In this document: positions 1 through 64,000 of the stretch, piece by piece | Position numbering within the stretch: position 1 is the first letter of the stretch | Layout: the number at the start of each line of letters is the position of its first letter | Assembly (NCBI GenBank): GCA_963702895.1 | Contig: OY969767.1 | Span: forward strand, 1,952,001 to 2,016,000 | Reading direction: 5' to 3' | DNA from: an uncultured Elusimicrobia bacterium | GTDB lineage: Bacteria > Elusimicrobiota > Elusimicrobia > 2-01-FULL-59-12 | DNA: 64,000 nucleotides | Program-made: the position numbers and the translations under genes | Notes under the pieces: generated by a model | Told to the model about the DNA's origin: nothing | What the model saw: the letters and a program-made list of their open reading frames with translations, nothing else | The model's database searches: none

Positions 1-1072
1 GGAGAATGTCCCCAAACTTCTTCTGTCCTTTTTCGACGTCTGTAAGATCCATGATGGAAAGTTCTGCCGGAAGGCTGATGTTCGCCAACGGAGTCTTAAT
101 CTCGTGAGCAAAACCTCCAGCGATTTCGCCCAGCATTTCCGTGCGGGCGCCATGGACCGCCATTTCCAGATAGCGCACGCGTTGATAGGCAAGTGCCGCC
201 TGGTTGGCGATGATGCGAAGCAAAAGAAGGTCTTCTTTTGTGTAGGTCTCCTCCGACATCTTTTCTCCCAGCAAGAGATACCCCAAGACCTCGCCTTGGC
301 TCACCAAGGGAAAAGCAACGGACATGCCAAGATTTGTCATTTCCAGAGTGAAACTCATGCGCCGAGAATGGTCCTCTTCATTATGATGCGGAATTGCGAT
401 GGACAAAAAGTCGTACCTAAAGATGGCATACGTAAAGAGGAAAAACGCGACCCCGGTAAACAGAGAACTAATAGGGAACACAGATATCCCATAATTTGAC
501 AGCAGATCGAGTATGCCTAGAGAATTGGTGCCCAGGGCAGCCAAGACGAGAATCGCTTGATGGCGACGGTGCTTGGGAAGCTCGCGCTTCACAATCAGCG
601 CGAGTAACAAATAGGCCATTCGCCCGACCGTGGTGATGATGAGGACTAAGAAGATCGGATGGAGTCGGCCAGCCTTCGCCGCCAGCCCCCAAGAGAACGC
701 ATGGACACCACTAATGCAGAGAATCCCTGTCCAAATCAGAATCGCTAAAACAGAGGAGGTGAGATAGGAGAGGAAGAGCCACGCTTTATCCTTTTTGACC
801 GAAGCAAACTCGAGGACAAAGTTGTAGAAGATGGAAGGGATAAAGACAATGCCGGTGTAGCCTATGCGGATACCCAGGTCCATCGCCTGGGAAGGCAGTT
901 CAGAAAAAGCAAGGACCCAAATCCCCTGCCATAAACAGATAGCCACGCATAAGGCTCCGTAGAGTCGTTGTGCTCGGTTCTTATTCTTGACGAAAATGGC
1001 GATGCCCAGAAAAAGATAGGTCAAGGAGCTGAGCAAAAATGGAATCGCTTTAAGAGGGATGGAAGGGTCCAT
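1..1072 (-). CDS. 7TM (HisKA_7TM-like) membrane sensor histidine kinase, partial (runs off the left edge); carries only the C-terminal half of a GAF domain
   Basis: Absent from the ORF track; translated by hand. ATG at 1072 overlaps the upstream TGA (TGATG) and the frame is open to base 1: MDPSIPLKAIPFLLSSLTYLFLGIAIF...YAIFRYDFL...GMSVAFPLVSQGEVLGYLLLGEKMSEETYTKEDLLLLRIIANQAALA...GGFAHEIKTPLANI (H-box). Confidence 0.9.
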   Translation of the reverse strand, partial: MDPSIPLKAIPFLLSSLTYLFLGIAIFVKNKNRAQRLYGALCVAICLWQGIWVLAFSELPSQAMDLGIRIGYTGIVFIPSIFYNFVLEFASVKKDKAWLFLSYLTSSVLAILIWTGILCISGVHAFSWGLAAKAGRLHPIFLVLIITTVGRMAYLLLALIVKRELPKHRRHQAILVLAALGTNSLGILDLLSNYGISVFPISSLFTGVAFFLFTYAIFRYDFLSIAIPHHNEEDHSRRMSFTLEMTNLGMSVAFPLVSQGEVLGYLLLGEKMSEETYTKEDLLLLRIIANQAALAYQRVRYLEMAVHGARTEMLGEIAGGFAHEIKTPLANISLPAELSIMDLTDVEKGQKKFGDIL

Positions 1073-2289
1073 CAAGCCGCATCCTCATTTCGATGAGGTC
1101 CCCGCGTATCCAAGGGCTCCCCGATCTCCGCCGGAAAGCCCTGCACAAAGGGTTGCGGGTGATCAACGAAATAATCGGATATCGGGTTATTTTCGGCCAT
1201 CGTGGCCGGCAAGGCAGTGCCACTGGGCTCTGAGATTTTGAAAAATCCAGTCCCGCCCTGCGATCTCAGATAGAGTGCCGCTGATTTGGGATGCAGGGTG
1301 TCGCGCAGTACCCGAATGAGCGAATTCGCCATGGCTTCGGGCGTCGTGTGCGTGATGACTTCGCGCGAAAGTTCATAAAGCTTTTGTTCGCGATCGACGT
1401 ATTCGCGGAAGAACTTGGCATCGACCCACGCCTGGACTCTTTTTCGTAACGGCTGGAATCCTAACGTAATAAGCGCCGCCACCAAGGCAGGCGAAAACAC
1501 AGTCTGCAAACCCGCAATGCCCTGGAAGAGCCGGGCAAAAAGTGTAATCACGACAAGATAAACCGATGTGAGCAGGCCAATGACAACCGAATAAATGATC
1601 GTCTTGCGGACAATGAGCGCGATGTCCAAAAGGTGATGCTTCGTAATGGCGTAGGCCACCATACAAAGGCAGGTGAGCGTGAACACGAAGCCAATCGGAT
1701 AAAGGTCCAGCCCATAATTGACGAGGAAATCCAAGGAAGCGATACCGTAGGCACCCAGCGCATACGCAACCCATTTCGCTTGGTTACGTCGCAACGAGAA
1801 TTCCTTGGCCCGCAATAGCTCTTGAGCCAACAAATATACGGCATGACAAAAGAGCAGCAAGAGAAACGCTAGGAATACAGGATGTAGAGGGCCGGCCTTC
1901 GGATAATACCCCCATGTCCTGAGATACAACCCATTGACAAAGAGCGAATCAATCCATACGGAAGAGCACAGCAGGGCGGCGATGACATAGGCGCCTTGAA
2001 CCTTGGGGCGGTGCTCATGGCGATCTAGGAAGGCAATGATGAAGTGGTAAAAGGTGGCGGGGATGAAAATGATGCCAGAGTAGCCTGCTCGAACGAGAAA
2101 TAACGCCAAGTCCAAACTTCGAATCGAAAATAGGATGGTCCAACACAATTGCCAATAGCCCGTCGAGAAACACCAAAGGGAATAAGGAGCCCAGTCTTTA
2201 CCCATCCGCCGCCGCTGGGTGAGCACATACACCCCCAGCAAGAAAAACGCCAAAGATGTTAGGAACGGCAGGATCGAGTATTTGGACAC
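1072..2289 (-). CDS. 7TM (HisKA_7TM-like) membrane sensor protein with extra TM helices and the N-terminal half of a GAF domain; no kinase domain
   Basis: Many hydrophobic helices paralogous to the downstream kinase (GYSGIIFIP vs GYTGIVFIP; KAGPLHPVF vs KAGRLHPIF; YAITKHHLL vs YAIFRYDFL), followed by FQPLRKRVQAWVDAKFF and a GAF-like start (LYELSREV...SAALYL). Confidence 0.85.
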   Translation of the reverse strand: MSKYSILPFLTSLAFFLLGVYVLTQRRRMGKDWAPYSLWCFSTGYWQLCWTILFSIRSLDLALFLVRAGYSGIIFIPATFYHFIIAFLDRHEHRPKVQGAYVIAALLCSSVWIDSLFVNGLYLRTWGYYPKAGPLHPVFLAFLLLLFCHAVYLLAQELLRAKEFSLRRNQAKWVAYALGAYGIASLDFLVNYGLDLYPIGFVFTLTCLCMVAYAITKHHLLDIALIVRKTIIYSVVIGLLTSVYLVVITLFARLFQGIAGLQTVFSPALVAALITLGFQPLRKRVQAWVDAKFFREYVDREQKLYELSREVITHTTPEAMANSLIRVLRDTLHPKSAALYLRSQGGTGFFKISEPSGTALPATMAENNPISDYFVDHPQPFVQGFPAEIGEPLDTRGPHRNEDAA

Positions 2290-2293
2290 AGAT

Positions 2294-2782
2294 TTAGACG
2301 GCCAGGTCCTTGATCACATTCTTTGCGGCCGCAATCAATTGATCCGGGACTGGGATAAAGCGACCGTTCGCTGTGGCGAAGGCGATCTTTTGTCTGCCCT
2401 CGCTCAGCACTTTCCCCGTCTTATCGTTTATGAAGGTAAATAAAAGCTCAACGCTCGTCTTCTTAAGCTCCCCAATTTTCATCTTGATCAGGATGTCATC
2501 AAAGAGCATGGATTCGTAGTAATAACGCATCGACGCTTCCAGGGTGATCAGTTTGATGCCTGTTTCAAAAAAGGCTTTGTAGTCGGGCATGATGTAACGG
2601 ACAAAGTCTTCCCTAATCATGCCCTGCCAATCAAAATAATTAGCGAAATAAGTGTTTCCAGTCGCATTCGTATCCGTTAGAAAGACGGTCTTCCTAAAGA
2701 GAAATTCTTTCTCGCGACGGTTAAATTGTCTCCTGTCGAATGATATCGTATTGGTTCGACGATCACCCTCACGGTCTTTCAT
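2294..2782 (-). CDS. hot-dog fold (4HBT-like) acyl-ACP/CoA thioesterase
   Basis: DTNATGNTYFANYFDWQGMIRE motif; size and position next to ACP and ketosynthase genes. Confidence 0.85.
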   Translation of the reverse strand: MKDREGDRRTNTISFDRRQFNRREKEFLFRKTVFLTDTNATGNTYFANYFDWQGMIREDFVRYIMPDYKAFFETGIKLITLEASMRYYYESMLFDDILIKMKIGELKKTSVELLFTFINDKTGKVLSEGRQKIAFATANGRFIPVPDQLIAAAKNVIKDLAV

Positions 2783-3045
2783 TTTTCATTCCCCTTCATA
2801 TTGGATTCGATGCACCGGACCACGTCTTCGACTCTCACCAGTTTCATTAATTGTTCATCTGGGATCTGGACTTTGAATTTCTCCTGCAATTCGTGCGTTA
2901 ACTCAAACATGCCAAACGAGTCGACCCCCAACCCTTTGGATAGCTCCGAATCTATTCGAATCTCGGAAATCGGGATTTTCAAGTGTCGCGCAAGAGCTTC
3001 GCGGACCTCTTGTTGTATTGTGATTTCGCTCTTCGTCTCATTCAT
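2779..3045 (-). CDS. acyl carrier protein
   Basis: 88 aa, LGVDSF phosphopantetheine site, QEKFKVQIPDE. Confidence 0.9.
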   Translation of the reverse strand: MNETKSEITIQQEVREALARHLKIPISEIRIDSELSKGLGVDSFGMFELTHELQEKFKVQIPDEQLMKLVRVEDVVRCIESNMKGNEK

Positions 3046-3046
3046 A

Positions 3047-4288
3047 TCATAGTCTCCTTAAAATGAGGCAAGCATTGTTGCTGCCGAACCCGAATGCGTT
3101 AACCATCGCCACCTGGGTCGCCATTTTCCTCGCTGTATTGGGGGTAACGTCTAAGGCGCAGTCCGGATCCACCGTCGAAAAGTTAATCGTTGGAGGAATA
3201 ATCCCTTTGCACAGAGGCAAAAGGCTTGCCAAGACACCAAACGCTCCGGCCGCGCCCACCGTATGCCCTATCATGGATTTGGTGCAACTGAGAGCCAGCT
3301 TTCCCAAGCTGTTTTTGAACACCGTCCGGATGGCAGCGCCTTCGGCTCTATCATTGAGCTGTGTCGCGGTTGCATGAGCATTCACATAATCGACATCACT
3401 CACGTCAAGCTTGGCATCCTCCAGCGCATGCCTCATCACCTCGATAATATCCTTCGCTGAAGGATCGGGTGCCACGTGGTGATACGCGCCACAGTTTGAA
3501 CCGTATCCGAGGATTTCGCCGTAGAGAGGGACCTTCCGCGTTTTCGCGTGATTCCATTCCTCCAAGACCAAGATCGCGGCCCCATCGCCCAGGACCATGC
3601 CATCCCGATTCAAATCAAACGGCCGGCAAGCCGCTGCCGGATTCGAGTTGTTCCGGGATGACATTACGCGCATCGCATCGAAGGCGGCAAAGGTCAATGG
3701 CATCAGCGGCGCCTCAGCCCCTCCGGCCAGAATCATTTTGGCTCTCCCATGCCGAATCATTTCAAAAGCATGTCCTATCGAGTGCAAAGAAGAGGTACAA
3801 GCCGTGGAAATGGTGATATTGGGCCCACGCAATTTCATGGAAATGGCCATATTGGCAGAGACCGAATTCGGCATCGAGTTGGCGACGGCGTTGGGATGAA
3901 CGCCTCGAGGCCCGTTTTCATGCAACAACTCAAAATTCTTTTCATAACACATCATGCCCCCAAGCCCGGATCCCATATAAACGCCAGGGTTTTCTTCCAA
4001 TTCGCGCTCGCTCAAGCGTGAATCTTGGAACGCCATTTTACCAGCCGCCACGCCCAGGTGGGCATAGCGGTCCATGCGATCGGCTTCCTTGGGATCGATA
4101 TAATTCGTGGGCTCAAAGTCTTCAATCACACCGCCCACTTGGCAGCGGGATCCGGAGACATCAAAGGATGTGATGTTCTTGATGCCGGATTTCCCCGCTT
4201 CCAGAGCATTCCAGAATTCCTGAAGACCAATCCCGATGGATGAAACAACACCCAGACCGGAAATGACCACACGATTCAGATTTGTCAT
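3047..4288 (-). CDS. fabF: beta-ketoacyl-ACP synthase II (FabF-like)
   Basis: RVVISGLGVVS, TACTSS (Cys), NAHATAT and KSMIGH (His-His), NAFGFGSNN; catalytic triad intact. Confidence 0.92.
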   Translation of the reverse strand: MTNLNRVVISGLGVVSSIGIGLQEFWNALEAGKSGIKNITSFDVSGSRCQVGGVIEDFEPTNYIDPKEADRMDRYAHLGVAAGKMAFQDSRLSERELEENPGVYMGSGLGGMMCYEKNFELLHENGPRGVHPNAVANSMPNSVSANMAISMKLRGPNITISTACTSSLHSIGHAFEMIRHGRAKMILAGGAEAPLMPLTFAAFDAMRVMSSRNNSNPAAACRPFDLNRDGMVLGDGAAILVLEEWNHAKTRKVPLYGEILGYGSNCGAYHHVAPDPSAKDIIEVMRHALEDAKLDVSDVDYVNAHATATQLNDRAEGAAIRTVFKNSLGKLALSCTKSMIGHTVGAAGAFGVLASLLPLCKGIIPPTINFSTVDPDCALDVTPNTARKMATQVAMVNAFGFGSNNACLILRRL

Positions 4289-4338
4289 TTTCTCACCTGT
4301 GGCTGACCCATCGACCTTTGAAACGGCGAATCATCCTT

Positions 4339-5709
4339 CTATTTCCTCCCGAACCGATAGGTCAGATTCAGAGCAACAAGATTTGCGTAGTCTTTATAGG
4401 TTCCATCGATATCCGGGCTGGGAACACCGAAGGCAGGGATGCCGCCATCAGGAATGCCGCTGGTCGTTGAACCCACCGAATTATGGATCGAGCGGTTGTG
4501 AAAGAACACCGCCGAATAGGCAGCATCTAATGTCAGATTTTGAGTTAATTGGTATCCCGTCCCAAACGATAGGCCGTAACGCGTCAAATCATTGAATGCC
4601 GGACTGAAATTGACCTCCGGAGTGGCCCAGGGTTCATACCACAAGCCGCTTCTTAATTGCCATCGGTCGGAGACCTTATAATTGGCCCCCGCGGCAACAC
4701 TCCAGACATCGCGCAGATCAAATACTGTGGGATTTCCAGTGTCTAATAGCGCAAGGCGGTTCGGATCGGTTTCCGAGTAACGGACATTGAGATCTGTTCC
4801 TTGCGACCAATTAAACCAGGCTGCATCGGCTTCCAACAGCCATTTTTCATTCGGCTTATAGGCATACCCGAATTGGACATTTTGCGGCAATATCAAGTCC
4901 GTATAGGCCGAGGTGGAATAGTCGCTCCCGCCAAAAAGTGTTTCGACCGTACCATCAAGGCCCCGAATGGTCACATTTCCATTAATTCGCAGATTGATCT
5001 TGCTGTGATAAGTAACCCCGACCGAATGCTTTTCATAAGGCTGAAAGACCATCCCCGCATGATAACCCCAGTCGGTAGCCTGGCCGCGCAGACTGGAGAC
5101 AGCGTCCGGCGCACCCGTCGGCGGAGCAGATAGTCCCAAATTCATAGCATCCACATTCAGATGGCGGTCCATTTGCGCGTTGAACAAATTTACGTATTTA
5201 ATCCCCGCGCCAATCGAGATTTTGGGGTGAACCTGATAGGCCACTGCTGGCATGATTTCAACAATCCCCAGACGCGTATCCGTCGCCGTATAGCGCAACG
5301 GGCTGTTTCCGGGCCAGTGCGTCTCCAGCCCAAAAGGGCTTTGAACGCTTAACCCGGCGCCCAGTTTTCCATCCAAGAAATTCTGCGTCAGCGACAAGTT
5401 GGGAACAGCGATGTTCGTCACTTTGGCTTTGGTGACAGCGCCCGCATCGCTCTCATAGGATCCATGAATATTTTCCCAGTGAGCTCCTACGGTGATCTGG
5501 GTGCCCTTGAGACTCGTCATAGCGGCAGGATTTTGATACACCACCGAAGGGTCCTCATTTTGACCAGCGACTCCCACATATCCCTGCCCGGCAGCCCTTG
5601 CGCTCGGAACTTCATTCCCAATATTGGCTCCTCCCACCGCCTCGCTTAGCGTCGCGGCGAAAATGGACAGCATGATCGCGGCCATGACTTGCAGCGTCTT
5701 CGTTGGCAT
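4339..5709 (-). CDS. fadL: FadL/TodX/OmpP1 family outer-membrane hydrophobic-compound transporter
   Basis: Likely start at 5709 (GAGAGGGG RBS, signal peptide MPTKTLQVMAAIML...); SARAAGQG, DPSVVYQNPAAM, SPFGLETHW motifs; C-terminal LNLTYRF. The ORF-track extension to 5946 is probably not translated. Confidence 0.88.
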   Translation of the reverse strand: MPTKTLQVMAAIMLSIFAATLSEAVGGANIGNEVPSARAAGQGYVGVAGQNEDPSVVYQNPAAMTSLKGTQITVGAHWENIHGSYESDAGAVTKAKVTNIAVPNLSLTQNFLDGKLGAGLSVQSPFGLETHWPGNSPLRYTATDTRLGIVEIMPAVAYQVHPKISIGAGIKYVNLFNAQMDRHLNVDAMNLGLSAPPTGAPDAVSSLRGQATDWGYHAGMVFQPYEKHSVGVTYHSKINLRINGNVTIRGLDGTVETLFGGSDYSTSAYTDLILPQNVQFGYAYKPNEKWLLEADAAWFNWSQGTDLNVRYSETDPNRLALLDTGNPTVFDLRDVWSVAAGANYKVSDRWQLRSGLWYEPWATPEVNFSPAFNDLTRYGLSFGTGYQLTQNLTLDAAYSAVFFHNRSIHNSVGSTTSGIPDGGIPAFGVPSPDIDGTYKDYANLVALNLTYRFGRK

Positions 5710-5860
5710 GTTCGTTCCCCTCTCTTGGTGGTGTGGCGTCTTAGATGGCAGGCTGGCAGCTGTGGAGGTAGAAGAAATGAGCGGTCCTCGGCAGGCAAAC
5801 CGCAAACCATATTCTCTTGGTGGTTGCTCAGTTCTCATAGCCCAGCCCTCCCGTTCTGTC

Positions 5861-6097
5861 TTAAGTGGCAGTTGGTTCCCCTGTGGTGCTGGTTCCGTTT
5901 GTGCTTGCGATTGCGACTTTTTGGCTACAGATGGCTTCAATGTCATCCCTGCAAAACAGGAGCGCTGAGTTGGAGCCTGTGCCGACGCGCTTCCAGACCT
6001 TGAGCTTTCCTTTGCGGATCCAGGAAATAAGCGTCTGGCGCGAAATTCCCAGGATTTTGCAGGTCTCGGTTCGATCCAATATTTCTTCCGGTTGCAT
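5861..6097 (-). CDS. small excisionase/MerR-like (HTH_17, BldC-like) DNA-binding protein
   Basis: ILDRTETCKILGISRQTLISWIRKGKL; GAGGA RBS; first gene of the operon. Confidence 0.85.
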   Translation of the reverse strand: MQPEEILDRTETCKILGISRQTLISWIRKGKLKVWKRVGTGSNSALLFCRDDIEAICSQKVAIASTNGTSTTGEPTAT

Positions 6098-6203
6098 TTG
6101 GGTCCTCTTTCCCCCGTCCCCTATGTCCTGCCCTCTGCCGTTAACAGAGTTGTAACGAATCTCATGAACCTTCCGTAATCTCAGCTCTTTTGGAACGACT
6201 CGC

Positions 6204-6234
6204 AGTATGTAACAGGACTTGTCAGTTCTGTCAA
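6204..6234 (-). promoter_or_regulatory. putative sigma70 promoter of the HTH-fadL-fabF operon
   Basis: Minus strand reads TTGACA-gaactgacaagtcctgt-TACATACT: a perfect -35, with a weak -10 at 17 nt or CATACT at 19 nt; TGACA repeats at 9-nt spacing. Confidence 0.45.
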
Positions 6235-6251
6235 GCCCCCCCCAAAGATTT

Positions 6252-6380
6252 TTCGTATCGGCGTGTCGGCGTGTCGGAGTTTGGGGTGATAGGAAGGAAC
6301 GGTGGACCGGCGTACCAAAGCATCAACTTATCGGAATACTCGGATGCTGTTACGCCGATACCCCGATACGCCGATACGAA
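6252..6380. repeat. imperfect inverted repeat built of 8-bp units (gtatcggc/gtgtcggc ... ccgatacg)
   Basis: 6252-6280 ttcgtatcggcgtgtcggcgtgtcggagt pairs with 6352-6380 acgccgataccccgatacgccgatacgaa. Confidence 0.7.
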
Positions 6381-6383
6381 GCC

Positions 6384-7067
6384 TTATGCATCGAGGGAGT
6401 AGCCGCAGCCGCGGACGGTTCGGATCAGGCTCAGGCCTCGTTTGGCGTCGAGCTTGGCGCGGAGGTTTTTAATGTGGACTTCGATGGTGTTCGTCTGGGA
6501 CTCATGTTCGATCCCGGTGAGGTGCTGGGCCAGGTCTTCCTGGGAGTGGACTTGCTTGGGCCGGCGCATGAGGTATTCTAAAAGGTCAAATTCTTTCTTG
6601 GTCAGGGCGATGGGCTTATTGCCTTTGCGGACCTCCCGCTTGAGCAGGTCCATCTCCAGAGGCCCTACCTTGATGGTGGCGCCTTGGAGGACGGTGCCGC
6701 GGGCGGGGGTCGTCCTTCGTAGGATGGCCCGGATCCGGGCGACAAGCTCCGTGAGCAGAAAGGGTTTGACGATGTAGTCGTCCGCGCCGCTGTTTAAACC
6801 CTGCAGTTTGTCTCTTTCCTGACCCCTGGAGGTGACGAGGAGCACCACACCTTTATAACCACGGCAGCGAAGAGTCTTAAGGACCTCAAACCCGTCCCGT
6901 TTGGGCATGACGACGTCCAGAAGCACCACATCGTACGCCCGCTCCGAGGCCAGATCCACCGCCTCCTGGCCATCCTTGGCCGCATCCACAGCAAAACCCG
7001 CCCGGGTGAGACCTTCCAGGACAAAGGTTCTCAGGTCCGCATCGTCTTCAGCGATCAAGAGCCGCAT
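6384..7067 (-). CDS. OmpR/PhoB family response regulator (orphan in this neighbourhood)
   Basis: LLIAEDD, VLLDVVMP, GADDYIVKPF, winged-helix C-terminus IRTVRGCGY. Confidence 0.93.
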   Translation of the reverse strand: MRLLIAEDDADLRTFVLEGLTRAGFAVDAAKDGQEAVDLASERAYDVVLLDVVMPKRDGFEVLKTLRCRGYKGVVLLVTSRGQERDKLQGLNSGADDYIVKPFLLTELVARIRAILRRTTPARGTVLQGATIKVGPLEMDLLKREVRKGNKPIALTKKEFDLLEYLMRRPKQVHSQEDLAQHLTGIEHESQTNTIEVHIKNLRAKLDAKRGLSLIRTVRGCGYSLDA

Positions 7068-7805
7068 ATCGATGGTAAGGGTACCTTCCTTTTAAGGATG
7101 AATCAAGAACAAATCCATGGGTCGAAGAAGGAAAACGTTAGAGGTAGGTTTTCTCCTCTTTCCCTGTAGCAGGAGCCCGCTTGCTCCAGCGAAATTTCCC
7201 CCTCCATGACCCAGGTCATGCAGGGCTACGGAGGGGTATCTCTTTAGTGATTCCGCGACTTTCTAAAGGGGCGCCCGGGGTATTTTGCCGTGCCGCCCGC
7301 CAGTCCCTATAAGGGAACCATCCCGCGGTTCCCCCCGCCAGACATCTGGCGGGTCCCCTCTCCCCTATGGCGGGCTACGCACGACAAAACACCCCGAGCG
7401 CCCCTTCAACGTTCGAGAAACTGTAAAGACGTTGGGAGGTTCAGGGCTGATATGAACATGTCGCAAAAGAATGGCTGAATCATGGCACCTTGATCAGCGA
7501 TGAGCTTTTGCAGGTGGACAAAAGGGCGTTGGGGCAAGGGCAGAATCCGCATAGCGGAGGGGAGGCCGGCTGCACGGTCGGCCGGGGAACCACGGGAGGG
7601 TTCCCCTTATCAAGTCCTGCGGATGACGCCCTTGCCCCAGCGCCCTGCTCGCTCGCGGAACTGCTAAAGAGATACACCGAGGGTCAGCGTTTTGGCTTCG
7701 GACAGGCTGCGCGAACCACCCAGCCGGGGTGTCCGGGAGCGCCGGAGTGAGTCGCCTCCCTGCCCCACGGCAAGGTCCCCAAAGATTTCCTGCTTCTTCC
7801 ATGGG

Positions 7806-7849
7806 TTCTTCAGCAAATCTTCATCAAATCCTCAGACAATCTTCAGATT
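7806..7849 (+). promoter_or_regulatory. four tandem 11-bp direct repeats, OmpR/PhoB-type operator candidate
   Basis: ttcttcagcaa|atcttcatcaa|atcctcagaca|atcttcagatt, followed by a -10-like TAAGCT at 7857-7862. Confidence 0.55.
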
Positions 7850-7948
7850 CGTTGCCTAAGCTTGTCCTGTCACTCAAACCCACGCCAGTCTCTGGAAGAT
7901 CGCCATACGCTTGCCTGGGGCCTGGCACGACCGAGAGAGGAGACCCTC

Positions 7949-8113
7949 GTGAACGCGATCATCTCATGCCCCATTTGCTACGGCCAAGGCCACATCGATA
8001 TCACCGATTACATCAACCACGCCGTCCAGGACCGTCGGCCGCTACCTTGTCCGCTCTGTGCAGGACTCGGCTTTATCAAAACCGCCAGAAAGACCGCTCC
8101 CTCATGGAGCTAA
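7949..8113 (+). CDS. small DnaJ-type zinc-finger protein (two CxxCxGxG motifs)
   Basis: GAGGAG RBS then GTG at 7949; CPICYGQG and CPLCAGLG. Confidence 0.7.
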   Translation: MNAIISCPICYGQGHIDITDYINHAVQDRRPLPCPLCAGLGFIKTARKTAPSWS

Positions 8114-8484
8114 CGGGCTGGGACAGAGACGACCTGGAGGCGATACGGCTTAAAACAGCGGAAATGCTCTCCTGGAGCGAAATGGAATACAGCCAGGACG
8201 GGTATCTCGTGGGCCATGGCCCCGGCCGCAAGGACTTGAAAGTGGTGCCGTCCTATGCGCGCGACATCAAGGCGGCCTGGGATGTGGTGGAAACGCTCAA
8301 CCGGAAAGGCGCGGACATTCGTATCTCAAACCCTCGCAAGGGCATTCCAGAGTTCGCGGTCGAGATCCGCTTGGCGGATGGACCTACGAGCCGGGCCGTG
8401 CACGAAAAAGCGGCGACGGCGATCTGCCTGGCGTTTTTGGAGTCGACGAAGAAGGCGATCTATGCAGCCAGCGCCCGGAAGTAG
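8104..8484 (+). CDS. phage ABA-sandwich / BC1872-like protein
   Basis: ATG at 8104 overlaps the Zn-finger gene; PSYARDIKAAWDVVE and AATAICLAFL match the remembered PxYSxDIxAAWxVVE / AICxAAL pattern of this family. Confidence 0.65.
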   Translation: MELTGWDRDDLEAIRLKTAEMLSWSEMEYSQDGYLVGHGPGRKDLKVVPSYARDIKAAWDVVETLNRKGADIRISNPRKGIPEFAVEIRLADGPTSRAVHEKAATAICLAFLESTKKAIYAASARK

Positions 8485-8507
8485 CTGCGGCGGTCCGGCG
8501 TGGTGAC
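8460..8507 (-). pseudogene. remnant 3' end of a homologue of the PilZ-like gene at 12236-12667
   Basis: Encodes VTTPDRRSYFRALAA*, the same peptide as the C-terminus at 12236-12283; 42/48 nt identical. Confidence 0.75.
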
Positions 8508-8640
8508 GACCACCCACAAGCATGCTCACACTTCGTACCCTGTCTCACCATCAACATATCCGGTACAAGTCGGGCGCAGTGCCCGTTTAGAATTTGATTT
8601 CTAAATGGTCGGATATTAAAGATCTGCTATACTTGACGCA

Positions 8641-9783
8641 GTGATTAAAAGGCTCGCAGACCAACAACTCAGACAAGCCTTGACCCAGTTTCCTGCGGTA
8701 GCGCTGATCGGTCCACGGCAAGTCGGGAAAACCACGCTCGCCAAATCGCTTGGCTCCCGGTATTTTGATCTGGAACAGGAGATCGACCGGCAGCGGCTTG
8801 ATGGCAACTGGACCGAGGTCGCGGGATCCGCGGACTTGGTCATTCTGGATGAAGCACAAAGTGAGCCTCGTCTCTTTCCGCGCCTGCGCGGTGCAATCGA
8901 CGCAGACCGCAAGCGCAAGGGTCGATTTTTACTGCTGGGATCCATCAGCCCCTCTCTGATGCGGAACGTCTCGGAATCCCTGGCGGGGCGTCTGGGTGTA
9001 TGCGAATTGACACCTATTGGAATTCGGGAATTACCGGTGGAAATTGCGCCGGACCACCTCTGGCTTTCGGGAGGCTATCCGGACGGAGGGCTGTTGAACC
9101 CCAAGGACTTCCCTAAATGGCAGGAGGCTTATCTGTTTGCTCTTGCGCACCGCGACCTCCCTCTCTGGGGGCTATCGGCCAAACCGCCCTCCACGGAGCG
9201 ATTGTTTCGCATGCTCTCCCACGCGCACGGTCAGTTGTGGAACGCCTCTCAAATCGGACAAAGCCTTGGTTTGACCTATCACACGGCCCAGTCGTATGCG
9301 GATTACCTTGTTCACAGCTTTCTCATCCGCTTTCTCCCGCCGTTTCATGGGAATCCCCGGAAGCGCCTGCTGAAAAGTCCCAAACTGTACTGGCGGGATT
9401 CCGGCCTTCTTCACGCGCTCTGGGGCGTCAGAAATCTGGAAGACCTTCAGTCTCGGCCCCAAATGGGAGCCAGCTGGGAGGGCTGGGTGATCGAGCAGAT
9501 CCTTATCCACCTGCGGCAGAATGGAATTCATCACGACGCGGCCTTTTTGAGAACAAAAGACGGTGTTGAAGCGGATCTGGTGCTTGACATCGGCCGCCAA
9601 CGCTGGGCGATTGAAATTAAATTTTCCTCGGAGCCGTCGTCGGACGCGTTGAGAACGCTTGAACGCGCGGCCACGATCGCAGGCGCAACGCGACAGGCCA
9701 TCATCTGCCGTAGCCCAGTGGCGACACAGGCCGGTCATCTGCTGATCAGTCCGCTTAAGGATTTTCTTCCTCTCCTTCATTAG
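8641..9783 (+). CDS. AAA_14 family ATPase with DUF4143 C-terminal domain
   Basis: GPRQVGKTT Walker A, ILDEAQ Walker B, ESLAGR, KSPKLYWRDSGL, EADLV...AIEIK. Confidence 0.9.
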   Translation: MIKRLADQQLRQALTQFPAVALIGPRQVGKTTLAKSLGSRYFDLEQEIDRQRLDGNWTEVAGSADLVILDEAQSEPRLFPRLRGAIDADRKRKGRFLLLGSISPSLMRNVSESLAGRLGVCELTPIGIRELPVEIAPDHLWLSGGYPDGGLLNPKDFPKWQEAYLFALAHRDLPLWGLSAKPPSTERLFRMLSHAHGQLWNASQIGQSLGLTYHTAQSYADYLVHSFLIRFLPPFHGNPRKRLLKSPKLYWRDSGLLHALWGVRNLEDLQSRPQMGASWEGWVIEQILIHLRQNGIHHDAAFLRTKDGVEADLVLDIGRQRWAIEIKFSSEPSSDALRTLERAATIAGATRQAIICRSPVATQAGHLLISPLKDFLPLLH

Positions 9784-9795
9784 CCCGGAATCTTC

Positions 9796-11677
9796 GTGCG
9801 CCAGGACAAACTGCACTGAACCCAGTGGATGAAAGATCCACGGCCCAAGGCCTAGCCAGCCAGGGCATAGCTCGTCTTGCATCGACGGCCGTGAGGTCGG
9901 AGGCGAAGCGTAGACAAGCGACAACGTAGGCCGCAAGGTGATAAACCGATGGAGCCCCGAAAAGAACGGTAATGTTGTGGAAGCCGAGGCTGTGAAGATC
10001 GCCGAAGGCAACAAGGTTCCAGCCAAGACGGCAGGGAGGGAGCCTTTCCGCCGGGGTCGTACGAGGGCGGCATGTGTTGAAGGGACAGTGACGGGACCTG
10101 GGAGGCCTGCCGGGAGTCTGGGAGACTGGACACCGCCAACCCGAGGGACAACCAAAGGGAAACGGACCGGCAGGAGTCAGAGAACCCCATAGTACCTGAG
10201 AAGCGGGTAACGACCGTGGAGGGAAGGGGGCGACAGGAGGAGGAAGCGATGGAGGGACAGGGAGCTGATTCACAGAAGTCAGAGACTTCCTTAACGAAAC
10301 TCCGGCGCGTAGCGGAGCAAGCGAAGCAGAATCAGAAGATGCGCTGGATATCGGTCAATCACCTCATGGACACCGACCTGTTGCGGGACAGTTGGAAACG
10401 GATCCGCAAGAGCGGAGCCAGCGGGGTGGATGGCCAGACAGCGCAGGCATACGGACAAGACCTAGAGAAGCGGTTGGAAGAGCTTCATGAGCGACTGAAG
10501 GCGGGGACGTACCGGGCACCGCCGGTAAGGCGGGTGTGGATTCCCAAGGCGGACGGCAGGCAACGGCCGATCGGGATACCGACGTTGGAGGATAAGATCG
10601 TCCACCGGGCGGTGGCCACGATCATGGAAGCGGTGATGGAGCCGTTGTTTCTGGAGAGTTCGTACGGGTACCGGCCTGGGCGGAACGCCCATCAGGCGCT
10701 GTGGTCCATACAACGGACGCTGATGTATCAGCCGATCCACTGGGTGCTGGAGATCGACCTGGAGTCGTTCTTTGACACCTTGGATCACGGATGGCTGAGA
10801 CGGATGGTGGACGTACGGATGGGCGATGGGGTGATCCAGCGGCTGATCGGGAAATGGCTGAGTGCGGGAGTGATGGAGGAAGGAAGGGTGACGCGAACGG
10901 ATCAAGGGAGCCCGCAAGGCGGTGTGATTTCGCCGATGTTGGCGAATATTTATCTGCACTACGGGATAGACCTGTGGTTTGCGAAGGTCATCCAACCGAA
11001 ACTCAAGGGAGAATCGTACGCGTGGCGATATGCGGACGATATCCTGATGGCGTTCGAGCATGAAGCGGAGGCGCGCGAGGTCCAAAGGCAGCTTGGGGAG
11101 CGTTTGGCGAAGTTTGGCCTTAAGCTCAACCCAAGCAAGACACGCCTGATCCGGTTTGAGAGGCCACGAGACACAAACGGGGACGATCCGCCGGATCGGA
11201 GCGCGTTCGACTTTCTGGGGTTCACGCATTACTGGGCGAGGAGTCGACGAGGGATGTGGGTGGTGAAGCGGAAGACCGCCGGGAAGCGATTACGGCGGGC
11301 GATGAGTGCGGTGACGCAGTGGTGTAAAGCACACCGGCACTGGAAGCTCCGCGAACAGCACCAACACCTGAATGCGATTCTTCGAGGGCATTACCAGTAT
11401 TACGGGATGACCTGGAACTGGGTTGGACTGAGCGTCTTTCACCTGCATGTGGTCAGAACGTGGCAGAGATGGTTGAGCCGCCGGAGTCAGACGGCTTACA
11501 TTCACTGGGATCGGATGGAACAGATCCTGGAGAACTATCCCTTGCTACCTCCAATCATTATTCATCCTGATCCATGGCGCATGGCACGTGAGTCCTTTTC
11601 TTGAAGAGCGTCGTGCGGGAAATCCGCACGCGGCGTTCTGTGAGGGGGCGGGAGGGCGACCTCCCGCTCTACTCGAT
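9796..11677 (+). mobile_element. group II intron, apparently full length (about 1.88 kb)
   Basis: 5' GTGCG at 9796; domain V gagcgtcgtgcgggaaatccgcacgcggcgttc (11606-11638); domain VI and ...ctactcgAT end at 11677; internal RT ORF; EBS1 GAAGAT (9994-9999) complementary to the 5' exon end ATCTTC (9790-9795). Confidence 0.92.
10249..11604 (+). CDS. ltrA: group II intron reverse transcriptase/maturase (no endonuclease domain)
   Basis: SGVDG, RPIGIPTLEDK, GSPQGGVISPMLANIYLH, RYADD, FDFLGF, maturase X domain; AGGAGG RBS before ATG 10249. Confidence 0.95.
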   Translation: MEGQGADSQKSETSLTKLRRVAEQAKQNQKMRWISVNHLMDTDLLRDSWKRIRKSGASGVDGQTAQAYGQDLEKRLEELHERLKAGTYRAPPVRRVWIPKADGRQRPIGIPTLEDKIVHRAVATIMEAVMEPLFLESSYGYRPGRNAHQALWSIQRTLMYQPIHWVLEIDLESFFDTLDHGWLRRMVDVRMGDGVIQRLIGKWLSAGVMEEGRVTRTDQGSPQGGVISPMLANIYLHYGIDLWFAKVIQPKLKGESYAWRYADDILMAFEHEAEAREVQRQLGERLAKFGLKLNPSKTRLIRFERPRDTNGDDPPDRSAFDFLGFTHYWARSRRGMWVVKRKTAGKRLRRAMSAVTQWCKAHRHWKLREQHQHLNAILRGHYQYYGMTWNWVGLSVFHLHVVRTWQRWLSRRSQTAYIHWDRMEQILENYPLLPPIIIHPDPWRMARESFS

Positions 11678-11693
11678 CATTGGCCAGATACTA

Positions 11694-12195
11694 CCGTCTG
11701 AACCCACCGCACTTTTTTGTCCCCTCTCCCGCCGCTAGGTGGGAGAGGGTGAAGGGTGAGGGCAAAACCTCACCTTTCGACGTAGACCTGCCCTCACCCC
11801 GGCCCTCTCCCGCGTTCCGCGGGCGAGGGGGTTCCATTGAACCGAAGATTTCCTGTTAGCCCGAAACCTGCGGTTGACCAGGTCCTGCCGTCTGAACCCA
11901 CCGCACTTTTTTGTGCCGTCACCCCGGCGAAAGCCGGCCCTCCACACAACCGGCGCCCGCCACACGGCTGGCGAGGCCTCGCCGGAAGTTTGGCGGGGGC
12001 CGTCCGCCCTGCCATGTGGCGGACGGGGTCTATCATCGTCGTAAACGGAATGATGGATCCGACACACTACGGTCGGACGCCTGTCGTGCGGCGTCCCCCC
12101 CTTACGACCGGGGGGGATGACGGTACAAAAAAGTCCCGACGTCTCAGTCGATAAAGAACGTTCAACAGAACTTTTCCGGTTAGTGGCGGGGTTCA
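11694..12195. repeat. two tandem REP-like palindromic cassettes sharing a 27-bp leader and a related 23-bp trailer
   Basis: ccgtctgaacccaccgcacttttttgt at 11694-11720 and 11888-11914. Cassette 1 is a CCCTCTCCC...GGGAGAGGG doublet (11721-11831). Cassette 2 is bounded by acttttttgtgccgtca / tgacggtacaaaaaagt (11905-12134). Confidence 0.8.
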
Positions 12196-12235
12196 ACCGA
12201 CGTAAGTCGAACGGAGGATCGGGTAAGGGTGTCGG

Positions 12236-12667
12236 CTACGCGGCGAGTGCCCGGAAGTAGCTGCGGCGGTCGGGTGTGGTGACCAGAACGCCGAGTTCGC
12301 AGGTCTGGCCCTTTTTGCCAGCTTTGACCCACTGAACGCGGCCACGCATGGGTTTGGTGCCATGATCATCGTAGACGAGGCCGTCCAGAAGCACCACCGA
12401 ACCTTTCTTCAGGATGTCTGACGGCGAGCGGACGGAAAGTCTCCTGGGCAAAGGGCGCTCATCCATGTCCTTAAAATCCGGTGAATAATCCCGGCTCGCC
12501 CAGGCCTGCGACCAGACCAGGCGCACGCCGTCCTCGCCCAAATCCCGGGCCCACATCTCCCAGCCATGCGTCTCATGGCCGTTTCGGCTGCGGGGCGTGC
12601 CCGGCGGCAGGCAATTGACCAGGACGCGAATGGGGAACCGCTTGGTATGTCTTCTGTCATGTTTCAT
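12236..12667 (-). CDS. PilZ-like domain protein
   Basis: N-terminal DRRHTKRFP (RxxxR), DLGEDG (DxSxxG-like), GRVQWV, ELGV. Confidence 0.65.
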   Translation of the reverse strand: MKHDRRHTKRFPIRVLVNCLPPGTPRSRNGHETHGWEMWARDLGEDGVRLVWSQAWASRDYSPDFKDMDERPLPRRLSVRSPSDILKKGSVVLLDGLVYDDHGTKPMRGRVQWVKAGKKGQTCELGVLVTTPDRRSYFRALAA

Positions 12668-12687
12668 GACCGCCTCCTCAGCCCACC

Positions 12688-13278
12688 CTACTCGTATCGA
12701 ATGTCGTCGAGATAGAACACGGCGCCATCAGGGTTGCCGTCACGGTTGGCCGTCCAGCAAAAACCACCGCTGATGCTGGAAAGCTCCTGCCCCTCAAGCG
12801 GAATCTCATAGGTTTTCCAGGCCTTGGTGAGCGTGATCGGCCCAATCGACGAGGACCCGGAATCCGAATAGTCCCCCGTTAGCCCTCCGACCTTAAATTC
12901 CTCAATACGTTCTCCACCCTTTTCCCCCCGGGCCTTGAAAAGGAGCTTCTTCCTGCCGTTCAGGTTGTAACCGCCCGGACGATTGCCCCAATTGTTGGCG
13001 GGGTTCTGCCAGTAAATCCCGGCCCACCCATTGTTTTGCTTACCGGCAGCGCTGTAGGAGATCTGGATGACGGTTTTGGACTTTGAATCACCGGCTGGAC
13101 GCCAGTGGTCATTGAGCCGCACATCCCCGTAGTCCCCCATCCAGCCGGAAGGGGCGAAGTGATTGTCGCGTGAATGGAACTCTCGGTAAATATAGAAAGG
13201 ATCGTCGGCGTATGCTGCGGATGAGACAAAGACCAGAAGAGCCAACAGTGAAGCGCGAAGGATGGTATTAGGGTTCAT
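12688..13278 (-). CDS. secreted carbohydrate-binding-module-like (beta-sandwich) protein
   Basis: Likely start MNPNTILR (13278) with signal peptide; PSGWMGD, GWAGIYWQNPANNWG, ARGEKGGE, GPITLTKAWKTY, YLDDIRYE. Confidence 0.75.
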   Translation of the reverse strand: MNPNTILRASLLALLVFVSSAAYADDPFYIYREFHSRDNHFAPSGWMGDYGDVRLNDHWRPAGDSKSKTVIQISYSAAGKQNNGWAGIYWQNPANNWGNRPGGYNLNGRKKLLFKARGEKGGERIEEFKVGGLTGDYSDSGSSSIGPITLTKAWKTYEIPLEGQELSSISGGFCWTANRDGNPDGAVFYLDDIRYE

Positions 13279-13981
13279 ACTGAATTTGATCGACGTAGAT
13301 CGTTCCTCCTTGCCCCGGAACGGTATTGCCCGGGAACGGGTCGTTAAAGACATATGTTACTTTAAAAAAATCTTTGATGGACGCGAGCGCCGCGGGGAGA
13401 TTGGCGATAGGAACGGTGAATTGTTTCCAGTCCGAGCTCAGCGAGTCTTTCCGTCCGCAGGCGAAAGACCCTGGATTCACACCGTCATCGAGAGTCCCAT
13501 TAGGCGAAAGGCTCACGCATGAAAGATTGACGGTAGCATCGGTCCCATCGTCGGCCACTTCGATCTTGGCCAGCGTATTCGTGGACAAGGTGCCGCGCGC
13601 ATAAAACTTCACCTTTGTATAGCCCGCTTGACGGAGGTCACGCCCCGGCGTGGAGTCATATTCCGGTTGCGTTGCCGTGTGCATGAGCGTAAACCCACAA
13701 AAATTATGCTGACCATCGACCCTTTCGCCCGTCCAGCTGTAGCGTATGGACCTTTGGCTGATGGGATTGGAACGATCCTTAAACGTCAGGCTCTGGCCCG
13801 TGTCTAAGGGATATAAGAACGCGCCGCCTCCGCTGATGAGTTCGCTGGAAAAGATCACATAGGCCGGTGCTGCCCCGAATGAGCCCGTTCCGCCGGAGCC
13901 CACACTTTTGACCCTCTCGGAGGGAGACTTGTCGCAGCCCGCCAGAAGCACAAGCAACAAGGGAAACACAAGGGAGATCAT
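13268..13981 (-). CDS. lipoprotein with a divergent copy of the same CBM-like domain
   Basis: Lipobox LLAGC; GRDLRQAGYTKVKFYARG, LSSDWKQFTVP, IYVDQIQYE. Confidence 0.7.
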   Translation of the reverse strand: MISLVFPLLLVLLAGCDKSPSERVKSVGSGGTGSFGAAPAYVIFSSELISGGGAFLYPLDTGQSLTFKDRSNPISQRSIRYSWTGERVDGQHNFCGFTLMHTATQPEYDSTPGRDLRQAGYTKVKFYARGTLSTNTLAKIEVADDGTDATVNLSCVSLSPNGTLDDGVNPGSFACGRKDSLSSDWKQFTVPIANLPAALASIKDFFKVTYVFNDPFPGNTVPGQGGTIYVDQIQYEP

Positions 13982-15123
13982 GGGTTTACGCTCTTCAAAA
14001 TGGTCACTTCCACCCGGCGGTTGAGCGATCGACCCGCGCGCGTCTTATTATCCGCCACAGGCTTTGTAACGCCATAGCCCGTCACGCTAAAACGACTGCT
14101 TTCGTAGCCGCCACGCTTAATGAGGTAATCGCGAACGGCCTTGGCACGAAGCTCCGAGAGCTTGAGGTTATAGGTCTTGTCCCCCGTACTGTCGGTATGG
14201 CCCTCAACAAGCACCCGGTTTTTCGGATAGGCGGCCAGAAGTGCAATCAGCTGATCGAGTACTTTGCCGCTGGGCGCCTCCAGGACGGATTTCCCCGACG
14301 CAAACAAGAGGCTCGAGCTGAAGCTCACCTTCAGCCCTGTATCGACCTCTTTAATTTCGAGATCCTTCGCTTGCGCGGCCCTCGCTTTTTCCTGTGCGGC
14401 GGCCAATGAGAGCTCCGGTGCGGGGGGTACGGGTGGCTGGCCAACCGGGGGCGCTCCTGCCTCCTGAGTCAGTGCGGTCTGGGCCAGAGAGCCCTCAAAA
14501 ACGATGTCATCTATATATAGGATGGCGCCTCCGCCATTTTCAGCCTTGTTCAGGGACAAGCCGAAACCTCCGATGATATGCCTTAAATCCTTGCCGGTGA
14601 GATCGATCTCGTAGCGCTTCCATTCTTTGGTCAGGCGAACATTGGTGATCTGGGCCACATCGGAATCCGGGTATCGCCCTACGATGCCGCCCACTCTAAA
14701 TTTTTGCACTCTCTCCCCGCCCGCTTCCCCCCTGGCGCGGAAACTCAAGCGGGCGGCTCCACGAAGATCATAACCAGCCCGACCGGGCCGCTCTCCCCAA
14801 TTGTTGGCGGGGTCCTGCCAGTAGAGGCCCGCCCACCCCTTGGGACCCGTGCCCCTGTAATTGACTTTCAGGCAAACATCTTCTTTGTCGTCCGCCTTGA
14901 GGGTCGTGGCCGATAAAACAAGATCACTGTCCCCCATGTAACCAGAGGGTACGTAATGAGGCTTCTTTCCAGGCTGGTGGGAATAGACCGCAAACGTCTG
15001 AAAAACGGTGGGACTGGAGCTTGAGACCGCCGGGGAAGGCGCTGTCATGACGGGTTGCGCAGCCAGGACAGTCCATCCTAGCATCAGCATTCCGACGACT
15101 GTTGTGACGAAGAAATAGCTCAC
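13978..15123 (-). CDS. CBM-like domain + OmpA/MotB peptidoglycan-binding domain protein
   Basis: PSGYMGD...GWAGLYWQDPANNWG domain, then VEGHTDSTG, NLKLSELRA, NRRVEV. Confidence 0.85.
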   Translation of the reverse strand: MSYFFVTTVVGMLMLGWTVLAAQPVMTAPSPAVSSSSPTVFQTFAVYSHQPGKKPHYVPSGYMGDSDLVLSATTLKADDKEDVCLKVNYRGTGPKGWAGLYWQDPANNWGERPGRAGYDLRGAARLSFRARGEAGGERVQKFRVGGIVGRYPDSDVAQITNVRLTKEWKRYEIDLTGKDLRHIIGGFGLSLNKAENGGGAILYIDDIVFEGSLAQTALTQEAGAPPVGQPPVPPAPELSLAAAQEKARAAQAKDLEIKEVDTGLKVSFSSSLLFASGKSVLEAPSGKVLDQLIALLAAYPKNRVLVEGHTDSTGDKTYNLKLSELRAKAVRDYLIKRGGYESSRFSVTGYGVTKPVADNKTRAGRSLNRRVEVTILKSVNP

Positions 15124-15149
15124 AGCGTCCTTCCCCTGGCGGTCAGGCT

Positions 15150-15782
15150 TTATTCGAAGCGAATCTCGTCCAGATACACGACGAACCCATTCGGGTTGTC
15201 GTCGCGGCTGGCCGACCAGCAGAAACCGCCCACGATATGGGACAGGTTCTTGTCCGCGAGGTCAATGGAGTACTTCTTCCAATCCTTGGTGAGGGTAATG
15301 GGACCGACGGACCCGGAGTCAGAATCTCCGTGCTCGCCCGTAATGCCGCCCACTTTAAACTCCGCGATCCGTTCCCCGCCTTCCTGGCCTTTGGCCCAGA
15401 ACGTCAAGCGCTTATAGGCAGAAAGATCATAGCCCCCTGGCTTTTCGCCCCAGTTGTTGGCAGGATGCTGCCAGAAAATACCTGTCCAGTTGGCGCCCTG
15501 GGCGGCCTTCCCACTATAGGTGATTTTGATGGCTGTTTTGCCGTCAGCCGGATCAGTCGTGTTCCCATCTTCGATCTTGAGATCGCCATAATCCCCCATC
15601 CACCCCGATGGAATGTAATGATTGACCCTTGCCCCTTTGTCCGAGTACACATAGAAGACGTTTTTCACGGCGGAATCCGTGGCAGACGCCTTTTTCTTGG
15701 CGGCGGCAATCGCGTTGACGGCGATCATCGCCAGTGCCAGAGCCATCACAGCCCTGCAAGCTACTTTTATGCTCATGTTCAT
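15150..15782 (-). CDS. secreted CBM-like protein (paralogue of 12688-13278)
   Basis: AGGAG RBS, signal peptide, PSGWMGDYGD, WTGIFWQHPANNWG, GPITLTKDWKKY. Confidence 0.8.
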   Translation of the reverse strand: MNMSIKVACRAVMALALAMIAVNAIAAAKKKASATDSAVKNVFYVYSDKGARVNHYIPSGWMGDYGDLKIEDGNTTDPADGKTAIKITYSGKAAQGANWTGIFWQHPANNWGEKPGGYDLSAYKRLTFWAKGQEGGERIAEFKVGGITGEHGDSDSGSVGPITLTKDWKKYSIDLADKNLSHIVGGFCWSASRDDNPNGFVVYLDEIRFE

Positions 15783-15797
15783 CTCCTTTTGGTTTGC

Positions 15798-18617
15798 TTA
15801 CTTCAAGATGTCGATTTCGACACGCCTGTTTTGCTGGCGCCCCTCTTCCGTGACATTCGTGGAGACCGGTCTGGACTTCCCGTAGCCGACCACACGCAGA
15901 CGAGAACGGTCCACCCCACGCTGCACGAGAAAATTTGCCACCGCCTGGGCACGCCTCTCAGACAGTTCTTGATTATACGATGAACTCCCTGTCGAATCCG
16001 TATGCCCACTGATGCGCAACGCATTGGTGGGATAGGCCTTCAGAAGATTCTGTACCTGGTTCAGACCTTCTTCCGAGGATGCCTTCAAATCATACTTATT
16101 GACGTCAAAGAGTACACGTGAGCTGAGCGTGACCCGCAAGCCTTCCGCCGTCGTTTTCAGAATGTAAAGCTTCCCGGAAACCGCGGTTTCTGGAGACATG
16201 GGGGGCGTTTGCAGCTCGAAACGGCGAGCGGGGCTCGTGACCTCGTTGCCATAGAGGTCGACCGCCCAAAGCGCAGCGTTGTAGCTTCCTGAGGACAAAG
16301 CTTTTCCGTCGGCGTCCAAACCGTCCCACTGAATCACCTTGCGCGGCACACCATTGCCCTCCCAGGTACGGACAGTTTTCCCCTGCGCGTCGCGAACGAT
16401 GAGTTTCCACGAAAGCACGCCCGCGGGGGCCTCGGCCTGGGGATAGAACGTCAAGGTGCGGTCTGCGCCGGCCCCTCCTGGCCTGAAGGAATCCGCGCTG
16501 AGCTCCACCTTCGCCTCCGGCAAAGCTTGCGGCAAAGGTCGTCCCATGGATTTAAATTTCTGTTCAAAGTTTTTCTCGAAAGTAAAATGATAGGTGAGAT
16601 AGAGCCGGTATTCGTTGAACGCCGCTGTATCCGCTCCGATATAGTCGTTGGTCATACGCGTGCCGGTGTAGCGAAAGCCCGCTTCGAAGCTCTTAAGAAA
16701 ATTATAGGAGAGCCCCGCCTGATACACCCTGTGATAGGCCCAGCCCATCTGGACGTGATAATCCAGCGGCCCCCAAACGTCTTGGCCGTACCGGAAATAC
16801 CCTTTGATCGCGTCATACTGCACGCGCAGTCCACCTGAGAGAAAGACCGTCGTCGGCTTATAAAAATTCGACCCCGGTGTGTAGGCGAGGCCCGTCCCCG
16901 CGAGCGCTTCCCCGCCAGAAAGGTCCGCGATCACGCGCCACTGGTCACGCCGGAAGCGGACGAGGCCTGTGGCCGAGCTGAACGGATGATCGGTCGCAAG
17001 TGCTCCCGAGAGCTGGTAAGACACGGGGTCATACAGGAGATTTCGGTCCTCATCCCAATAATAAATTCGGTCGGTGTTGGTGGGGTATTGAACCACCCGG
17101 TACTGCAAGGCTCCGGTCCAGGTGGGTTCGAGGTCCGGATTGATGTTCCAGTCTTCTACAACGTTCCTTTGAAACTGGAAAAAAGGTGTGCCTGGCGTCG
17201 GGTTCCACACGAGCGTGAGGCTCCCGACATGAGCCTTGCGGTTCTCCCAAGCGACACGGAAGGGATCATCCGGACCGCGCGGAATCTGGAGGAACGCGCC
17301 CGGGTTGGAAGACGTGCCCTCATACACCGTCGGAACGGGACTCTCCAGGGGCTGCCGGTAAACATAGGCAGCCGATACGGACCAATCGCGGAAGGTGCGG
17401 TTGCCATCCAAGTCCACTTGGTGCTTGTTGCCTGCGGCAAGACCCGCGTAGGTATAACCCAGTCCCACATGGTCCACCCATTGGGTGGGATGGATCTCCG
17501 TGCGGGTCGTAAACCCAAAGGCCTGCGACGTTTTGAGCGTCTTGACGTCGGAAAGGGAAGTGGAATCCGCCGTCTGATAGGTGTAGCCCACCCGGAAGGG
17601 CTGGTAAAGAAGACCTGCGTGCCATTGGAGGCGCTCGCTGTGCTGGCCGCTCGCGTTGTACGAGAGCCCCCATCGCCGCTCGTTGGGGTCCTCTAAGCCA
17701 AAAGGGACGTTTTCGTTTCGGTAGACGATGGATTGTTCCACGTTGCCAAAGGTTGGAGCGTCATATTTCACAAAAGCGCTGGAACCATACCCCCATCGGA
17801 ATTCAGTACCGCCAAGGGCGGTCAGAGTCCCCAGGGGGGTGGTCGCGCGCATCTCACCTCCACGGGGGGTGAGGGTCCCGGCCAGGCGCCGGTAGTATTC
17901 AACATCGTACTGAGGCGGGAGGAGTTGAAAGAGATCGTTCTGGGAGGTCCAGCCATAATGAGGAACGCCCTCAAAACCGCGGATCATAAAAGGCTTTGTG
18001 TCGTATTTAATTTCGCCCCGAACGATCTTGGCGTGCACATCGTCCTTGTACATGCGGAGCTCATCGTTGACGGGGAACCAATAGCGTTGGTCATAATTGC
18101 CCACGAACTCCGCGCCCAAGTCTGCCGAGAGGGCTTCGATAGGGTGGGCTCCGAAATTGAGATAAGCGTTCTGCCCCATTCGCGCGGACGCGTCTTCCTG
18201 GAAAGTACTGCCCGGCGTAAACGTGTAGACATTGTTGATGCCGGTCGGCGAGGCTTCCACGTCCCAACTCTTCTTGGTGCGGTGAGCGGTCAACTCCGCA
18301 TCGAGCGCAGCATCCAACCGGATCGATCCCACCGCGAGCTTGGAGGCGCTATAGTCCGTGATGGGGTTCGCCACTCTGCCCTGCCACCAGGGCACATAGA
18401 GATCTTCCAGCCAAGCGGAAGATCCGGTTGGTCTTGCGTAAATCGGATGATTCAACCAACTCAACTCATCCATCCATGGCGGATTATAGGCTTCGGAGGA
18501 AGAGGCCCTAACAGACGCGCAAGGAAGAAGAAGGAAGATCAGGGAACAGAAGAGAATATGAGGAAGCGATTGTTTTCTGGTCATTTCAGGCATCGCCCGT
18601 GTCGATCTTCGATCCAT
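15798..18617 (-). CDS. large putative outer-membrane beta-barrel protein with C-terminal FlgD-like Ig and OmpA domains
   Basis: Signal peptide; aromatic/Gly-rich alternating strands ending YRLYLTYHFTF; WKLIVRDAQGKTVRTW..WDG Ig motif; SGHTDSTG..NRRVEI OmpA domain. Start uncertain (18584-18617). Confidence 0.72.
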   Translation of the reverse strand: MDRRSTRAMPEMTRKQSLPHILFCSLIFLLLPCASVRASSSEAYNPPWMDELSWLNHPIYARPTGSSAWLEDLYVPWWQGRVANPITDYSASKLAVGSIRLDAALDAELTAHRTKKSWDVEASPTGINNVYTFTPGSTFQEDASARMGQNAYLNFGAHPIEALSADLGAEFVGNYDQRYWFPVNDELRMYKDDVHAKIVRGEIKYDTKPFMIRGFEGVPHYGWTSQNDLFQLLPPQYDVEYYRRLAGTLTPRGGEMRATTPLGTLTALGGTEFRWGYGSSAFVKYDAPTFGNVEQSIVYRNENVPFGLEDPNERRWGLSYNASGQHSERLQWHAGLLYQPFRVGYTYQTADSTSLSDVKTLKTSQAFGFTTRTEIHPTQWVDHVGLGYTYAGLAAGNKHQVDLDGNRTFRDWSVSAAYVYRQPLESPVPTVYEGTSSNPGAFLQIPRGPDDPFRVAWENRKAHVGSLTLVWNPTPGTPFFQFQRNVVEDWNINPDLEPTWTGALQYRVVQYPTNTDRIYYWDEDRNLLYDPVSYQLSGALATDHPFSSATGLVRFRRDQWRVIADLSGGEALAGTGLAYTPGSNFYKPTTVFLSGGLRVQYDAIKGYFRYGQDVWGPLDYHVQMGWAYHRVYQAGLSYNFLKSFEAGFRYTGTRMTNDYIGADTAAFNEYRLYLTYHFTFEKNFEQKFKSMGRPLPQALPEAKVELSADSFRPGGAGADRTLTFYPQAEAPAGVLSWKLIVRDAQGKTVRTWEGNGVPRKVIQWDGLDADGKALSSGSYNAALWAVDLYGNEVTSPARRFELQTPPMSPETAVSGKLYILKTTAEGLRVTLSSRVLFDVNKYDLKASSEEGLNQVQNLLKAYPTNALRISGHTDSTGSSSYNQELSERRAQAVANFLVQRGVDRSRLRVVGYGKSRPVSTNVTEEGRQQNRRVEIDILK

Positions 18618-18670
18618 GGGTCTTTCTTGAGATCCCTCTATTCCCTGATGATGTTTCAACTTCTCTTTTC

Positions 18671-20596
18671 TCACGGCAGTCCTCGTTCCGCCCATGCCCG
18701 TGGGTTCCAAAGCTCATTCTGGAAAAGAAAGTAGGCCTTACGCAACTGTCTCTCATAAGGACTGTGCTGCCCGCTTCCTTGACCGGCAATCCCGTACCAT
18801 TCTTCATAGCTCCAACCATCGGGGAAAGGACCTGCAAACTGACCGGTCGTATCTTGAACGGCAGGATCAAAGGTAGGAGGCGTTCCAGCTTTCCACCATT
18901 CGTCGATCCACTCGAAGATCACGCCTCCCAAGGCGTTCCCGACGCCGGCGCCTCCCGCCAAGTTCCATTCGATATCGAGCCAGTTCTGGCGTAAATAGTC
19001 CGCTTGGAGCTGTTCCGCTTCTTCCTGGGACTTGTTGCGGTGATACGCGGGACAACCGAATTCCGAGATAAAGACCGGCTTGCCCCATTCATCCTGAACG
19101 TCTTGCCAAAAACTATCGCCTGCGCCTTGCGCGCCGCGGTAGGCGTTCGCCCCAAAGATATCCACGTCCGGACAGAGTGTTTTTGCTTTATCGATAAAAA
19201 CAAGGTCGCCGTTGGAGAGCGCCACGGGGTGGTGCGGATCAATCGATTTGATGAGCTGCGCGGCTTTGTTGAGAAAGGCGTAGTAGACGTCGGGAAACTG
19301 CCGGCTATTGTTCGCGTTACCATAGTTGTTCTCGTTGCCCAACACCCAAAAAAGAATGTAGGGCTCATCCTTGTACCCTTCGACCATACGACGCACGGAG
19401 GCGAGCATTTTCTCCTGCTGCCCGCTATCACGATAATCGGTCCCCTCACCCCACTCCGCGTCAGACCCAATCGTATAAGCGCCCAGGAAATCGCCCATGA
19501 TGACTCGTAAACCGTAGGTGAGATAGGCGTCCCGCAGCAGTTCCTTATTATGACCGTGATGATAAATTCTCAGGGTATTGACCCCCATGTCCTTCAGCAA
19601 TTTAAAATCCCCAACCACGGCTCCTTTCTTACTGAGTTTCCCGTTCTTGTATTTGCCGACCCAAGCATCGTAGGGGCCATCAATTCGGCCGTTCTTGTTT
19701 TGGTCCGAGATCATCCAATCACGATGGACCACCAACGTACCGTTATCAGGGGATGTCCCGATAGGGCTCACGCTGTAGGTGATACCCCGGACAACAAAGG
19801 GACGACCCTTGACGATGAGTTTCCAGTGCCCATTGGCGTACTGGTTTAAGCGGACTTTCCCCTTGCCGAGAGTTTGTCGAACCTCCAGTTTCGTCAAGTC
19901 GATCCGTGAAGGTTCTTGGCGTTTTGGAGGGGCCGATACCATTCGGCCGGGATGGATCTCGAAGCCGTCATTAAGAGGATCTTCATCGTAGCGTCGGTGA
20001 ATCCGGATCCTGGCTCCCTCTAGGCGAATCCCGAGCTCCGGATATTTTCGAGTCAAAAAAGCGACATGGTCCAGGGCCGTGGGGCCAACGTACCAGGGCG
20101 TTTTCCAGGAGGTGCTGCCCGAGGCTCTGGGGAAGTGGACGACCGCGGCGTAATAGGCCTTGAGCGCATGCTTGTAGAGTCCCGCCTTTTCGAGCATCAT
20201 CGCCGCATAGAATTGCTTGAGTCCTCCTGGCTGGCCATGGGTCGAGGACCATTTGAAGAAATTAGCCTGCACATCATCGGAGGTCACAAAGTCCCACTCG
20301 CTGCCTGCGAGTTTCTTTTCATAATGCATTTTCTGATAGGCCGGGTCCTTCAGCAGGCCGTTGACGTTCGGATAAATCCCTTCCCCCGCCGCGCGCGCGA
20401 GACCCTCTCGGTCGTGGATATAGTAACGGTAGCTCGCGGTTCCCAAACCCTTGAACGCGCCGTATTGATCGTAGTTGACAATGTCTTCGGTGCCCGGATC
20501 ATGCAGCACAAACAACGCGCTTGCTTCGGCATGCGCACCAGCTGCCATCAGAAGGACGAGCGTTGCAGCGATAGAGGAGGATCCGATTCGGCTCAT
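18671..20596 (-). CDS. secreted clan GH-A (GH2-like TIM barrel) glycoside hydrolase
   Basis: MGVNTLRIY, WVLGNENNYG (acid/base), ISEFG (nucleophile), FEWIDEWWK. Confidence 0.82.
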   Translation of the reverse strand: MSRIGSSSIAATLVLLMAAGAHAEASALFVLHDPGTEDIVNYDQYGAFKGLGTASYRYYIHDREGLARAAGEGIYPNVNGLLKDPAYQKMHYEKKLAGSEWDFVTSDDVQANFFKWSSTHGQPGGLKQFYAAMMLEKAGLYKHALKAYYAAVVHFPRASGSTSWKTPWYVGPTALDHVAFLTRKYPELGIRLEGARIRIHRRYDEDPLNDGFEIHPGRMVSAPPKRQEPSRIDLTKLEVRQTLGKGKVRLNQYANGHWKLIVKGRPFVVRGITYSVSPIGTSPDNGTLVVHRDWMISDQNKNGRIDGPYDAWVGKYKNGKLSKKGAVVGDFKLLKDMGVNTLRIYHHGHNKELLRDAYLTYGLRVIMGDFLGAYTIGSDAEWGEGTDYRDSGQQEKMLASVRRMVEGYKDEPYILFWVLGNENNYGNANNSRQFPDVYYAFLNKAAQLIKSIDPHHPVALSNGDLVFIDKAKTLCPDVDIFGANAYRGAQGAGDSFWQDVQDEWGKPVFISEFGCPAYHRNKSQEEAEQLQADYLRQNWLDIEWNLAGGAGVGNALGGVIFEWIDEWWKAGTPPTFDPAVQDTTGQFAGPFPDGWSYEEWYGIAGQGSGQHSPYERQLRKAYFLFQNELWNPRAWAERGLP

Positions 20597-20791
20597 TTTA
20601 GATGCTCATTCTGGCAAATTTGTAATCGCGAGGCCATAGGCTTCTTAGGTCATCTTGTCGGCCCGGAAGGCCTATGGAAAATGTGAGCCCTGCACGCGGC
20701 CTCACCGCCGGAGGAGGATCATTGACAAATTGCGTGACCTTATGTTTTGATGCTTCGTTCTTATTCTCGCTCTAAGGGAGAGGGTTTTCTC

Positions 20792-22252
20792 ATGAGTCCA
20801 TCCGTCCAAAATCAAACCGCCGAAAAAGATCGTGTCCCGCTTTTCCAGAAAATCGCCTATGGCATGGGCGCCTTGGCCAATAACCTCGTGCCGGCAAGTC
20901 TCGGCTGCATGGTCATCGTTCTCAATCTTGGACTCGGAATGGACCCGGGGAAGATCGGCTTGATTCTGGCCATATCCAAACTTGTCGACGCTATTGCCGA
21001 TCCCGTGATCGGGTATATCTCCGATCACACATCGTTTCGCTGGGGGAGGCGCCGGCCTTACATTCTCATCGGCGTTCTGCTCACGGGCCTCATTTACGCC
21101 CTGATGTGGCAACTGCCGGCCGGCCACAGCCAGCGTTTCTACTTCTGGTTCTTTCTGATCGGGACCAGCGCCCTCTTCATCATCTATCCGTTTTTCTCGG
21201 TCCCCTTTATTGGTCTCGGGTACGAAATGACAGCGGATTACCATGAGCGGACGAGGATCCAGGGCTTTTCGAACTTCATTGGCCAGGCCGCCTGGACGGC
21301 CGCACCCTGGTTTTGGTGGGTGATGAGCAACAAAGATTACTTTCCTGATAGCCCCACCGGCGCGCGGGCACTCGCCATCGGAGTCGGTGTTTCGATTGCG
21401 ATCCTGGGCCTTTTGCCTGGCCTGTTCTGCAAGGAGCCCTTCTTTAAGATTGCCGTGAAAGAACAAGAGCAGAAGAAGAGAGACTTAATCGAAGGGCTGA
21501 AGCATCACGTGACCGGCTTTTTCCGGGGTTTCTGGATCACCCTGAGAAATCGACGGTTCCTTCAGTTGGCGGCGGCGACGTTTCTGATTTTTAACGGTTT
21601 CCAGATGATCGCCGGCCTGGGGAACTACACGATCATCTATTACCTTTTCGGGGGAGATCAGAGCGCGCAGACCTCCGGGAAATATATTGGAATGTTTGGC
21701 AGCCTGTCGTCCGCCTTCACCTACGTCATCATCTTTTTCATCACCTGGATGGCGACGAAAATCGGGAAGAAAAAGGCTTTCATCATATCTACCACCATCG
21801 CGATCATCGGGTACGCGATCAAATGGCCCTTCTACAGGCCGGGCTCGCCGGAATTGATCTTGTTCGCCGCGCCGCTCATTGCTTTCGGATTGGGCGGCCT
21901 CTTCACCACGATCGCCGCCATGGTCGCCGACGTTTGTGATGAAGACGAATTGGAGACGGGCCAGCGCCGCGAGGCCACCTTTGGCGCCATCTTCTGGTGG
22001 ATGGTGAAATTAGGCATGGCTGTTGCGCTCGCCGCTTCGGGCTACTTGCTGAACTTGACGGGCTTTCATCAGGAGCTCGGTGGGAACCAAACGGCCCGGA
22101 CCCTCTTTCTCTTGAGGGCTTTCGAGATTGGAATTCCGATCGTGGCCTATCTCTTGGCCATTGTGATCATGTGGCGCTACGATCTGACTCAGGAGAAGGC
22201 CCAGGAAATCCGGAAGGAATTGGAACGTCGTCGCGGCCAAGCCACGGCCTAA
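20792..22252 (+). CDS. GPH family (MelB-like, MFS_2) glycoside:cation symporter
   Basis: DAIADPVIGYISD, WGRRRPY, EMTADYHERT, ADVCDEDELETGQRRE; about 12 TM segments. Confidence 0.92.
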   Translation: MSPSVQNQTAEKDRVPLFQKIAYGMGALANNLVPASLGCMVIVLNLGLGMDPGKIGLILAISKLVDAIADPVIGYISDHTSFRWGRRRPYILIGVLLTGLIYALMWQLPAGHSQRFYFWFFLIGTSALFIIYPFFSVPFIGLGYEMTADYHERTRIQGFSNFIGQAAWTAAPWFWWVMSNKDYFPDSPTGARALAIGVGVSIAILGLLPGLFCKEPFFKIAVKEQEQKKRDLIEGLKHHVTGFFRGFWITLRNRRFLQLAAATFLIFNGFQMIAGLGNYTIIYYLFGGDQSAQTSGKYIGMFGSLSSAFTYVIIFFITWMATKIGKKKAFIISTTIAIIGYAIKWPFYRPGSPELILFAAPLIAFGLGGLFTTIAAMVADVCDEDELETGQRREATFGAIFWWMVKLGMAVALAASGYLLNLTGFHQELGGNQTARTLFLLRAFEIGIPIVAYLLAIVIMWRYDLTQEKAQEIRKELERRRGQATA

Positions 22253-22270
22253 CCCCTTCTTCGCAGGGTT

Positions 22271-23161
22271 CTACATCTTCAGCGCGCCAGCGGTAATCCC
22301 CGCCACAATTGAGCGCTGCATGACAAAATAAAGAGAAACAATCGGAACAATGGAGATGGCAATTCCCGCCATGAGCAGCGGGTACTCCGTGATGTGCGAT
22401 CCCTGGAACACCATCAGTCCCCGCTGCAGAGGCATGAGCGAGCGATCAGAGAGCACCAGCATCGCCAAGAGATACTCGTTCCAAACCGCCAGCGCATTAA
22501 AGACGGCAAGCACCGCCACCGCCGGCCGAGCCAGCGGCATCGCGACGTGCCAGTACACTTGAAACTTGTTGCACCCGTCGATGCGCGCCGCATCCTCCAA
22601 ATCCGGGGGCAGCTTGTCGAAGAAAGTCTTGAGCAGAAAAACACCGAGCGCCAACCCCCCATTGATCTGGGGAAGGATGTATCCCAGACGCGTATCGACC
22701 AAGCCCAGTTTGGTGAGCACGACATAGAGCGCGATGAAGGAGCCCGGGATCGGGATCATCATGGTGGAGATAATAATGATGAACAGGACATTCCGGCCCG
22801 GGAATTTGAGGCGTGAGAAGGCGTAGGCCGCAAGTGACGAGACCACGATCACTCCGAAGACTACGACCGTGGTGTAGAAAATGCTGTTGAAAAAATATTG
22901 CCCGAAATGGCCGCGCGTCCAGGCCTCGGCATAGTTCTCCCAATGGGGATGGCGGACCCAGAGGCTCATGTCGGAAAAAACCGTGCTCTGCGTCTTGAGG
23001 CTGGAAGCCAACATCCAAACGAGCGGGAACAGGCACGCCGCGGCCACCGCCAGGCACACCACGTGGGCCGCGGCGTGCCGCATCCAGTGCTGCATCTTAT
23101 AGACCCAGACGTGGAACTGAAATTTCTTCGTGGGTCGCGCCGGGATTGTCTCCTCGCTCAT
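22271..23161 (-). CDS. carbohydrate ABC transporter permease (MalG-like)
   Basis: LEDAARIDGC EAA loop; AAYAFSRLKFPGR; start MSEETIP. Confidence 0.92.
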   Translation of the reverse strand: MSEETIPARPTKKFQFHVWVYKMQHWMRHAAAHVVCLAVAAACLFPLVWMLASSLKTQSTVFSDMSLWVRHPHWENYAEAWTRGHFGQYFFNSIFYTTVVVFGVIVVSSLAAYAFSRLKFPGRNVLFIIIISTMMIPIPGSFIALYVVLTKLGLVDTRLGYILPQINGGLALGVFLLKTFFDKLPPDLEDAARIDGCNKFQVYWHVAMPLARPAVAVLAVFNALAVWNEYLLAMLVLSDRSLMPLQRGLMVFQGSHITEYPLLMAGIAISIVPIVSLYFVMQRSIVAGITAGALKM

Positions 23162-23162
23162 G

Positions 23163-24047
23163 TTAGACACCGCGGGAGGACCATTTCGAAAGACGCATCT
23201 GAACGAGGGACACCGCCAATAACACCAGGCCAAACAAAATCCCGAGCGAGCAGGCGTAGCCAAACCGCGAAGAACCGACCATGGCCACCAAAATCCTCGT
23301 AATCGGCACTTCCGTATGATAGCCGGGCCCCCCATTGGTGGTGGACACGATAATGTCGAAAATCTGCATCGTTCCCAGGATGGTCAAGATCGAGACCAAA
23401 AAGAAGACGGGCATCATGAGGGGCACGGTGATCTTCGAAAAGACCGTCCATTCCCCTGCACCGTCCACTTTGGCAGCCTCGTTGAGTTCCCGGGGAATGG
23501 CTTGAAGGCCGGCGAGCAAAATGACAAAGCCCCACCCGAACCCCTTCCACATGTGGATCACGGACACCGCGTAGAGCGCCGTCTTGGGATCGGCGAGCCA
23601 TGCGCGGACCCACGAGCCAAGACCCAAAGCTTGCAGGGCATGGTTCAAGAGGCCATGCGTCCCATTGAAAATCCAGTTCCAGACGAGGCCCACCACAATC
23701 CCGGAGAGGACCGGCGGCAGATAAAACACGACACGATAGAAATTTTTCCCCTCAATTTCACGGTCCACGATGAGCGCCAGAATTAAGGCCAGTGTGTTCT
23801 GGAGCGTGAGCGCCAGGAGCGTCAGCACGGCCGCGTTGCGCATCGAGATCCACCAGGGCTCATCATGGAAGAGTGCTCCCACAAAGTTCGACAGCCCCAC
23901 AAAATTCATGTGCGTGGAGATGCCATCCCACTCGAAGACGCTTAACTGGAAGACCTTGAAAAATGGAAATACCGAAAAGACGACGAAGAGCAGCACCGCC
24001 GGCAGCACGAAGAGATAATTAGCGAGAAGATCTTTGAGCCTGTTCAC
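23163..24047 (-). CDS. carbohydrate ABC transporter permease (MalF-like)
   Basis: FVGLSNF, LAGLQAIPRELNEAAKVDGA, ITVPLM. Confidence 0.92.
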   Translation of the reverse strand: MNRLKDLLANYLFVLPAVLLFVVFSVFPFFKVFQLSVFEWDGISTHMNFVGLSNFVGALFHDEPWWISMRNAAVLTLLALTLQNTLALILALIVDREIEGKNFYRVVFYLPPVLSGIVVGLVWNWIFNGTHGLLNHALQALGLGSWVRAWLADPKTALYAVSVIHMWKGFGWGFVILLAGLQAIPRELNEAAKVDGAGEWTVFSKITVPLMMPVFFLVSILTILGTMQIFDIIVSTTNGGPGYHTEVPITRILVAMVGSSRFGYACSLGILFGLVLLAVSLVQMRLSKWSSRGV

Positions 24048-25326
24048 GCTTGAGTTTTTCAAGGGCTTCGGCCACCTGAAGGGGTGTTTTTTCGCCGATC
24101 AAAATCGATTGGATGCCTTTCCCCAACGCCTCGCTGACGGTCGGGTTCTCGGTGACGGGCCATTGGGAAGGATGTGTCGTGTGGTCCATGCCTCGGGCAA
24201 ACGCGGACAAAAGTGGGCTCAGCTGCCCGAGGCTGGCGCGGTTGGCTGGCAGGTTCAACGTCGCCTGGGACAGGTAGACCTGCTGCGGCTCCGCGGTCAG
24301 CCAACGCAGGAACTGGATCGCTTGTTCTTTTTTGGGTGAGTTGGCATTCACCATGAAAGAGGACCCGCCGCCGCCCCATATTTTCATGGGGTAACGGCTC
24401 GAAACCCGCGGTGGGACCATTGGCGCGTAAGACAGGTTCGGGTTCATGCCCCGGAAGGGGTTGACACACCAGGAGCCGTTGAAGGCAAAGGCCGCCTGGC
24501 CGTTGGCGAAGGCCTGCTCGGCCGATTTATTGATCATGGTCACGGCACCGCTCGCCAAAAGCCCCTCACGGCGGATTTCATCAAAAAGGGAGAAAACGCG
24601 GATCCAGTCAGGATCCGTGTAGGGCACCTTCCCACGATAGGTGTCGAACACCTTCGAGTCTCCCATGACATTGAAGGCGTAGTTGGAAGCAAAGCAGTTG
24701 ATGAGCCAGGCTTCGCCCCATCCACTCACCAAACCCGCGATTCCGGCGGCTTTGAGCTTGCGCCAGACGCCGAGAAATTCTTCCCAGGTGCGTGGCGGTC
24801 TTTCGGGGTCAAGCCCTGCCTTCCGGAAAAGATCTTTGTTGTAGAGCATCTGGATGTTGGTCACGTCGATGGGCACCCCGTAGATGCCGGGTTTCACCTC
24901 ATAGGGATTGCCCGCGTGAAAGGCATTGGTCGCGAGGGCCTTTGGAAAGATTTCCTTTTTCCAGGCACCCCCATCGGCCGACATCTCGGGCTCAAGATTC
25001 GCGATATGGCCCGCCTTGATGTAGCTGGCGAGGTCCCAGGGCTCCCCCAGCACGCCGAAGATCTCGGGAAGCGTGTGGGTTTGGGCGGAGGCACGGATGC
25101 GGGACGAGAAGACATCCGAGGGGGCATAAAGCTCCACACGAATGCTCACCCCCGTCGCTTGCCGATATTGGTCTGCCAGCTTCTGCAGGGCTTCATCGCG
25201 ATCGGTCATCCAGTGCCAGAGGACAACATCCTGATTGGATCTCGCCTGCTGCGAGCAGCCCTGGAATGCGGCCAGTCCAAAGGCAGCGCAGAGAAGAAGC
25301 TTCCGTCGATGAACACGAAAACGCAT
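24019..25326 (-). CDS. sugar ABC transporter substrate-binding lipoprotein
   Basis: Lipobox AFQGC; LYNKDLFRKAGLDPERPPRTWEEF; FANGQAAF. Confidence 0.9.
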   Translation of the reverse strand: MRFRVHRRKLLLCAAFGLAAFQGCSQQARSNQDVVLWHWMTDRDEALQKLADQYRQATGVSIRVELYAPSDVFSSRIRASAQTHTLPEIFGVLGEPWDLASYIKAGHIANLEPEMSADGGAWKKEIFPKALATNAFHAGNPYEVKPGIYGVPIDVTNIQMLYNKDLFRKAGLDPERPPRTWEEFLGVWRKLKAAGIAGLVSGWGEAWLINCFASNYAFNVMGDSKVFDTYRGKVPYTDPDWIRVFSLFDEIRREGLLASGAVTMINKSAEQAFANGQAAFAFNGSWCVNPFRGMNPNLSYAPMVPPRVSSRYPMKIWGGGGSSFMVNANSPKKEQAIQFLRWLTAEPQQVYLSQATLNLPANRASLGQLSPLLSAFARGMDHTTHPSQWPVTENPTVSEALGKGIQSILIGEKTPLQVAEALEKLKREQAQRSSR

Positions 25327-25357
25327 AGGAAAATCAGCGCGGATTATACTTGATCGA

Positions 25358-27352
25358 TCACTTGGCATTCCATATCTCTTTGAGTCGGTAATAGGAGGGG
25401 CGCAAAATGCGCGCAAAAGGGCCGTCCTTCCCTGAGCCGAGACTCACGATACCGAACCATTCCTCGTAACTCCATCCATCTAAAAACGGGCCGCCGAACT
25501 GCGGTACAGTGTCCTGGTGCGTGGGTTGGAGATTTTTATAGATCGCGGATTTGGGGGCATACCATTCGGCGCGCTCTTTTTGGATTTTCGTTGGCAAATC
25601 GCTGTTGGCTTTCCACCATTCGTCAATAAACTCGAAGAGGACGCCCCCCAGTGCATTCCCAACACCGCGCCCGGCCCTATGAGCTTCCAGATCCTCCCAA
25701 TTGTTCGCGAGATACATCGCCTGGTAGGCTTGCGCCTCCTCCTGGGAATAGCCTTCCGCGTAAGCGGGAGCGCCGTATTCGCTTACAAAGACCGCTTTGT
25801 CCAATTGTTCGCGCACATCCTGAAACAAACTCCGTCCGAACCCTTGCTCTCCGCGGTACACATTGGCACCAAAGACGTCGACATGGGGCGCGTATTCCTT
25901 AAAGAGGTCTAAATACATGACATCGCCATTGGCAATGGCCACGGGCCTGGTCGGGTCCAGTTGGTGCACGAGTTGAGCCGCACGATCGACGAGCGTGTAA
26001 AACGCCTTGGGCTCCTTCCCGGAATTGTTTCCAACCCCGTAAACATTCTCATTGCCCAGCACCCACATTAGAATATAGGGCTCGTCCTTATATTCCTCGA
26101 CCATCTTTCGTACGCCCTCCAGCATGCGCGTTTGCTGGTCGGGGTTATTGTAATCCGTCCCTTGCGTCCACGTCGCTCCGGAACCTACCGCATACCCCCC
26201 CAGCACATCGCCGCAGAGCACATAAAATCCATAGTCCCGATAGAGCCTTCGAAAAAGCTCTCGGTCGTAGAGATGATGATAGGCCCTGAGCGTGTTCACT
26301 CCCAGATCCTTGAGCAAAGCGGCGTCTCCCACCACGGGTTCATCAGCATCCCGGCTCCCATTGGCGTTGGCATCAATGTAGGATTCAAAGAAGCCATCGT
26401 GAAGGCCATTCTGGTTGGTGTCGACCAACTGCCAATCACGGGAGACATTCCAGGTACCGCGGTCGGGGCTCAAACCTGGAGGGGTCACCGAATAGGTGAT
26501 CGCTTTCATCGTAAAGGGCTTGCCCTCGACGAAGAGCTGCCAGTGGTGGTTCGCAAATTGTTTAAGCTGAACACGCGGCCCACCAATGGTCCGAATCACT
26601 CGAGCATCAGATCCCTTCCAAGATTTACGCGAGGATTTCACTTTCGCGGCCTTGAGACGGCCAGGATCAGGATAAAAGACGTCATTATTGGTTTGGGTGT
26701 CGAATTTGTTGGCCACCCGAATCGTCCCAGGATCCCATGTCATCCCAAGCTTAGGATGACGGCGCAGGAGTTGCTCGAGCCGGTCCAGCGAGGCAGGTCC
26801 CATGTACCAAGGCGTATTGAAATACGTGTACCCGAGGGATTTGGGGAAGTGAACCGCGACGGCGTAGAAGCCTTTGGCCGCTTCCGGCAAAAGCCCCAGA
26901 CGCTCAAACATCAACGCCGTATAGAACTGTTTGACACCTGGATCCTCGGCGGCTGTAGCCCATTTATAAAAGCTTCGCGCCGCTGTCCGGGTATCCACGT
27001 AGCTCCAATGATTGCCCTGAAGTTGACCTTCCTTGAAGAGACGATGGTAGGTGGGATCCCGCGTGACGTCGGTATTGGGATAGATGCCCTCGCCTAAGAA
27101 TTTGGCCAACCCTTTACGATCTCGAATGAGATAGCGGTAGCTCGCCGTGCCCAATTCCTTAAACTGACCGTATTGGGAGTAATCTGCCGGACCCTGTTGC
27201 CCCGGGAAAGCCAGCTGCAGCGTGTCCTGGCTCGGAACGACCTCGGAGCGCACGAGCGCTCTCGGCTCAGGTGCGGCCGGGGCCGCCTGAGGAACGAAAA
27301 AGAGAAACACAATAAAAGCGTATCGTGATGTGTTCAGAATTGAAAGGATCAT
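25358..27352 (-). CDS. secreted clan GH-A (GH2-like) glycoside hydrolase, paralogue of 18671-20596
   Basis: LGVNTLRAY, WVLGNENVYG, VSEYG, FEFIDEWWK. Confidence 0.82.
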   Translation of the reverse strand: MILSILNTSRYAFIVFLFFVPQAAPAAPEPRALVRSEVVPSQDTLQLAFPGQQGPADYSQYGQFKELGTASYRYLIRDRKGLAKFLGEGIYPNTDVTRDPTYHRLFKEGQLQGNHWSYVDTRTAARSFYKWATAAEDPGVKQFYTALMFERLGLLPEAAKGFYAVAVHFPKSLGYTYFNTPWYMGPASLDRLEQLLRRHPKLGMTWDPGTIRVANKFDTQTNNDVFYPDPGRLKAAKVKSSRKSWKGSDARVIRTIGGPRVQLKQFANHHWQLFVEGKPFTMKAITYSVTPPGLSPDRGTWNVSRDWQLVDTNQNGLHDGFFESYIDANANGSRDADEPVVGDAALLKDLGVNTLRAYHHLYDRELFRRLYRDYGFYVLCGDVLGGYAVGSGATWTQGTDYNNPDQQTRMLEGVRKMVEEYKDEPYILMWVLGNENVYGVGNNSGKEPKAFYTLVDRAAQLVHQLDPTRPVAIANGDVMYLDLFKEYAPHVDVFGANVYRGEQGFGRSLFQDVREQLDKAVFVSEYGAPAYAEGYSQEEAQAYQAMYLANNWEDLEAHRAGRGVGNALGGVLFEFIDEWWKANSDLPTKIQKERAEWYAPKSAIYKNLQPTHQDTVPQFGGPFLDGWSYEEWFGIVSLGSGKDGPFARILRPSYYRLKEIWNAK

Positions 27353-27387
27353 ACTATAGTGAAAAGACTCGATGCCGGGCGAGAGAC

Positions 27388-29754
27388 TTACTTGGGTTCC
27401 AGCATGGGGGAGAAGTTCAGGCTCCGCCTCTTCGCCTGGGTGCGCTCAGCGACCGTCATCTCCTTCCAAACAACATCTCGCATTCGCTTGGCCTCTCGAT
27501 CTCCGCTACGGGTCGCGCGTTCAAACCAACAGTACGCCACAATAAGATTTTTCGGAGTGCCGCGTCCACTCCGGTACATTTCCGCCAACGCGCGTTCGGC
27601 CTCGATGAGATGGCGCAGCGCCGCCGCCTGATAAAGCTTGAAGACTTGCGCCTCATCACGCATCCCAACGAACCCCTGTTGGGCGAGGCGAGCCAAGTTC
27701 AATTGGTGAGCAGGGTCCCCGCGCTGCGCACCCCGCTGGATGCGCGCAATCCACGTTTTGGCTTGCTCGGTGTCTTTGGCGGTACCCTGCCCATAGGCCA
27801 GCCTCGTGGCGATGTAAAAAAATGAAGGCGCGAAAAACAAATCTGCCGCCTTCCGGTAATGCCGATAGGCGAGCTTGTCGTCTTTGTTGACACCTTCACC
27901 CTTGGCATACATGTGTGCCAACTGATAGTGCGCTTGCCCGACACCATTGCGTGCGGCATGCTCAAAGAGCCGAAGGGCTTGCGTATCGCTCTTGGGAAGG
28001 ACGATGCCGTTACGATAGAGATCCCCCAGGCAGTAGCTGGCCCGGGGATCGCCGCGAGAGGCAGACAGTCGAAGAAAAGCCAGGTAGTGCTGTGATTTTT
28101 GCAGGTCCCGAGGCACCTCGATGCCATTCTGGTACCAATGAATCAGGGTTTGCATGGCACTGGGATTGACTTGGGCAGAGATTTGATACGCCTGCAGTGC
28201 GGCTGCAGGATCACGCTTTCCGGCCAGGGCGTAGGATAAATAGTCGCCCTTTGAATGAAGGGCGTCGGGATAGCCTTTGATGGCGGATTCGGCGATCCAA
28301 GTCCATGCTTCCTGAACGTCGGACGGACCCATCAGACCCTTCTCCTGTACGAGGGCCCAGTACCACTGAGAGGCCGCACGGCCGGTTTGTGCTCCGCGCT
28401 GAAGGGCTTGTCCCCACCAACGGACCGTGTGAGGAGCAGGAGCGCCGTCAATACCTTCTGCCTTAAGCCACATGAAGAGATATTGAGCTTCGGGAATATT
28501 TCCTTTGGCTGCTTCGTAAAGATACTGCGTCGCCCGGCCGGATGGAGGAGCATTTTGAGCGCTGATCAGGGTCAAAATCCCCAGCTTGGTCTTCGCGGCG
28601 GCGGACCCCGCCTCGGCTGCCTTGGTATACAACATCCTCCCCTCCTGCTCATCTGGCGGCACGCCATTGCCTGTGAGATAGAGATCCGCCAGTCCCCCAT
28701 ACCCCAGCGGAGATCCTCCTTCGATCGCTTCACGATAGAACTGGAGAGCCTTCTGCGCATTCCAATTGACGCCGCGACCATGAGCATGCAGCCACCCCAT
28801 CATCGCTTTCGCATCTGCATTTCCAGCTTTGGCCGCTAACGTGTAGAGACGCGCCGCCTCCGTGGGATTGATCGGCATGCCATTTCCCTCGAAGTACATA
28901 TTCCCGAGAGCGAGTTGCGCCTCTGCGTGGTTGTGTTCGGACGACTTGGTCAACCAGAGGAAGGCTTGACGGGACGCCTCTTCATGGTGTGCACCGTTGG
29001 CCGGCTTGTTTGCCAAGAACTCCAGACCGAGGTCGTACTGGGCCTGCGCATCGCCTTTCTCCGCCAGCAAACGCATGTTTCGAACATCGGGTTGGTTCGA
29101 GGTTGGATCACCCTTCTGCTTGGCGACCGATGCTTCGAAATGCCAAAGGTTCTCAAAAAAGGAGCTCTGAGAGGAACTTTCGGAGCTTTTCTTCACCTGA
29201 CTGACATCGACAAAGAATTTAGGTATCACGAGGAGAATGTAAGCAAATGTCCACACCGAAAGAGCATCCTGCCAGGAAAGTTTTGAGACGAAACGCAAAG
29301 CGAGCACGATGAGAAGAATCTTCAGCACTTCTGTCAACCACATCGCGCCCGCTCGTGCCAAAGACGGTTGAAGTAATGCGACAACAGCTAAGATGAGAAC
29401 AAAAGCCGTCAGGAACGGTCGGAAGGAAATGCTTTCGCCTATGTGTCGGGCTGCCAGGAGACAAACAAACGACGCCAGCGCGCCCAGCGACAGGTCCCCG
29501 AGGACACAGACAAAACGCAGGACTTGAGGATGTTCCGTCAGATATCGAATTTTAAGAACAAAACTGAGAATGCTCAGTTCATTGGGCAAGACATAGACTT
29601 GCAGCGTGATATACAGGGCCATGGCCCCCACCCACCCATATTGGGAGAAAACATCCGCCACACGAAGCTGGGGGTTATCCAAAGGGCTTGGAGAAGTGAA
29701 GGGTGAAGATGCCATGCCTGAGAGTTCTGACAGAATCACATCCGAAAATCGCAC
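27388..29754 (-). CDS. membrane protein with N-terminal TM helices and multiple Sel1-like repeats
   Basis: Repeated AQxxLGxMYxxGxG..A..W/Y..AA motifs after a hydrophobic N-terminus. Confidence 0.88.
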   Translation of the reverse strand: MRFSDVILSELSGMASSPFTSPSPLDNPQLRVADVFSQYGWVGAMALYITLQVYVLPNELSILSFVLKIRYLTEHPQVLRFVCVLGDLSLGALASFVCLLAARHIGESISFRPFLTAFVLILAVVALLQPSLARAGAMWLTEVLKILLIVLALRFVSKLSWQDALSVWTFAYILLVIPKFFVDVSQVKKSSESSSQSSFFENLWHFEASVAKQKGDPTSNQPDVRNMRLLAEKGDAQAQYDLGLEFLANKPANGAHHEEASRQAFLWLTKSSEHNHAEAQLALGNMYFEGNGMPINPTEAARLYTLAAKAGNADAKAMMGWLHAHGRGVNWNAQKALQFYREAIEGGSPLGYGGLADLYLTGNGVPPDEQEGRMLYTKAAEAGSAAAKTKLGILTLISAQNAPPSGRATQYLYEAAKGNIPEAQYLFMWLKAEGIDGAPAPHTVRWWGQALQRGAQTGRAASQWYWALVQEKGLMGPSDVQEAWTWIAESAIKGYPDALHSKGDYLSYALAGKRDPAAALQAYQISAQVNPSAMQTLIHWYQNGIEVPRDLQKSQHYLAFLRLSASRGDPRASYCLGDLYRNGIVLPKSDTQALRLFEHAARNGVGQAHYQLAHMYAKGEGVNKDDKLAYRHYRKAADLFFAPSFFYIATRLAYGQGTAKDTEQAKTWIARIQRGAQRGDPAHQLNLARLAQQGFVGMRDEAQVFKLYQAAALRHLIEAERALAEMYRSGRGTPKNLIVAYCWFERATRSGDREAKRMRDVVWKEMTVAERTQAKRRSLNFSPMLEPK

Positions 29755-29848
29755 AACAAAGCCATTCGAGGAAAAAATTCTGTTCGCGAGATCATCTCAA
29801 ATTTCGGTAACGGATGCCAGCGCCTGCGCTCGGAGAGGAGGGACGGCC

Positions 29849-29865
29849 TTTACAATTAATTTACA
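29849..29865 (+). promoter_or_regulatory. TTTACA-N5-TTTACA direct repeat (PhoP/OmpR-type box candidate) upstream of the receiver/pil operon
   Basis: tttaca at 29849 and 29860 (11-bp period) in an AT-rich divergent intergenic region. Confidence 0.35.
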
Positions 29866-29918
29866 GGTTAGTAATCTACTCGTTACAGCAGGTCGGTACA
29901 CTTGATTATAGAGGCGCT

Positions 29919-30308
29919 ATGAAGATATTAGTGGTCGAAGATGATCGATCCATCCAGATGGTGCTCGAGCTCGTCTTTGGCAGGATGGCGAAGTGTCAGG
30001 TTATCGTCGCCTCGAACGGCATCGAGGGTCTTGCTGCGATACAAAAGGAAAAACCAGACCTCGTCCTTTTGGACCTCATGATGCCCGGAATGGACGGATT
30101 TGAAGTATGCGCGCGGTCGAAGGCTAACCATGAGACGCGACATATTCCGATTATTTTCCTGACCGCACAACCTCAACCCCCCGCTGTGGCCAAGGCGATG
30201 GCCCTGGGAGCTGCGGGCTATCTTGTGAAGCCTTTTGACCCCATCAAAATTATCGATCAAGTCAACGAGGCCCTGTCTCGCGTCCAGGCCCCGCTCATCA
30301 CAAAATAA
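29919..30308 (+). CDS. single-domain response regulator (receiver)
   Basis: MKILVVEDD, LLDLMMP, FLTA, KPF; start at 29919 after GAGG. Confidence 0.92.
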   Translation: MKILVVEDDRSIQMVLELVFGRMAKCQVIVASNGIEGLAAIQKEKPDLVLLDLMMPGMDGFEVCARSKANHETRHIPIIFLTAQPQPPAVAKAMALGAAGYLVKPFDPIKIIDQVNEALSRVQAPLITK

Positions 30309-30365
30309 TCAAATGTTGTAAAAAAAGGTTGTTTTGGCGCAGGATTCGTGCTAGTAAAAAGCGAG

Positions 30366-30692
30366 ATGTCAGAGCCTATTTTAGATTTAAGTGAAATCAT
30401 AGGCCTCTACAAAGAGGACGCACAAAAGACCGTGCAAAAGATGTGCGAAGCCTTTGCGAGATGGGACGAGATCAGGCAGGGCGGCCCGGCCAGAGCTGAT
30501 TTACGCCGAATGTCGCATCAGCTCCGGGGCTCCGGAAGGACCTATGGCTTTCGTCATGTGACACGCATTTCTAAGGCCATCGAGAACATCACGATCAAAA
30601 TGGAAAAAGCTGATTTAACATTAGACGAGCGCGTGCGGGAGTCCCTGCGCAGCAAACTGAATCGTCTGGTTGCTGCTTTCGAGGTCACCTAA
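30366..30692 (+). CDS. Hpt (histidine phosphotransfer) domain protein
   Basis: All-helical, RRMSHQLRGSGRTYGF (HxLxGS). Confidence 0.85.
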   Translation: MSEPILDLSEIIGLYKEDAQKTVQKMCEAFARWDEIRQGGPARADLRRMSHQLRGSGRTYGFRHVTRISKAIENITIKMEKADLTLDERVRESLRSKLNRLVAAFEVT

Positions 30693-30702
30693 GAGAGATC
30701 CT

Positions 30703-31161
30703 ATGGCGACGGAACGCAAACCACAAACCGTTTTGATTTGCGAGGATGATCGCGCCATGGTGCGCATTTTCCAATTTTTGCTGCGCCAGCATGGTGTTGG
30801 TAATGTTATAACCAGCGAGCGTGGAGAGAGCGTGCTGAAATTGGCCAAAGATCATCAGCCGGCCTTAATCTTACTGGATCTTATGCTTCCTGGGAAAGAC
30901 GGTGTTTCCGTGTTGCGCGAGCTCAAATCCAACAGCGAGACACAAGGAATCGCTGTGATCGTTGTTTCCGGGAAGGAATCCCATCAGCAAATCAAGGAAG
31001 CGATGGCTGCTGGCGCCATCGATTATGTGATCAAGCCCTTTGAACCCATGGAGCTAGGGGCACGGATTAAGAACTTTCTCGATTCGATTTACAATCCACC
31101 CATAACCCCTGTCTATCAAAATCCCCCCCCCTCCACGGGTCTCGGTGGTATCCGCCTATGA
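30703..31161 (+). CDS. single-domain response regulator with Pro-rich tail
   Basis: ICEDD, LLDLMLP, VVSG, KPF. Confidence 0.9.
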   Translation: MATERKPQTVLICEDDRAMVRIFQFLLRQHGVGNVITSERGESVLKLAKDHQPALILLDLMLPGKDGVSVLRELKSNSETQGIAVIVVSGKESHQQIKEAMAAGAIDYVIKPFEPMELGARIKNFLDSIYNPPITPVYQNPPPSTGLGGIRL

Positions 31162-31808
31162 GCACCCCCCCGTTTGGAACATCCACCCAGACCAGCCACG
31201 GCGTAAGACGCTCGAACCTCGGGGAAATTCTTGTCGAGGTGGGCGTGATCTCGCAGGAGCAGCTCAACCAAGCCATCGCGGCAGCGGGGGGACCTGAACG
31301 AGACTTGTCCAAATGGCTTATTGATCTGGGATTCACGACCGAAGAAAAGATCATGAAGGCGATCGGCATTAAGGCGCGTGTCCCTTATTTCACGAGTCTC
31401 GAGGGGCTCTATACCCGAGATTCCGAGAAGATCCTCTCGGAAGAGCTGGCCCGACGACTGCAGGTCGTCCCACTTTTTCGTATCGATAACGTCGCCACGG
31501 TGGCCATGGTGAACCCCCTCGATGTCTTCGTGATTGACACGCTGGTGAAGACGACAGGCCTGCGAATCGATCCCCTCGTTTGCATGCGATCGGTCATTTT
31601 CGAAACCATTAACAAAGTTTACGGCGGGTATGAAAGCTCAGGGGAGTATCCACCCCCCGAGCAGCAGGCCCCCCACTCCCTCACGCAAAGCGATGCGCCG
31701 CTCGGTGAAGCGGGCCAGATCGCCGTAACCAATGGCGTCGAAACTTTCTTCATTGATCCGAAGGATGAGGCTGCGGCGGCTCAGGATGGCTTCAGGAGGG
31801 TCTCTTGA
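31158..31808 (+). CDS. stand-alone GspE/PilB N-terminal domain (MshEN-like + N1 domain)
   Basis: NLGEILVEVGVISQEQL, ARRLQVVPL, VAMVNPLD. Confidence 0.8.
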   Translation: MSTPPFGTSTQTSHGVRRSNLGEILVEVGVISQEQLNQAIAAAGGPERDLSKWLIDLGFTTEEKIMKAIGIKARVPYFTSLEGLYTRDSEKILSEELARRLQVVPLFRIDNVATVAMVNPLDVFVIDTLVKTTGLRIDPLVCMRSVIFETINKVYGGYESSGEYPPPEQQAPHSLTQSDAPLGEAGQIAVTNGVETFFIDPKDEAAAAQDGFRRVS

Positions 31809-33304
31809 GCTGGAAAGACAGAGCGACCCGCCCGGATCTTCCCCCGACCACCCCTCCCGGTGGGAGTGCTTTTATTCCGATTCCCAGCTCCACACCCACT
31901 CCCGTTAAACCCAGTTGGAGAGATCGCGCAGCGCCCTCTTCGGGCATTCCCATGGAAGTGAACGTGCCCCCTTCTCCCTCTCGAATGCCGCCTCCCGCAC
32001 TGCCCAAGGATGCTTCTTCTCGTGAGGATCCCTTTACGCAACTCGTGGAGAATCTTCGCTCGAGAATGCCCATCGATCAGCACGGCGCTCAGGCTGAACA
32101 CCTTCGGCGCGATATTCAAAAGTCGAGTGACGACATGCCGATTGTCCAGCTGGTGGATGCCATTTTCAGACAATCGCTCGCGAAAAAAGCAAGCGATATT
32201 CACATTGAGCCTTACACGGACCACGTGGAGGTCCGTTTTCGGGTGGACGGTGTGATGTGTCCTGTGATGACTGTTCCCAAGGATTTTGAGGCCGCTATCA
32301 CGTCGCGCATCAAAGTCATGGCCAACCTGGACATCACGGAGACGCGCCAGCCTCAGGATGGGCGCATCATGACTGAAGTGAGCGGTCGCCCCGTGGACCT
32401 CCGTATCTCGACCCTCCCTATCGTCCATGGCGAAAAAACAGTGATTCGTATTCTCGACAAAGCCGCCGTCCAGTTCGACCTTAAAAAACTGGGTTTCCCA
32501 GACAGAGCCTATCAGCTTTTCACCGAGTCCCTTCAGAAACCCAATGGAATCATTCTTGTCACGGGACCCACAGGGAGTGGAAAATCCACCACCCTGTATA
32601 CAGGTCTGACCATCCTGAATGAGCCCGACACCAATATTGTGACCATGGAAGACCCCGTAGAAATTCAGATCCCCCGTGTAAACCAAGTGCAGGTGAACAA
32701 CAAAGTCGGTTTGACCTTCGCCAAAGGGTTAAGGTCCATTCTTCGCCAAGATCCTGACGTCATTATGCTGGGCGAGATTCGAGATCAGGAAACAGCTGAA
32801 ATCGCTATCCAGGCCGCGCTCACGGGACATCTGGTCCTTTCCACGCTCCATACCAACGATGCCCCCAGTGCGATCACGCGACTGCGCTACATGCGTGTTG
32901 AACCTTTTCTGATCAGCGCATCCGTTTTGATGATTATTGCTCAGCGCCTCGTCCGTGTCTTGTGCCCGAATTGCAAGGAACCCTGTGAATTGCCTGGGGC
33001 GACGCGCGAAATGATCGAGAAGGCCAGCGCGTTTTATACTGGCCCGCGGACCTACTTTAAAGCCAAGGGGTGTGATGCCTGCAGTCAGACAGGTTATCGA
33101 GGAAGAAAAGGGATCTATGAGACCTTCAAGATGACCGACAAGTTGCGCGAAATGACGGTCGATCCCAAAAGCAGTCTCGAGGAGATACGAGCGGTCGTCA
33201 GAGATGACGGCATGACGACGCTTTTTGAAGAAGGGGCTATTAACGTCTCCATGGGCCATACCACGGTAGAAGAGATGCTGCGCGTCTGCTCCCTCGATGG
33301 CTAA
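31805..33304 (+). CDS. pilB: type IV pilus/T2SS assembly ATPase (PilB/GspE) core
   Basis: ASDIHIEP, PQDGR, GPTGSGKSTT, EDPVE, LRQDPD, TGHLVLSTLHTN, CPNC..CDAC zinc motif; TTG start with AGGAGG 5 nt upstream. Confidence 0.9.
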   Translation: MSWKDRATRPDLPPTTPPGGSAFIPIPSSTPTPVKPSWRDRAAPSSGIPMEVNVPPSPSRMPPPALPKDASSREDPFTQLVENLRSRMPIDQHGAQAEHLRRDIQKSSDDMPIVQLVDAIFRQSLAKKASDIHIEPYTDHVEVRFRVDGVMCPVMTVPKDFEAAITSRIKVMANLDITETRQPQDGRIMTEVSGRPVDLRISTLPIVHGEKTVIRILDKAAVQFDLKKLGFPDRAYQLFTESLQKPNGIILVTGPTGSGKSTTLYTGLTILNEPDTNIVTMEDPVEIQIPRVNQVQVNNKVGLTFAKGLRSILRQDPDVIMLGEIRDQETAEIAIQAALTGHLVLSTLHTNDAPSAITRLRYMRVEPFLISASVLMIIAQRLVRVLCPNCKEPCELPGATREMIEKASAFYTGPRTYFKAKGCDACSQTGYRGRKGIYETFKMTDKLREMTVDPKSSLEEIRAVVRDDGMTTLFEEGAINVSMGHTTVEEMLRVCSLDG

Positions 33305-33329
33305 TTAACAAACAGGCCAAGGAAATACT

Positions 33330-34679
33330 TTGCCCAATTTCAACTACATTGCATCCAATAGCTCAGGGGAGACCAAACGGGGCGTCTTCGCTGCGTCCAG
33401 CAAGTCGGAGCTGGCCCAGAAATTGAAAGCGCAGGGGCTCTTTCTTGTTTCCTGCAGGTCCGATGATGAAAAGTCCGCCGCTGCTGGAGCGCCCGATCCG
33501 CGCTCCCTTAAGACAACGCAAACGGCAGCACCTTTAGCGCGCTCCAGCGCGCCAACGCCCTCCAACCATGCGTCGGCCAAGATCCATAGTCTTTTCAGCT
33601 CATTACGGAAGACCGACCCCAGCAAATCCCCAACGAATAGTGTCTCTCTTAAAGAACTGGTCGTGCTGACACGTCAGCTTTCGATCAGTATTAACGCGGG
33701 CATGTCGTTTGTGGAGTCTCTCCAGGGGCTGGTCACCAATACCAAGAACCCCCGTTTGTCCTGGGTCATGAGAAAAGTTCTCAATGATGTGCTCGCGGGC
33801 AAACGATTTTCCGATGCCTTGGCCGCCCATCCGGTCGTGTTCACGCCGGTCTACGTCAGCATGACCGCGGCGGGAGAAGCCGGCGGGTTCATGCCCGAGG
33901 CGCTCAACCGAGTTGCGGAATTCCTTGAGAAAGACATCGAGCTGCAATCTAAAATTAAGTCAGCCATGATTTATCCGGTCGTGATCGGAATTGTTGCAAC
34001 CTTGGTCGTTACGGGCATGATGCTCTTTATCGTACCCACTTTCATCAAGGTCTTTCAGGATATGAATGCGCCACTGCCCGGCCCCACTCGGGCCTTAATT
34101 GCGACCAGCAACTTTACGCGAAATGGGGGATTTCTCTTGCCGTTCGTGTTTGTCGCCTTATTCTTCTACATGAAGCGTCTTCGAAAAACGAACGAGGCGT
34201 TCCGGGCCTTTTGGGATGAGAGGGTATTAGGAGTCCCCGTGTTTGGCAAACTCATCACGCTTGAAATCATCACCCGGTTTATTCGCACACTTGCGAGTCT
34301 CGTTTCCAACGGCGTCGTCGCCTTACAAGCCATCGGTGTGGCGAGACAAGTCGTTGAAAACCGCACCATTGAGCGCGTGGTCGACGAGATTTTTACTAGC
34401 ATTCAACAAGGCAATGGCATTTCGCCTGTCCTCTATCGAAGCAAGCACTTTCCAGTTCTGGTCGCCAATATGGTCTCGACAGGCGAGAAAACGGGCGCCA
34501 TTCCGGAGGTCCTCAATAAGATGGCAGACTACTATGATGCTGAAGTCTCAGCGGCCGTCGGCGGCCTGCTGGCCCTGCTGGAACCCCTTCTCATTGTGGT
34601 CATGGCGAGCATCGTAGGATTTGTCATCCTTGGCCTCATGTTGCCGGTTCTCACGATGTCCAGTCTGGTTGGAAATTAG
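33330..34679 (+). CDS. pilC: type IV pilus/T2SS inner-membrane platform protein (PilC/GspF)
   Basis: TRQLSISINAG, AGEAGG, KSAMIYP, TGEKTG, LLEPLLIV. Confidence 0.92.
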   Translation: MPNFNYIASNSSGETKRGVFAASSKSELAQKLKAQGLFLVSCRSDDEKSAAAGAPDPRSLKTTQTAAPLARSSAPTPSNHASAKIHSLFSSLRKTDPSKSPTNSVSLKELVVLTRQLSISINAGMSFVESLQGLVTNTKNPRLSWVMRKVLNDVLAGKRFSDALAAHPVVFTPVYVSMTAAGEAGGFMPEALNRVAEFLEKDIELQSKIKSAMIYPVVIGIVATLVVTGMMLFIVPTFIKVFQDMNAPLPGPTRALIATSNFTRNGGFLLPFVFVALFFYMKRLRKTNEAFRAFWDERVLGVPVFGKLITLEIITRFIRTLASLVSNGVVALQAIGVARQVVENRTIERVVDEIFTSIQQGNGISPVLYRSKHFPVLVANMVSTGEKTGAIPEVLNKMADYYDAEVSAAVGGLLALLEPLLIVVMASIVGFVILGLMLPVLTMSSLVGN

Positions 34680-34733
34680 CCCCCTTAGAAAATCCTTGTA
34701 TTCCCGTTCTTTATAGGCTATTAAACGAGAGCT

Positions 34734-35120
34734 ATGAGGGTCCTCGTTGTAGAAGACGATCCAGATATCCAGGTCATTCTCAAAATGGTCCTCACCCGCC
34801 TGGGAAAGTGTGATGTTGTGATGACTTACCAGGGGAATGAGGTCCTTCCCCTCGCCAAAACCCAAAAACCTGATCTCATCCTTCTGGACGTGATGCTGCC
34901 CGATAAAAGTGGGCTTGAGATCTGTTCAGAGCTCAAACTCGATGCGGCGACCCAATCAATTCCCGTGATCTTTTTAACCGCACGGGCTTTGCCTATGGAT
35001 ATCAAAGAGGCTCTCACGCGTGGTGCTGTCGGCTATCTTGCGAAGCCCTTTGATCCGATGACGCTGGTCAAACAAATCAATGAACTACTATCTCCGCTGG
35101 GCACTTCGATAGGAGCATGA
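34734..35120 (+). CDS. single-domain response regulator
   Basis: VLVVEDD, LLDVMLP, FLTA, KPFDP; paralogue of 29919-30308. Confidence 0.92.
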   Translation: MRVLVVEDDPDIQVILKMVLTRLGKCDVVMTYQGNEVLPLAKTQKPDLILLDVMLPDKSGLEICSELKLDAATQSIPVIFLTARALPMDIKEALTRGAVGYLAKPFDPMTLVKQINELLSPLGTSIGA

Positions 35121-35782
35121 CGATGGAAAAGAATCAAATCAGCTTCGAACAGATCCTCAATGCGACATTGAGCATGCTTCGACAAACCTGGAACACCACA
35201 ACCTGTCTTTTCTTTCAGATCGATGATGCCGGCAACCTGCGAATACGGGGGGGCGATGGCCTGAAGGCGGAAGATGTTGTTACGGTTACGCTCGACTCCT
35301 CTCGGGGAGCCGCGAGCCGATGTTGTGCTGAAAATAAGATCATCGAAGTCCATGATCTCGCCGAGCTCGGACCCTTGGAAACACCTTTAAGATCCCTCGC
35401 TAAAAAGAATGAGAAATTTATCTTGGCCCCTGTTTCGGGCGAGGCCCGCGTGATTGGCATCTTGTTCCTCGGTCCGTTCCCCCACGATGCCGACCTTCAC
35501 AAGCGGGAAGCCGAACTACGCTCTGCCGGCGCCCTCTGTGCGGTTCTCTCGGCCCATTGGCGCCTCTATGAATGGATGGAAAGTATCGTCCCGCAGCTCA
35601 ATCATTCCCTGCGCACGCCTCTGACAGCCATCCAGGGATCCATCGGGATGGTGCTCGGTGGCGTCTTTGGACAGGTCGGGCATGAAGTGAAAGAAATGCT
35701 GGAGATGGCCCAGAAAGGCTGCGAACGCACTGTCCGCACCATTGAAGATTACCTCAACAGTCAGACTCCGTCGAAAGACTAG
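35117..35782 (+). CDS. GAF + HisKA (DHp) protein lacking the ATPase domain
   Basis: GAF-like region (FILAPV..VIGILFLG), H-box NHSLRTPLTAIQG; the ORF stops right after DHp helix 2. Confidence 0.8.
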   Translation: MTMEKNQISFEQILNATLSMLRQTWNTTTCLFFQIDDAGNLRIRGGDGLKAEDVVTVTLDSSRGAASRCCAENKIIEVHDLAELGPLETPLRSLAKKNEKFILAPVSGEARVIGILFLGPFPHDADLHKREAELRSAGALCAVLSAHWRLYEWMESIVPQLNHSLRTPLTAIQGSIGMVLGGVFGQVGHEVKEMLEMAQKGCERTVRTIEDYLNSQTPSKD

Positions 35783-35785
35783 TTT

Positions 35786-36148
35786 TTATACGAATGGTTG
35801 AAGCTTGGGCCAGGCCCGGTCCCAATCGATGGGCTTAAGTAAATAGGCGCGGGCTCCCGAAGCGTACCCCTTCTCAACATCGGCCACCTTGTCAGAAGCC
35901 GTCAGCATGACCAAGGGTATTTCACTCGTCGCTTTGTTGGCTTTGAGATTGCGCAACAACGTAAATCCATCGACACCTGGCATCGCCACATCCGAGATAA
36001 TGAGGTCTGGTTTATTCTTTTCAGCCCAGAAATAGGCTTTCTCAGGATCGGTCATGGTGATGACCTTGAGACCTTTGATCATGAGAAATTTCTCAACAAC
36101 CTTCAGAATAAAGGGGTCGTCATCAATAGCCAGGACAGTTTTGGGCAT
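35786..36148 (-). CDS. single-domain response regulator
   Basis: AIDDD, IISDVAMP, MLTA, KPIDW. Confidence 0.9.
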   Translation of the reverse strand: MPKTVLAIDDDPFILKVVEKFLMIKGLKVITMTDPEKAYFWAEKNKPDLIISDVAMPGVDGFTLLRNLKANKATSEIPLVMLTASDKVADVEKGYASGARAYLLKPIDWDRAWPKLQPFV

Positions 36149-36531
36149 CAGGCACTCTTTTGAAGCAACGGTTCTAACTTAGGCCAGGCCGTATCCCAGT
36201 CAAAAGGTTTGAGCAGGTAAGCGCGTGCTCCCACGGTGTAGCCTTTCTCGACGTCCGTGACTTTGTCGCTGCCCGTCAGCAGGACCAGCGGTATGCTGGA
36301 TGTGATCTTGTTGTGCTTAAGGCCGGAGAAGAGAGTGAATCCGTCCAGCGCTGGCATGGCAACATCAGAAATGATCAGATCGGGCCTCTCCCGTTCAGCC
36401 ATCGTATAGGCCGTTTCAGGATCTGTCGTCTGAAGTACTCGAAAACCCTTCGATTGAAGCACCCGTGAGACCAGATCGATCAGATAGGGGTCATCATCCA
36501 CAACGAGTATCGTTTGTTGCGTCTTTTCCAT
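36148..36531 (-). CDS. single-domain response regulator (tandem paralogue of 35786-36148)
   Basis: Start MEKTQQ; VVDDD, IISDVAMP, LLTG, KPFDW. Confidence 0.9.
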   Translation of the reverse strand: MEKTQQTILVVDDDPYLIDLVSRVLQSKGFRVLQTTDPETAYTMAERERPDLIISDVAMPALDGFTLFSGLKHNKITSSIPLVLLTGSDKVTDVEKGYTVGARAYLLKPFDWDTAWPKLEPLLQKSA

Positions 36532-36668
36532 AGGATTCGTACTTTCTACGCCATATTTATCTCCTCCTCCCTGAAATTTCAAGAGATATTCTTGAACATG
36601 AAGAAAGTTGAGAATTCCCTGAGAATACCCTTGAAAATGCTCAATTTTCAGTCTAAATTTGCATTGGC

Positions 36669-37373
36669 ATGATTGATAGCTCCCTACAAACAAAAGTCAC
36701 GAAAGTTCTGATCGTTGAAGACGAGCCTGGCCAAATGCAATTGACCCGACAGGCGTTGGAGAGCCACGGCACGTTTCATTTGAGTTTTGCCCAATCAGCC
36801 CAGGAAGCTTTTCAAAAACTCACACAAGAGATCCCGGATCTGATTCTAATGGACCTGGGACTCCCGGATGGCGATGGCCTCGATGTGACAAGGCGCCTCA
36901 GAGAAGAGGAGCGTACGAGATGGGTCCCCGTGATCATCTTGACCGGCAGGTCCACGGTGGTAGATAAAATCACCGGGTTAGAAGTCGGGGCCGATGATTA
37001 CCTCACGAAACCTTTTGACCCGGGCGAACTCGTGGCTCGTGTGAGAGCTGTCCTGCGACGCAAACAGTCCCTCGGGCCTGTCACCGATTTTGAGAGCAAT
37101 GGATTTAAGATCAGCGCCGATCGACGCCAGGTGTGGCTCAACAACAACGCCGTGGCCATGACCCCCAAGGAATTTGATCTCTTATTGATGATGGTTTCCA
37201 AACGCGGGGCTGTGATTACCCGAGAGGAGATTGGACAAGTCATCTGGGGAAAATCGGCGGAGGAGTCCGCCCGAACGCTGGACACCCACATTTGGCGCTT
37301 ACGTTCGAAACTGGGTGATTTCGCTGACCGGATTGAGACGGTCGGCAAGAACGGGTACCGCTTTACCTCTTAA
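36669..37373 (+). CDS. OmpR/PhoB family response regulator
   Basis: IVEDE, LMDLGLP, GADDYLTKPF, RTLDTHIWRLRSKL, IETVGKNGY. Confidence 0.93.
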   Translation: MIDSSLQTKVTKVLIVEDEPGQMQLTRQALESHGTFHLSFAQSAQEAFQKLTQEIPDLILMDLGLPDGDGLDVTRRLREEERTRWVPVIILTGRSTVVDKITGLEVGADDYLTKPFDPGELVARVRAVLRRKQSLGPVTDFESNGFKISADRRQVWLNNNAVAMTPKEFDLLLMMVSKRGAVITREEIGQVIWGKSAEESARTLDTHIWRLRSKLGDFADRIETVGKNGYRFTS

Positions 37374-38736
37374 GCTTCCTTTTCGCAAACGCCAAAGCCT
37401 CTTTCACCGATCGAACTTTCCCTTCCGCTTGAGCGTCCTGAATGGTCCCTAAGAGTTGACCGATCAGCGGCCCGGGTTTGAGGCGAAGGGCCTTCATGAG
37501 TCGATGCCCGTCGACGAGCTTTTCTGGGAGGATCTTGGAGCGCTCAAGAAAATAGCTATCCAAGAGCCGCAGCCCCATTTTTTCAACGGGATCGCGTCCT
37601 TTCCCCCAGAGCGAGCGGCGTAAATAGGTGTAGTGATCGGCAAGCGAGAGAAGCACCATCCCCACACCGTCCTCACCCAGATCCCGAAAAAAACGCGACA
37701 CGGCCTTGTCCGTAATCCTCGGAGCGGCAGCGAGGCTTCCCGCCCGCATATGATGCCGCACCCACAACCCCAAAAGATGCACTTCTTGCCGGCTCAGTCT
37801 GAGCCGATGGCCCAGTTTCATGACGAGATCCGCCCCAACCTGTTCATGCTCGAAAAAACGAAGCCTGCCTTTGATCATTTTTGCGGTCGCTGGTTTCCCA
37901 ATATCATGGAGAAAAGCCGCCCATTTGAGCCAGGCGACTCGCGGGTAGCCCCCCACAAGGGTCTGCACATAGGCCGCGATCTCCGGACGACGGTTGCGGG
38001 TCAGGATCCATTCAAGATTGGCGACGGTCTCGACGGAATGGCGGAGCACGCCTCCCGTTCCGTAATAGCGCACGGCCGTTCTTCGACAGGCATCCATTTC
38101 AGGAAATACGTGCGAAAGCAGGCCCGTTTGATCCATCAGCTTCAGGACCTGGCATGTCGCGGGCTGTTTCCAGAACCGCAAGAGCTCTTCACGGATTCTT
38201 TCCGCAGAAACCCTGTCCAGCCCTTCACGATGTTTCCGGATCCACTGGAGTGTACGCGCTTCAATTTTAAAGTTCAACTGAACCGCGAACCGGAAAGCCC
38301 GCAAAGTCCGCAAAGGGTCCTCCAGGAAGGCTCGCTCGGAAACACCACGGATGAGCTTTCGCTGGAGGTCGCGCTGGCCACCAAAGGGATCCAGGAGCGG
38401 TCCATCCGGAAAGAGGCGGGCCATGGCGTTGATCGAAAAATCGCGTCTTCGGAGGTCCCTTTCAATCGATTGACCCTGGAGCTCCGCGAAATCGAGCGTT
38501 TGATGATCAGAGAGGACCACCCGATAGATCCGGTTCTGCTCATCCAGGACGATAAACTTCGCCCGCAGCGCCTGCGCGACCTGGAGGGCCAGCGGACGGG
38601 CCTTCCGGCACGCAAAATCCCAATCTTGGCATGCCAAACCGAGTAAGCTGTCTCGAACGGGGCCGCCGACAAACCACAGGGGCTCTCGACGACGTCGGAC
38701 GACGCTCAGGAGAGCCTCATGAAGAAGAGGGTTCAC
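37363..38736 (-). CDS. class II tRNA nucleotidyltransferase with HD domain (probably CC-adding type)
   Basis: VGGPVRD..DWDF, DLRRRDFSINAM, EDPLRTLR, LHDIGK. Confidence 0.88.
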   Translation of the reverse strand: MNPLLHEALLSVVRRRREPLWFVGGPVRDSLLGLACQDWDFACRKARPLALQVAQALRAKFIVLDEQNRIYRVVLSDHQTLDFAELQGQSIERDLRRRDFSINAMARLFPDGPLLDPFGGQRDLQRKLIRGVSERAFLEDPLRTLRAFRFAVQLNFKIEARTLQWIRKHREGLDRVSAERIREELLRFWKQPATCQVLKLMDQTGLLSHVFPEMDACRRTAVRYYGTGGVLRHSVETVANLEWILTRNRRPEIAAYVQTLVGGYPRVAWLKWAAFLHDIGKPATAKMIKGRLRFFEHEQVGADLVMKLGHRLRLSRQEVHLLGLWVRHHMRAGSLAAAPRITDKAVSRFFRDLGEDGVGMVLLSLADHYTYLRRSLWGKGRDPVEKMGLRLLDSYFLERSKILPEKLVDGHRLMKALRLKPGPLIGQLLGTIQDAQAEGKVRSVKEALAFAKRKLKR

Positions 38737-40310
38737 GACTGGCGGAGCTCTCTCTTTAAAATCTTACCGAGGGTGTTCTTGGGAAGTTCTTTTCTGATCT
38801 CAAGATCCTTGGGACATTTGTAGGTGGCAAGCTTCGAGCGACAAAGTTTAAGCAGTTCCTGACGATCGGCTTGTGCGCCCTCTTTCAAGGTCACAAAAGC
38901 CCGAATGATCTCATCCCCTGATTTATCCGGTATACCGACCACCGCCGCCTCTTGTACGGCGGGGTGCGCCTGGAGGAGGTCTTCGATTTCTTTCGGATAG
39001 ACATTAAGCCCTTTGGAGATAATCAAATCCTTTTTGCGGTCCGAAATATAGAGATAGCCCCCCGTGTCAACATAACCGAGATCGCCTGTGCGCAACCATC
39101 GGTGTTCCCGGTCTAAAAAGGCCTCCTGGCTCGCGGCTTCTTGGCGAAAGTATCCTTTCATGACATTCTCGCCCTGGACACAGATCTCCCCCACCTCTCC
39201 TGTGGGGAGATCCTCTCCAGAGTCGCCCAGAATACGTATCTGAATACCCGGAAGCGCCTGACCGATGGAGCCGGGGACACGTTTGGTTTCGGGATTCAGG
39301 GTCACGACGGGACTCGCTTCCGTGAGGCCGTATCCCTCCAGCAGCGGCACACCGAATTTCTTTTCAAATTTCTGCTGGACAGCAATCGGCAGGGCCGAGG
39401 CTCCAGCAATACAGAGGCGCAGCGGATTGATCCACCGCATGGGCCACCAAAAAGGAACACGAAGAAGGGCGGCATAGATGGGCGGCACCGCCACAAAAAT
39501 GCTCACTTGTTCTTGAAAGATCTGCTTGATGACGTCGCTAAAAGGGTGGAGAGACTCGGAGATCACGATCTTGCAGCCAAGATAAAGCGGGATAATCACA
39601 CAAACCGTCCAAGCGAAAGTATGAAACATGGGAAGCAGGCAGAAAAAGTTATCCTGGCGGCTCAGCGATGGAACCATGCCCAAGCACTGTTCAGCATTGG
39701 CGAGGAAATTACGATGCGACAGCATGACCCCCTTCGGTTTGCCGGTGGTGCCGGAGGTGTAGATGAGCACGGCGACTTCGTCAGAACCGCGCGAGGAGGG
39801 CCGAAACAGGAGGGACGTGTCCATCGAGGCGAATGCGTCGCTGTCTGACATCAATGCATCGAAGGAATGGACTCCTGTGCTGGACTCCTCATTTCCTTTT
39901 TCTCGTCCGTCACCTCGCATCCCTGTCACGATGATATCGCGCAACTTCGGGAGCTTTTTTTTCGCCTCCAGGACATTCTTCAGAAAGGCTGGCTGCGTCA
40001 TGACCCCAACCACTCCCGCGTCCTCAAAGATATAGGAGATTTCGTCCGCCTTGAGAAGGAAATTGACGGGGACGACCTTTGCTCCCAGCCGCATGAGCGC
40101 GAAAAACGCGATGACAAACTCGGTCGAATTCTTGGTGACAAGCCCATACGCATCACCCGCCCGGATCCCCCGTGAAGCCAAAATCAGCGCCCAACGCTCA
40201 ATTTTCTTCTGGAGTTCCCCGTAGGGGGTGACACGACCCTGAAAGACGAGCGCTTTGGCCTTGGGTCGTTCCTTGGCCTGTTTTTCGATGAGTTCGTGGA
40301 GCATTACCAT
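38733..40310 (-). CDS. long-chain-fatty-acid--CoA ligase
   Basis: YTSGTTGKPKG, EGYGLTE, TGDLG, PKNTLGKILK. Confidence 0.92.
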   Translation of the reverse strand: MVMLHELIEKQAKERPKAKALVFQGRVTPYGELQKKIERWALILASRGIRAGDAYGLVTKNSTEFVIAFFALMRLGAKVVPVNFLLKADEISYIFEDAGVVGVMTQPAFLKNVLEAKKKLPKLRDIIVTGMRGDGREKGNEESSTGVHSFDALMSDSDAFASMDTSLLFRPSSRGSDEVAVLIYTSGTTGKPKGVMLSHRNFLANAEQCLGMVPSLSRQDNFFCLLPMFHTFAWTVCVIIPLYLGCKIVISESLHPFSDVIKQIFQEQVSIFVAVPPIYAALLRVPFWWPMRWINPLRLCIAGASALPIAVQQKFEKKFGVPLLEGYGLTEASPVVTLNPETKRVPGSIGQALPGIQIRILGDSGEDLPTGEVGEICVQGENVMKGYFRQEAASQEAFLDREHRWLRTGDLGYVDTGGYLYISDRKKDLIISKGLNVYPKEIEDLLQAHPAVQEAAVVGIPDKSGDEIIRAFVTLKEGAQADRQELLKLCRSKLATYKCPKDLEIRKELPKNTLGKILKRELRQS

Positions 40311-41146
40311 GGGAACTTGGGAATGGCCTCCACGAGAGCCTTCGTGTAGGGATGCTGAGGGATCGCCAGGACGCTCGCCACAGCTCCTTGCTCCACGACC
40401 CTCCCCTCTTTCAGGACGATGATACGGTCCGCGAAGGCGTGCGCGACGGCGAGATCGTGTGTGATGAAAAAGACCGTTAACCCGAAGTCTTGACGAAGTT
40501 GACCAAACAACTCAAGGATTTGCGCCTGCGTGGTGACATCCAGCGCTGAAAGGGGCTCGTCTGCAACGAGGAGTTCAGGCTTCATGGCCAGAGCACGAGC
40601 GATGGCGATCCGTTGGCGTTGTCCGCCGGAGAATTGGAAGGGATAATGCGTCAAAGCCTCTCCCGAGAGTCCCACCGACTCCAGGAGTTCTCGGCACCGT
40701 TCTGCAACGCCATCCCGGCCAGAGTCGGCGCCCCCGGTTGCAAGGGGGACGGCCTTCGCCGCCATGACACCAGACGTGAGGCGCAAAACCTCGCCTAATT
40801 GCGTACCAATCGAGAGCTTGGGATTGAGTGACGCATAGGGATCTTGAAAGATCATCTGGATTTTTTGTGCACGCTCCAGACGTGTCCATGAATCGGTGGA
40901 CTCTCCTTTCCAGAGGAGAGATCCGGCATCCATGGCAAGCAAACCCGTCAGGATCTTGGCCAAAGTCGACTTGCCGCACCCGGACCCTCCGACCAAAGCC
41001 ACATTCTCTCCGGTGTGAACCTCGAAGGACACGTCGGATAAGGCCTGAACCAGACCGATGGGAGTGCGAAAAATCCCCCCCTCCACAGGGTAGGCCTTGG
41101 ACACCCCGCGCACCTCCAAGAGCAAATTAGAGTCGCGTGGCGGCAC
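40304..41146 (-). CDS. oppF: oligopeptide ABC transporter ATP-binding protein (OppF-like), with a short palindromic insertion
   Basis: GGSGCGKST, FQDPYASLNP, FSGGQRQR, DEPLSALD, HPYT; start uncertain (41146 or 41173). Confidence 0.88.
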   Translation of the reverse strand: MPPRDSNLLLEVRGVSKAYPVEGGIFRTPIGLVQALSDVSFEVHTGENVALVGGSGCGKSTLAKILTGLLAMDAGSLLWKGESTDSWTRLERAQKIQMIFQDPYASLNPKLSIGTQLGEVLRLTSGVMAAKAVPLATGGADSGRDGVAERCRELLESVGLSGEALTHYPFQFSGGQRQRIAIARALAMKPELLVADEPLSALDVTTQAQILELFGQLRQDFGLTVFFITHDLAVAHAFADRIIVLKEGRVVEQGAVASVLAIPQHPYTKALVEAIPKFPW

Positions 41147-41456
41147 GGTTGAAGGATTCTGCCAATTCAGCACAGGCTTTTCGAACGAAACCAGGTTCCA
41201 AGCGTCCAGGTCGATAGAGTTCCTGTTGGGTCGAGCGTGTGTAGAGAGGCTTCAAGCATCGTGCCACCGAAGCCGGAAGCGGCAGCGTTTCGAGAACCCC
41301 CATAAGCTCACGCGCCCTCTCATAACAACGACGTACATTTCCCTCATGAGCGTGACGGTTCGAGGCGCGACCGAATTCTGAGGCGACCATGAGCGCAATG
41401 GCGGCTGCCCCTTTTTGAACGAGGTGAAGACGTGTGATGCCGGGGTGGGCTTTCAT
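41127..41456 (-). CDS. small helical hypothetical protein (partner of DUF5674)
   Basis: ATGA-coupled to the upstream gene; MVASEFGRA...YERAREL motif. Confidence 0.65.
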   Translation of the reverse strand: MKAHPGITRLHLVQKGAAAIALMVASEFGRASNRHAHEGNVRRCYERARELMGVLETLPLPASVARCLKPLYTRSTQQELYRPGRLEPGFVRKACAELAESFNRAATRL

Positions 41457-41809
41457 CGGGCAGACTCAAAGTAATGAAGGGCGATCTCCCGGACAGAACG
41501 CCGCAGCGCTTCAGACTGGACTTCTTGTGAAGGATTTCCATCCGAGGGGCGCAGATTAATCATGGAGGTATATTCAAGACGGCTTTCCGAGCGGTCTTGC
41601 CAATAGTAGTTGCCTCCCCACAGGTCCGATTGCTCTGAACCGTCCTGCAAAAGGAGCAGTTCTTCATCGCTGTGCAGCCCACCGCCAGCCGCCATGATTT
41701 TCCGTTTGAGGTCGACGACAAATTTGATCATATCGCCAAATTCATCCTGAGCCAACCGTTCAATCCTGTTCACGGAAAGGGGGGCTCGAAAGATCTCGGG
41801 ATCGGTCAT
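41453..41809 (-). CDS. DUF5674 family protein
   Basis: MIKFVVDL..GGGLHSDEELLLLQDGSEQSDLWGGN..SMINLRP. Confidence 0.8.
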   Translation of the reverse strand: MTDPEIFRAPLSVNRIERLAQDEFGDMIKFVVDLKRKIMAAGGGLHSDEELLLLQDGSEQSDLWGGNYYWQDRSESRLEYTSMINLRPSDGNPSQEVQSEALRRSVREIALHYFESAR

Positions 41810-41825
41810 AATTGATTATACCTGC

Positions 41826-42608
41826 TCAGGGAAGGTGTCCTCGAACCAGGGGTGGAAGGGCCGAAAGGAGGGCCCGGGTGTACGGATGTTGGGGTGATTG
41901 GAAGGTGTCATGCGAAAGTCCCTCTTCAACAATACGTCCTTCGCTCATCACCGCCACTTTCGACGTGTACGTTGCCACCAGGCCCAGGTTGTGTGAAATA
42001 AAAAGGATCGCCATTTTCAGTTCCTTCTGCAATCGGAAGAGCAATTCCAGAATATCCTTTTGAACGAGGACGTCCAGAGCGGTCGTCGGCTCATCGGCCA
42101 GGATGAGATCTGGCTTCAACAGGAGCGCCATGGCGATCATCACCCGCTGGCGCTGGCCGCCGGAGAGCTGGTGGGGGTAGGCCTGCATCACACGGAGGGG
42201 GTCTAACTGGACGCGGACGAGCGCCTCCTCCGCCTGCTGAGGGTTGATTCCCCCCATCTCAAGCATTTGCTCCCTGATTCGCATCACCGGATTGAGGGAG
42301 GTAAAGGGGTCCTGGAAGATCATACCGATACGCCGGCCACGCACGGACTGGATCACTTTTTCTGAAACGGAGAGCAGGTCTTGGCCGTGCAGAAGGATGC
42401 GGCCAGACACGATACGGCCCTCTTGGGGCCGTATCAGTCGTAAAACAGCCTGGGCAACCGTGCTTTTACCGGAGCCAGATTCTCCGACAAGGCCGACGGT
42501 CTCTCCTGGATTGACCGTGAGCGAGAAATTCCTCACCGCATGGACAGTTTTGCCCTTTCGAAAATAGTCCACCGATAAATTCTCGATCGCCAAGACGCTC
42601 GAGCTCAT
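41826..42608 (-). CDS. oppD: oligopeptide ABC transporter ATP-binding protein (OppD-like)
   Basis: [39 protein letters not shown]. Confidence 0.92.
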
Positions 42609-43432
42609 GGTCGAGGATCCAACACGTCACGCAATCCCTCGCCCAGCAGATTAAAGGCAAGCACCGTGACGAGGATCGCCATCGCTGGAAAAAGAGAAAG
42701 CCACCAAGCCATATGGAGATAATCCCTGCCGATCGTCAAAATATTCCCCCAAGAAGGCGCCGGGGGTTGAACCCCAAGCCCGAGGAAAGACAGGGCCGAC
42801 TCGGTGAGGATGGCCCCTGCAACACCTAGGGTCGCGCTCACCAGGACCGGCGCGACCACATTGGGGAGGAGATGGACAAAAAGAAGCCGACCACGGCCGA
42901 CACCGGCGATTCTGACGGCCTGCATGTAGTCCCGTTCACGAATGGACAGACATTCTCCTCGCACCAGTCGCGCAAGCCCAGGCCAGGAGGTCAAGCCAAT
43001 CACCGCCATCACGTTGTAGATATGGGGACCGAGGAAGGCCAGCACAGCCAGAATCAGGAAGATGGTCGGGATCGAAAGCATGATATCGACCAGGCGCATG
43101 ATCGCACTATCCAGCTTTCCGCCGAAATACCCCGCGCACAGACCCAGTGTGACGCCAATGAGAAGTTGAAGGCCCACCGCGACAAACCCAACCGAGAGCG
43201 AGATCCTGGCGCCCATCATCAGCCGCGAAAAAACATCGCGGCCCAAATCATCCGTCCCCATCCAATGGTCCCAGGAAGGCGCTTGAAGCCTGGATAAGAG
43301 GCTCTGGACATTCGGATCATGTGGACGCACCCAGGGGGCAATGAGCGCACAAGCCGTCAGGAAAAGAACAAGACCGAGCCCGAGCATGGCGAGTCGATTG
43401 GATTGAAGCCGATCCAGGTAAATGCGTATCAT
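42605..43432 (-). CDS. oppC: oligopeptide ABC permease (OppC-like)
   Basis: HWMGTDDLGRD, HLLPN, ESALSFLGLG. Confidence 0.93.
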   Translation of the reverse strand: MIRIYLDRLQSNRLAMLGLGLVLFLTACALIAPWVRPHDPNVQSLLSRLQAPSWDHWMGTDDLGRDVFSRLMMGARISLSVGFVAVGLQLLIGVTLGLCAGYFGGKLDSAIMRLVDIMLSIPTIFLILAVLAFLGPHIYNVMAVIGLTSWPGLARLVRGECLSIRERDYMQAVRIAGVGRGRLLFVHLLPNVVAPVLVSATLGVAGAILTESALSFLGLGVQPPAPSWGNILTIGRDYLHMAWWLSLFPAMAILVTVLAFNLLGEGLRDVLDPRP

Positions 43433-44400
43433 CGGTACCGGATCCTTGGGTCAGCATAAGCGTAGAGAAGATCGGCCAGGAAGTTGCCCAAAACGGTCAG
43501 ACCGGCAGAGATGACGGTAATCGCCATGATCAGGTTATAGTCCCGCGTCATGATGGCTTCATAGCCCAGGCGTCCCATACCCGGATAGGCAAAGATGGTT
43601 TCAATGATGACCCCGCCACCGATCAAATCCGGGAGCATGAGGCCGAGGAGCGTGATCAGAGGAATCAGGGCATTGCGCAGGGCATGGACACCGAAGACCC
43701 TCCAAAAACCAAGGCCGCGCGCCTGGGCGGCGCGAATAAAGTCTTGATGGATCACCTCCAGCATGCTCGATCTCATGTAGCGTGATAACCCCGCAAGCGA
43801 CGTCAACCCCAACACGAGCGTCGGAAGAACAAGATGATGGAGCACGTCCAACGTCTTCATCCACAAGGGAACAGGCGCCCAACTGAGTGAGGAAAGGCCT
43901 GAAATGGGCAGCCAACCAAGCTCCAAGCCAAAGACGATCATGGCGAGCAGCGCGACAGCATACGTGGGCACCGAAAACCCGAGAAACACGAAGATTGTCA
44001 TACAGCGGTCAAAGAGAGACCGGGCCTTAATCGCGGCAAAAAAACCGATCGGGATGGCGAGGAGGACCATCAGCAGAATCGACAGGGTATTCAAGAGAAG
44101 CGTCGCGGGAAGTCGCTCCATGATCTTCTGTATGACCGGGCGGTTATCCTTCAAGGAGACGCCAAAATCAAGTTTCGCAAGGCGAACGAGCCACCGGCCA
44201 TACTGCACAAGGATCGGTTGGTCGAGGCCCAGATCTTTGCGAATTCTCTCCTTAACTTCCGGTGTGACTTTGGGATTTAAATCCGCGATTTGGTCGATCG
44301 GCCCGCCAGGAGCCAGCTGCATCAAAAAGAAGCTGATGAGCGAAATCCCAACCAACGTCGGGATCAGATGGAGCGAACGCTGCCAGATGTACTTAACCAC
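43429..44400 (-). CDS. oppB: oligopeptide ABC permease (OppB-like)
   Basis: APGGP, GLDQP, HALRNA, ETIFAYPGMG, DPRI. Confidence 0.93.
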   Translation of the reverse strand: MVKYIWQRSLHLIPTLVGISLISFFLMQLAPGGPIDQIADLNPKVTPEVKERIRKDLGLDQPILVQYGRWLVRLAKLDFGVSLKDNRPVIQKIMERLPATLLLNTLSILLMVLLAIPIGFFAAIKARSLFDRCMTIFVFLGFSVPTYAVALLAMIVFGLELGWLPISGLSSLSWAPVPLWMKTLDVLHHLVLPTLVLGLTSLAGLSRYMRSSMLEVIHQDFIRAAQARGLGFWRVFGVHALRNALIPLITLLGLMLPDLIGGGVIIETIFAYPGMGRLGYEAIMTRDYNLIMAITVISAGLTVLGNFLADLLYAYADPRIRYR

Positions 44401-44409
44401 ACAGGCCTC

Positions 44410-45996
44410 TCATGGCACTCTCACGCTATAGCGCTGCTCACGCTCCGGAACCCACCACTCCCGGAAATTCCATCCTAGCCCCAGGGGCGCCACCTCGGGA
44501 CCACGAAATCGCTTATGAATCGCGAGGAGCTCATCCGGACCATAGAGGAAAATGTACGGCAGGTCCTCAGCGATTCGTTTGTGGATCTTGTGATAGAGCG
44601 CGCGGCGCTTCTGGAGATCGAAAGTTTCACGAGCTTCCACAAGCCAACGATCGACCTCGGGGCTCTCGTAACCACAGAAGTTATATTGACCTTCCTTTTG
44701 TTGGGAGGAATGCCACATCGCATAGTTGTCCGGGTCACGCCCCAACTGCCAGCCCAGGACAATCGCCTCGAAGTTTTTCTTGTCGATATACTGATGAATC
44801 AAGGTCGACCACTCCATGATGCGGATGGACACATCAATCCCGACTTTCTTCAGATGATCTTGAATGACGACCGCACAGAGCTCCCGAACTTTGTTGCCCT
44901 GGTTGGTCATGAGCGTAAAGGCGAAGGGCTTTCCATGTTTCATGAGACGACCTGTGGCGTCCGGCTTCCATCCGCATTCGGCCAAAAGAGCCTTGGCGCG
45001 CGCAGGATCAAAGGGCAAAGGCTGCACAGCGTTGTTATAGGCCCACGAAGAAACGGGAAAGGGACCTGAAAGGGGCTGTCCGAGTCCTAACACAATCCCC
45101 TCCACCATGCTCTGTCGATCCATGGCGTAGGCCAGCGCTTGGCGCACGCGCTTGTCTCTAAACAAGTCGTTTTTCAGATTGAACCCGAAGTAGATGTATT
45201 TGAATGCCGGATAGCGGTACCGGGTGTGATGCTCAAAGATGGCATCGTACGCTTTAAATTGATCCGGCGTCAGCGAGATGGCATCAATGGACTGGTTGCG
45301 CATCTCCATGAACTGTACGGAAGAGTCCGGAATAATGCGATAGACATAGCGTTGCAGGTAGGGTCTTCCTTCAAAGTAATCGGGATTCGCTTCAAGGAGG
45401 ATGTGCTGGTCGGTTTTCCACTCCTTAAACTTGTAGGGCCCGGTCCCAATGGGTCGACGATTAGCGGGATGGGTATTGAGGTCTGTCGTCCCATAGACAT
45501 GTCGTGGAAGTATCCCCATCCCCCAGGAAGCGAGGCTGGGCGCAAAGACCTTTTTGTAGAGGACGCGGACCGTATAGGGATCGGGCACACGCAATTGAGC
45601 GATGTCCTCATAGTCGCTTACGAAAGGCGTATGGACTTGAGGGTCCCTCAACTTCTGGTAGGTAAAAAGCACATCGTCTGCTGTGAATGGCTTTCCATCA
45701 TGCCAGCGCACCCCCTTGCGGAGATGAAACGTGATCTCGAGTCCTCCTCGGCCGATCTCCCAAGATTCGGCAAGATCGCCAACCAGCTGGATGTTTTGAT
45801 CGTATTTGACCAGACCGTTGAAGACGAGCCCGACGATATTATTAGAGGCGCTGTCCGAAGACAGGACAGGATTCAGGATACTGGCATCGCCAAGGGAAGA
45901 ATCGACGTAGGCGTCGCCGTAGACCCCTTCTCCCGCCGTAAGGTGGGGGAAGGTCAGGAGGAGGGCGCAAGCAACAACCAGGAGTTTTGCCCTCAC
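44410..45996 (-). CDS. oppA: peptide ABC transporter substrate-binding protein (SBP family 5)
   Basis: GDLAESW, LRKGVRWHDGKPFTADDV, PIGTGPY, VRQALAYA; likely GTG start at 45996, inside a REP-like element. Confidence 0.9.
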   Translation of the reverse strand: MRAKLLVVACALLLTFPHLTAGEGVYGDAYVDSSLGDASILNPVLSSDSASNNIVGLVFNGLVKYDQNIQLVGDLAESWEIGRGGLEITFHLRKGVRWHDGKPFTADDVLFTYQKLRDPQVHTPFVSDYEDIAQLRVPDPYTVRVLYKKVFAPSLASWGMGILPRHVYGTTDLNTHPANRRPIGTGPYKFKEWKTDQHILLEANPDYFEGRPYLQRYVYRIIPDSSVQFMEMRNQSIDAISLTPDQFKAYDAIFEHHTRYRYPAFKYIYFGFNLKNDLFRDKRVRQALAYAMDRQSMVEGIVLGLGQPLSGPFPVSSWAYNNAVQPLPFDPARAKALLAECGWKPDATGRLMKHGKPFAFTLMTNQGNKVRELCAVVIQDHLKKVGIDVSIRIMEWSTLIHQYIDKKNFEAIVLGWQLGRDPDNYAMWHSSQQKEGQYNFCGYESPEVDRWLVEARETFDLQKRRALYHKIHKRIAEDLPYIFLYGPDELLAIHKRFRGPEVAPLGLGWNFREWWVPEREQRYSVRVP

Positions 45997-46052
45997 CCAT
46001 GACTGGCGCGCCCTCTGCCGCCTTCCGCCGGGAGAAGGGAAGAGGAGGCCGC

Positions 46053-47294
46053 TCACTTCGGGACCACTTTCACAGTCACCCGCGGCTTGCCGAGGATTTT
46101 TCGTAAGAGCTCCCGTACCGCGAGGGCTGAAACGGAATCCATGGACCTGAGAAATTCGTCCCCGTAATCCTCCCCCCGGCCGAGGAATTCCCACCAAGCG
46201 TTGTACCACCCTTGGCGACGGCGGCTTTGGCGATCCATCAAAAACGCGCCACGAATCATGGCTTTGGCCTGCCGCAGTTCTCCATCGCGCGGACCTTGTT
46301 CCGCGAGGGCCTCGAGGAGCTCGAAGAGCCTCTTGGAGGCGAGTAAGAGTCTTTCCGCAGGCAGTCCAAGATAGATCACCCACTGACTTAAGTCGAGGCG
46401 TGACGGATAAAACGAGGACACCTCATAGGCGAGGCCAAGCTCCTCGCGGAGGACCATAAAAAGCCGAGAGCTCATGCCACCACCGAGAATCGTATTCAAG
46501 ACTTTGAGCGCGAGCTGGTCCTGATCGAACGCGGTGGGCGCTTGCCAGCCGGTCATGAGATACGCTTGTTTAAAAGAGGACTTGACCTCTTCTGTTCGTG
46601 ACTTGGGGAGAGGTCTGACGCTTGGCATCGGTTCGTGTGCGGAGTCTCTCGGGGGCGCATGCCGCCAGGTCTCGACCGTCCTGTGAAGGAGACCCCGCAT
46701 GAAAGCGGGTGGATGCGGAGCCACCATGGAAAGGATGGCTCCCATGGAATGGTGCTTTGTTTTATTCCAGGCTTTAAAATCCATGCGCCCGAAGCGGGCA
46801 ACCGTTTGGGCCCTGCCTTCAAGGGGCCGGCCGTAAGGGTGGTCACCATAGAGCGCCTGGTTCAAACGATCGTGAGCGAGTTGAAAGATGGCGTCTTTGC
46901 GGGTATCGAGCGCAGCGAGGACGTGGGATTTCTCTTTGATGATTTCTTCCTGGGGAAACGATGGTTCCCGAAGCACCTCCGTCATCAGACCCAGGGCGCG
47001 TTGGGCCTCGGAAGCCGGCACGACAAAGCCAATTTCAGCGTAGTCTTCGTGTCCTTGGGTGCCCATCGAAGCCCCGACTGATTCCATCACGCGTGCGATG
47101 GCCCTGGCACTGCGCTTTCGGGTGCCCTGCATCAAGAGATCCAAGGTCATACTGGAAAGCCCCGCCTCCGAACGGGACTCCGCTCGACTGCCAGCGCCCA
47201 GAAGGAGGGTCGCGGTCGCCAAAGGAAAACGATGGTCCCGCTGATAGAGGACTTTTAAACCGCTCGGCAGTATCCAGCGCTCGAGCCGCTTCAT
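46053..47294 (-). CDS. M16B peptidase subunit without the HXXEH zinc motif
   Basis: M16 fold (GGGMSSRLF..LREELGLAY); HXXEH replaced by SMTLD. Confidence 0.88.
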   Translation of the reverse strand: MKRLERWILPSGLKVLYQRDHRFPLATATLLLGAGSRAESRSEAGLSSMTLDLLMQGTRKRSARAIARVMESVGASMGTQGHEDYAEIGFVVPASEAQRALGLMTEVLREPSFPQEEIIKEKSHVLAALDTRKDAIFQLAHDRLNQALYGDHPYGRPLEGRAQTVARFGRMDFKAWNKTKHHSMGAILSMVAPHPPAFMRGLLHRTVETWRHAPPRDSAHEPMPSVRPLPKSRTEEVKSSFKQAYLMTGWQAPTAFDQDQLALKVLNTILGGGMSSRLFMVLREELGLAYEVSSFYPSRLDLSQWVIYLGLPAERLLLASKRLFELLEALAEQGPRDGELRQAKAMIRGAFLMDRQSRRRQGWYNAWWEFLGRGEDYGDEFLRSMDSVSALAVRELLRKILGKPRVTVKVVPK

Positions 47295-48526
47295 GGTTCC
47301 ACCACGGCACTGGAGAGCTCTTGTAAAAAGTAGCGGTCAATGACACGCTCCAGTTCCGCCGCCTCGAGAGAAAGAATCCGAGGCAAATATTGTCGAAGTC
47401 GTTCGAGATGTCCTTCCAGAGCGTAAGCACCGATGACGGAGGCCTGGTTGTGGAATGTTTCATACCCTTGCAGCCAAGAGGTTTGCATGAGGTTTTTGGC
47501 CCGTTGAATTTCCTCTTCCGAGGGGACGCGCTTTTTGAGTCCGGTGAGCACCTGCCTGAGCGCCGGCCCCACTTTCGGCCTCTTTTGGATATCCGACTCC
47601 GTGAAGACAGCAAAGATGCCGAGGCCTTCCTGCGTGATATTGGAACTTCCGACGGACCACACGAGCTCCTTCTCCTCGCGCAGCGTATGGACAAGACGGC
47701 TGTTCCGGCCATCGCCCAGCATGACCGACAAAAGATCCAGCGCCTCCTGATCGGCGTGAGACGCCGGCGGAGTCGGAAAACCAAAGACAGCATAGGCTTG
47801 GCGAACGGATTGGGTCAGCCTTTTGTGCACCGGACTTGGATGTGTGAGCGGCTGTGGCCGCGGAGGGCGGCGCCCCCCTTTGGATAACGATCCCATCTCT
47901 CGCGCCAGCAAACGGAGGATCTCTTTCGATTGAAAATCCCCCACGATGACCATCACGGTGTTGGCCGCCGTGTAATGCGTCTCGTAAAAACGACGTACGG
48001 TCTGGGCCGTAAACGTTGAAACGGTCTCTTCAGAGCCAATCACAGGTCGCGCGTGAGCAGGGTCTGCGAAGAGGGCTTGTTGGAGGAGTTCCCAAGCCAT
48101 GGTTTCCGCATCGTCATGACGGCGCTTCATCTCCTCCAGGATGACCAGGCGCTCGCGCTCCCACTCCTTGGGCTCAAGCGTTGCCCGACAGAGAAGCTCG
48201 GCCATCAAATGAACGGCACGGGACACCCCTGAAGAGGGGACATCGATGTAATAGTGCGTGTACTCTTTGGAGGTTTCGGCGTTGAGCGCGCCGCCCTGGG
48301 CCTCCACCCAACGAGAGATTTCGGAAGGGGCGCGGCGGGCGGTCCCTTTAAAGACCATATGCTCCAGGACATGAGCGAGCCCCGCCTCCGATTCTGCTTC
48401 ATCCACGGAACCGACACGGACCCAGGACTGAACAGACGTAAGCGGCCAACTGTGGTCCTCTTTGAGAAGGACGCGCAGACCGTTGGGCAGCTGGTGGGGA
48501 GTAACGCGCTCGAGAGGCCGGAACAA
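47291..48526 (-). CDS. M16B zinc peptidase, catalytic subunit
   Basis: GLAHVLEHMVFKGT (HXXEH), NAETS, ERLVILEE. Confidence 0.92.
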   Translation of the reverse strand: MFRPLERVTPHQLPNGLRVLLKEDHSWPLTSVQSWVRVGSVDEAESEAGLAHVLEHMVFKGTARRAPSEISRWVEAQGGALNAETSKEYTHYYIDVPSSGVSRAVHLMAELLCRATLEPKEWERERLVILEEMKRRHDDAETMAWELLQQALFADPAHARPVIGSEETVSTFTAQTVRRFYETHYTAANTVMVIVGDFQSKEILRLLAREMGSLSKGGRRPPRPQPLTHPSPVHKRLTQSVRQAYAVFGFPTPPASHADQEALDLLSVMLGDGRNSRLVHTLREEKELVWSVGSSNITQEGLGIFAVFTESDIQKRPKVGPALRQVLTGLKKRVPSEEEIQRAKNLMQTSWLQGYETFHNQASVIGAYALEGHLERLRQYLPRILSLEAAELERVIDRYFLQELSSAVVEP

Positions 48527-48531
48527 ATGCT

Positions 48532-48765
48532 TCAGATGGCGGTGGTAACCAGTGTTTCCGTTGAGGAAACACCTGGAATAGCGCGGATTTTGCCGACCAC
48601 CACACTGGTCATAGTCGGAAGGTCCGCCGCCTCGATGTCCGCCACAAGGTCCCAGCGACCGAATACGGCTGACAAATGGGAGACACCTTTGACTTCTTTA
48701 AGCTTCGCCATCGTGAGCTTTTCCCGGCCTGAGGCTAGACGAATCAGCACAAGTCCTGTAACCAT
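48532..48765 (-). CDS. stand-alone Lrp/AsnC ligand-binding (RAM) domain protein
   Basis: VFGRWDLV, IRAIPGVSSTET; 77 aa, no HTH. Confidence 0.85.
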   Translation of the reverse strand: MVTGLVLIRLASGREKLTMAKLKEVKGVSHLSAVFGRWDLVADIEAADLPTMTSVVVGKIRAIPGVSSTETLVTTAI

Positions 48766-49113
48766 TTATAGAGCCCCCCTCTTTCGTTGAGCTGAGCGAT
48801 ACGCATCGACCATACCATAGATCCATAAGACGCTGAGGAGCGCCTGGAAGGCAGCCAAGACTTTGCCATTTTTGGAGCTGATTTGCCCCGCCGCGTTCAT
48901 CATCAACTGCTGGAGTGCTTGAGGATCGACACTGGTGATATCCGCAGGGATGAACGGTTGCAAAGTCTTGTAGTACCAGACGCCCGCAACGATCAAAACG
49001 GCGAGGCTCGCGACAATGAGAAGAACGCCCTTTCGATAGTCCTTATTATAAAGTTGGCCCACGCCTGGCCCGAGGAGAAAACAAAGAAGAACAGGGATAA
49101 TGACGGATGCCAT
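48766..49113 (-). CDS. small membrane protein (TM2/DUF5683-like)
   Basis: PGVGQLYN..KG, WIYGMVDAY; three hydrophobic segments. Confidence 0.7.
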   Translation of the reverse strand: MASVIIPVLLCFLLGPGVGQLYNKDYRKGVLLIVASLAVLIVAGVWYYKTLQPFIPADITSVDPQALQQLMMNAAGQISSKNGKVLAAFQALLSVLWIYGMVDAYRSAQRKRGAL

Positions 49114-49251
49114 GGCGGCTATTCTAACTTAAAAGACATATCGAAGTGCGGTGCCCGAATCGAAAGAAACACCTGCCCTCAGCCAGAATGGTCCGCCACA
49201 CAACAGGCGGACGCCCGACTGGCGTGTGTCGGGCGAACCTGTACCAAAACT

Positions 49252-49323
49252 TGCCCTCGGCCAGAATCGAACTGGCATCCTCAGCTCCGGAGGCTGGTAC
49301 ACTATCCGTTGTGCTACGAGGGC
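49252..49323 (-). tRNA. tRNA-Arg(CCG), CCA not encoded
   Basis: GCCCTCG acceptor stem, D arm GCAC-AACGGATA-GTGT, anticodon loop CTCCGGA, T arm GCCAG-TTCGATT-CTGGC. Confidence 0.93.
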
Positions 49324-49329
49324 AAAAAG

Positions 49330-52002
49330 TTAACGGGATTTCACAGCCAAATGCTTCAGAATCTCTTCGACTTCCGCGAGCGTCTTGTCGAGCGCGGCGA
49401 CATCCTTTCCCCCGCCTTGCGCGAAGTCCGGGCGGCCGCCCCCAGAACCGGAAATCCGGGTCGCGATTTCCCGAGCGATGTGGCCGGCGTTCCAGCCGCG
49501 CTCCGTGAGCGCTTTCTGAACCGACACGACAAAGCTGACCTTCTCGTCCGTCACACAGGCCAGCACCACCACACCCGCCGCAGAGCTGTCCTTTAAACGG
49601 TCCGCGACTTCTCGAAGATGTTTGTCATCGACACCCTCCAGACGCTTGCTGATGAGCTGCGTCCCCGCGATGGGAATGGCACTCTTGGCGATATCGTCAA
49701 ACTGTGACCTTACGACACTGGATTTCAATGATTCGATTTCTTTCTGGAGGGTCTTTTCCTGTGCGAGCATTTTCTCCAACCGGGTGGGAAGGTCTTCCGG
49801 CGTCGTTTTCAGGCTCTCCGCCACGGTTTGCAGCTGTTCTTCCATTCGGCGAACCGTTTTGACCGCTGCCAGGCCCGCCACCGCCTCCAGGCGCCGCACC
49901 CCCGCGGAAACGGGAGACTGACTGATGATTTTAAAGAGTCCGATTTTTCCTGTCTCGTCGACATGGGTCCCACCACAGAGCTCCAAGCTCCAGGCTTGCT
50001 CCGGCTGCTTACAGTCATACTTGGAAACCATGATGGCGCGAACGTTTTCCCCATATTTTTCGCCGAAGAGCATCATCGCCCCGACTTTGTGGGCCTCCTC
50101 TTTGGTCATCAGGCATTCTTGAATGGGAATGTTGTTCAAAATCTGCCGGTTGATGATGTCTTCAACCCGTTCACGCTCCTCGCGCGAAAGTGGTGCTGTG
50201 TGATTAAAGTCAAAACGCAACCGATCCGGCGCGACGAGAGATCCCGCCTGTGTCACGTGCGGGCCAAGGACCTCCCTGAGCGCCTTATGAAGCATGTGTG
50301 TGGCGGTGTGGTGTCGCCGGGTGGCATCACGTTTTTCGCGATTCACTTTCGCCGTGATGCTATCCCCCGCTTTGAGAACTCCGCGCTTGACGTTCACATG
50401 GTGCACAATCATGGCCTCGACCGGCGTTTGCGTGTCCACGACCTCCACCAGGGTCGTGGCTGATTCAAGCGTTCCCGTGTCCCCGACCTGGCCGCCGCCT
50501 TCGGGATAGAAGGTCGTCTGATCCAAGACCACCTCACCTTCTTCACCACTTTTGAGCTCCTCCACCCAGCCGGCCGGCTTATGGCGATAGATGGGCCCAA
50601 TCACTTTGGCTTCAAGGTCCAAATGCCAATAGCCCTGAAAAGAAGAGCCTGTGCTTTTTAGCTTCGCTTTCCAGTCGTGATAGAGGTCAACATTTTGCGC
50701 GCCGGAACCTTTCCAGCCCTGTCTGGCAAGTTCCACGGCCTGGGCCTGCGCCTTCTTAAATCCTTCTTCATCGACGCCAAAGCCCATGCCCACCACCATT
50801 TCCTTGGTGAGCTCAAACGGGAAACCGTAGGTATCGTAGAGATGGAAGACATCTTTGCCGGGAAGAGTCTTGACGTTTTGCGCTTTGGAAACTGAAATCA
50901 GTTCCTCGAGCTTGCGAGTCCCGGTATCGAGCGTCTCAAGAAACTTTTGCTCTTCGATCTTAACGATGGAAGCGATCGTTTGAAGTCGCTGGAGCGTGTC
51001 AGGGTAGGCCTGCTTCATGAGCTCGACCACGCTCCCGGAGAGCTTGTAAAGAAAGGGCTCCTGGATACCCAGGGTCTTCCCGGCGCGAACGGCTTGGCGC
51101 AGGAGCCTGCGCAGCACATAACCGCGTCCTTCATTGGAGGGCAAAATACCATCTGAAATCATGAACGTGACCGCGCGTGCGTGATCAGAAATCCTTCGGA
51201 ACGCCACCTGATGGGTCTGGACTTTCGGGTCTTTGTCACTGATCTGGCCAAGGTCTTTAAAGAGGGGTTGGAAAGCATCGGTCTCAAAAGGGCTTGCGAC
51301 GCCCTGGGAAAGGAGCGAGAGCCTCTCAAGGCCCATGCCGGTGTCGATATTTTTTCTGGGAAGTGGGGTGAGCTTGCCCCCTGCAGAGCGGTCGAACTGC
51401 GTGAACACGAGGTTCCAGACTTCGAGGTACCTTTCACAGTCACAGGCCGGGCTACAGGCGGCTTTGCCGCAGCTCCACTCCTTGCCACGGTCCCATAGGA
51501 TTTCCGAGCAGGGACCGCAGGGTCCGGTAGGCCCCATGGTCCAGAAATTGGTGTCATCGTCCATCCTGAAAATTCTTTCCCCGGGAACAAGTTTCTTCCA
51601 AATGTCCGCTGCCTCGTCGTCGCTTTTATGAACGGAAACAACCAAGCGGTCCGCGGGCAGGCCCATGGTCTTCGTGAGGAATTCCCATCCCCAACCGATC
51701 GAGTCGTTCTTAAAGTAATCACCGAAGGAGAAGTTGCCCAGCATCTCAAAGAAGGTGAGGTGTCGTAGCGTCGTGCCAACACGCTCAATGTCGGAGGTGC
51801 GAAGGCATTTTTGGCAGGAAGCGGCACGTCGGTAGGGACTGCTGTCCGGATTTTGGAAGCCAGGTTTAAACTGCACCATCCCCGCGCTCGTAAAGAGGAG
51901 CGTGGGATCCGTGGAAGGAACTAACGAGTCAGAGGCGACAACTTTGTGGCTACGTCCCTCAAAAAACTGGAGGAACGACTGACGAATGTCGGCTAGCTTC
52001 AT
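49330..52002 (-). CDS. alaS: alanine--tRNA ligase
   Basis: DPTLLFTSAGMVQFK, HLTFFEMLGNFSFGDYFK, IDTGMGLER, HTATH, ELCGGTH, GGGRPDFAQGGG. Confidence 0.98.
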   Translation of the reverse strand: MKLADIRQSFLQFFEGRSHKVVASDSLVPSTDPTLLFTSAGMVQFKPGFQNPDSSPYRRAASCQKCLRTSDIERVGTTLRHLTFFEMLGNFSFGDYFKNDSIGWGWEFLTKTMGLPADRLVVSVHKSDDEAADIWKKLVPGERIFRMDDDTNFWTMGPTGPCGPCSEILWDRGKEWSCGKAACSPACDCERYLEVWNLVFTQFDRSAGGKLTPLPRKNIDTGMGLERLSLLSQGVASPFETDAFQPLFKDLGQISDKDPKVQTHQVAFRRISDHARAVTFMISDGILPSNEGRGYVLRRLLRQAVRAGKTLGIQEPFLYKLSGSVVELMKQAYPDTLQRLQTIASIVKIEEQKFLETLDTGTRKLEELISVSKAQNVKTLPGKDVFHLYDTYGFPFELTKEMVVGMGFGVDEEGFKKAQAQAVELARQGWKGSGAQNVDLYHDWKAKLKSTGSSFQGYWHLDLEAKVIGPIYRHKPAGWVEELKSGEEGEVVLDQTTFYPEGGGQVGDTGTLESATTLVEVVDTQTPVEAMIVHHVNVKRGVLKAGDSITAKVNREKRDATRRHHTATHMLHKALREVLGPHVTQAGSLVAPDRLRFDFNHTAPLSREERERVEDIINRQILNNIPIQECLMTKEEAHKVGAMMLFGEKYGENVRAIMVSKYDCKQPEQAWSLELCGGTHVDETGKIGLFKIISQSPVSAGVRRLEAVAGLAAVKTVRRMEEQLQTVAESLKTTPEDLPTRLEKMLAQEKTLQKEIESLKSSVVRSQFDDIAKSAIPIAGTQLISKRLEGVDDKHLREVADRLKDSSAAGVVVLACVTDEKVSFVVSVQKALTERGWNAGHIAREIATRISGSGGGRPDFAQGGGKDVAALDKTLAEVEEILKHLAVKSR

Positions 52003-52451
52003 TCAGTACGACAATCGCACTGACGCAGGGGGGTCTTAAACCAGCGACCATCGGAGGCGCGCATACGCGCGGCCAGCGTGTGACGGCCTTTGGATATATT
52101 GGACCAGTCATACCACCAGAAACCGGAGTTGAGGCGGCAGGGGAGCCATGGGCCCTTGTCGATTGAGATTTCGACTAAATCCGCGCCTCCCACGCCGAGT
52201 CTCACGACGTATTCAGAGGAGGAAAAATTCTCTGACTGAGTCGGGAAATCAATCCAGATGAAAGGCGGCTCCGGCGCTCGGTAGGGATTGGGTTCCTGAG
52301 TGAAAAGGATTTCGACAGGGACGCGAGAGCGTACGGTTGAAGCCTTCGACGTCGTAGACGAACGGGCAGAGGAAACTGTTTTTTTTGCAGCTTTCTTTTT
52401 CGAGACCTGCTCATTGCCTGAAACGACGATCGAATTATTGGATATTGCCAT
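51999..52451 (-). CDS. hypothetical protein: Lys/Ser-rich N-terminus plus aromatic-rich Ig-like domain
   Basis: GAGGAGG RBS, ATG 52451; VEISIDKGPW..WWYDW..GRHTLAAR. Confidence 0.65.
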   Translation of the reverse strand: MAISNNSIVVSGNEQVSKKKAAKKTVSSARSSTTSKASTVRSRVPVEILFTQEPNPYRAPEPPFIWIDFPTQSENFSSSEYVVRLGVGGADLVEISIDKGPWLPCRLNSGFWWYDWSNISKGRHTLAARMRASDGRWFKTPLRQCDCRTE

Positions 52452-52495
52452 AGGTGTCCTCCTCTTGATCCGCTGTTTTTGAGTTTCTGCGGCCA

Positions 52496-54115
52496 TTATA
52501 GCACCGCCGCTGTGTCACGCTGCTGGGCATTGCGAAAGATCCTGTAATCCAATTGCGGGAAGATGTTGTCCCGTCGCTCCATCTCGGCGAGGGAGCCCTC
52601 ATGGATATCCCCACGCCGAATTTGCTCGTTGAGCTTAAGGAAACGATAGAGATGGTCGCGTGTGCGCTTGTTGGCATAGGAGGAAGCCGTTCCCACCGTC
52701 ATCAAGAAAGCCCAATCTGAGGATTGGGCAAGATAGAGCTCTCGAGCCGCTTGATTAAGCGCGCGCTCCCGGACTTCAGAGGCGGTTGGATTCTGCTCCG
52801 CCAGCTCAATCATGAGTTCAGAGGCCTTGTGGAGATGACGGTAAATCCAGTCGTTAGCGCCGTTGAGCCAGACTTCGTGATAACCCTTGTCACCCCACGA
52901 TGACATTTCGGGCTGAATAATCTGATTATTGGGGTTTTCCGCGAGATACTCGCTCGGCGTAACCAGGCGTAGGTCTTTCTGGTCGTAATGGATTTTCCGG
53001 AAAAGGAATTCCAGAAAGTCAGGCCCTTCATACCACCAGTGACCAAAGAGCTCCGCATCGTACATGGCGACCACAATGGGTTTCTTCTGGAGAAGCCCAC
53101 TTAAGTGTTCCACCTGTTTCTGGCGGTTAAACATGAAATTTCCGGCATGCTGTGCGGCAATTTCAAGCGCCTCGTGAGGGTTGTAGGGCTCCTTGGCATG
53201 CAGGGGTACCTTGCCCGTGATTTTGTAGTACTTTAGGCCTACATTGCGCCGCACCCCATCGGCATGGAGGTAGGGCTTCATGTATTCGTAATCGAGATCA
53301 TATCCGACGTCACGGTAGAACTCCCGATAACGCCAATCACCAGGATAACCGGTATCACCAGACCAAACTTGATGGGCAGATTCCATATCTCGTCCGAAGG
53401 CCGCCACACCCGAGGGGCAGTAGACCGGTGCATAAACACCATATTGGGGACGAGGGGTCCCAAAAAGGAGCCCATGGGACTCCATAAAAAAGAATCGGAT
53501 GCCCTGCTCTTGGAGGAGGATATCGTCCCCGATGTTGTAGGCACATTCGGGAAGCCACATGCCGCGCGGACGCCTGCCGAAGTAGCGCTGGTAATCGTCT
53601 GTCGCAAGGCGAACTTGGGCTCGCGCCGCTTGACGCTGATTCATTAACGGCAAATACCCATGCGTCGCGGCGCAGGTAATGATTTCCAGCATCCCTTGGT
53701 CCTGGAACTGGCGGAACGCCAGCAAGAGGTTCCCCCTGTACCAGTCCTCATAGATCTGCCTGCAGCGTTTGAGTTTGCGCTCATACATCTGAGCTGAGCT
53801 ATGGTAAGCCGGCATCTCACGGGTCCGGTGGACTTCTCGCTCTGATAACTCGATTAAGCGGGAAAGATAGCGTCTGAAGCGCGACTGAAGCAGTGGATCC
53901 GACATCATGGCGCACAGGGGCGGGGTCAGCGACATGGTGAGGCGGAAATGGACACGTTCGGTCGCTAGCCGCGACATCATGTCCAAGAGCGGCAGATAGG
54001 TTTCGGTGACCGCCTCGAAGAACCAGTCTTCCTCGAGAAAATCATCATACTCCGGATGGCGCACAAAGGGCAGGTGCGCGTGGAGCACAAGAGCGAAGTA
54101 ACCTTTTTCCGTCAT
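52496..54115 (-). CDS. GH57 1,4-alpha-glucan branching enzyme (DUF1957)
   Basis: LHAHLPFV, GMWLPEC (nucleophile), YDAELFGHWWYEG (acid/base), QSSDWAF. Confidence 0.93.
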   Translation of the reverse strand: MTEKGYFALVLHAHLPFVRHPEYDDFLEEDWFFEAVTETYLPLLDMMSRLATERVHFRLTMSLTPPLCAMMSDPLLQSRFRRYLSRLIELSEREVHRTREMPAYHSSAQMYERKLKRCRQIYEDWYRGNLLLAFRQFQDQGMLEIITCAATHGYLPLMNQRQAARAQVRLATDDYQRYFGRRPRGMWLPECAYNIGDDILLQEQGIRFFFMESHGLLFGTPRPQYGVYAPVYCPSGVAAFGRDMESAHQVWSGDTGYPGDWRYREFYRDVGYDLDYEYMKPYLHADGVRRNVGLKYYKITGKVPLHAKEPYNPHEALEIAAQHAGNFMFNRQKQVEHLSGLLQKKPIVVAMYDAELFGHWWYEGPDFLEFLFRKIHYDQKDLRLVTPSEYLAENPNNQIIQPEMSSWGDKGYHEVWLNGANDWIYRHLHKASELMIELAEQNPTASEVRERALNQAARELYLAQSSDWAFLMTVGTASSYANKRTRDHLYRFLKLNEQIRRGDIHEGSLAEMERRDNIFPQLDYRIFRNAQQRDTAAVL

Positions 54116-54813
54116 GACTTAGGCTCCTGCAAGCGCCAAGAGGAAAGGGAAGAGGAAGAAACGGACCCAAATCCAGCAGAAACAGATCCGGAGAACACCG
54201 ATCGCAGGTATTCCCATCGTAATTCCATTCCCTTCACAACCTCCCCACCAGAAGCTCCTTTGGAGCTCCCCACGCCCAAGGCCATCATGGCCATTCTCTC
54301 CCAAATGCGTGTATCAAGGCCAACGGACATCCATTGGCTGTCGATACGATCCGAAACCCGCCCCCTGGGCTGGCGAATGATGTTGGAACGGAAGAGCACG
54401 ACAAATTTGCCATCTGGCCAGCGAAGCCCCAAGTCCACGACATAGAAATGCCCGGCTTGCGGCACTTGCACATACCACTGGCGGGCAAACTTTTGCAGGT
54501 CCACGTCAAAAGAGGAGCAACTGTCGAGCGGGGTATGGGGGGATTCCCCCAAGTCATACACACGCAGGACCAGTGTGGCCACTTCCCAGCAGTTTCTGCC
54601 GTGTTCAAGGCGCACGGCTTCCGCTTTTTCAGGTGTGATTTCCCAGTAGCCAAAAAACCAGTAGGGGTCCCGTGTCATGATCACAAGACGATTGTCACCG
54701 TAGCCCTCGGGGAGGATGGCGCCATTCTCGAAGGACTGTTCGGGCCCACCGGGCTCAAACTTCCCTCGTTCGACATCTTGCTCCGAATGATGATGCGTAT
54801 GACTATTCGCCAT
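54112..54813 (-). CDS. DUF4912 domain protein
   Basis: LPEGYGDNRLVIMTRDPYWFFGYWE, LRVYD, RSN; Ser-rich tail; sits directly upstream of GH57. Confidence 0.85.
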   Translation of the reverse strand: MANSHTHHHSEQDVERGKFEPGGPEQSFENGAILPEGYGDNRLVIMTRDPYWFFGYWEITPEKAEAVRLEHGRNCWEVATLVLRVYDLGESPHTPLDSCSSFDVDLQKFARQWYVQVPQAGHFYVVDLGLRWPDGKFVVLFRSNIIRQPRGRVSDRIDSQWMSVGLDTRIWERMAMMALGVGSSKGASGGEVVKGMELRWEYLRSVFSGSVSAGFGSVSSSSLSSWRLQEPKS

Positions 54814-54975
54814 AAAGGCTAATCCTTTAAGCTAACACTGGGTAACATCTCTGGGCTAATTGACAAGGGCAGGCACTCGACCTAGTCGAGTCCTATCTAA
54901 CCAAAATCATTCCAAGTGAGTCAAGGAGTGTTTTTGTGGATTTATCGCATTAAAACCGAAAAAGCCTGCAAACAT

Positions 54976-55992
54976 TTAGATCGTACGTCCGACAGCCAAC
55001 GCGACGGCACGTAGCTCTCCCATGAGTTTTGCAAACTGATCCGGCAACAGAGACTGCGGGCCGTCCGAGAGAGCCTCCTCCGGCTTGGGGTGCACTTCAA
55101 GAATCAGCCCGTCGGCTCCGACCGCCACAGAAGCTTTGGCCAGCGCCGGGATGTATTCACGAATTCCTACGCCATGCGAGGGATCGACGATGATGGGCAA
55201 GTGGGTCAGGTGCCGGAGTACAGGCACCGCGTTCAGGTCGAGCGTGAAGCGGGTCGCTGTCTCAAAAGTGCGTATGCCGCGCTCACAAAGGATGACGTTG
55301 TAGTTGCCGTTGGCCATGATGTACTCAGCGCTCAGGAGCCATTCCTGGATAGTGGTCGACATTCCCCGCTTGAGCATGACGGGTTTTCTCGTTTTCCCCA
55401 CGACTTTGAGCAGGTCAAAATTCTGTACGTTGCGCGCGCCAATTTGAATGATATCCGCGTATTCTTCCACGAGCTTGACGTCGTTTAAATTCATCACTTC
55501 GGTCACGATGGGCAGGTTGGTTTTCTTCCTGGCCTCAGCGAGAAACCGTAACGCCTTTTCCCCATGTCCCTGAAATGCGTAGGGAGACGTCCTGGGCTTA
55601 AAGGCCCCTCCGCGCAACATATGCGCGCCCGCCTCTTTCACAGCATCGGCCGTAAGCAGAAGGCGCTCTTTCGTATCAACAGAACAAGGGCCCGCCATGA
55701 TAATGACACGCTCTCCGCCAATGGAGACACCGCGGCCCACATCAATGATGGTGTTTTCTTTCTTCAACTCCCGACTGACCAGCTTATAGGGCTTGGAAAT
55801 GGCGGTGATGCTCTCAATCCCTTCCATCGCCTCAAAAGCATCACGTGTGCGGATCGCGTTTTCACCGATCACGCCAATAATCGTGACTTCCTTGCCGTGA
55901 GTCGTGTGAGGGGTAAATCCAAGAACTTTGATTTTCTTGGCGATCGCGTCGATCTGCGATTTGGTCGCGTTGGGCTTGAGCGTTAAAATCAT
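54976..55992 (-). CDS. aroF: 3-deoxy-7-phosphoheptulonate (DAHP) synthase, type I-beta with N-terminal regulatory domain
   Basis: [37 protein letters not shown]. Confidence 0.95.
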
Positions 55993-57116
55993 CGACCTAA
56001 AACCTCCTTGATGGCCCGCAAAAATTGGCGGTTCTCATCGGGCAAACCGTAGCTCACCCGGATACGTTCCGGATAGCCGTATTCGTCCATCGAGCGCACA
56101 ATGATACCACGAGACAGGAGCGATTCGAACACCTCCCGGCCGCGGCGCGGTGAAACGTCCACGAGCACGAAGTTGCAGGCTGAGGGAAGTGTCGAAAGAC
56201 CGAGCCTGGCCAGTCCCGAAAGCACGATCTTACGTTCTTTGACGACATGCTGCACCGCTTTTCGGATGCGTGCTGTATCGGAAAGGCTGGCTTCCGCGCC
56301 CGCCTGAGCCAGAGCGCTCACGTTGAACGGCGGGCGTGCCCGGTCCAACGCCGCGATAATGTCACGATCAGCAAAACTGTATCCCACGCGCAGCCCCGCC
56401 AGGGCGTGCGCTTTTGAAAACGTCCGCAGAACCACAAGGTTTTGATACTCCTTTTGGAGGGAGAGTGTGTCGGGGTAATCGGCAGCGAAAGCCTTGGCGT
56501 ATTCATAGTAGGCTTCGTCCACCACCACCAGAATGGGCATGGCACGACGCGCATTGGCCGCGGCCACTCTCTTGAGGAGCCCGAGGAGTTCCGCTTGGGG
56601 ATTGTACGTCCCAGTCGGGTTGTTCGGATTGGCAATAAAGATCAGTTTGGTGCTCTCACGAACAGCCTCCGCCATGGCGGTCAAATCGTGGGTGTCACAG
56701 CGCATGGGGACCGTGATCACATCGGCTCCCATGAGCTCCGCCGCCATACGGTAACGAATAAAAGCATGATCAGAAACGACAATCGAATCGCCAGGATTTA
56801 AAAACGTCTTGCCCAGAAGTTCGATCAGCTCATCAGAGCCTGCGCCCACCATCACCCGTTCGGGCTCTGTGTTGGCTTGGCGGGCAAGCGCGGCGCGCAG
56901 CGACGTGCTTGCTCCATCAGGATAGAGAAAGAGATTCTTCCCTAGTCTTTGCATGGCAGCCAAGGCTTTGGGCGAAGGTCCTAGGGGATTTTCATTGGAG
57001 GCGAGTTTAATGATGCGTGAAAGTTTTCGCTCACGCTTCACGCTTTCGATAGACCGGCCAGGCAAATAAGGCTCAAAGCCCCGCACTTGGGGGCGGATCA
57101 GCTTGCTTGTATCCAT
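55989..57116 (-). CDS. hisC: histidinol-phosphate aminotransferase
   Basis: [38 protein letters not shown]. Confidence 0.95.
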
Positions 57117-58243
57117 TATTCTCCGCGAGGGTAGGAGCCGAGTATTTTAAGAACCACACACGACCGCTCAAGAATGGCGAGAGCTTTTTGAACCCGGGCT
57201 TCCGAGCGGTGGCCAAGAAAATCGACAAAGAAGATATATTCCCAGGCCTTTTGTCGCGTGGGACGGGACTCGATCTTGGTGAGGTTGAGTCCACCCTTTT
57301 TGAAAGGCACCAGCATGTCGAAAAGCGCACCGGGGCGATCTTTTATCGAAAACATAATGGACGTTTTGTCCCTGCCTGTCGGCTCAGGCTCGGCCGTTCC
57401 AATGACAAGAAAGCGGGTGCTGTTTTGGTGGGAATCCTCAATGCGCGACGCCAGAACCCGCAAACCGTATTGGTCTGCGGCAAGCTTGGAGGCGATCGCG
57501 GCGCTGCCGCGCCGTCGGGCCGCCCGAATCGCCGCCTCGGATGTCGAGGTGGCCTCCTCGATCCGGACCGAGGGCATGTGTTCATCCACCCACATCCGGC
57601 ACTGGGTCAGGGCCTGGTAATGCGAATAAAGGACTTTTATTCGTCCGACGTCCGAGGCGCCACACATCAGGCGCCCGCCAGCCGTGTGGCGGATCCGACG
57701 TCGCACGTCGGACGTAGAACGGCCTAATAAATAGTGATGAATGGGGAGCTCGAGCTCCGCGCAGATGGAGAGCGGAGAGTCAATGAACATATCCAGCGTA
57801 TGGAAGACGCCTCCTCCGAGAGAATTTTCGATAGGCACCACACCAAAATCGGCCCGGCCCTTGTCGACTTCCGTGAAAACATCCGTAATGGTCCGAGCGG
57901 GAAGAAGCGTTGCCCCCCGTCCGAAGCACTGGAGCGCGGCGGCATGCGAAAAGGAGGCTTCTGGCCCAAAATAAGCGACCGCCATTTGTTTCTGAAGATT
58001 TCGGCAGGCATGCACAATTTCACGGAAGAGATTTTCAATCGCCTCATTGGGCAAAGGCCCGGGGTTTTGCGCCTGCAGTTCCTGCAAGAGCTTGCGTTCT
58101 CGCCCGGGGACAAAAATGGATTGGCCCTTCTGGATCTTGAGCGACCCAATCGCTTGGACAAGCTTCGCGCGCTTGGAGAGGAGCCCCAAAAGCGCCTGAT
58201 CCAGTTGGTCAATCTGCTGGCGGAACCGTGGAATGGAATTCAT
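57116..58243 (-). CDS. pheA: chorismate mutase/prephenate dehydratase, with a palindromic in-frame insertion
   Basis: RQQIDQLD CM domain, GVVPIENS, NSTRF, LTKIESRP, ILGSYP. Confidence 0.95.
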   Translation of the reverse strand: MNSIPRFRQQIDQLDQALLGLLSKRAKLVQAIGSLKIQKGQSIFVPGRERKLLQELQAQNPGPLPNEAIENLFREIVHACRNLQKQMAVAYFGPEASFSHAAALQCFGRGATLLPARTITDVFTEVDKGRADFGVVPIENSLGGGVFHTLDMFIDSPLSICAELELPIHHYLLGRSTSDVRRRIRHTAGGRLMCGASDVGRIKVLYSHYQALTQCRMWVDEHMPSVRIEEATSTSEAAIRAARRRGSAAIASKLAADQYGLRVLASRIEDSHQNSTRFLVIGTAEPEPTGRDKTSIMFSIKDRPGALFDMLVPFKKGGLNLTKIESRPTRQKAWEYIFFVDFLGHRSEARVQKALAILERSCVVLKILGSYPRGE

Positions 58244-58890
58244 CGATGATCTCGCTTCATGATTAAGGATACCTGCCGTTTGGACGTCCCGTCCCGTCTA
58301 TAGGAAAAGAAACGGGACCCGTGCATTGTACATCCCTCAAAGGGTCTTTTGCGCACCCAACGGATGCCCAAACGCTGGGCCTGTGCTTGAAGCTCGCCAG
58401 CAAGGTCGATTCTCCAGTGATGATCCCATCGCGTGCGCGTCCGTGGGAAATGCTGGGCCACGTCCCATCGAACCTTATAACAGCAGGATTGGATATGGGG
58501 CCCCAGCCAAACGACCACATCTTGAGGAGGAACGCCCCAATACCGCTTGATTTGTCTGAGCGCCTGACTGAGAATCCGCTTGGAAATACCACGCCATCCC
58601 GCATGCAACAAGCCAACCACCCGGCCTTGGCAAGCCTGAAGAAATACGGGTACGCAATCCGCTGTAAAAATCGCCAGCGGCTGAGCCGCCCTATCAGTCA
58701 AGAGCCCATCGGCGCCGGGGAATCGGGTCGATCGAGAAAGTTTAGCCACCCGGCGCACCACAGAGCCATGCCGCTGTTCGGCTGTCGCCACTCGGGAAGG
58801 CCAGTGGGCTGATTTTAGGATTTTAGAAAGCACGCCGGGCGATCGGGCATCGCCATGGCGAATTCCCGTTACAAGCGCGACAAAACTCAA
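58240..58890 (-). CDS. pgeF: YfiH/PgeF family protein (laccase-like purine nucleoside enzyme / peptidoglycan editing factor)
   Basis: QRHG, ADGL, TADCVP, HAGWRG, FFSYRR. Confidence 0.9.
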   Translation of the reverse strand: MSFVALVTGIRHGDARSPGVLSKILKSAHWPSRVATAEQRHGSVVRRVAKLSRSTRFPGADGLLTDRAAQPLAIFTADCVPVFLQACQGRVVGLLHAGWRGISKRILSQALRQIKRYWGVPPQDVVVWLGPHIQSCCYKVRWDVAQHFPRTRTRWDHHWRIDLAGELQAQAQRLGIRWVRKRPFEGCTMHGSRFFSYRRDGTSKRQVSLIMKRDHR

Positions 58891-59984
58891 GTTTGCTGGA
58901 AGGCGCCGCTGTTCTCGTTGCCGGATTGGATGCCGCGTACAGCCATCATGATCTCTTCGGGGTTGGAGGAGGCCTCAAGAGCTGTCTCAAGATTGATCTC
59001 GCCCTTATGGATCAGGCCGACCAAGGCCTGGTGAAAGGTCTGCATGCCATAATAGGAACCTTGTTTCATCACCGTCGTAATTTCAGAGAGGGTGTTTTCA
59101 AGGATGTGTTTACGTATGAGCGGCGTCACGACCATGATCTCGACAGCAGGCACGCGGCCCGATCCGGAGGCATGCGGCAAGAGACGCTGAGAAATGACCC
59201 CTCGCAAACAGTCTCCGAGCTGGAAACGAATCTGGTTTTGTTGATGGGGCGGAAAGATATCGATAATACGATTGACCGTTTGTGAAGCGTCGATCGTATG
59301 AATGGTGGAGAGGACCAAATGGCCTGTCTGAGCAGCGGTCAGAGCAGCGGCCATCGTCTCCAAATCACGCATTTCCCCCAGGAACACCACATCGGGATCT
59401 TGCCGAACAGAGTGCTTGAGAGCTTCGGGGTAGCTGAGCGTATCCTGTTCGAGCTCCCTCTGCGAAAGGATCGACTGTTTGTCTTCATGGATATATTCGA
59501 TCGGATCTTCAATGGTAATGATGTGGCGGCTTCGCGAGGAATTGATGTAATGGATGATCGCGGCCAGTGTGGTTGACTTTCCACTCCCTGTTGTTCCTGT
59601 CACCAGCACCAGGCCTCGGGGCTCATCCGCGATTTTCCTGACCGCGGGTGGAAGCTTGAGTTGTTCAAAGGTCGGAACGGTCATCGGAATGGCACGAAAA
59701 GCAACATTGACCACATTGCGCTGCCGATAAATATTGACGCGAAAACGGCCAAGCTTCTCCACCGATAAAGCGATATCACACTCCATACGCTCTTCAAAAA
59801 GCCGCAGCTGCTTCTCATTGAGAATGCTCTTGATCCACCGATCCACGGTCTCTGAGGGAATGGACTCGGGGGTCCTGAAGGCAAGGTTCCCGTCGACACG
59901 GAATGCGGCCGGCTTATTGGAACGTAAATGGAGGTCCGAGGCCCCTTTTTCCGCCATGATCTGTAAAAGCAAGCGAAGTTCCAT
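58887..59984 (-). CDS. pilT: type IV pilus retraction ATPase (PilT/PilU family)
   Basis: Start MELRLLL at 59984; ASDLHL, GTTGSGKSTT, EDPIE, RQDPD, TGHLVLSTIHT, GMQTF. Confidence 0.9.
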   Translation of the reverse strand: MELRLLLQIMAEKGASDLHLRSNKPAAFRVDGNLAFRTPESIPSETVDRWIKSILNEKQLRLFEERMECDIALSVEKLGRFRVNIYRQRNVVNVAFRAIPMTVPTFEQLKLPPAVRKIADEPRGLVLVTGTTGSGKSTTLAAIIHYINSSRSRHIITIEDPIEYIHEDKQSILSQRELEQDTLSYPEALKHSVRQDPDVVFLGEMRDLETMAAALTAAQTGHLVLSTIHTIDASQTVNRIIDIFPPHQQNQIRFQLGDCLRGVISQRLLPHASGSGRVPAVEIMVVTPLIRKHILENTLSEITTVMKQGSYYGMQTFHQALVGLIHKGEINLETALEASSNPEEIMMAVRGIQSGNENSGAFQQT

Positions 59985-59991
59985 AGAGGAT

Positions 59992-61161
59992 TTAGTTGCG
60001 CAAACGACCCGGGCGAAGGCGAAGGAAGGCTGGACGTTGGAGCTCTTCTTCGGCAGCTTTCTTTTTGAGCGTCCCAATTTCGGTGCTATCCATCAGGGGG
60101 TCCGCGGAATCTCCAGGAGTCGGTCGGGAACCCACGCGACGCTCGTAACCAACGCGCGAGGCTCTGGCGCTCACTTTCTTGCTCATGGCCCCCACGCGCA
60201 CCGCTGGGAAACCGGTCGCGATGACCGTGATCTGAATACGGTCTTCCAAGGACTCATCGAAGGCGTGCCCATAGAAGACATGGGCCTCAGGACAGGCGCT
60301 ATAGATGTAATTCATGGCCTCGCCAACCTCATGCAGGGTGATATCGCGGTTCCCCACGATGTTGGTAATCACCCCTTTGGCGCCATCGATGGAAACATCT
60401 TCGAGAAGAGGATTTTTGACCGCCAGCTGAGCCGCGCGAAGGGCGCGGTCCGGGCCGCGCGCCTCACCGATGCCCATCAGGGCCTCTCCGGCGCCCGTCA
60501 TGACCGTACGCACGTTGGCAAAGTCCATGTTGATCTCGCCGGGGTGGGTGATAACGTTCGAGATCGCCTGCACGGCCTGGCGCAACACGTCGTCGGCGAT
60601 ACGAAAAGCGTCTTCAAAACGCGTCGTGGGCTCGACAATGGACAACAACCGGTCGTTGGGGATGACGATCAGCGTATCACAATATTGTTTAAGCTCCTTG
60701 AGCCCGCTTTCCGCCTGTCCGGACTTCACGCGTCCTTCAAATTGGAAGGGACGTGTGACCACGCCAACCGTTAGGGCCTTGCAGTCCTCTTTCGCAACGC
60801 GTGCGACAAGGGGAGCGCCTCCGGTTCCTGTACCGCCCCCCATCCCGGCCGTCACAAAGACCATATCAGAACCGTAGAGGACCTCTTTGATTTTTTCTGT
60901 GCTTTCCTCTGCGGCCTGTCTTCCGACGCTCGGATTTCCCCCCGCCCCGAGGCCTCGCGTCAAACGCTCGCCGAGCTGGAGCATCAGCGGAGCTTTTGAC
61001 CTGCGTAGGGCTTGTGCATCCGTGTTGGCCGCACAGAATTCGACATGACGCAGACCTGACTCGATCATTCGGTTGACGGCATTGCCTCCGCCGCCACCGA
61101 CTCCGATCACCCGAATGATCGCAGGCTGTTCGCGAACGTCTTCGGCCAGTTTAATGCGCAT
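59992..61161 (-). CDS. ftsZ: cell division protein FtsZ
   Basis: [22 protein letters not shown] tubulin signature, PAFLR tail; ATG overlaps the ftsA stop (TGATG). Confidence 0.97.
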
Positions 61162-62414
61162 CAGAATGTCTCCTCGACCCAATCGCGCACACGCTGGGCA
61201 ATCGATCCGGCACGCGGGGTGCGACGCCGGCCTGTGGTCGCGGTCGCCCACTGCGATTCTCCGCGATAGGGAAAGCCGAGAAGCCCGATCGCCGTGGCGT
61301 AGCTGGGGTGACCGACGATTTCACTCTTGCCGACGACCCCTTGAGGAAGTCCTACGCGGCTCGAAAGCTGCAGAATCTTTTCAGCAGCCAGCTCAATACC
61401 TTTCAGCAGAGAGCCGCCCCCCGTGAGCACCGCACCCCCGGGCACCACCCGGTCGGAATAGCCGGAATCTTGCAACTTCTCAGAGATCATCGTGAAGATT
61501 TCCTCGACGCGGGGCTCGATAATGTCAATGAGGGTGCGCCGGCCGACTTTGCGGAAGGTGCGGCCGTCCATCGCTGTAAAATTGACCTCGCCATCGTTTT
61601 GGTCCAGCAGGCTCGACATGGCGACACCAAAGTTTTCCTTGATCTGCTGCGCCTGCGACAAAGAGGTCCTCAGTCCATAGGCAAGATCACGTGTGATGGA
61701 ATCAGCGCCGATGGAAAGCTTCTCCGTGAAATGGATGCTCCCATCGAAATACACCGCGATATCGGTGGTTTGCCCCCCAATATCAATGAGGAGCGACCCC
61801 AGATCACGCTCTTCCTGCGTGACCACGACCTCCCCTGCCGCCAGAAGCCCGTAAATGGGCTCTGTGACGGAGAAACCGGCCATGTTGATCGCCTTAAAGA
61901 TGTTGCTCAAGTGAGAGCGGGAAGCGGTGACGATTTGCACATCCACCTCCAGCAGAGAGCCTTCCATCCCAACAGGGTTGGGGACGCCTTGCTGCCGGTC
62001 CAGTGTAAAGCCTTGCGGGATCGTGTGGATGATTTCGCGGTCAGAGGAGAGATGAATGGCTTGCGCGCTTTCGATCGCTTTCTCAACGTCATCGGCTGTA
62101 ATTTCTTTGTCTGTGCGAGCGATGTTGAGAGCCCCGTGATTGTTAAAGGTCTGCAGGTGGCCCCCTCGAACGGCGATGGTGACATCTTTCACCATTTCCT
62201 TGGCCGCGTCCTCGGCTTCCTCACATATACGCGTCACAGCACGAGCGGTTTCGTTAATATTGATGACGACCCCACCCTTGAGACCTCCCGGGCAGGCGCT
62301 GCGTGATCCACTTAAGATTTCAATCTGCCCGGTCTGAGCATCCCGCCGACCAATCACACAGGCCACCTGGGCGCTGCCAATGTCGAGGCCTGCGATAATA
62401 TCCGTTTTTGACAT
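61161..62414 (-). CDS. ftsA: cell division protein FtsA
   Basis: [26 protein letters not shown], amphipathic C-terminal helix. Confidence 0.96.
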
Positions 62415-62449
62415 GATGTCCCCGCCTCTCTAACCCCTAAAAGATGATT

Positions 62450-63238
62450 TCATGGTGAGCGTGACGATTTCGGTAACACTATTATGCGTCCCTGATCGAA
62501 AAAGCGCAAATCCGCCCACGCTGTTCCCCCCGAATGTGCGTGCATATCGTCGAGAACGCGGAGAAGGGCCTGCACTTTTTTGCCGATCGATTCTTTTTCC
62601 GGCTGGCCCCACAAGATGACCGTGCCGGATTTGGTCGTGAGTTCAAGCGCTCCATACATATCCTGTTTGAGCGCGATCACTCTGGACCAGAAGGGGTAGT
62701 AAGAGGCTAATCGCATAAGCCAACGTCCGAGGTCGACGCGTCCCGTCGAAGCTGTAAAGCTTGCTTGAGGAAGATCTTTCCAGGCACCAGGCCTGGCGGG
62801 AAACGACACGCCTTCGCGATCGAACCCCTGGTTGTTCCAGAGGACCAGGGGAACACGAGGTTCGAGTTGGATGAGAACGGAATTCGTACGCCAAGACTTC
62901 GCCAAACGCACCCTTCGCACAGCAACGTACTTACGGCGAAGTTTCTTGTCTAACCAAAAAGGCACGCCGGGAAGCCAGAGGAGAAAGGCATTTTGAGGAA
63001 GCTCGGCCAAAACAGGCAAACCCGCAAGCGCATTCGGAAGAACGACCCGGATTTGGGGCGTATGCTGTCGCACAAACCTGGACAAAATGGAATCTCGGCC
63101 GGCGACCACGCCCACGCCGAAGCCAACAACAAGAGCCACGACGATACTGCGCCGCAAGGCGGTGTGAATACGAAACCGCAGTTGTTCGCGCCGTTTAAAA
63201 CGAAGCGCAACGCGCTGCTTACGAAGCCGACTAGCCAC
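62450..63238 (-). CDS. ftsQ: cell division protein FtsQ/DivIB-like
   Basis: Basic N-terminus, single TM, C-terminal DLRF motif; lies between ddl and ftsA. Start uncertain. Confidence 0.7.
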   Translation of the reverse strand: MASRLRKQRVALRFKRREQLRFRIHTALRRSIVVALVVGFGVGVVAGRDSILSRFVRQHTPQIRVVLPNALAGLPVLAELPQNAFLLWLPGVPFWLDKKLRRKYVAVRRVRLAKSWRTNSVLIQLEPRVPLVLWNNQGFDREGVSFPARPGAWKDLPQASFTASTGRVDLGRWLMRLASYYPFWSRVIALKQDMYGALELTTKSGTVILWGQPEKESIGKKVQALLRVLDDMHAHSGGTAWADLRFFDQGRIIVLPKSSRSP

Positions 63239-64000
63239 CCGATTCCTCGGCCAGCTTGACGACAAGGGCGTCAAAATCCAGCCCTGCCGCGCGCGCGGCC
63301 TCAGGCAGGAGCGAGGTCTCGGTCATGCCGGGGATCGTGTTGACTTCCAAAAGACAAGGGCCGCACAGGCGGTCGACAATCATATCGACCCGTGCGGCAC
63401 CTCGCGTGCCGAGCAACCCACAAGCCTTTACCGCCAAGGCTTGGCACCGGGTTTGGACCAGTTCCGAGACACGCGCTGGCACGATATGCCGAGAGCCCCC
63501 GGGAGCGTATTTGGCATGAAAGTCGTAAAAGGACCTGTTGTGCTGCGGCAAAATCTCAATGACGGGCAGCGCCTTCCGACCGAGAACCCCCACCGTGACT
63601 TCTGGCCCCTCCAAGTACGTTTCGACCATGGCCGGTGCGCCATAAGAGAGCGCAAGGCGCAACGCCCGCTTCCACTGCGAGGCCCGCTTGACGATCGAAA
63701 CCCCGACGGCAGATCCTTGTGAGACGGGTTTTAGGACGACCGGTAATGGAAATGGCGAGCGGGGAGTCGGTTTTGAAATCAGGGCGAAGGCCGCGGTTGG
63801 AAGCTTCGCCGCCTGGAAAAGGTCTTTGCTGCGAGCTTTATCCATGGCCATCGCAGAAGCAAGAACGCGTGAACCGGTATAGGGGATCCTGAGCCACTCG
63901 AGCAAGCCCTGGACTTGGCCATCCTCACCGCCAGTCCCATGCAGTGCGATATAGGCAAACTGAATTCGTTTCCTTCTCAGGGATCCAACGAGATCTTGGG
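63231..64000 (-). CDS. ddl: D-alanine--D-alanine ligase, partial (5' end beyond window)
   Basis: ALHGTGGEDGQVQG (upstream of the ORF-track start), PYTGS, MDK, GSAVG, LEVNTIPGMT. Confidence 0.96.
   Translation of the reverse strand, partial: QDLVGSLRRKRIQFAYIALHGTGGEDGQVQGLLEWLRIPYTGSRVLASAMAMDKARSKDLFQAAKLPTAAFALISKPTPRSPFPLPVVLKPVSQGSAVGVSIVKRASQWKRALRLALSYGAPAMVETYLEGPEVTVGVLGRKALPVIEILPQHNRSFYDFHAKYAPGGSRHIVPARVSELVQTRCQALAVKACGLLGTRGAARVDMIVDRLCGPCLLEVNTIPGMTETSLLPEAARAAGLDFDALVVKLAEESGG

Follow-up and report, generated by a model that had tools for sequence, protein, structure and literature searches.

Intact histidine kinases in which a HisKA_7TM domain, a GAF domain and a kinase follow one another in a single chain (uncharacterised; the Nitrospira moscoviensis protein at locus L055 is an example) have the same domains in the same order as the pair of genes described here, A and B; they carry a whole GAF in one chain, however, where A and B carry a divided one in two. 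Their distant named relative is PrsK (TIGR02916), for which neither gene qualifies, A scoring 19.9 bits and B 92.6 against a cut-off of 300. Among 74 loci of Nitrospirota, 58 hold an intact kinase, 54 a nearby homologue of the same enzyme classes as accompany A and B, and 17 FadL; the single-chain kinases there do the same job without a split.

An enzyme making a fatty-acid-derived signal stands beside a polytopic membrane sensor kinase in CqsA/CqsS of Vibrio, RpfF/RpfC of Xanthomonas and PhcB/PhcS of Ralstonia. In the window (the whole stretch of 64,000 nucleotides that was analysed), a ketosynthase, an acyl carrier protein (ACP) and a thioesterase are found instead, and a CqsA-type aminotransferase is absent from the cassette; an aminotransferase of CqsA's Pfam family, a match at the level of the family, occurs upstream in 4 of 21 loci. 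We know of no system in which a GAF is completed in trans or in which these enzyme classes are exchanged at one locus, and a literature search returned no report of a receptor wired to a kinase by fold completion between two membrane proteins, of a split-GAF histidine kinase, of a FadL-linked autoinducer with a 7TM histidine kinase, or of a link from PrsK to N-acyl amino acids or, in Nitrospira, from PilZ to LuxD.

Kinase functions divided over two genes, with both products needed, are described for CheA3/CheA4 of Rhodobacter (as outlined in PMC3591291) and for Hik36/Hik43, PilL-N/PilL-C of Synechocystis (as outlined in PMC7656254). In CheA3/CheA4, on that outline, the phospho-accepting and catalytic domains lie on separate proteins that bind transiently, whereas in A/B both lie on B; the cut, unlike that of CheA3/CheA4, runs through the middle of the GAF fold and between two membrane proteins. 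In the staphylococcal agr locus, as summarised in PMC3673130, a hypervariable block covers the genes that make the signal together with the receptor's sensor part, next to a constant kinase part; the A/B locus likewise sets a variable enzyme and the 7TM of A beside a constant kinase, with the boundary between A's 7TM and its tail. The summary gives agr a peptide signal and a single-chain receptor without a GAF, in contrast to the unrelated lipid enzymes and separate receptor subunit found here; neither an agr-type peptide signal nor homologues of AgrB or AgrD were found upstream of A, where the genes are lipid-type enzymes and FadL.

The best explanation, to which we give a probability of roughly 0.6, is that A and B form a two-subunit kinase sharing one GAF within a quorum-sensing-like lipid cassette, A being best read as a lineage-specific receptor and B as a constant kinase.

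The domains of A and B and the divided GAF

Gene A (1072..2289, minus strand, as are all cassette features given below; 405 residues, GTG start) encodes an output-less membrane receptor whose C-terminus is the N-terminal half of a GAF. Its residues 1-221 (1627..2289) are a hypervariable HisKA_7TM domain, residues 222-296 (1402..1626) two extra transmembrane helices and a helical stalk (mean pairwise identity 64%), and residues 297-385 (1135..1401) the GAF N-half, with two helices, the first strands, a short helix and the third strand; the low-confidence tail that follows (1075..1134) contains an invariant T395-R396, and its last codons overlap what is probably the ribosome-binding site of B. 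Gene B (556 residues) covers 1..1072 and continues past the window edge to -598; it comprises a 7TM domain in residues 1-221 (410..1072; mean pairwise identity 44%), the GAF C-half in residues 241-305 (158..352; a helix, two strands and a C-terminal helix leading into the kinase), the H-box with the phospho-accepting His323 (codon at 104..106) and the HATPase_c kinase. The ATG of B at 1072 overlaps the stop codon of A in a TGATG, as the initial annotation had noted.

Both 7TM domains match HisKA_7TM (PF16927) above the Pfam cut-off of 28.6 bits (A 60.8, B 47.7; profile positions 3-222 of 224) and are 31% identical to each other. The Pfam GAF profile (PF01590) matches B partially, over positions 68-132 of 133, and does not match A, so that a whole GAF is found in neither A alone nor B alone. 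Aligned to a 698-position profile of 36 intact proteins of the 7TM-GAF-kinase type, A spans 2-383 and B spans 5-224 and 394-694; the cytoplasmic parts of the two are thus complementary, with zero overlap, which agrees with the earlier description of A as a 7TM with two further helices and the first GAF half, and of B as its own 7TM with the second. In the AlphaFold2 model of A, residues 1-219 form seven helices, followed by two long ones and then by the helices and strands of the GAF; the final 27 residues are mostly below a pLDDT of 50. Hydropathy recovers eight of the nine helices modelled in A, and seven segments ahead of the GAF half in B. Foldseek and VIA searches with this model return GPCR-type seven-helix bundles (best Z 17.3, rmsd 3.5, 217 aligned residues, 10% identity), a likeness of shape only, in searches that barely probe the tail of A. 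The best ESM Atlas matches to A 280-405 are unnamed (0.92), those to GAF clusters reaching at most 0.85, a lead only.

By its HATPase_c domain (83.1 bits) and invariant H-box histidine, B belongs to the class I sensor histidine kinases, its activity being predicted: H323, N447 and the glycine-rich motifs do not vary in any of the 50 aligned B proteins. The HisKA profile (PF00512) gives B a score below its cut-off, 22.7 bits against 26.9 (E 1e-4).

Conservation of the split and probable pairing of the halves

The split of the GAF between two genes is real and conserved, and is confined, among the genomes searched, to one family of Elusimicrobiota. A lies directly before B in all 21 loci with enough upstream DNA, and an identical split point recurs in these loci and in 7 of the family's 11 genomes, an eighth genome having the fused form. 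The two GAF halves are the best-conserved parts, with mean pairwise identities of 79% in A and 84% in B, compared with 25% for the 7TM of A; the 31 invariant columns among 61 A proteins all fall within residues 228-396, with none in the 7TM. A strong A-type GAF-N match is present in 89 of the fetched proteins, 85 of which end no more than 15 residues beyond it.

A programmed frameshift or read-through joining A to B was rejected. A start codon lies between -4 and +12 bases from the stop of A in 21 of 21 loci, and the frame offset varies (2 in 16 loci, 1 in three, 0 in two); no conserved read-through or frameshift therefore joins the two genes, as had been argued for this locus on other grounds. 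Topology speaks to the same effect, as a cytoplasmic end of A should be unable to enter an N-out 7TM. Strain-specific decay was rejected in turn, the split being shared among loci and genomes. That the split arose from decaying tandem paralogues, from a frameshift or from misassembly has practically no chance of being true: one downstream paralogue in this genome is indeed frameshifted, as are a few loci (L115, L133, L134), but the same division is found across independent assemblies, and its halves are the most conserved parts of the proteins.

In the natural fusion P0308, the Pfam GAF profile matches over positions 6-132 of 133 at 22.5 bits (cut-off 22.4); the complete GAF foreseen for an in-silico fusion of A and B is thus present in a natural one. 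Its model has a pLDDT of 86, and its best Foldseek matches are solved GAF domains (E 1e-6). The best trees nest the fused locus L036 within the split clade, with the alternative placement not rejected (AU p = 0.36); a re-fusion and an older state are both compatible with the AU test. The trees behind this nesting and behind the 7TM grouping described below exclude seven distant rows.

A 1:1 model of the cytoplasmic parts of A and B scores 0.69 against 0.00 for the best control, strands pairing across the chains, in a comparison that halves of split genes pass easily by their likeness to solved GAF domains. Of 157 solved complexes 116 attain the score mark, as do 2 of 215 mismatched pairs; at least 81% of contacts are common to the runs, the partner pLDDT is at least 61, and residues 334-342 of A pair with 263-269 of B. 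It is very likely that A and B physically pair as two subunits completing one GAF. Folding of the halves together in trans, as proposed in the initial annotation, is the most likely reading of their complementary coverage and conservation, the complex model and the whole GAF of the natural fusion.

A switchboard of many receptors on one kinase is unsupported, with one strong A-type tail per genome in each of the eight matching genomes; in G007 two weaker matches besides the strong one are intact paralogues, and the four paralogues downstream in this genome are all without a GAF.

The enzyme slot and the 7TM of A

The A/B pair sits in a cassette of FadL and variable lipid-type enzymes, a setting that is new here. 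The cassette would run from a small HTH_17 DNA-binding protein (5861..6097), which recurs ahead of FadL, through the FadL/OmpP1 outer-membrane channel (4339..5709; constant in 12 of 12 loci with more than 2.7 kb upstream, and in L035) and the variable enzyme slot to A, B and a receiver-PAS-kinase relay. In the window the slot holds a FabF-like ketoacyl synthase (3047..4288), an ACP (2779..3045) and a 4HBT-like thioesterase (2294..2782); in relatives its types include an aminotransferase, an enoyl-CoA hydratase and a methyltransferase. In the other loci, no counterpart of the OmpR-type regulator at 6384-7067 was found adjoining the cassette. A listing of sequencing runs contained no RNA run with the locus, and one low-share DNA run that covered the ketosynthase gene in part only.

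The 7TM of A tracks the enzyme, not the kinase. Mapped on the A-7TM tree, the enzyme labels need eight changes (shuffles 12.35; none of 2000 as low). The kinase tree requires 12, a number as low being reached by 1052 of 2000 shuffles, and the A-tail tree requires 11, reached by 323 of 2000. Kinases that are 93% identical are accompanied by A-7TMs just 22-23% identical where the enzymes differ, and the grouping by enzyme, which places the A of the window with the thioesterase type, spans phyla for three classes. Identities of A-7TM and enzyme have a rank correlation of 0.90, overstated by the non-independence of the 17 same-enzyme pairs. In L085, from Nitrospirota, one frame fuses enzyme and sensor; in L035, the sole locus that lacks an enzyme gene, A has no 7TM. 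Exceptions to the grouping are the four aminotransferase-linked A-7TMs, spread over three positions in the tree; L037, which joins the other HMG-CoA-reductase-type 7TMs at modest support (94/85); L114, placed in the reductase-type clade with different enzymes; and L056, placed in the HMG-CoA-reductase-type clade next to a diiron-type enzyme. That the 7TM of A is a hypervariable part travelling with the upstream enzyme gene had escaped the initial annotation.

The co-variation could reflect co-transfer of a physically linked block instead of ligand-receptor matching. As the swap point lies inside A, the split is unnecessary for receptor swapping.

It is very improbable that A is an accessory, stabilising the GAF or damping the kinase, with a 7TM free to drift while that of B acts as true sensor or mere scaffold. 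The mean identity of A's 7TM is low, as drift would have it, and the domain is missing from L035, but 20 of the 21 loci keep it whole and in frame, its identity follows that of the enzyme, also across phyla, and repeated loss affects the 7TM of B instead.

A self-made signal is a fairly probable role for the cassette. The same A-B complex might instead monitor the lipid of the adjacent enzyme within its own cell, as metabolic or envelope feedback and not from cell to cell: the enzymes are of lipid-metabolism types, and the PilZ domains that many of them carry tie them to internal c-di-GMP control. Feedback of this kind is nonetheless quite unlikely, since enzyme classes unrelated to one another replace each other in a single slot while the kinases stay nearly identical, a pattern more in keeping with chemical dialects than with housekeeping, and the FadL channel is constant.

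The 7TM of B and the proposed signalling path

On the reading of A and B as two subunits of one sensor histidine kinase, probably A2B2, a single GAF would be completed between the chains: A would give the input stalk, the two helices and the first three GAF strands, and B the helix of the lid, the final pair of strands and a C-terminal helix continuing into the phospho-accepting domain. The enzyme (here ketosynthase, ACP and thioesterase) would produce a lineage-specific hydrophobic molecule, the putative ligand, which the 7TM of A, swapped along with it, would sense; the signal would pass from the stalk of A through the shared GAF to the kinase of B, and from there to a presumed phosphate partner. 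The 7TM of B, hanging on the GAF lid, may provide an optional second input for a group-wide molecule, probably fatty-acid-like; where it is lost, its last helix would stay as an anchor. The arrangement may have arisen when a 7TM segment was inserted into a loop of the cytoplasmic GAF, something that one continuous chain would be topologically unable to hold.

Such a receptor, joined to its kinase via a fold completed between two membrane proteins, is a candidate mode of wiring. It makes the question of HisKA_7TM ligands testable, every A-7TM being accompanied by the probable producer of its ligand; there are no fewer than nine enzyme sets to compare on a near-constant kinase, and a plug-in receptor on a constant kinase would be a natural scaffold for lipid biosensors.

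An obligate two-receptor sensor, as first proposed for this locus, is retained in part: the obligate element is the tail of A paired with the cytoplasmic part of B, rather than two 7TMs. The 7TM of B is retained in 16 of 21 loci (including the frameshifted L115), where it forms one conserved clade with 12 invariant residues, buried polar and aromatic ones included, and 22 of the 74 Nitrospirota loci have a dual-7TM design in one chain; both would suit a strict AND gate, with output requiring ligand on each 7TM (A binding a private signal, say, and B a shared one). In 5 of the 21 loci, however, B has just one or two membrane helices left ahead of its GAF half, four of these loci keeping the 7TM of A and an enzyme; the short forms do not group as a single clade (AU p = 8e-5), so that the module is kept without the second 7TM, which the tree indicates was lost more than once. 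Two conserved inputs, moreover, fit AND, OR, ratio or antagonism alike; the gate is thus weakened, and we regard it as unlikely.

Less likely than not, and offered tentatively, is that one A2B2 kinase compares a private with a shared lipid signal, two GPCR-shaped 7TMs on separate chains acting, via stalk and lid, on one GAF that exists only upon their meeting. This would be the in-trans counterpart of the one-chain dual-7TM design of Nitrospirota, where the second 7TM stands in an N-terminal tandem, whereas that of B sits on the GAF lid of another polypeptide. If true, this reading would give HisKA_7TM domains their first candidate ligands, and the kinase would belong to a so far undescribed family of lipid-signal dialects, spread over several phyla, whose unrelated enzymes are exchanged together with their HisKA_7TM receptors. 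In the 22 dual-7TM chains, the first 7TM tracks the enzyme (65.6% vs 31.1%), whereas the second does not (50.5% vs 46.5%) and scores as B-like.

One GAF domain on two adjacent genes

Gene A (window 1072-2289, minus strand, 405 aa) and gene B, which starts at an ATG overlapping the stop codon of A (TGATG) and runs to window position -598, beyond the window's start (minus strand, 556 aa, read from the genome), both match HisKA_7TM above the Pfam cut-off. The Pfam scan finds no GAF match in A; the one in B is restricted to profile positions 68-132 of 133 and is followed by a histidine kinase. Against a custom profile of 36 intact 7TM-GAF-kinase relatives (chosen among fetched proteins of 640-790 aa), A aligns to positions 2-383 and B to positions 5-224 and 394-694. 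The initial annotation, which had placed the two GAF halves on separate genes, described A and B accurately. In the usual strand naming of GAF folds, the cut falls in the loop past the third strand, ahead of the lid helix. By sequence, both proteins belong to HisKA_7TM, and B to the class I kinases; profile scores exclude PrsK as the identity of either.

The split recurs in relatives, where the initial annotation had suggested looking for it: A directly precedes a B-type gene in all 21 loci with at least 1.1 kb of upstream DNA (the window's genome, locus L008, five of the six Elusimicrobiota loci of one search, and 14 of 24 metagenome loci). Outside these are one fusion (L036, met again as L130), the end of an A gene at a contig edge (L123), both halves in order with many frameshifts (L133, L134), four loci whose contigs end too early, and one weak, unrelated match. 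Across all fetched proteins, strong A-type GAF-N matches end at most 15 residues before the C-terminus in 85 of 89, and an N-half occurs on the same chain in 3 of 78 proteins with a strong B-type GAF-C match, two of the three being one protein. Of the 11 genomes in the window's family, 8 contain the A tail, one of these within a fused frame (those lacking it are 89-92% complete); among the 251 genomes of the phylum searched, no other family has it. In one rearranged locus (L132:7817-8557), a B-type kinase begins just ahead of the H-box, without GAF half and without A upstream; beside it are FadL, HTH and paralogues in inverted orientation.

For conservation, 60 proteins of 390-445 aa were aligned with A, out of 95 returned by a search with A that was confined to proteins of at most 709 aa (two other searches reached longer ones), and 50 B proteins (548-571 aa, the window's own included) out of 80 found with B residues 1-330. 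Mean pairwise identity in A is 25% in the 7TM, 64% in the extra helices and stalk, and 79% and 50% in the first and second parts of the GAF half; in B it is 44% in the 7TM, 84% in the GAF half, 78% in the phospho-acceptor region and 70% in the ATPase. All 31 invariant columns of the A alignment lie within its residues 228-396. Such conservation is unlike that of a dead fragment; the GAF halves are thus under selection, and the decay that the initial annotation had named as its alternative is not borne out.

In P0308, the natural fusion protein of L036, a hydrophilic stretch of about 58 residues links the halves where the split would be. Pfam matches GAF over its full length in this protein, which is modelled with a mean pLDDT of 86, the linker alone being uncertain, and which resembles solved GAF domains. 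When A is modelled alone, its last GAF strand and tail fall below pLDDT 50. Co-folding A 278-405 with B 218-395 scores 0.69, against 0.00 for the best control. Among solved complexes 116 of 157 attain the mark of 0.69, among mismatched pairs 2 of 215; in the A+B model, contacts agree between runs by at least 81% and partner pLDDT is at least 61. The surest modelled contacts join A 334-342 to B 263-269, completing the sheet across chains, so that a GAF domain folding in trans, as first proposed, is indeed predicted. Since split-gene halves tend to pass this test through likeness to solved GAF domains, the complex model backs the fit and falls short of demonstrating binding; we put the probability that A and B pair physically at about 0.9. 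Class I kinases are dimers, so the complex would be A2B2. The pair T395-R396 (window 1102-1107) is invariant in 61 A proteins, yet lies in the low-confidence modelled tail, outside the named interface.

The 7TM region of B

The initial annotation had further read the pair as an AND gate. B-7TMs form one clade (100/100) with 12 invariant residues and are still under selection where present. In 5 of the 21 loci (L008, L035, L037, L126, L127), only one or two membrane helices precede B's GAF half, and L115 has a frameshift within B's 7TM. Most short-B loci retain the aromatic-basic motif closing the seventh helix, so these forms seem to derive from a 7TM ancestor by deletion; monophyly of the short forms is rejected for the kinase tree (AU p = 8e-5). 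The AND gate thus fails as a general rule and strict AND logic is unlikely; A's tail together with the cytoplasmic part of B forms the obligate unit. As a single chain could not accommodate an N-out 7TM within a cytoplasmic loop, the split may be what a second input costs, and may have arisen to add B's 7TM. The AU test is compatible with the fusion L036 being either a re-fusion or an older state. A minimal version (L035:1612-3380) has no enzyme gene between FadL and A, an A of two extra helices and GAF half only, and a B with the last two helices only.

Co-variation of A's 7TM with the cassette enzyme

Upstream of A, the window encodes a thioesterase, an ACP, a FabF-like ketosynthase, FadL and a small HTH protein. 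All 12 loci with more than 2.7 kb upstream include FadL. In 18 of 21 loci the cassette is followed by a receiver-PAS-histidine kinase (L001 420-4333, the locus of the window's genome). Next usually come a solute-binding-protein-like gene, whose complete copies share 72-84% identity, above expectation, and a gene for a GAF-containing protein resembling a diguanylate cyclase. The genes between FadL and A differ among loci (53 of 62 candidate frames scanned): thioesterase with or without ketosynthase, aminotransferase, LuxD-type acyltransferase-methyltransferase, shikimate-dehydrogenase-fold reductase, HMG-CoA-reductase-like, methyltransferase-hydrolase, enoyl-CoA hydratase with ligase and P450, aldehyde dehydrogenase, or ketosynthase with ICMT-type methyltransferase. 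Such an enzyme gene is found in 19 of 21 loci; L120 is cut off, and L035, which has none, also lacks A's 7TM. Many unrelated slot enzymes carry an N-terminal PilZ domain (L115, L117, L121, L127, L036; in Nitrospirota L046, L054, L066, L075, L086-L088, L111, L056), some with receiver and PAS domains as well, which suggests signal synthesis under c-di-GMP control.

Across 18 loci in seven enzyme classes of at least two members (the fusion L036 included; L114, L120, L121 and L035 left out), the A-7TM tree requires 8 changes of enzyme label, where shuffles average 12.35 and none of 2000 is as low; the A-tail tree requires 11 (323 of 2000 shuffles as low) and the kinase tree 12 (1052 of 2000). For the 13 loci with a B-7TM, the B-7TM tree requires 8 changes (263 of 2000) and the A-7TM tree 6 (0 of 2000). 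A-7TM identity is at most 35% across 136 different-enzyme pairs, even with kinases 93% identical; within 17 same-class pairs, which are non-independent, A-7TM identity correlates by rank with enzyme identity at 0.90 and with kinase identity at 0.05. Labels thus follow the A-7TM and not the tail or kinase, placing an exchange boundary inside A, between 7TM and tail, although physical linkage alone could yield part of this co-variation. The agr locus is similar: its hypervariable region runs from the 3' part of agrB through agrD into the 5' part of agrC (PMC3673130), a boundary likewise inside the receptor gene.

Intact 7TM-GAF-kinases occur at 58 of 74 Nitrospirota loci, homologues of the same enzyme classes at 54 and FadL at 17. 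Two tandem 7TMs share one chain at 22 of the 74 (L040, L042-L046, L048, L049, L052, L057, L064, L066, L070, L074, L075, L077, L080, L083, L097, L099, L105, L107), the first following the adjacent enzyme class, the second being conserved and scoring B-like. Where these carry an enzyme label (13 loci), same-enzyme pairs compare with others at 65.6% versus 31.1% identity in the first 7TM, 50.5% versus 46.5% in the second and 71.6% versus 68.6% in the kinase. When the two phyla are placed in one tree, their 7TMs cluster by enzyme for the reductase (100/100), HMG-CoA-reductase-like (100/99 for L116) and LuxD classes (100/95, methyltransferase-hydrolase pair included), and thioesterase-linked 7TMs stand beside those of B (100/99); exceptions are L114, L054, L056 and scattered aminotransferase-linked 7TMs. 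A single 1666-codon frame (L085:3993-8990) joins PilZ, LuxD-type acyltransferase, methyltransferase, 7TM, GAF and kinase, and could be a real enzyme-sensor fusion or a lost stop codon.

Proposed signalling route and neighboring genes

The A/B pair probably reads a self-made signal; CqsA/CqsS, RpfF/RpfC and PhcB/PhcS are known lipid-signal systems for comparison. The enzyme would make a lineage-specific lipid that passes the outer membrane through FadL and binds A's 7TM, shifting the stalk; the shared GAF would relay this change to B's phospho-acceptor helix, with B's 7TM, as second input, pulling on the lid helix, and the phosphate would probably go to the downstream receiver-PAS-kinase. That B's 7TM is related to thioesterase-linked receptors tentatively suggests a free fatty acid as its ligand.

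The A/B wiring is real and conserved, within a known kind of system, and apparently undescribed so far: in the mainly open-access literature searched, neither a natural GAF kinase split in this way nor a description of the enzyme-FadL-A-B cassette came up. Split kinases described in passages of PMC3591291 and PMC7656254 are cut between phospho-acceptor and catalytic domains, whereas A/B is cut within GAF. Passages of PMC5847659 name HisKA_7TM as a sensor domain, with no ligand given; the domain name also occurs in PMC6944256.

Four further HisKA_7TM kinases follow B (G000:C1, the genome's contig, 1944812-1951402; window -7189 to -601, minus strand; L001 4811-11399), with 7TM and two extra helices fused straight to the kinase, without GAF; the first is frameshifted near the sixth helix. 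Just upstream of the cassette lies an OmpR-type response regulator (window 6384-7067, minus strand), absent from the equivalent place in the other loci compared. Further on, the plus strand encodes an ATPase with AAA_14 and DUF4143 (window 8641-9783, 380 aa) and a reverse transcriptase (PF00078; window 10216-11604, 462 aa) that probably belongs to a group II intron.
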